IMG/VR virus record: IMGVR_UViG_2619619129_000001
Source of the DNA: a virus
Lineage: Duplodnaviria; Heunggongvirae; Uroviricota; Caudoviricetes
Length of the DNA stretch: 6,138 nucleotides
Reading direction: 5' to 3' (one strand)
Each line of letters starts with the position of its first letter. Positions within the stretch are counted from its first letter, which is position 1. This document shows positions 1-6,138 of this stretch, piece by piece. The notes beneath the pieces were generated by a model, which searched no databases, was not told the DNA's origin, and saw nothing but the letters and a program-made list of their open reading frames with translations. The translations under genes were made by a program, and so were the position numbers.

Positions 1-30
1 AGTGTATGATGGTGTTTTTGAGGTGCTCCA

Positions 31-306
31 GTGGCTTCTGTTTCTATCAGCTGTCCCTCCTGTTCAGCTACTGACGGGGTGGTGCGTAACGGCAAAAGCA
101 CTGCCGGACATCAGCGCTATCTCTGCTCTCACTGCCGTAAAACATGGCAACTGCAGTTCACTTACACCGCTTCTCAACCCGGTACGCACCAGAAAATCAT
201 TGATATGGCCATGAATGGCGTTGGATGCCGGGCAACTGCCCGCATTATGGGCGTTGGCCTCAACACGATTTTACGTCACTTAAAAAACTCAGGCCGCAGT
301 CGGTAA
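31..306 (+). CDS. insA: IS1 InsA transposition inhibitor / N-terminal part of the InsAB' transposase (GTG start)
   Basis: 91-aa translation [24 protein letters not shown]...LKNSGRSR, recognised as IS1 InsA; zinc-finger-like CPSC...CSHC motif. Confidence 0.9.
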
Positions 307-728
307 CCTCGCGCATACAGCCGGGCAGTGACGTCATCGTCTGCGCGGAAATGGACGAACAGTGGGGCTATGTCGGGGCTAAATCGCGCCAGCGCTGGCT
401 GTTTTACGCGTATGACAGGCTCCGGAAGACGGTTGTTGCGCACGTATTCGGTGAACGCACTATGGCGACGCTGGGGCGTCTTATGAGCCTGCTGTCACCC
501 TTTGACGTGGTGATATGGATGACGGATGGCTGGCCACTGTATGAATCCCGCCTGAAGGGAAAGCTGCACGTAATCAGCAAGCGATATACGCAGCGAATTG
601 AGCGGCATAACCTGAATCTGAGGCAGCACCTGGCACGGCTGGGACGGAAGTCGCTGTCGTTCTCAAAATCGGTGGAGCTGCATGACAAAGTCATCGGGCA
701 TTATCTGAACATAAAACACTATCAATAA
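225..728 (+). CDS. insB: IS1 InsB reading frame (expressed mainly as InsAB' fusion after a -1 frameshift)
   Basis: 167-aa frame [16 protein letters not shown]...HYLNIKHYQ, recognised as IS1 InsB; lies in the -1 frame relative to insA and overlaps its 3' end. Confidence 0.85.
282..288 (+). other. Programmed -1 ribosomal frameshift slippery site A AAA AAC joining insA to insB
   Basis: AAAAAAC heptamer at 282-288, in the insA frame as L-K-N (tta aaa aac), within the insA/insB overlap; established IS1 mechanism. Confidence 0.7.
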
Positions 729-1173
729 GTTGGAGTCATTACCCTATTTACTAAGAAGGGCTGAAGCATGGATACAATTATTACATGGATGGGAGATCGT
801 CTGTTGGGGGGACACAAAAATCCGATCTGCGGCAGATGGCGATCACTGGATTAACTTCCGCGATTTGTTCAACAATTTTGTACACTGAAAAATTAAAACA
901 TGGTGAGCCTATTAACCCAAACGAAGAAGAAAAACTTTATAGGCTTTGGTATGAAGGAAACGCTTGAAAGAATAAAGCACAATTAAAACCTTTGATTTGC
1001 GATAATCAACTTGCCATAATTAAGTAATCGAAGCCTGAACAACTCCGGTGACTTCTGCGCTAAACGGGGACGTTTATGCGCACATACAATCCAAACTCTC
1101 TTCTCCCTTCACAGATGCAGAGATGCACCTGCGATTTTTTGCATCCAGCGTTTGACCTCTGCGGAGGTGAAGC

Positions 1174-1629
1174 GTGAACCTCCCACAAGACGGCATCAAA
1201 TTGCATCGCGGCAACTTCACCGCTATCGGCCAGCAGATCCAGCCTTATCTGGAGGAAGGCAAATGCTTTCGCATGGTGCTTAAACCGTGGCGTGAGAAAT
1301 GCAGTCTTTCCCAGAATGCACTCAGCCACATGTGGTACAGCGAAATCAGTGAATACCTCATCAGCAGGGGGAAATCGTTCGCTACTTCAGCATGGGTAAA
1401 AGATGCTCTCAAACACACATACCTCGGTTATGAAACCAAGGACCTGGTTGATGTCGTAACCGGTGATATCACCACTATCCAGTCGTTACGCCATACCTCC
1501 GATCTTGATACCGGAGAGATGTATGTCTTCCTGTGTAAGGTTGAAGCCTGGGCGGTGAATATTGGCTGCCACCTGACTATTCCGCAGAGCTGCGAGTTCC
1601 AGCTGCTCCGCGACAAGCAGGAGGCGTAA
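1174..1629 (+). CDS. ybcN: YbcN, NinB/Orf-family protein of lambdoid nin region (151 aa, GTG start)
   Basis: 151-aa ORF with GGAGG Shine-Dalgarno upstream; translation matches my recollection of DLP12 YbcN; stop TAA overlaps the ninE ATG (TAATG). Confidence 0.8.
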
Positions 1630-1799
1630 TGGCTACACCGCTTATTCGTGTCATGAACGGACACATCTACAGAGTATCAAATCGTCGTAAGCGTAAGCCT
1701 GAGCTGAAGCCATCCGAAATACCAACACTGCTCGGATATACCGCTAGCCTGGTTGATAAAAAATGGTTGCGACTGGCAGCAAGGAGGAATCATGGCTGA
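1629..1799 (+). CDS. ninE: NinE-like small protein (56 aa)
   Basis: Hand-translated [56 protein letters not shown]; not in the ORF track (<60 aa). Start overlaps the ybcN stop, and stop overlaps the ybcO start (ATGGCTGA). Confidence 0.75.
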   Translation: MATPLIRVMNGHIYRVSNRRKRKPELKPSEIPTLLGYTASLVDKKWLRLAARRNHG

Positions 1800-2082
1800 T
1801 TTGAGAAAAGCAGCGCGTGGTCGGGAATGCCAGGTAAGAATCCCTGGCGTATGTAATGGCAACCCTGAAACGTCTGTACTGGCACATATCCGGCTGACTG
1901 GATTGTGCGGCACCGGTACGAAACCGCCAGACCTGATTGCCACCATTGCATGTTCTGCCTGCCACGACGAAATCGACCGCCGCACGCATTTTGTTGACGC
2001 TGGATATGCAAAAGAATGCGCGCTGGAAGGTATGGCGAGAACGCAGGTTATCTGGCTGAAAGAGGGGGTAATTAAGGCGTGA
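1792..2082 (+). CDS. ybcO: YbcO, Cys/His-rich DUF1364-type protein (96 aa), putative metal-dependent nuclease
   Basis: ATG at 1792 preceded by AGGAGG; 96-aa product [23 protein letters not shown]...[11 protein letters not shown]...; the track ORF begins 13 codons earlier, but the Shine-Dalgarno supports 1792. Confidence 0.8.
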
Positions 2083-2441
2083 ATACTTACCACATCACAC
2101 TACCCTGGCCGCCGAGCAATAACCGCTACTACCGCCATAATCGAGGGCGCACGCACATCAGCGCAGAAGGGCAGGCATACCGCGATAACGTCGCCCGAAT
2201 CATTAAAGGCTCAATGCTGGATATCGGTCTGGCTATGCCTGTCAAAATCCGCATTGAGTGCCACATGCCGGATCGCCGTCGCCGTGACCTGGATAATCTA
2301 CAAAAAGCCTCTTTTGACGCACTCACCAAAGCAGGTTTCTGGCTGGATGATGCTCAGGTCGTTGATTACCGCGTTGTGAAGATGCCTGTTACCAAAGGTG
2401 GGAGGCTGGAACTGACCATCACCGAAATGGGGAATAAATGA
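2079..2441 (+). CDS. rusA: RusA Holliday-junction resolvase (120 aa, GTG start)
   Basis: Translation [23 protein letters not shown]...RRRRDLDN...WLDDAQV... matches RusA, including the acidic catalytic motifs (DLD, LDD); start overlaps the ybcO stop (GTGA). Confidence 0.9.
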
Positions 2442-2578
2442 TGTTTGAGTTTTATATGGCAGAACTTCTTCGCCACCGCTGGGGGCATCTGCGCTTATAT
2501 CGTTTCCCCGGTTCTGTTTTGACCGATTACCGAATACTGAAGAATTACGCCAAAACCCTGACAGGAGCAGGAGTATGA
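2438..2578 (+). CDS. ylcG: YlcG-like small protein (46 aa)
   Basis: Hand-translated [46 protein letters not shown]; start overlaps the rusA stop (AAATGATG). Start could equally be the second ATG at 2441. Confidence 0.55.
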
Positions 2579-2663
2579 AGTCAGAGATAACAATCAACTA
2601 ATACTGTTTTGTTGATTTTTGCTTGTAATTGGCGTTCTGGTCTGATTTTTGTGGAGTAAGTTG

Positions 2664-3047
2664 ATGCGTGATATTCAGATGGTTCTTGAGCGTTGGGGAG
2701 CGTGGGCGGCTAATAATCATGAAGATGTGACCTGGTCGTCCATTGCCGCCGGTTTTAAGGGATTAATTACTTCAAAAGTAAAATCTCGCCCGCAATGTTG
2801 TGACGATGACGCGATGATTATTTGCGGGTGCATGGCCCGTCTGAAAAAGAACAACAGCGATTTGCACGATTTATTAGTAGATTATTATGTAGTCGGTATG
2901 ACATTCATGTCACTGGCAGGTAAGCATTGCTGCTCTGATGGTTATATCGGGAAAAGGTTACAGAAGGCTGAGGGCATAATTGAAGGGATGTTAATGGCAT
3001 TAGATATCCGGTTAGAGATGGATATCGTTGTTAATAACTCTAATTAA
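2664..3047 (+). CDS. quuD: Late-gene antiterminator Q (127 aa), Cys-rich (CCDDD...CGC...CC)
   Basis: ATG at 2664 with GGAG 8 nt upstream; translation [22 protein letters not shown]... matches the DLP12 Q protein; the track ORF starts 5 codons earlier at a TTG. Confidence 0.85.
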
Positions 3048-3074
3048 TATGCCAATTATTTACTAAAACTTATT

Positions 3075-3105
3075 AAAAATGGGGCGTTGAGACGCCCCCA
3101 AAAAT
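3075..3105 (-). terminator. Candidate intrinsic terminator for minus-strand (nmpC) transcription: GGGGCG-ttgaga-CGCCCC hairpin at 3081-3098 flanked by A-runs on plus (T-runs on minus)
   Basis: Perfect 6-bp GC-rich stem, 6-nt loop; on the minus strand it is followed by ATTTTTAAT. Confidence 0.4.
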
Positions 3106-3186
3106 AAAGGGTAATATATAACAGAAGGTTTATATAGTTAGAAGCAAGGTTGTGCTTCTAAAGGAAGTGGCTTGAGGGAGCCACTT

Positions 3187-3228
3187 ATATGTTGGGGAGG
3201 CAACGCCTCCCGCAACATATCTTTTTCG
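3187..3228 (+). terminator. Candidate rho-independent terminator for plus-strand transcription: ATATGTTGGGGAGGC-aac-GCCTCCC(g)CAACATAT stem followed by CTTTTTCG
   Basis: About 15-bp stem with one bulge, 3-nt loop, then a 5-T run at 3222-3226; sits 8 bp from the nmpC stop codon. Confidence 0.55.
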
Positions 3229-3236
3229 TAATCAGA

Positions 3237-4334
3237 TTAGAACTGGTAAACCAGACCTACAGCAACGATGTCATCAGTGCTTACACCGAGTGCTTTAGTG
3301 AAGTCATTTTTGTCAAGCAGGTTGATTTTGTAATCAACGAAAGTAGACATATTTTTGTTGAAGTAATAGGTTGCACCTACATCAACATATTTGACTAAGT
3401 CCTGATCGCCCCATACTCCAAGATCCTTACCTTTAGATTGCAGGTAAGCAACGGACGGACGCAGACCGAAATCGAACTGATATTGTGCAACAGCTTCGAA
3501 GTTTTGGGCTTTATTAGCAACGAAGTGATCAGCAAATACAGTCATATTCTGGGTTTCAGAATAGGTAGTGGCCAGGTAAATGTTGTTAGCGTCATATTTC
3601 AGACCTGCGGCCCAAACTTCTGCATTTTTACCGGAAGCAAATACTTCAGGAAGAACTTTCCCTGCATTAACTTGAGTGTCGGTACGATCAGATTTCGCAT
3701 AAGTTGCACCGATACCGAATCCTTCGTATTCATAGGTAGCAGAGAAACCGAAGCCATCACCGTTACCTTCAGTGTAGTTATCGAAATCGCTACGATCGTT
3801 TTTGCCTTGGTACTGAGCAGCAAAGTTCAGACCATCAACCAGACCAAAGAAGTCGTTGTTACGATAGGTTGCAACACCAGTTGCACGTTGAGTCATGAAC
3901 ACGTCGGTTTGAGTCCAAGTGTCACCACCGAATTCTGGCAGGACGTCAGTCCACGCACCGATGTCGTATGCTACACCGTAGTTACGGCCGTAATCGATGG
4001 AGCCGTAGTCACCGAATTTCAGGCCAGCGAAGGCAAGACGGGTTTTATCTTTGGAGGAACCTTGAGATTCAGCGCGGTTGCCTTTGAATTCATATTCCCA
4101 CTGACCGAAACCAGTCAGTTGATCGTTGATTTGGGTTTCACCTTTGAAGCCAAGACGGGCATAAGTAGTATCACCATCATCTGCATCATTAGAGGAGAAG
4201 TAGTGCTTAGCATTAACTTTCCCGTACAGATCCAGCTTGTTACTGTCTTTATTATAAATTTCAGCTGCCTGAGCAGACATCGCCATCAGTACTGATGCAG
4301 CTACAGCAGAAATTGCCACTGTTAATTTTTTCAT
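3237..4334 (-). CDS. nmpC: Intact OmpC/OmpF-family outer-membrane porin (NmpC / Lc-like), 365 aa with signal peptide
   Basis: Signal peptide [23 protein letters not shown] then AEIYNKD...; PEFGG loop-3 motif; C-terminal ...GLVYQF ending in Phe; start chosen at the ATG at 4334 (AAGGG Shine-Dalgarno upstream) rather than the track's upstream ATG at 4394. Confidence 0.9.
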
Positions 4335-4480
4335 CGTGAGCCCTTTTTTTGAACTATTATTAAAAAATGATGTCACTGCGCGATAAATATTCATCTAATC
4401 AATGTGATTATTTCAAGATGTAAGTTTTGGTTTCTCGTTTGATTTGTGAAGTAGATCTCTATTTTTATCTGAACTTTTTT
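4335..4480 (-). promoter_or_regulatory. Probable nmpC promoter and 5' UTR region (exact -35/-10 not resolved)
   Basis: AT-rich sequence directly upstream of the porin start on the minus strand; porin genes typically carry 80-110-nt leaders. Positional inference only. Confidence 0.35.
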
Positions 4481-4703
4481 CTATCGAATCCTATTCATGG
4501 CTCTTGGCTGAATAAAAATAAATCTATTAGCCAATTTATATTAACGGCTGTTATTTATAAGTGCTCTATAATTTGAAGGTTCAATTTAAACCGGCTAAAA
4601 ATAACACTGGAAATTATTTGTTGGTTATTTGTTGAGATTTGCTTATGTATTTGTAGTGGTGTTTTCAATACTCGGTAGCATTCTCGCAAATATCATTTAG
4701 TGG

Positions 4704-4731
4704 TTTACGTACGTAAAAAATTGGTTATGCT
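4704..4731 (+). promoter_or_regulatory. Candidate sigma70-type promoter (TTTACG -16 nt- TATGCT) overlapping a 14-bp perfect palindrome; possible late promoter or leader promoter for the lysis cassette
   Basis: -35-like TTTACG 4704-4709, -10-like TATGCT 4726-4731; the spacer contains AAAATTGG, which resembles the phage lambda PR' spacer as I remember it; terminator about 30 bp downstream. Confidence 0.3.
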
Positions 4732-4761
4732 GTTAAGAGTGGTTACTTCGTCACACAGCTT

Positions 4762-4794
4762 AAACCCGCCGTCGAGCGGGTTTTTCCATTTTTT
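4762..4794 (+). terminator. Strong rho-independent terminator on plus strand: AAACCCGC-cgtcga-GCGGGTTT followed by TTCCATTTTTT
   Basis: 8-bp stem, 6-nt loop, immediately followed by a T-rich tract; about 110 bp upstream of the holin start. tR'-like position. Confidence 0.7.
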
Positions 4795-4906
4795 GAGTCT
4801 CGATATTAGCTGATAACCCAATACCTGAGTTATTCACTGACTCCGAGTCTGTTACGTTTCGTAGTATTCCCTCAATTTACACCCGCTTTGTCTGCGAGGT
4901 GGGGTT

Positions 4907-5122
4907 ATGAAATCCATGGATAAGTTAACAACGGGTGTCGCCTATGGCACCTCAGCAGGTAGTGCCGGGTACTGGTTTTTACAGCTGCTAGATAAAGTCA
5001 CGCCCTCACAGTGGGCGGCAATTGGAGTGCTGGGTAGCCTGGTATTTGGCCTGCTGACGTACCTGACAAACCTTTATTTCAAGATTAAAGAAGATAAGCG
5101 CAAGGCTGCGAGAGGTGGATAA
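4907..5122 (+). CDS. essD: Phage 21-type class II holin (pinholin), 71 aa, dual-start motif MKSM
   Basis: Translation [29 protein letters not shown]...[11 protein letters not shown] resembles S21; GAGGTGGGG Shine-Dalgarno; two in-frame Met codons (4907 and 4916); stop overlaps the rrrD start (TAATG). Confidence 0.9.
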
Positions 5123-5619
5123 TGTCGCCATCATTACGCAAGGCTGTAGCAGCTGCTATTGGTGGTGGGGCTGTTGCCATAGCGTCTGTGCTCATCACTG
5201 GTCCGAGTGGTGACGATGGTCTGGAAGGTGTCAGCTACATACCATATAAAGATATCGTTGGCGTATGGACTGTATGTCACGGGCATACAGGAAAAGACAT
5301 CATTCCCGGTAAAACGTATACCGAAGCAGAATGCAAAGCCCTCCTGAATAAAGACCTTGCCACTGTCGCCAGACAAATTAACCCGTACATCAAAGTCGAT
5401 ATACCGGAAACAACGCGCGGCGCTCTTTACTCGTTCGTCTACAACGTGGGTGCTGGCAATTTCAGAATATCGACGCTTCTTCGCAAAATAAACCAGGGTG
5501 ATATCAAAGGCGCATGTGATCAGCTACGTCGCTGGACATATGCTGGCGGTAAGCAATGGAAAGGTCTCATGACTCGTCGTGAGATTGAGCGTGAAATCTG
5601 TTTGTGGGGTAAGCAATGA
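5122..5619 (+). CDS. rrrD: SAR (signal-anchor-release) endolysin, T4-lysozyme-like muramidase, 165 aa
   Basis: N-terminal Gly/Ala-rich weakly hydrophobic segment [20 protein letters not shown], then a lysozyme-like domain (LEGVSY...[15 protein letters not shown]); resembles phage 21 R. Confidence 0.9.
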
Positions 5620-6077
5620 ACAGAGTAACCGCGATTATCTCCGCTCTGGTTATCTGCATCATCGTCTGCCTGTCATGGGCTGTTAATCATTACCGTGATA
5701 ACGCCATTACCTACAAAGCCCAGCGCGACAAAAATGCCAGAGAACTGAAGCTGGCGAACGCGGCAATTACTGACATGCAGATGCGCCAGCGTGATGTTGC
5801 TGCACTGGATGAAAAATACACGAAGGAGTTAGCTAATGCGAAAGCTGAAAATGATGCTCTGCGTGATGATGTTGCCGCTGGTCGTCGTCGGTTGCACATC
5901 AAAGCAGTCTGTCAGTCAGTGCGTGAAGCCACCACCGCCTCCGGCGTGGATAATGCAGCCTCCCCCCGACTGGCAGACACCGCTGAACGGGATTATTTCA
6001 CCCTCAGAGAGAGGCTGATCACTATGCAAAAACAACTGGAAGGAACCCAGAAGTATATTAATGAGCAGTGCAGATAG
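5616..6077 (+). CDS. rzpD: Rz-type inner-membrane spanin (i-spanin), 153 aa
   Basis: N-terminal TM segment [18 protein letters not shown] followed by a charged, coiled-coil-like region; start overlaps the rrrD stop (ATGA). Confidence 0.9.
5836..6018 (+). CDS. rzoD: Rz1-type outer-membrane lipoprotein spanin (o-spanin), 60 aa, fully embedded in rzpD in the +1 frame
   Basis: Lipobox LVVVGC (Cys20) after a signal-like N-terminus, Pro-rich mature part (PPPPPAW...PPPDW); classic embedded Rz1 arrangement. Confidence 0.85.
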
Positions 6078-6080
6078 AGC

Positions 6081-6098
6081 TGCCCATATCGATGGGCA
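6081..6098. terminator. Short hairpin TGCCCAT-atcg-ATGGGCA between convergent rzpD and borD; possible weak bidirectional terminator
   Basis: 7-bp stem with 4-nt loop in the 31-bp gap between two convergent stop codons; no strong T-tract on either side. Confidence 0.25.
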
Positions 6099-6108
6099 AC
6101 TCATGCAA

Positions 6109-6138
6109 TTATTGTGAGCAATACACACGCGCTTCCAG
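6109..6138 (-). CDS. borD: 3' end (last 9 codons plus stop) of a Bor-family lipoprotein gene; remainder lies off-window
   Basis: Minus-strand reading from the window end gives ...LEARVYCSQ-stop, matching the C-terminus of lambda Bor as I recall it; position after the Rz genes on the opposite strand fits lambdoid order. Only 30 bp visible. Confidence 0.45.
   Translation of the reverse strand: MEARVYCSQ

Follow-up and report, generated by a model that had tools for sequence, protein, structure and literature searches.

A Q-dependent late transcription unit very probably beginning downstream of an inverted porin gene in a DLP12-type prophage

Gene order at the locus

The window, by which we mean the whole 6,138-nt stretch analysed here, displays the gene order of a DLP12-type prophage: a Q antiterminator gene (quuD), an outer-membrane porin gene on the opposite strand and a holin gene (Table 1). 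Gene calls and Pfam matches bear out the original prediction of this order and of a 1.86 kb separation between Q and holin; the distance from the Q stop codon to the holin ATG is 1,859 nt. Q lies upstream of, and on the same strand as, a late lysis cassette of holin, endolysin and spanin genes (4907–6077). An IS1 element is present upstream of ybcN in the window, and an Rfam scan of the whole window (E ≤ 1) returned no matches.

QuuD is 78% identical to Q933W and shows a distant match to the Q21 structures 6P18 and 6JNX. Its Pfam family, PF06530, is that of Q21 and Q933W (10.1101/651190); the Q protein of phage 82 belongs to a different family. Homology to Q933W stops past the LEMD motif, at about 3025. 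The C-terminal tails of these Q proteins vary from clade to clade, and the final seven codons of quuD are part of the adjoining cargo cassette.

The porin gene is accompanied by the same flanks as the PA-2 lc gene and the DLP12 nmpC gene (qsr' region), with 99% identity between 3040–3240 and PA-2 record J02580. In K-12 DLP12, nmpC is split by IS5, whereas the porin of the window is intact. Across the intergenic region, K-12 and the window differ by two bases, neither of which is inside the promoter–terminator segment described below. The porin module was found in at least 2,396 of 5,426 complete E. coli genomes and also in 36 phage records.

Table 1. Features of the window, with coordinates counted from its first letter
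Feature	Position	Strand	Basis
quuD, Q antiterminator of the Q21/Q933W family	2664–3047	+	PF06530, E 3.5e-53
Hairpin h1, then AUUUUUAAU on the minus strand; probable porin mRNA terminator	3081–3098	−	Terminator scan; −13.9 kcal/mol
Hairpin h2, between convergent genes	3138–3161		Folding; −10.4 kcal/mol
Hairpin h3, between convergent genes	3165–3187		Folding; −13.5 kcal/mol
Hairpin h4 (3187–3220; 15 pairs, one bulge), then CUUUUUCG (U5)	3187–3228	+	−21.3 kcal/mol
nmpC/lc-type outer-membrane porin, intact; cargo (moron)	3237–4334	−	PF00267, E 4.7e-157; PA-2 lc record J02580
AT-rich porin regulatory region (28–34% G+C), part of the cargo	4335–4700		Composition
PR' promoter: −35 TTTACG (4704–4709), 16-bp spacer, −10 TATGCT (4726–4731)	4704–4731	+	Column-for-column alignment with annotated 933W/VT1-Sakai pR'
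Perfect 14-bp dyad TTTACGTACGTAAA, −34 to −21, overlapping the −35 hexamer; half-sites TTTACG/CGTAAA	4704–4717	+	Sequence
PR' transcription start, A	4738	+	K-12 Cappable-seq; homologous position in Stx-phage dRNA-seq
Nearly invariant leader AGTGGTTACTTCGYCACAC, +1 to +20	4738–4757	+	Alignment of relatives; 55 distinct leaders
tR' intrinsic terminator: hairpin 4762–4783 (+25 to +46), then U5-CCA-U6	4762–4797	+	Terminator scan, folding
essD, P21-type holin	4907–5122	+	PF04971; 434B/K-12 annotation
rrrD, endolysin	5122–5619	+	PF00959; 434B/K-12 annotation
rzpD, with embedded rzoD (5836–6018)	5616–6077	+	PF03245; 434B/K-12 annotation

The interval between quuD and the porin gene

Two locations had been proposed for the late promoter, the first being the interval 3048–3236 directly after Q. 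If PR', qut and tR' lay here, antiterminated late transcripts would arrive at the holin only after traversing the whole porin gene in the antisense direction. Such an arrangement would fit the canonical Q–PR' adjacency of lambda, 21 and 933W, and the interval is indeed rich in hairpins, as had been predicted: four G+C-rich hairpins were found, and the segment folds far beyond its shuffles (z −6.2 and −7.3 for the two strands). The last of these, h4, faces the plus strand with its U5 tract. It probably acts as a terminator for unmodified transcription leaving Q, and is absent from the list produced by the simple terminator scan. The first, h1, probably terminates the porin mRNA; among 30 variants its stem is unchanged while its loop varies. 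Covariation in these hairpins is uninformative because the sequences are too alike (93–99%, with variation mostly in loops and no informative compensatory pairs). The interval holds what are probably convergent terminators.

A plus-strand promoter-like site, however, was not returned by the promoter scan of 3048–3236, and the K-12 Cappable-seq table lists no plus-strand start between 573406 and 575093, which covers the interval. The segment 3040–3240 was found only together with the porin (36 of 36 phage records) and bears no similarity to any PR'. A search of 3048–3236 for copies of the Q-clade-specific dyad and the PR' core described below likewise gave none, and close relatives of this Q that lack the porin have a homologue of 4704–4787 instead. 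A late promoter directly after Q is therefore extremely improbable at this locus.

The PR' promoter and its start site

The second location, beyond the porin gene, had been described as a promoter-like element (4704–4731) followed by a strong terminator (4762–4794), and both are present there. The promoter TTTACG-16-TATGCT matches consensus at 8 of 12 positions and falls under the scan threshold; the scan itself returned 3 sites in the window against 5.6 in shuffles, fewer than expected by chance. Because the consensus match alone is not beyond chance, the credibility of PR' rests on homology and start-site data.

A query of 4640–4906 was matched in part by 356 phage records, and in several hundred records the counterpart of 4703–4785 lies directly against Q. 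Window positions 4703–4787 are homologous to DNA that abuts Q and that, in the phages examined (933W, VT1-Sakai and 24B), carries an annotated promoter, qut and terminator. In the 933W alignment, pR' falls exactly on 4704–4731 and the terminator on 4762–4784. Identity to the window over 83 nt is 77–78% in the Stx phages 933W, Sp5 and VT1-Sakai, whose PR'–tR' is the source of the StxS small RNA; these share with the window the −35 hexamer TTTACG, the palindromic TTTACGnnCGTAAA, the leader core TAAGAGTGGTTAC and the hairpin stem.

Two data sets place the start. The K-12 Cappable-seq plus-strand start at 576452 (U00096.2) corresponds to window position 4738, and is one of only two plus-strand starts listed in the K-12 nmpC–essD spacer, the other being at 4367. 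Its signal is low (1.7 versus 90 at 4367), although at about 55 nt the PR' transcript may be under-represented by this method. Combined dRNA-seq and Term-seq of an Stx phage placed a start 258 nt upstream of a second terminator (PMC7547250). Counted back 258 nt from the Term-seq 3' end, that start maps onto the homologous G-A-G, which points to A4738 in the window. A promoter with a mapped start thus stands ahead of the late genes. Function of the module in a phage is indirectly indicated by the viability of phage 434B, in which Q, the late promoter and the lysis region are replaced by a DLP12 segment that includes nmpC::IS5 (PMC9119081).

The leader and the terminator tR'

Within the leader, TACTTC (4744–4749, +7 to +12) is the sole −10-like hexamer, and its last position is C, T or A among relatives; the corresponding hexamer is TACATT in 933W, as against TACTTC here. 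No clear pause element was found in the leader, where TACTTC may, on sequence grounds, act as a sigma-dependent pause signal. The TAAGCT that phage 21 carries at +2 was considered as a model and rejected, as the similar TAAGAG of the window spans −4 to +2. Also rejected was a CRP site at 4738–4758, labelled as such in the 1986 PA-2 record, which matches a single half-site and whose TGTGA is lost in most relatives.

The terminator tR', situated between PR' and the late genes, has a G+C-rich stem of 8 bp (−12.0 kcal/mol) followed by UUUUUCCAUUUUUU. Among relatives it is either conserved or replaced in the same place by an unrelated hairpin with a U tract. A G-to-T change weakens it in 16 of 120 related loci (−8.4 versus −14.1 kcal/mol for the +1 to +62 fold); the window keeps the intact form. 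The terminator scan found no second terminator past tR' in the window, and the Term-seq supplement of Adams et al. (2021) has no entries at the K-12 coordinates of tR' and PR'.

Likeness to other Q-dependent promoters

The same regulatory logic operates at PR'–qut–tR' of lambda, the source of 6S RNA, where a constitutive promoter is followed by early termination (terminator at +194) and Q is loaded at a promoter-proximal pause. Lambda Q nevertheless belongs to an unrelated family (PF03589), and its sequence is unrelated to that of the window.

The Stx phages differ from the window in arrangement. The 933W promoter overlaps Q at its 3' end, whereas in the window a reverse porin cassette of 1.66 kb lies between the two. 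A second terminator stands at +258 in the Stx phages, ahead of tRNAs and stx, whereas in the window the holin begins 110 nt past a single terminator. The first hairpin of the Stx phages is evidently not the main stop, since their mapped 3' end lies at +258.

Phage 21 has the same lysis gene types as the window (S21-type holin and SAR endolysin) and the same promoter geometry, in which a site ahead of the −10 element is followed by a short leader and by a terminator at +3 to +50. Q21, though a PF06530 member like QuuD, is only 27% identical to it. The alignment to phage 21 PR' called for in the original prediction gave no sequence homology; architecture alone is similar. The Q21-binding element is a direct repeat, ATTGAGCA AATGAGCA, at −27 to −12, whereas the candidate in the window is an inverted repeat at −34 to −21, and the phage 21 pause element is TAAGCT at +2 to +7.

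Additional promoters near the porin start

A third region was overlooked when the two locations were proposed: of that pair the one beyond the porin stands, and the choice itself was incomplete, since the spacer also contains the 4367 start and the sigma-E-type promoter essDp at about 4383. The work of Rueggeberg et al. (2013, 2015) on essDp, a DLP12 lysis promoter, concerns the same intergenic region and the same Q protein; in 2015 essDp was reported to be sigma-E-dependent, Q-responsive and placed further upstream than PR'. Its position can be estimated from Pasqua et al. (2021), who cloned "−121 to +650" citing Rueggeberg et al. (2015) and whose primers put +1 at about 4383, within the porin cassette and 355 bp upstream of the PR' homologue.

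The Q-responsive promoter could accordingly be this region, through the sigma-E start, the sigma-70 start at 4367 or both, with 4704–4738 incidental. A sigma-E-like TGAACTA-N17-TCACT can be read at 4349–4355 and 4373–4377, and the strong K-12 start at 4367 (576081 in U00096.2, signal 90) is served by a −10 element TATTAT at 4355–4360. The region nevertheless belongs to the porin cassette, is absent from phages with 77–84% identical Q proteins that keep the PR' homologue, and contains no Q-clade-specific element. No RpoE genomic-SELEX peak is listed within the spacer, Cappable-seq lists no start at 4383 (sigma-E was uninduced in that experiment), and known Q proteins load solely on sigma-70-paused polymerase at their own promoters. 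The cloned reporter (4262 to about 5032) does not discriminate between the promoters by its Q response, because the fragment also contains PR' and tR'. Reporter studies that credited a sigma-E promoter with Q control seem to have worked with fragments in which a canonical PR'/tR' was present as well. A sigma-E motif, a start and Q specificity were thus not found together at essDp, and we consider it very unlikely to be the Q target; essDp and the 4367 start are extra upstream promoters.

These promoters could still dominate expression. PR' may be the cognate Q target but largely a fossil, with Q poorly expressed and the 4367 and sigma-E promoters feeding the lysis genes through a leaky tR'. 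The 4367 start is about 50-fold stronger than 4738 in K-12, the terminator-weakening substitution recurs among related loci, and the homologous hairpin of the Stx phages passes polymerase on to +258; moreover, DLP12 is not known to possess early-region promoters, and in the window an IS1 element lies upstream of ybcN. Yet the terminator, the dyad and the Q reading frame are all intact in the window, and the same module drives a viable phage in 434B. We regard a fossil PR' as a serious possibility, albeit one that we would not favour.

A dyad over the −35 element co-varies with Q

The exact dyad at the −35 hexamer is unique in the window. Comparison of relatives resolved the −35/spacer region into six types, each with a dyad centred at −27.5 or −28 (T1 for the window, T2 for GCGGTCCGC). 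The six promoter types map one to one onto six Q clades (56 distinct proteins, with no mixing). Centre-specific shuffle P values, taken for the best-matching member of each type, range from 2e-4 to 1.4e-2. The 4704–4717 dyad is thus a candidate Q-binding element, judged from sequence; co-inheritance with the Q clade would be an alternative cause of the co-variation.

Reverse-oriented cargo at the Q–PR' junction

A scan for the PR'-core pattern gave 101 loci with enough upstream DNA, and a PF06530 Q gene was found upstream on the same strand in all of them. The Q stop codon is 5–40 nt from the PR' core in 25 loci and 626–2461 nt in the other 76. Direct succession of Q and PR', assumed as a rule in the original prediction, therefore does not hold for this Q family, about three-quarters of whose sampled loci carry 0.6–2.5 kb of cargo. 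The cargo is almost always reverse-oriented and includes the porin, Kiwa and other defence genes. The layout of Q, backwards-facing porin cargo, PR' and holin is common and essentially known.

We propose that about 3025–4700 is a reverse-oriented cargo cassette, made up of a replacement tail for Q, the convergent terminators and the porin gene together with its AT-rich control DNA. Homology to 933W ends at about 3025 and restarts at about 4701, giving sharp boundaries, and the cassette has its own minus-strand terminator (3098–3081). Cargo is absent from 933W and 1720a-02, in which Q abuts PR'. A minus-strand consensus promoter within 4335–4700 was not found at the scan threshold. In the PA-2 record, window 4442–4462 is marked as a CRP site, and a SELEX peak for RpoS holoenzyme lies near 4318.

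A model for late transcription

The data presented above have led us to propose that the Q-dependent late transcription unit begins downstream of the porin gene, the porin being placed between Q and its target site. Homology, public start-site data and comparative genomics all point to this arrangement, and we hold it with high confidence. In the proposed model, PR' fires at A4738 and, without Q, polymerase would halt at tR' (U tract to about 4797), yielding an RNA of about 52–55 nt. QuuD, encoded 1.66 kb upstream, would act in trans, binding a promoter-embedded site, most likely the 4704–4717 dyad, and loading onto polymerase paused within the conserved leader. The modified polymerase would then pass tR' into essD-rrrD-rzpD/rzoD, and in a complete phage read-through would extend to the head and tail genes. 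The cassette, sitting in the Q–PR' junction, would remain outside late-operon transcription.

By implication, Q-driven late transcription does not cross the porin antisense. Antisense RNA over the porin had been offered as the means of distinguishing the two locations. By analogy with lambda, early transcription modified by N would, if the phage were intact, continue past Q and traverse the porin antisense whichever location is right, so that such an RNA does not cleanly separate them.

Extending the model, the target recognised by the QuuD/Q933W branch may be dyad-symmetric, with its centre at −27.5 and overlapping the −35 hexamer, and the Q–PR' junction may be a dedicated hotspot for reverse-oriented cargo. 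The trans action of Q, and the protection that the slot has from the late operon, would explain why cargo could be parked there. We offer this pair of proposals tentatively, at a little under an even chance. If true, two Q protomers would be loaded head-to-head, unlike the tandem arrangement of Q21 on its direct repeat, and the junction cargo would be genes expressed in the lysogen, among them porin, lipoproteins, Kiwa, PDC-S20 and other defence genes.

These results place the late promoter, start site and terminator for one of the commonest prophage modules of E. coli. K-12 DLP12 has the same module, and there the late promoter, start and terminator are without annotation. For each of six Q clades, the dyads further provide a candidate site for Q binding; among these clades is that of the clinically relevant Q933W, which controls Shiga toxin expression.

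Organization of the late-control region

The sequence in the window belongs to a DLP12/PA-2-type lambdoid prophage of Escherichia coli and is its late-control region. ORF listing and Pfam searches bore out the order and coordinates in the original prediction: an antiterminator gene (Q, here quuD), a porin gene on the opposite strand and a holin gene, with 1,859 nt between the Q stop and the holin ATG. Two architectures had been proposed. In the first, the Q-dependent late promoter (PR') and its terminator (tR') lie in the 3048–3236 gap and late transcription runs antisense through the porin gene; in the second, they are a promoter-like element at 4704–4731 and a terminator at 4762–4794, the porin gene separating Q from its target. 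Positions 4704–4797 hold the late promoter, its start site and its terminator; the porin, a moron (cargo cassette) in reverse orientation, occupies the Q-PR' junction.

Features of the late-control region (window positions)
Feature	Position	Evidence
IS1-like ORFs (InsA/InsB)	1–744, left end, upstream of ybcN	ORF listing
ybcN, ninE, ybcO (PF07102), rusA (PF05866), ylcG	between IS1-like ORFs and quuD	ORF listing and Pfam
quuD, Q antiterminator	2664–3047	PF06530, E 3.5e-53
Four G+C-rich hairpins	3081–3098, 3138–3161, 3165–3187, 3187–3220	−10 to −21 kcal/mol
Porin, intact, strand opposite to quuD	4334..3237	PF00267
essD, P21-type holin	4907–5122	ORF listing and Pfam
rrrD, endolysin	5122–5619	ORF listing and Pfam
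Spanins	5616–6077	ORF listing and Pfam

Positions 2600–5150 are 99.5–99.7% identical to many E. coli chromosomes (megablast), and at least 80% of this segment is found in at least 2,396 of 5,426 complete E. coli genomes and in 36 phage records, among them phage 434B, whose late region is replaced by K-12 DLP12 DNA. The porin gene is whole in the window and interrupted by IS5 in K-12; the nmpC-essD spacer differs from that of K-12 at two bases and is otherwise identical (K-12 U00096.3 position = window + 572,491). The left end differs from K-12 DLP12: about 430 nt without assigned identity (745–1173) lie between the IS1-like element and ybcN, and an IS promoter reading outward could influence rusA-quuD expression.

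The PR' promoter and tR' terminator

The predicted promoter-like element, TTTACG-N16-TATGCT, is present at 4704–4731. It matches 8 of 12 consensus positions, under the scan threshold, and is not significant alone, sites in the window being no more numerous than chance. Its assignment as PR' draws on homology, start-site data and comparative genomics. In a sensitive blastn comparison of 4640–4906 with phage records, 356 matched, the full query being covered only in the 36 porin phages; several hundred further records match 4703–4785 only. In those examined (933W, VT1-Sakai and 24B), this DNA sits right at the Q 3' end, with an annotated promoter, qut and terminator. The annotated pR' of 933W and VT1-Sakai corresponds to 4704–4731 column for column, their "qut" to 4745–4752 and their first terminator to 4762–4784. 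QuuD, a member of the Q21/Q933W family, shares 78% identity with Q933W across 126 residues and matches the Q21 structures distantly.

For the Sakai Stx phages, the distance from the PR' start to the 3' end at the second terminator is 258 nt by dRNA-seq and Term-seq (PMC7547250). Placed on the Sakai sequence, this distance leads to the G-A-G of TAAGAG, homologous to 4737–4739. Positions 576081 and 576452 of U00096.2, which we take to be offset by 777 nt from U00096.3, become window 4367 and 4738; the offset fits, as both land on A, seven bases past a −10-like hexamer. For the nmpC-essD spacer, the K-12 MG1655 Cappable-seq table (PMC4782308 supplement) gives these two starts on the plus strand. 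The start at 576452 coincides exactly with the predicted PR' +1 (4738). Its signal, 1.7, is weak; an RNA this short (about 55 nt) may be under-sampled.

The exact PR' core occurs once in the window, and the leader from +1 to +20 is almost invariant among loci carrying the core. The candidate pause hexamer TACTTC (+7 to +12) is without the terminal T of TACATT in 933W, a position that varies among relatives. In the PA-2 GenBank record J02580 (1986), exactly the 21-mer at 4738–4758 is marked, on the opposite strand, as a site for CRP binding; this sequence corresponds to the near-invariant leader (+1 to +21) and carries a GTGG...(C/T)CAC inverted repeat.

A terminator scan recovered the terminator predicted at 4762; its stem has 8 bp (−12.0 kcal/mol), with UUUUUCCAUUUUUU after it. 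This hairpin (+25 to +46) is kept, and in a few lineages an unrelated G+C hairpin and U tract replaces it at about the same place, which points to selection acting on termination, not on sequence. In Stx phages, polymerase gets past the homologous hairpin and stops at +258 (PMC7547250); the window has a single terminator at this point. In 16 of the 120 PR'-core loci (DLP12-type), a G-to-T change at the window-4778 equivalent turns GAGCGGG in the 3' arm into GAGCTGG, with a predicted +1 to +62 fold of −8.4 versus −14.1 kcal/mol; the change may mark a leaky-terminator allele in resident prophages and is absent from the window, whose hairpin is intact.

The Q-porin gap and the porin control region

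The 3048–3236 gap is as hairpin-rich as predicted, both strands folding much more stably than shuffled sequence (z −6.2 and −7.3). Placement of PR' and tR' there is not supported by its distribution: among phage records, 3040–3240 matches only the 36 that carry the porin, so that it goes along with the porin and not with Q. No plus-strand start is entered for this gap in the K-12 Cappable-seq table. The 3081–3098 hairpin, followed by AUUUUUAAU on the minus strand, is likely the porin terminator, and that at 3187–3220, followed by CUUUUUCG on the plus strand, likely terminates transcription by unmodified polymerase coming out of Q; the convergent transcripts would share an overlap of about 140 nt. 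Changes among 30 gap variants fall mostly in loops, the variants being too alike for covariation tests. Homology to 933W stops past the Q LEMD motif (~3025) and restarts at ~4701; therefore the last seven quuD codons, the hairpins, the porin and its extremely AT-rich upstream control region (4350–4650, 28% G+C) are cassette-supplied. Within quuD, a promoter-like TTTGCA-16-TATTAT lies on the sense strand (2861–2891), and K-12 Cappable-seq start 573406 (U00096.2, signal 9.3) falls at about 2891; its transcript would enter the hairpin cluster, overlapping the porin mRNA 3' end.

The two architectures had been expected to differ in antisense RNA across the porin, and for late transcription they do. 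In lambda, N-modified early transcription proceeds through Q, and in a complete phage it would probably cross the porin antisense under either model, so this discriminator is limited to late transcription.

The other K-12 start in the spacer, plus-strand A4367, is strong (signal 90), with TATTAT (4355–4360) seven bases upstream. Its RNA would begin AUGAUG, a possible leaderless 18-codon ORF (4367–4423), and the divergent porin start codon is only 33 nt away. A sigma-E-like TGAACTA-N17-TCACT lies at 4349–4377. Pasqua et al. (2021), after Rueggeberg (2015), cloned the lysis-operon regulatory region from "−121 to +650"; their primers correspond to window 4262 to ~5032, placing the +1 of the published sigma-E-type lysis promoter, essDp, at ~4383. 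Because this fragment includes PR' and tR', the Q target cannot be placed from the Q response of such a reporter. In genomic-SELEX data, the RpoE list shows no peak within the nmpC-essD spacer, and an RpoS-holoenzyme peak lies near the window-4318 equivalent. RNAs from the upstream starts (4367, essDp) must still face tR'.

Comparative survey and a candidate Q-binding dyad

A scan of IMG/VR with the invariant PR' core TAAGAGTGGTTACNTNGNCAC yielded 120 loci. A PF06530 Q gene lies upstream on the same strand in all 101 with sufficient upstream DNA; one more has an apparent Q-gene end at its edge, ~3.9 kb upstream (a weak 16-residue match, E 0.28). The Q stop-to-core distance is 5–40 nt in 25 loci and 626–2461 nt in 76, counts that are not independent given many near-identical prophages; separation is thus common in the Q family of these loci. 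In 35 of 37 architecture classes, the biggest ORF of the gap lies on the opposite strand. Besides the window porin, the cargo comprises lipoprotein-like ORFs (loci L134 and L151), Kiwa KwaB (L101), PDC-S20 (L110), PDC-M53A (L199), an HNH protein of PDC-M68A type (L138) and an alpha/beta-hydrolase-like ORF (L131). The junction (loci L092–L210), with its diverse, almost always reverse-oriented contents, has the look of a hotspot for cargo and defence genes.

Sequences 5' of the −10 element fall into six types, each with a dyad-symmetric element whose centre is at −27.5 or −28: TTTACGnnCGTAAA in the window and 933W (type T1), and GCGGTCCGC, GCGTACGC, TGTTATAACA, TGGAATTCCA and ATTCGTTACGAAT in the others. 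These correspond one-to-one, without mixing, to six Q clades (56 distinct Q proteins), independent of cargo and of Q being adjacent or kilobases away. The probability of finding by chance a dyad this long at that fixed centre is 2e-4 to 1.4e-2 (best-matching member per type); in the T1 variant PhiR40_1 it is imperfect (6 of 7 pairs). As weak evidence, differences between Q clades are somewhat greater in residues 61–105 (helix-turn-helix-like) than in the N-terminal 60. The exact dyad occurs once in the window. From these sequence comparisons we infer that the dyad is a Q-binding element, which would make PR' at 4704–4738 the cognate quuD target. The established Q21 element is a direct repeat at −27 to −12, whereas the window candidate is a dyad centred at about −27.5; no paper connecting 933W with a Q-binding element was found in the literature searched. 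A second dyad-like palindrome inside the porin gene (3981–3994, GTTACGGCCGTAAT, two mismatches) is probably due to chance, two or more matches occurring in 6 of 200 shuffles.

The late-control region belongs to the known class of Q933W-type late cassettes and involves no new mechanism; two by-products, the correspondence between dyads and Q clades and the cargo hotspot, merit testing.

Follow-up and report, generated by a model that had tools for sequence, protein, structure and literature searches.

The segment at positions 4704-4794 of the window, by which we mean the whole 6,138-nucleotide stretch of viral DNA analysed here, most probably constitutes the PR'-qut-tR' late-gene control cassette of a DLP12-type lambdoid prophage, a reading to which its sequence and its relatives lead us to assign a probability of roughly 85%. 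In the proposed mechanism, the sigma-70 RNA polymerase of the host would initiate at about A4738, using the -10 hexamer TATGCT together with the weak -35 hexamer TTTACG, to produce a leader that would be ~50-57 nt long when counted from that start and would consist of a small 5' hairpin followed by an intrinsic terminator (4762-4794). Most transcripts would end there, leaving the holin, endolysin and spanin genes (4907-6077) silent. A Q21-family antiterminator (2664-3047), from whose gene the promoter is separated by a porin gene, would bind a palindrome over the -35 (4704-4717) and load onto polymerase paused in the conserved -4 to +17 segment; the Q-loaded polymerase would then ignore the terminator and transcribe the lysis genes and other late genes. 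In this scheme we infer both the Q-binding site and the pause element, as well as the efficiency with which the 4762-4794 hairpin terminates. The unit itself is already known: it is a late switch of the DLP12/933W type, for which Q-dependent control is described in the literature.

The ORF list and a Pfam scan show that the window covers the part of a lambdoid prophage in which late control and the lysis genes are encoded. A copy of IS1 occupies the left end and is separated by ninB-like, ybcO and rusA genes from a plus-strand antiterminator gene of the QuuD type (Q, 127 aa, 2664-3047). Beyond Q lies a reverse-oriented cargo gene on the minus strand (3237-4334), a porin gene named lc in the PA-2 record and nmpC in the K-12 and 434B records. 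A terminator scan assigned to this inserted gene an intrinsic terminator on the minus strand (3081-3098), and on reading the sequence we found no T-tract after the same hairpin on the plus strand. The spacer between the porin gene and the holin is AT-rich, with the porin control region directly upstream of the element. On the other side of the promoter-terminator unit stand the plus-strand lysis genes: the S21-type holin/antiholin gene essD (4907-5122, Pfam PF04971), a SAR endolysin gene (5122-5619, PF00959), and Rz (5616-6077) and Rz1 (5836-6018), all of which agree with the annotation of 434B and K-12. Folding of the region before the dual start of the holin gave a plus-strand stem (4882-4903) that pairs the Shine-Dalgarno region, with a stability no better than that of shuffled sequences (z = -0.69).

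By its sequence, the Q protein encoded in the window belongs to the Q21 family (PF06530). It matches the Pfam model Phage_antitermQ with E=3.5e-53 and the solved Q21 structures 6P18/6JNX with E=7.6e-7, is 78% identical to Q933W, and is 100% identical to K-12 quuD in a tblastn search. Q and the promoter lie ~1.7 kb apart because the reverse-oriented porin gene has been inserted between them, and the gap of 1.69 kb is taken up by this gene, its promoter region and the terminator that it has on the minus strand. Homology to the Q933W protein ends at about residue 120, and homology to 933W DNA resumes at ~4703. Among relatives, the stop codon of Q and the transcription start lie either 4-62 bp or ~0.15-2.9 kb apart. 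Most relatives show an interruption between Q and PR', and many carry cargo other than a porin gene there, with the inserted ORFs lying mostly on the minus strand. Some cargo ORFs match candidate defence models (PDC-S20, a KAP NTPase, E=1e-177; PDC-M68A, E=7e-27), and one more is an NA37 protein. Cargo that serves the host or its defence seems to have been inserted repeatedly at the junction between Q and PR'. Phage 434B is a viable laboratory phage that, according to its record, gained the DLP12 Q-nmpC-PR' segment by a crossover in ylcG, which provides indirect support for the idea that a split Q/PR' pair works.

Both hexamers of the original prediction's TTTACG/TATGCT promoter are present where it had placed them (-35-like, 4704-4709, 4/6 matches, aligned with the -35 of the annotated 933W pR'; -10, 4726-4731; both on the plus strand), separated by a spacer of 16 bp. 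With a match of 8/12 to the sigma-70 consensus, however, the pair was not listed by the terminator/promoter scan at its 9/12 threshold, and the window contains 25 sites of equal promoter quality versus 32 +/- 6 in dinucleotide shuffles. Since sites of this quality are no commoner than expected by chance, the promoter call cannot rest on sequence alone. It is the relatives that carry it: across 74 distinct relatives, T-12 is kept in 71/74, A-11 in 74/74 and T-7 in 73/74, and positions -10 to -8 vary freely. Fixed T-12, A-11 and T-7 around a variable middle are what a genuine sigma-70 -10 element leaves in aligned sequences. The -35 hexamer TTTACG shows no conservation outside the 933W/QuuD clade, nor in relatives that carry other palindromes.

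By homology to the Sakai prophage Sp5, transcription on the plus strand would start at A4738 (+1). Using dRNA-seq and Term-seq in strain Sakai, Sy et al. 2020 reported 258 nt from the PR' start to the 3' end of StxS. Over the 310 nt compared, Sp5 and 933W do not differ, and in both phages a span of 258 nt that begins at the A 7 nt downstream of TATCAT ends exactly at the final U of the second annotated terminator. Moreover, the two published Sakai coordinates, for the PR' start and the StxS end, show one and the same offset, 142 bases, against the current Sakai record. A DLP12 reporter described as '-121 to +650' was rejected as a source for the start site, its numbers being apparently relative to the essD ATG and not to a transcription start; its forward primer maps to 4262 and its reverse primer has no match in the window.

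The terminator scan listed the proposed tR', a plus-strand intrinsic terminator (4762-4794) with a stem formed by 4762-4769 and 4776-4783, the loop CGTCGA and the tail UUUUUCCAUUUUUU. The hairpin has an energy of -11.5 kcal/mol. While the original prediction of an 8-pair stem followed by a T-tract holds, its description as an 8-bp GC stem was overstated, because 3 of the 8 pairs are A-U (the remaining 5 being G-C); the U-tract is in addition broken by CCA. The predicted spacing was confirmed, with 30 bp between the -10 and the stem (about 30 bp expected) and 113 nt separating position 4794, where the T-tract ends, from the essD ATG at 4907 (about 110 bp expected). As with the promoter, numbers alone say little, the window holding 7 terminator-like sites where 5.9 are expected, a count that is not significant. 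The fold of the whole 63-nt leader is no better than that of shuffles (z = -0.96). Because the scan found no second terminator in the window before essD, the 4762-4794 hairpin is the only candidate for tR'. In the part of the K-12 Term-seq supplement available to us there is no entry for essD or nmpC, and very short RNAs may escape detection by this method.

In 67 distinct relatives found by pattern, 96% of cells in the tR' stem are paired, with modest covariation (2 pairs with double changes). Other lineages carry other hairpins in the same place (CCUCGC/GCGGGG, CCCUGCC/GGCGGGG and GGCCUCG/CGCGGGGCU), each followed by a U-rich tail, and a strong hairpin with a U-tail lies within 100 nt of the start in 51 of 66 independently chosen loci, where the median leader is ~62 nt.

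These comparisons draw on several surveys. The segment 4704-4794 is identical to the region upstream of essD in the K-12 prophage DLP12, and also to that of phage 434B; over 4600-4910 the window differs from K-12 and 434B by two substitutions, both upstream of the element. A BLAST search with 4698-4800 matched 363 phage records. About 40 of these carry the whole region upstream of the holin, and ~280 Shiga-toxin phages match 4703-4785 only, which is exactly the promoter and the hairpin. In complete E. coli genomes, 4395-4910 was matched in 2,661 of 5,426. A first set of loci, from IMG/VR, was gathered with an exact start-region pattern, so that -4 to +17 is fixed in it by construction. Because the pattern search itself imposed this invariance, a second set of 80 loci was gathered through the Q protein alone from diverse Enterobacterales genomes, including those of Xenorhabdus, Photorhabdus, Proteus, Morganella, Yersinia, Serratia and Pantoea. 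A search with nhmmer (E up to 10) placed the element downstream of Q, on the same strand as the Q gene, in 70 of the 80; 68 of these could be paired with their Q gene. Conversely, every element-bearing locus with enough upstream sequence has a PF06530 Q gene upstream on the same strand. It is this conservation, and not the sequence or the counts alone, that lifts the element above chance.

No part of the element is better conserved than TAAGAGTG at -4 to +4, a block in which T-4, A-2 and T+3 are invariant (74/74). The centre of this block, AAGAGT (-3 to +3, 4735-4740, plus strand), carries the A...T signature of a -10-like hexamer and is a possible -10-like pause element. It lies 21.5 and 28.5 bp from the centres of the palindrome half-sites, not far from the equivalent distances of 17.5 and 25.5 bp in phage 21. 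The hexamer overlaps the start site, a placement that is unusual for a -10-like pause element. The other candidate, TACTTC (+7 to +12, 4744-4749, plus strand), adjoins the putative 'qut' that Plunkett placed in 933W; it lacks a T at the -7-like position, and the hexamer varies in other genera. From +1 to +12 there is no clean -10-like pause element. The segment also contains the small 5' leader hairpin of the plus strand (4739-4754), seen in a single-sequence fold and in the pairing of relatives, in which +2 to +6 pairs with +13 to +17. Across relatives, 91.9% of its cells are paired, versus 19-70% when the partner columns are slid, and the pair +5:+14 co-varies (GC 29, AU 21, GU 13), as the one pair to do so. 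A stem near the 5' end can shield an mRNA from decay, and our guess is that this hairpin might do the same.

Overlapping the -35 is a perfect 14-bp palindrome, TTTACGTACGTAAA (-34 to -21, 4704-4717, with no strand of its own), which occurs once in the window and is the candidate Q-binding element. At this position relatives always have a palindrome followed by an A/T-tract, with a sequence that differs from one to another: TTTACGATCGTAAA, GCGTACGC, GCGGTCCGC and TTCGTTACGAA, and further TGGAATTCCA, TGTTATAACA and TGTAATTACA. The type of palindrome tracks the Q clade without exception in 107 loci, and does so again in the 68 independently chosen loci. By contrast, -10 variants such as TAATCT and TATCGT occur in more than one clade, and the DNA from Q to the palindrome is freely swapped. 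On the protein side, the helix-turn-helix region of Q varies clade by clade in the same pattern as the palindrome. Within one clade the match reaches a single residue, the one that follows 'SD' where the recognition helix begins: T at this residue goes with the centre CG-AT-CG in 26/26 distinct Q-palindrome pairs, and G goes with CG-TA-CG in 25 of 26. The TA or AT centre thus agrees with G or T in 51/52 distinct pairs that have either residue there, these being raw counts that include shared ancestry; the match extends to Xenorhabdus loci whose flanks are otherwise the same.

Since the palindrome varies in step with the DNA-reading helix of Q, it is probably the Q-binding site. For the 933W/QuuD branch in particular, we would put at about even odds the more specific proposal that the Q-binding element is a short inverted repeat covering the -35, with each allele of the repeat fitted to its own recognition helix, down to one residue (SD-G reading CG-TA-CG and SD-T reading CG-AT-CG), with the pairing kept despite the swapping of cargo. 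No direct repeat of the Q21 type is present at the window promoter. The co-variation of palindrome and Q may be a new result.

Several other readings of the same segment have to be weighed against a Q-controlled late promoter. The terminated transcript could act in trans as a small RNA like StxS, whether or not it also arises as a by-product of antitermination control, and the original prediction had likewise mentioned an independent small RNA. In the Shiga-toxin phages of Sakai, the homologous PR' is constitutively active and its terminated transcript, StxS, is an Hfq-binding regulator; in keeping with this, the leader in the window ends in a hairpin and a U-tail, and a small hairpin is formed by its 5' part, which is conserved. 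The precedent does not carry over in full, however, as the active StxS is a 74-nt 3' fragment of the 258-nt RNA, and the homology of the window ends at ~4785, before the StxS body, which is absent here, the sequence beyond that point being unrelated. Furthermore, conservation begins at -6, upstream of the RNA, indicating a function at the level of the DNA. Rfam covariance models gave no match across the whole window at E up to 1, a result that includes the 3' UTR of nmpC, where we take ipeX to be expected, and a literature search turned up no RNA from the spacer upstream of essD. Taken together, these data make a trans-acting RNA unlikely. A simple insulator, which the original prediction had also considered and which would here mean a terminator with no functional promoter that protects the lysis genes from read-through out of the divergent porin promoter region or from upstream, would agree with the chance-level match of the promoter to consensus and with the AT-rich porin control region directly upstream. 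It is nevertheless highly improbable: A-11 and T-7 are held at a fixed distance in 74 distinct relatives, porin-less phages included, a pattern that goes unexplained if there is no promoter; in Sakai, a mapped transcription start falls on the homologous position; and the element always travels with a Q gene.

Whether the essD promoter might depend on sigma-E instead of being a sigma-70 PR' is a separate matter. Transcription from essDp, which has reportedly been assigned to sigma-E, is said to be stimulated by RpoE and to need the -35 region. A need for the -35 region would be equally well explained if the palindrome located there is the Q site. That the DLP12 essD promoter belongs to sigma-E was proposed in the title of Rueggeberg 2015, as cited in another paper. 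Against this, a search of 4561-4910 for GGAACTT-N15-17-TCAAA/TCTGA, with thresholds of at least 5/7 and at least 4/5, found no match; in the RpoE list from genomic SELEX, the entry at 543 kb is followed by one at 581 kb with no peak in the interval, and hence none at essD; and known Q proteins load at sigma-70-dependent pauses. A sigma-E promoter therefore seems quite improbable. The SELEX data do contain a single peak near the 5' end of nmpC, for RpoS. Finally, the 1986 PA-2 record (GenBank J02580) annotates a CRP site for the regulation of the porin gene that maps to 4738-4758 (+1 to +21). The right half-site, TCACA, is present there, whereas the left half, TGGTT, matches TGTGA at only 2/5 positions of the consensus TGTGA-N6-TCACA. 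In addition, most relatives have CCACA in place of TCACA, and phages and genera without a porin gene conserve the block as well. On account of this poor consensus match and the conservation in porin-less phages, the CRP site was rejected, and this function is almost certainly not what the segment serves.

If the reading as a PR'-qut-tR' cassette is right, the unit would decide whether the DLP12 lysis genes are expressed. Published work connects these genes with phenotypes of E. coli that concern biofilm and outer-membrane vesicles, and in EHEC the homologous unit controls the release of Shiga toxin. A Q-matched palindrome, if true, would amount to a specificity code that sets which Q activates which late operon, those with stx included, and an allele-matched Q-binding palindrome would help to explain why q alleles differ in Stx output. 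In one genome paper, a phage with a divergent Q of the PF06530 family was scored as 'lacking PR'', which suggests that variant promoters are not generally recognised; the score may reflect a failure to recognise such a promoter. The late switch as such teaches nothing new, as the unit was already known. What specialists may want to look at again is the palindrome matched to Q, the conserved block around the start and the hot spot for cargo that separates Q from PR'.

When compared with known systems, the window is closest to the K-12 prophage DLP12, which has the same gene order (quuD, nmpC, essD, rrrD, rzpD/rzoD) and differs in that its nmpC is split by IS5, whereas the porin gene of the window is intact. 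As reported in a paper citing Rueggeberg 2013, the DLP12 lysis operon is under the control of a Q-type antiterminator. With 933W, whose annotators described its Q as similar to that of DLP12, the window shares ~77% identity over 4703-4785 in a colinear alignment. The two agree in the -35, in the length of the spacer, in where the -10 lies, and in the conserved start region and the first hairpin. Two 933W records annotate the homologous stretch as pR' (TTTACG-16-TATCAT), a putative qut and a rho-independent terminator abutting Q. The differences are that the 933W promoter overlaps the 3' end of Q and that of the window lies 1.69 kb away, that the palindrome centre is AT in 933W and TA in the window, and that the hexamer at +7 to +12 is TACATT in 933W as opposed to TACTTC. 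Moreover, 933W has a second terminator at +258, which is the mapped tR' and is followed by tRNAs and stx, where the window has the holin. Because the mapped tR' is this second terminator, the hairpin homologous to 4762-4794 must be at least partly read through without Q in Shiga-toxin phages. In 933W, Sp5 and H-19B the homologous pR'-qut-tR' gives rise to the StxS RNA.

The logic is also that of the lambda PR'-qut-tR', in which a constitutive promoter, an early pause and a terminator are followed by Q-dependent read-through into S, R and Rz, although the lambda Q family is unrelated to the Q of the window and the two share no sequence similarity. The 6S leader RNA made from lambda PR' is 194 nt long. 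In the case of phage 21 (Guo 1991, Yin 2019, Shi 2019) the promoters have no DNA similarity to each other, yet its Q is of the same family (PF06530), and both phage 21 and the window have an S21-type holin and a SAR endolysin downstream. The phage 21 record annotates the transcription start, the QBE, the SDPE and a terminator at +3 to +50 of PR'21, giving a leader of ~50 nt with a geometry like that of the window. Thus the 933W pR'/tR' annotation, the presence of a cognate Q in the window and the leader geometry of phage 21 all bear out the original prediction that the segment has the arrangement of a PR'-tR' unit read through with the help of Q. Q21 binds two direct 8-bp repeats between the -35 and the -10. 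The sole Q-linked element in the window is, by contrast, an inverted repeat over the -35, and in our alignment the long loop found inside the helix-turn-helix of Q21 is missing from the Q proteins of the window clade. Given that Q21 binds two direct repeats, recognition of an inverted repeat would represent a variant mode of binding within this family.

Across genera, the most strongly conserved part of the late promoter PR' is TAAGAGTG, which spans -4 to +4 around the inferred start A4738 (4734-4741) and exceeds even the -10 hexamer in conservation. Three of its positions, T-4, A-2 and T+3, are invariant across 74 distinct sequences. This block may act as a pause element, as a discriminator or as start-site context. 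The 1986 GenBank record of phage PA-2 (J02580; our L002) annotates a CRP binding site at L002 1730-1750, equivalent to 4738-4758, which coincides exactly with positions +1 to +21 of the PR' transcript. This stretch fits the CRP consensus poorly and is conserved for other reasons; we rejected it as a CRP site.

Upstream, the 14-bp palindrome lying over the -35 element (4704-4717), a candidate Q-binding element, and the helix-turn-helix of the antiterminator Q (residues ~85-105; 2916-2978) vary together, with at least eight palindrome types found. Within one clade, 52 distinct Q-palindrome pairs have G or T at one particular Q residue, and in 51 of them the TA or AT at the palindrome centre tracks that amino acid.

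Where the Q gene meets PR' (3048-4703) there is a recurrent insertion point, seen in the window and in the comparison loci L003, L015, L028, L056 and L060, among others. In relatives the two are separated either by 4-62 bp or by about 0.15-2.9 kb of unrelated DNA. In the window the insert carries a porin; those of relatives include a KAP NTPase that matches PADLOC PDC-S20 (E=1e-177), an HNH-like PDC-M68A, an NA37 protein and several ORFs without a family. In the relatives compared, most of the inserted DNA is in minus-strand orientation. The porin gene has its 3' untranslated region at 3099-3236 on the minus strand, between stop codon and terminator, and the ipeX RNA of DLP12 and PA-2 is reported to have been mapped here. 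Rfam, searched with the whole window at E up to 1, yielded no match in this region. Separately, the window opens on its left with a copy of IS1 (1-770), upstream of the nin-region genes, with insA-like (31-306) and insB-like (225-728) ORFs.

The leader RNA has a small 5' hairpin (4739-4754), one pair of which co-varies. It is followed by a GCTTA motif at about +21 to +25 (4758-4762) that most relatives retain, whereas the Shiga-toxin phage 933W has GTCGA. Between terminator and holin start, PA-2 and many other phages carry a 16-bp insertion, CTGCTTTTTTGCGATA, at 4861/4862, relative to the window, K-12 and 434B. The holin has two starts, Met1 at 4907 and Met4 at 4916. Just 5' of it, the Shine-Dalgarno sequence is paired in a 9-bp stem (4882-4903), reminiscent of the structures through which lambda S is described as choosing its start; the folding of this stem is no better than that of shuffled sequences.

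Phages of the 933W type differ in having two terminators downstream of PR' (862-884 and 1065-1093 in the 933W locus, L005), the first being homologous to the one in the window. Published Term-seq places the 3' end of StxS, the small RNA derived from the PR' transcript of Stx phages, at the second, so the first, which the paper reporting those data does not discuss, is read through to some extent in these phages.

What the first reader, a model, noticed from the sequence alone, without database searches (positions are those of the whole stretch)
4704..4717. 14-bp perfect palindrome TTTACGTACGTAAA overlapping the candidate -35 element
A perfectly symmetric 14-mer is unlikely by chance in a 572-bp intergenic region and sits where a dimeric regulator (or a Q-binding element) would be expected to act on the promoter in front of the lysis cassette.
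Basis: seen in the sequence. Interest (0 to 1): 0.5.

Follow-up and report, generated by a model that had tools for sequence, protein, structure and literature searches.

The report
Palindromic Q-binding site in late promoter
The 14-base palindrome sits on the -35 element of a prophage late promoter (pR') and is most likely the docking site for the prophage's own Q antiterminator, which switches on the lysis genes; relatives of this Q control Shiga toxin genes from sites built the same way.

Summary
The palindrome TTTACGTACGTAAA is present exactly at 4704-4717. Alone it is weak evidence: 5% of shuffled intergenic regions contain a perfect palindrome of 14 bp or more. Comparison gives it meaning. 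The segment is homologous to the annotated late promoter pR' of phage 933W (-35 TTTACG, -10 TATGCT, start near 4738, terminator 4762-4795). The window is a DLP12/PA-2-type prophage in which the porin gene nmpC lies between the Q gene and pR'. In about 200 related loci from many enterobacterial genera, a dyad-symmetric element is centred at the same place (-27.5/-28). Its sequence differs between phages but stays symmetric, for example ACGTACGT, ACGATCGT, GCGTACGC, GCGGtCCGC, TGTTATAACA and TGGAATTCCA. Each dyad type goes with one clade of Q protein (Pfam PF06530), and no other neighbouring gene tracks it. One residue in the Q helix-turn-helix turn (Gly93 here, Thr elsewhere) tracks the central TA versus AT in 42 of 43 distinct Q/dyad pairs, across at least five switches. 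H-19B and 933W share a dyad but have different CI/Cro. I conclude (confidence about 0.7, no binding data) that this is the Q-binding element. It is an inverted repeat overlapping the -35, unlike the direct repeat of phage 21. That makes it a new variant of a known kind.

The parts
2664..3047 (+). Q antiterminator gene (QuuD type, 127 aa; the ORF can also be read from TTG at 2649), the proposed partner of the palindrome
   Evidence: It matches Pfam PF06530 at E=4e-53 over the full model. It matches Q21 chains in the PDB at E=7e-7 over residues 13-92. It is identical to K-12 quuD-type proteins.
2940..2942 (+). Codon for Gly93 (GGT) in the turn of the Q helix-turn-helix (..[12 protein letters not shown]..), which co-varies with the central dinucleotide of the dyad
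   Evidence: CSDG goes with central TA in 20/20 distinct Q/dyad pairs and CSDT with central AT in 22/23. The state switches at least 5 times on the Q tree. The neighbouring K/R site does not track it.
3237..4334 (-). Porin gene nmpC/lc, cargo inserted between Q and its promoter
   Evidence: ORF listing. The PA-2 and K-12 records annotate it as lc/nmpC. In 933W and H-19B the Q stop codon lies inside the dyad with no insert.
4704..4717 (.). The 14-bp perfect palindrome, proposed core of the Q-binding element, centred at -27.5 and spanning -34 to -21
4704..4709 (+). -35 hexamer TTTACG of pR' (left half of the palindrome)
   Evidence: It aligns with the annotated pR' of 933W (NC_000924 20666-20693), which has the same hexamer and the same 16-nt spacer.
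4715..4720 (+). A6 tract that continues the right arm; an A or T tract follows the dyad in nearly all classes
   Evidence: In the GCGTACGC class the invariant block is TAAcGCGtACGCAAAAA while both flanks vary.
4726..4731 (+). -10 hexamer TATGCT
   Evidence: A TAnnnT pattern is conserved at this position in all promoter classes. 933W has TATCAT annotated here.
4737..4738 (+). Inferred transcription start (G4737/A4738)
   Evidence: PMC7547250 places the pR' start 258 nt upstream of the tR' 3' end in Sakai Stx phages. In 933W this gives A1960 of locus L004, which aligns with window 4738.
4734..4757 (+). Conserved initial transcribed sequence TAAGAGTGGTTACTTCGTCACAC, the candidate sigma-dependent pause and Q-loading region
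   Evidence: It is nearly invariant across promoter classes whose upstream parts differ. No pausing data exist for it.
4762..4795 (+). Intrinsic terminator tR': an 8-bp G+C-rich stem with a 6-nt loop (4762-4783), then TTTTTCCATTTTTT
   Evidence: Found by the terminator scan. The RNA fold gives -12 to -13.9 kcal/mol. It is conserved in related loci. Phage 21 has a terminator at +3 to +50 in the same arrangement.
4907..6077 (+). Lysis cassette controlled by pR'/Q: holin essD 4907-5122, SAR endolysin rrrD 5122-5619, spanins rzpD 5616-6077 and rzoD 5836-6018
   Evidence: ORFs. essD matches Pfam Phage_holin_2_1. K-12 and 434 record annotation.

Best explanation
The palindrome is the core of the Q-binding element (the upstream part of 'qut') of the prophage late promoter pR'.

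Proposed mechanism, with shown and inferred steps marked:
1. RNA polymerase with sigma-70 starts at about 4738 from a promoter with a weak -35 (TTTACG, the left half of the palindrome) and -10 TATGCT. This is shown by homology and by a start site mapped in relatives.
2. Without Q, transcription stops at the hairpin terminator 4762-4795, so the lysis genes stay silent. This is inferred.
3. When the QuuD-type Q protein (2664-3047) is made, two protomers bind the two half-sites (TTTACGT / ACGTAAA) head to head through their sigma-region-4-like helix-turn-helix. Residue 93 in the turn lies near the dyad centre. This is inferred from covariation.
4. The site overlaps the -35, so it becomes free once sigma region 4 lets go after promoter escape. 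One bound Q then engages the polymerase held in the conserved initial transcribed region. It rides with the polymerase and carries it through the terminator into essD-rrrD-rzpD/rzoD. This is inferred by analogy with Q21.

The site architecture, an inverted repeat over the -35, differs from the phage 21 site. That site is two direct 8-bp repeats lying wholly in the spacer.
For: Position and promoter identity
- The segment is homologous to the annotated pR' of 933W, with the same -35 and the same spacing.
- The dRNA-seq start site in Sakai phages (PMC7547250) maps to the equivalent of 4738.
- A terminator follows within 50 nt, as in phage 21.

Symmetry is conserved while sequence changes
- In 124 loci anchored on the conserved transcribed sequence, the symmetry profile peaks at -27.5/-28.
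- 24 of 28 distinct variants have perfect arms of at least 4 bp there, against 0.5% at other positions.

The dyad tracks Q and nothing else
- Each dyad type maps to one Q clade with no discordance among 54 unique Q proteins.
- Among all ORF clusters within -4.5/+3.5 kb, only Q is perfectly associated with the dyad in the two large heterogeneous classes (17/17 and 21/21). Neighbouring genes are shared between classes.
- The association survives inserts of 8 to 2464 bp between Q and pR'.

Phylogenetic footprint
- TTTACGTACGTAAA is exact in E. coli, Shigella, Trabulsiella, Pantoea, Xenorhabdus and Photorhabdus, while the flanks, the -10 and the leader diverge.
- In the GCGTACGC class, 13 distinct sequences share only TAAcGCGtACGCAAAAA.

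Protein-DNA covariation
- CSDG goes with central TA (20/20) and CSDT with central AT (22/23), over at least 5 switches on the tree.
- The K/R site four codons away does not track the dyad (TA: 11 R, 9 K; AT: 17 R, 6 K).
- The hybrid Q of L097 keeps a QuuD-type helix-turn-helix and has the QuuD dyad, in an otherwise 933W-like promoter.

Other points
- The right half-site lies where QBEu of phage 21 lies: the Q21 QBE spans -27 to -12.
- It is not a CI/Cro operator. H-19B and 933W share the dyad, but their CI N-terminal domains and Cro proteins are unrelated.
Against: - I could reach no binding, footprint or mutational data. The two DLP12 Q papers (Rueggeberg 2013 and 2015) are not held.
- Q21, the only relative with a solved complex, binds a direct repeat that does not overlap the -35. 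A symmetric dimer is therefore an extrapolation.
- Q and pR' are closely linked, so part of the covariation could be co-inheritance or block recombination.
- There is one exception to the G/T rule, L140.
- Most loci were found through the conserved transcribed sequence, which biases the sample. The genome scan anchored on Q reduces this bias.
- The sigma-dependent pause element is not identified.
Confidence: 0.7

Rival explanations
1. Q binds the palindrome but acts there as an ordinary activator or repressor of initiation (a 'Q-like transcription factor'), not as a loaded antiterminator.
For: The site overlaps the -35, a position typical of repressors and of some activators. PMC7918800 cites work that calls Q of DLP12 a Q-like transcription factor controlling the lysis cassette.
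Against: The protein is a full-length PF06530 member related to Q21. A conserved terminator lies 25-50 nt after the start, as in phage 21. In Stx phages this promoter type is constitutive and is controlled by antitermination (PMC7547250).
Confidence: 0.1
2. The palindrome is the operator of another phage-encoded dimeric regulator (not Q) that happens to be inherited with Q.
For: Dyad symmetry is typical of dimeric helix-turn-helix repressors. Flanks beyond about 4.5 kb were not examined.
Against: No other ORF cluster within -4.5/+3.5 kb tracks the dyad class. CI and Cro differ between H-19B and 933W, which share the dyad. A residue in the Q helix-turn-helix tracks the dyad centre. The AppY motif is unrelated, and essD and nmpC are not among the AppY targets reported in the main text.
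Confidence: 0.07
3. It is only promoter architecture: a -35 hexamer plus A/T-rich spacer whose symmetry has no function of its own.
For: TTTACG is the -35. Alone, a 14-bp palindrome is not rare (5% of shuffled regions). The promoter is thought to be constitutive in relatives.
Against: Other classes keep the symmetry while losing any resemblance to a -35 (TAACGC, ATTCGT). The symmetry peak sits at one fixed position, and changes occur on both arms. The element is exactly conserved across genera while the -10 and spacer drift.
Confidence: 0.07
4. The palindrome serves as a shared -35 for a divergent leftward promoter (-35 TTTACG on the minus strand, 17 nt, GATATT at 4694-4689) that drives nmpC.
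For: Read from the sequence, the minus-strand hexamers score 8 of 12, the same as pR' itself.
Against: The dyad is present and conserved in many phages without nmpC, where the upstream DNA encodes Q. The nmpC start codon is about 350 nt away, and the PA-2 record places a CRP site close to the lc start codon, far from the palindrome.
Confidence: 0.03

Closest known systems
Q-binding element of phage 21 pR' (Q21, PF06530; structures 6P18-6P1C and 6JNX; Yin et al. 2019, bioRxiv 10.1101/651190)
   Same: It has the same protein family. The Q site lies in the late promoter upstream of the -10. The terminator lies within about 50 nt of the start, and two protomers bind per site. The right half of the palindrome (-27 to -21) coincides with QBEu of phage 21 (-27 to -20).
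   Different: Q21 binds two direct 8-bp repeats (ATTGAGCA, AATGAGCA) that lie wholly between -35 and -10. Here the site is a perfect inverted repeat covering the -35 hexamer. Q21 matches PF06530 only over profile positions 3-90, whereas QuuD and Q933 match 1-118, so the recognition-helix part differs.
pR' of Shiga-toxin phages 933W and H-19B (annotated in NC_000924; StxS leader RNA, PMC7547250)
   Same: The promoter is homologous: the -35 is TTTACG, the spacing is the same, the transcribed sequence is conserved, and Q is 78-81% identical. It carries the sister palindrome TTTACGATCGTAAA.
   Different: The central dinucleotide is AT instead of TA, matched by Thr instead of Gly in the Q turn. The Q stop codon lies inside the dyad, with no nmpC insert. 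The 933W record marks 'qut' at a different place, in the transcribed region, and does not mention the dyad. The working tR' there is at +258.
Q-binding element of phage lambda pR' (PF03589 family; PMC9388147)
   Same: The role and general location are the same: a Q site in the late promoter, used while polymerase pauses just downstream.
   Different: Lambda Q is unrelated in fold and binds as a monomer to an asymmetric 13-bp site.
CI/Cro operators of lambdoid phages
   Same: They are short dyad-symmetric sites that overlap promoter hexamers and differ between phages along with their protein.
   Different: Operators come in groups of three at pL and pR and track the immunity region. This dyad is single, lies at pR', and is shared by phages with different CI/Cro.

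Membership tests
Q-binding element (qut/QBE) of a lambdoid late promoter | It lies in a sigma-70 promoter that is followed by an early intrinsic terminator and then the late (lysis) genes. | tested here: met
   The promoter is homologous to annotated 933W pR'. The start site was mapped in relatives. The terminator is at 4762-4795. The lysis cassette starts at 4907.
Q-binding element (qut/QBE) of a lambdoid late promoter | A cognate Q antiterminator gene is in the same element. | tested here: met
   The Q gene at 2664-3047 matches PF06530 at E=4e-53 and Q21 in the PDB at E=7e-7.
Q-binding element (qut/QBE) of a lambdoid late promoter | The site sequence is specific to the Q type, that is, it co-varies with Q. 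| tested here: met
   Q clade and dyad type correspond one to one. Only Q among the neighbours is associated with the dyad. The Gly/Thr residue tracks the TA/AT centre in 42/43 pairs.
Q-binding element (qut/QBE) of a lambdoid late promoter | Q protein physically binds the site, and the site is needed for antitermination. | not testable with these tools
   This needs EMSA or footprinting and reporter assays. The papers on DLP12 Q are not held.
Q-binding element (qut/QBE) of a lambdoid late promoter | A sigma-dependent pause element lies just downstream. | tested here: inconclusive
   The conserved transcribed block TAAGAGTGGTTAC contains -10-like strings (TGnTAAGAG; TTACTT, or TACATT in 933W). 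There are no pausing data and the placement is unclear.
Q21-type QBE architecture | Two directly repeated 8-bp subsites lie between the -35 and -10 elements. | tested here: not met
   The element is an inverted repeat spanning -34 to -21 and overlapping the -35. The classes TGGAATTCCA and TGTTATAACA contain no direct repeat.
CI/Cro operator | The site tracks the immunity (cI/cro) type and occurs as clustered repeats. | tested here: not met
   There is a single copy in the window. H-19B and 933W share the dyad, but their CI N-terminal domains and Cro are unrelated.
CRP site (as annotated in the PA-2 record) | It matches TGTGA-N6-TCACA. | tested here: not met
   The PA-2 CRP annotation (L001 1730-1750) covers the transcribed sequence GTGGTTACTTCGTCACA, not the palindrome at L001 1696-1709. 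Read directly, the palindrome has no TGTGA or TCACA.

The most novel reading that the evidence does not exclude
The QuuD/Q933 branch of the Q21 family, which includes the antiterminator that turns on Shiga toxin 2, loads onto RNA polymerase from a two-fold symmetric dimer site that overlaps the promoter -35. This geometry is unlike both Q21 (tandem protomers in the spacer) and lambda Q (a monomer). Recognition may follow a simple code in which the turn residue (Gly or Thr) selects the central TA or AT. Each Q clade would then have its own private palindrome, which insulates co-resident prophages from one another.
Probability: 0.55. Interest if true: 0.65.

Novelty: new variant of a known kind. 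Interest (0 to 1): 0.55.

Why it matters
Q-dependent antitermination at pR' is the step that releases Shiga toxin and phage lysis genes. About half of complete E. coli genomes carry this particular promoter segment. The binding site and loading geometry are known structurally only for Q21 and lambda Q.

A palindromic site over the -35, with a different private sequence for each Q clade, would have three consequences:
- It would explain why Q proteins of co-resident prophages do not cross-activate.
- It would give a sequence rule for predicting which Q drives which stx or lysis operon.
- It would offer a small target, 14 bp and one residue, for experiments or for blocking toxin induction.

The analysis also shows that cargo genes such as nmpC are repeatedly inserted just upstream of this site without separating Q from its target functionally.

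Tried and rejected
- Rfam scan of the whole window at E<=1 found no RNA family.
- The consensus promoter scan found nothing in 3000-5000, because pR' scores only 8 of 12. It was therefore no help in placing the promoter.
- Full-text search for the palindrome and neighbouring strings in papers returned nothing.
- Searches for a described palindromic QBE, or for a Q933 binding site, found nothing relevant.
- Rueggeberg 2013 is not held.
- The Sakai record is held as version 2, so the paper's version 1 coordinates could not be applied directly. I used the 258-nt distance to tR' instead.
- Single-sequence AlphaFold2 of QuuD gave pLDDT 42.6 and was discarded, so no fold search was run.
- My first attempt to list the best palindrome per class used the wrong index range, and I redid it.
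- I checked AppY and the Rac regulator YdaT as possible binders, and neither is relevant.
- I considered a direct-repeat reading (TACG TACG; ACGC-N2-ACGC). I rejected it because several classes have no direct repeat, whereas nearly all have the inverted one.
- I considered a host factor and rejected it, because the sequence differs between phages of the same host.

Full report
**Observation.** The sequence TTTACGTACGTAAA lies at 4704-4717 and is a perfect 14-bp palindrome. No second copy exists in the window, even with two mismatches allowed. Taken alone it is not striking. 5.2% of dinucleotide-preserving shuffles of the intergenic core, and 35% of shuffles of the whole window, contain a perfect palindrome of at least 14 bp. 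The window also holds a second one inside nmpC, at 4284-4297.

**Context.** The window is the late-control region of a DLP12/PA-2-type lambdoid prophage:

| Coordinates | Strand | Feature |
|---|---|---|
| 1-743 | | IS1 |
| 1174-1629 | + | ybcN-like ORF |
| 1629-1799 | + | ninE |
| to 2082 | + | ybcO |
| 2079-2441 | + | rusA |
| 2438-2578 | + | ylcG |
| 2664-3047 | + | Q gene (Pfam PF06530, E=4e-53) |
| 3237-4334 | - | porin gene nmpC/lc |
| 4335-4906 | | 572-bp spacer |
| 4907-6077 | + | essD, rrrD, rzpD/rzoD |

The 4396-4906 segment is 99-100% identical in phage 434B and several new E. coli phages, and 93.5% identical in PA-2. A 271-bp piece around the palindrome occurs in 2658 of 5426 complete E. 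coli genomes. K-12 MG1655 has the identical palindrome at 577,195-577,208.

**The promoter.** Window 4703-4790 aligns with the region just after gene Q in Shiga-toxin phages 933W and H-19B. The 933W record annotates this as the late promoter pR', with -35 TTTACG, a 16-nt spacer and -10 TATCAT. The window equivalents are TTTACG at 4704-4709 and TATGCT at 4726-4731.

Sy et al. (PMC7547250) mapped the pR' start in Sakai Stx phages by dRNA-seq to 258 nt upstream of the tR' 3' end. In 933W this puts the start at the A of TAAGAG (L004 1960), which corresponds to window 4738 +/-1. A hairpin of 8 bp followed by a T-run lies at 4762-4795. This is the arrangement annotated in phage 21, where the terminator is at +3 to +50. 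The palindrome therefore spans -34 to -21, is centred at -27.5, and its left half is the -35 hexamer.

**Comparative test.** 933W and H-19B carry TTTACGATCGTAAA at the same place. This is also a perfect 14-mer that differs only by TA to AT at the centre. Another Stx2a phage carries GCGTACGC.

I scanned viral contigs for the conserved transcribed sequence (TAAGAGTGGTTAC...), which gave 120 loci. Upstream of this common block the sequence falls into discrete classes. Nearly all of them have a dyad at the same coordinate:
- TTTACGTACGTAAA
- TTTACGATCGTAAA
- TTTACAATCGTAAA (one broken pair)
- GCGTACGC
- GCGGtCCGC
- TGTTATAACA
- TGGAATTCCA
- ATTCGTtACGAAT

A symmetry profile over the whole 150-nt region peaks at -27.5/-28. 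24 of 28 distinct variants have perfect arms of at least 4 bp there, against 0.47% of other positions. Symmetry is kept while the sequence changes on both arms, which is the signature of a site read by a two-fold symmetric protein. Several classes have no direct repeat and no resemblance to a -35. This rules out 'direct repeat' and 'just a -35' as the shared feature.

**Which protein.** A tree of the 54 distinct PF06530 proteins found upstream of these promoters matches the dyad classes exactly. The distance from the Q stop to the promoter varies from 8 to 2464 bp within a class, because different cargo genes are inserted there. nmpC is the insert in this window.

I clustered all ORFs within -4.5/+3.5 kb. 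Only Q is perfectly associated with the dyad in the two large, heterogeneous classes (17/17 and 21/21). The genes on either side are shared between classes.

The element is not a CI/Cro operator. H-19B and 933W share the dyad. Their CI proteins are alike only in the C-terminal domain, and their Cro proteins are unrelated. AppY and YdaT, other prophage regulators of K-12, are not relevant.

**Generalisation without the transcribed-sequence anchor.** A scan of one genome per species for Q relatives returned 80 loci in Escherichia, Shigella, Trabulsiella, Pantoea, Citrobacter, Xenorhabdus, Photorhabdus, Proteus, Morganella, Yersinia, Serratia and others.
- TTTACGTACGTAAA or TTTACGATCGTAAA lies directly after Q in Trabulsiella, Pantoea, Xenorhabdus, Photorhabdus, Proteus, Morganella, Arsenophonus and Brenneria. 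The spacing to the -10 is the same, while the flanks, the -10 and the leader have diverged.
- The block TAACGCGTACGCAAAAA is invariant in 13 distinct E. coli-type sequences and recurs in Yersinia, Serratia, Kosakonia, Enterobacter and Rahnella.
- Further classes appear: TGTAATTACA, GTAATTAC, TTTCGTAACGAAA and AACACAATATATTGTGTT.

**Residue-base covariation.** Within the QuuD/Q933 group the helix-turn-helix reads ..C-S-D-X-x-I-G-K-(R/K)-L-Q-K-A-E-G... X is Gly in all 20 distinct proteins paired with a TA centre. X is Thr in 22 of 23 paired with an AT centre, the exception being L140.

On the Q tree the TA/AT state changes at least five times, and the residue follows in four of them. The K/R site four codons away does not track the dyad (TA: 11 R, 9 K; AT: 17 R, 6 K). 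This argues against simple linkage.

In this window the codon (2940-2942, Gly93) and the dyad are 1.76 kb apart and still match. The L097 protein is a hybrid, 82.5% identical to both QuuD and Q933. It has the QuuD-type turn and the TA dyad in an otherwise 933W-like promoter.

Yin et al. report that Q21 has a fold related to region 4 of ECF sigma factors, and one family member gives a weak Sigma70_ECF hit. By comparison with the sigma 4.2 motif, residue 93 would sit at the turn or N-cap of the recognition helix. That placement is my inference.

**Relation to what is known.** Yin et al. assign PF06530 to the Q21 family (PMC9388147). Q21 binds as two protomers to two direct 8-bp repeats, ATTGAGCA and AATGAGCA. 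The phage 21 record places these at -27 to -12, entirely between the -35 and the -10.

The palindrome's right half coincides with the upstream Q21 subsite. The overall architecture differs: it is an inverted repeat that covers the -35. Consistent with a different DNA-reading part, Q21 matches the Pfam model only over positions 3-90. QuuD and Q933 match all 118 positions. Lambda Q is unrelated and binds as a monomer to an asymmetric site.

I found no paper that describes this dyad or maps the Q933/QuuD site. The 933W record marks a putative 'qut' in the transcribed region instead. The two papers on DLP12 Q and on RpoE control of essD are not in the library, so prior mapping cannot be excluded.

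**Mechanism proposed.**
- Shown: the promoter identity, its position relative to the start site, the downstream terminator-like hairpin and lysis genes, conservation of the symmetry, and exclusive covariation with Q.
- Inferred: two Q protomers bind the half-sites once sigma region 4 has left the -35. One protomer engages polymerase held in the conserved initial transcribed region and converts it to a terminator-resistant form. That form reads through 4762-4795 into the lysis cassette.

Confidence that the palindrome is the Q-binding element is about 0.7. The main rivals are:
- Q acting there as a plain activator or repressor (0.1).
- Another co-inherited regulator (0.07).
- Promoter architecture only (0.07).
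- A divergent nmpC promoter (0.03).

**Verdict.** The feature is a new variant of a known kind: a dyad-symmetric, clade-specific Q-binding element in the branch of the Q21 family that includes the Shiga-toxin antiterminator.

Noticed in passing
window 3048-4703; loci L007-L126: The gap between the Q stop codon and the pR' dyad is a recurrent cargo-insertion point. The distance from the Q end to the promoter ranges from 8 to 2464 bp within a single dyad class, and homology between phages resumes right at the dyad. Here the cargo is nmpC.
   Followed up: partly
window 4734-4757: The initial transcribed sequence TAAGAGTGGTTACTTCG(T/C)CACAC is nearly invariant across promoter classes. The 1986 PA-2 record annotates it as a CRP site. 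It can form a small RNA hairpin (GUGG...UCAC). TGnTAAGAG resembles an extended -10 overlapping the start site. Its role (pause element, CRP control or RNA structure) is open.
   Followed up: partly
L004 1984-2008 (933W), equivalent to window 4762-4790: 933W and Sakai have the same conserved hairpin plus U7 at +25 to +49. Yet the StxS study maps the terminated pR' RNA 3' end at +258. Either the first hairpin leaks or a roughly 50-nt RNA was not looked for.
   Followed up: no
window 4284-4297: A second perfect 14-bp palindrome, CATCAGTACTGATG, lies inside the nmpC signal-peptide codons. It shows that such palindromes occur by chance at this scale.
   Followed up: no
window 1-743: An IS1 copy (insA/insB ORFs, right inverted repeat ending at 743) fills the left end of the window and truncates whatever preceded ybcN.
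   Followed up: partly
window 3237-4334: nmpC is intact here (365 aa). In K-12 MG1655 and in the phage 434B record it is split by IS5.
   Followed up: partly
window 3081-3098 (minus strand) and 3003-3026: Terminator-like hairpins lie between the Q stop and the nmpC stop. GGGGCGTCTCAACGCCCC on the minus strand probably ends nmpC transcription.
   Followed up: no
L140 (Photorhabdus cinerea): This is the single exception to the Gly/Thr-TA/AT rule: a CSDG protein next to TTTACGATCGTAAA.
   Followed up: no
L172-L188 (Proteus), L173/L185 (Xenorhabdus): Much longer perfect palindromes lie directly after Q: AACACAATATATTGTGTT in Proteus and TATAGGAATATTCCTATA in Xenorhabdus. The Proteus promoters lack the conserved transcribed block.
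   Followed up: no
L159, L209: Contigs labelled as a Candidatus Nanosynbacter MAG and an Erysipelotrichaceae MAG carry enterobacterial-type Q genes. L209 also has the pR' sequence. These are probably mis-binned.
   Followed up: no
window 4466-4510: PMC7918800 cites an RpoE-dependent promoter for the DLP12 lysis cassette and uses a -121 to +650 fragment. That would fit a start near 4500, upstream of pR', where GAACTT occurs at 4472-4477. I could not verify this because the source paper is not held.
   Followed up: no
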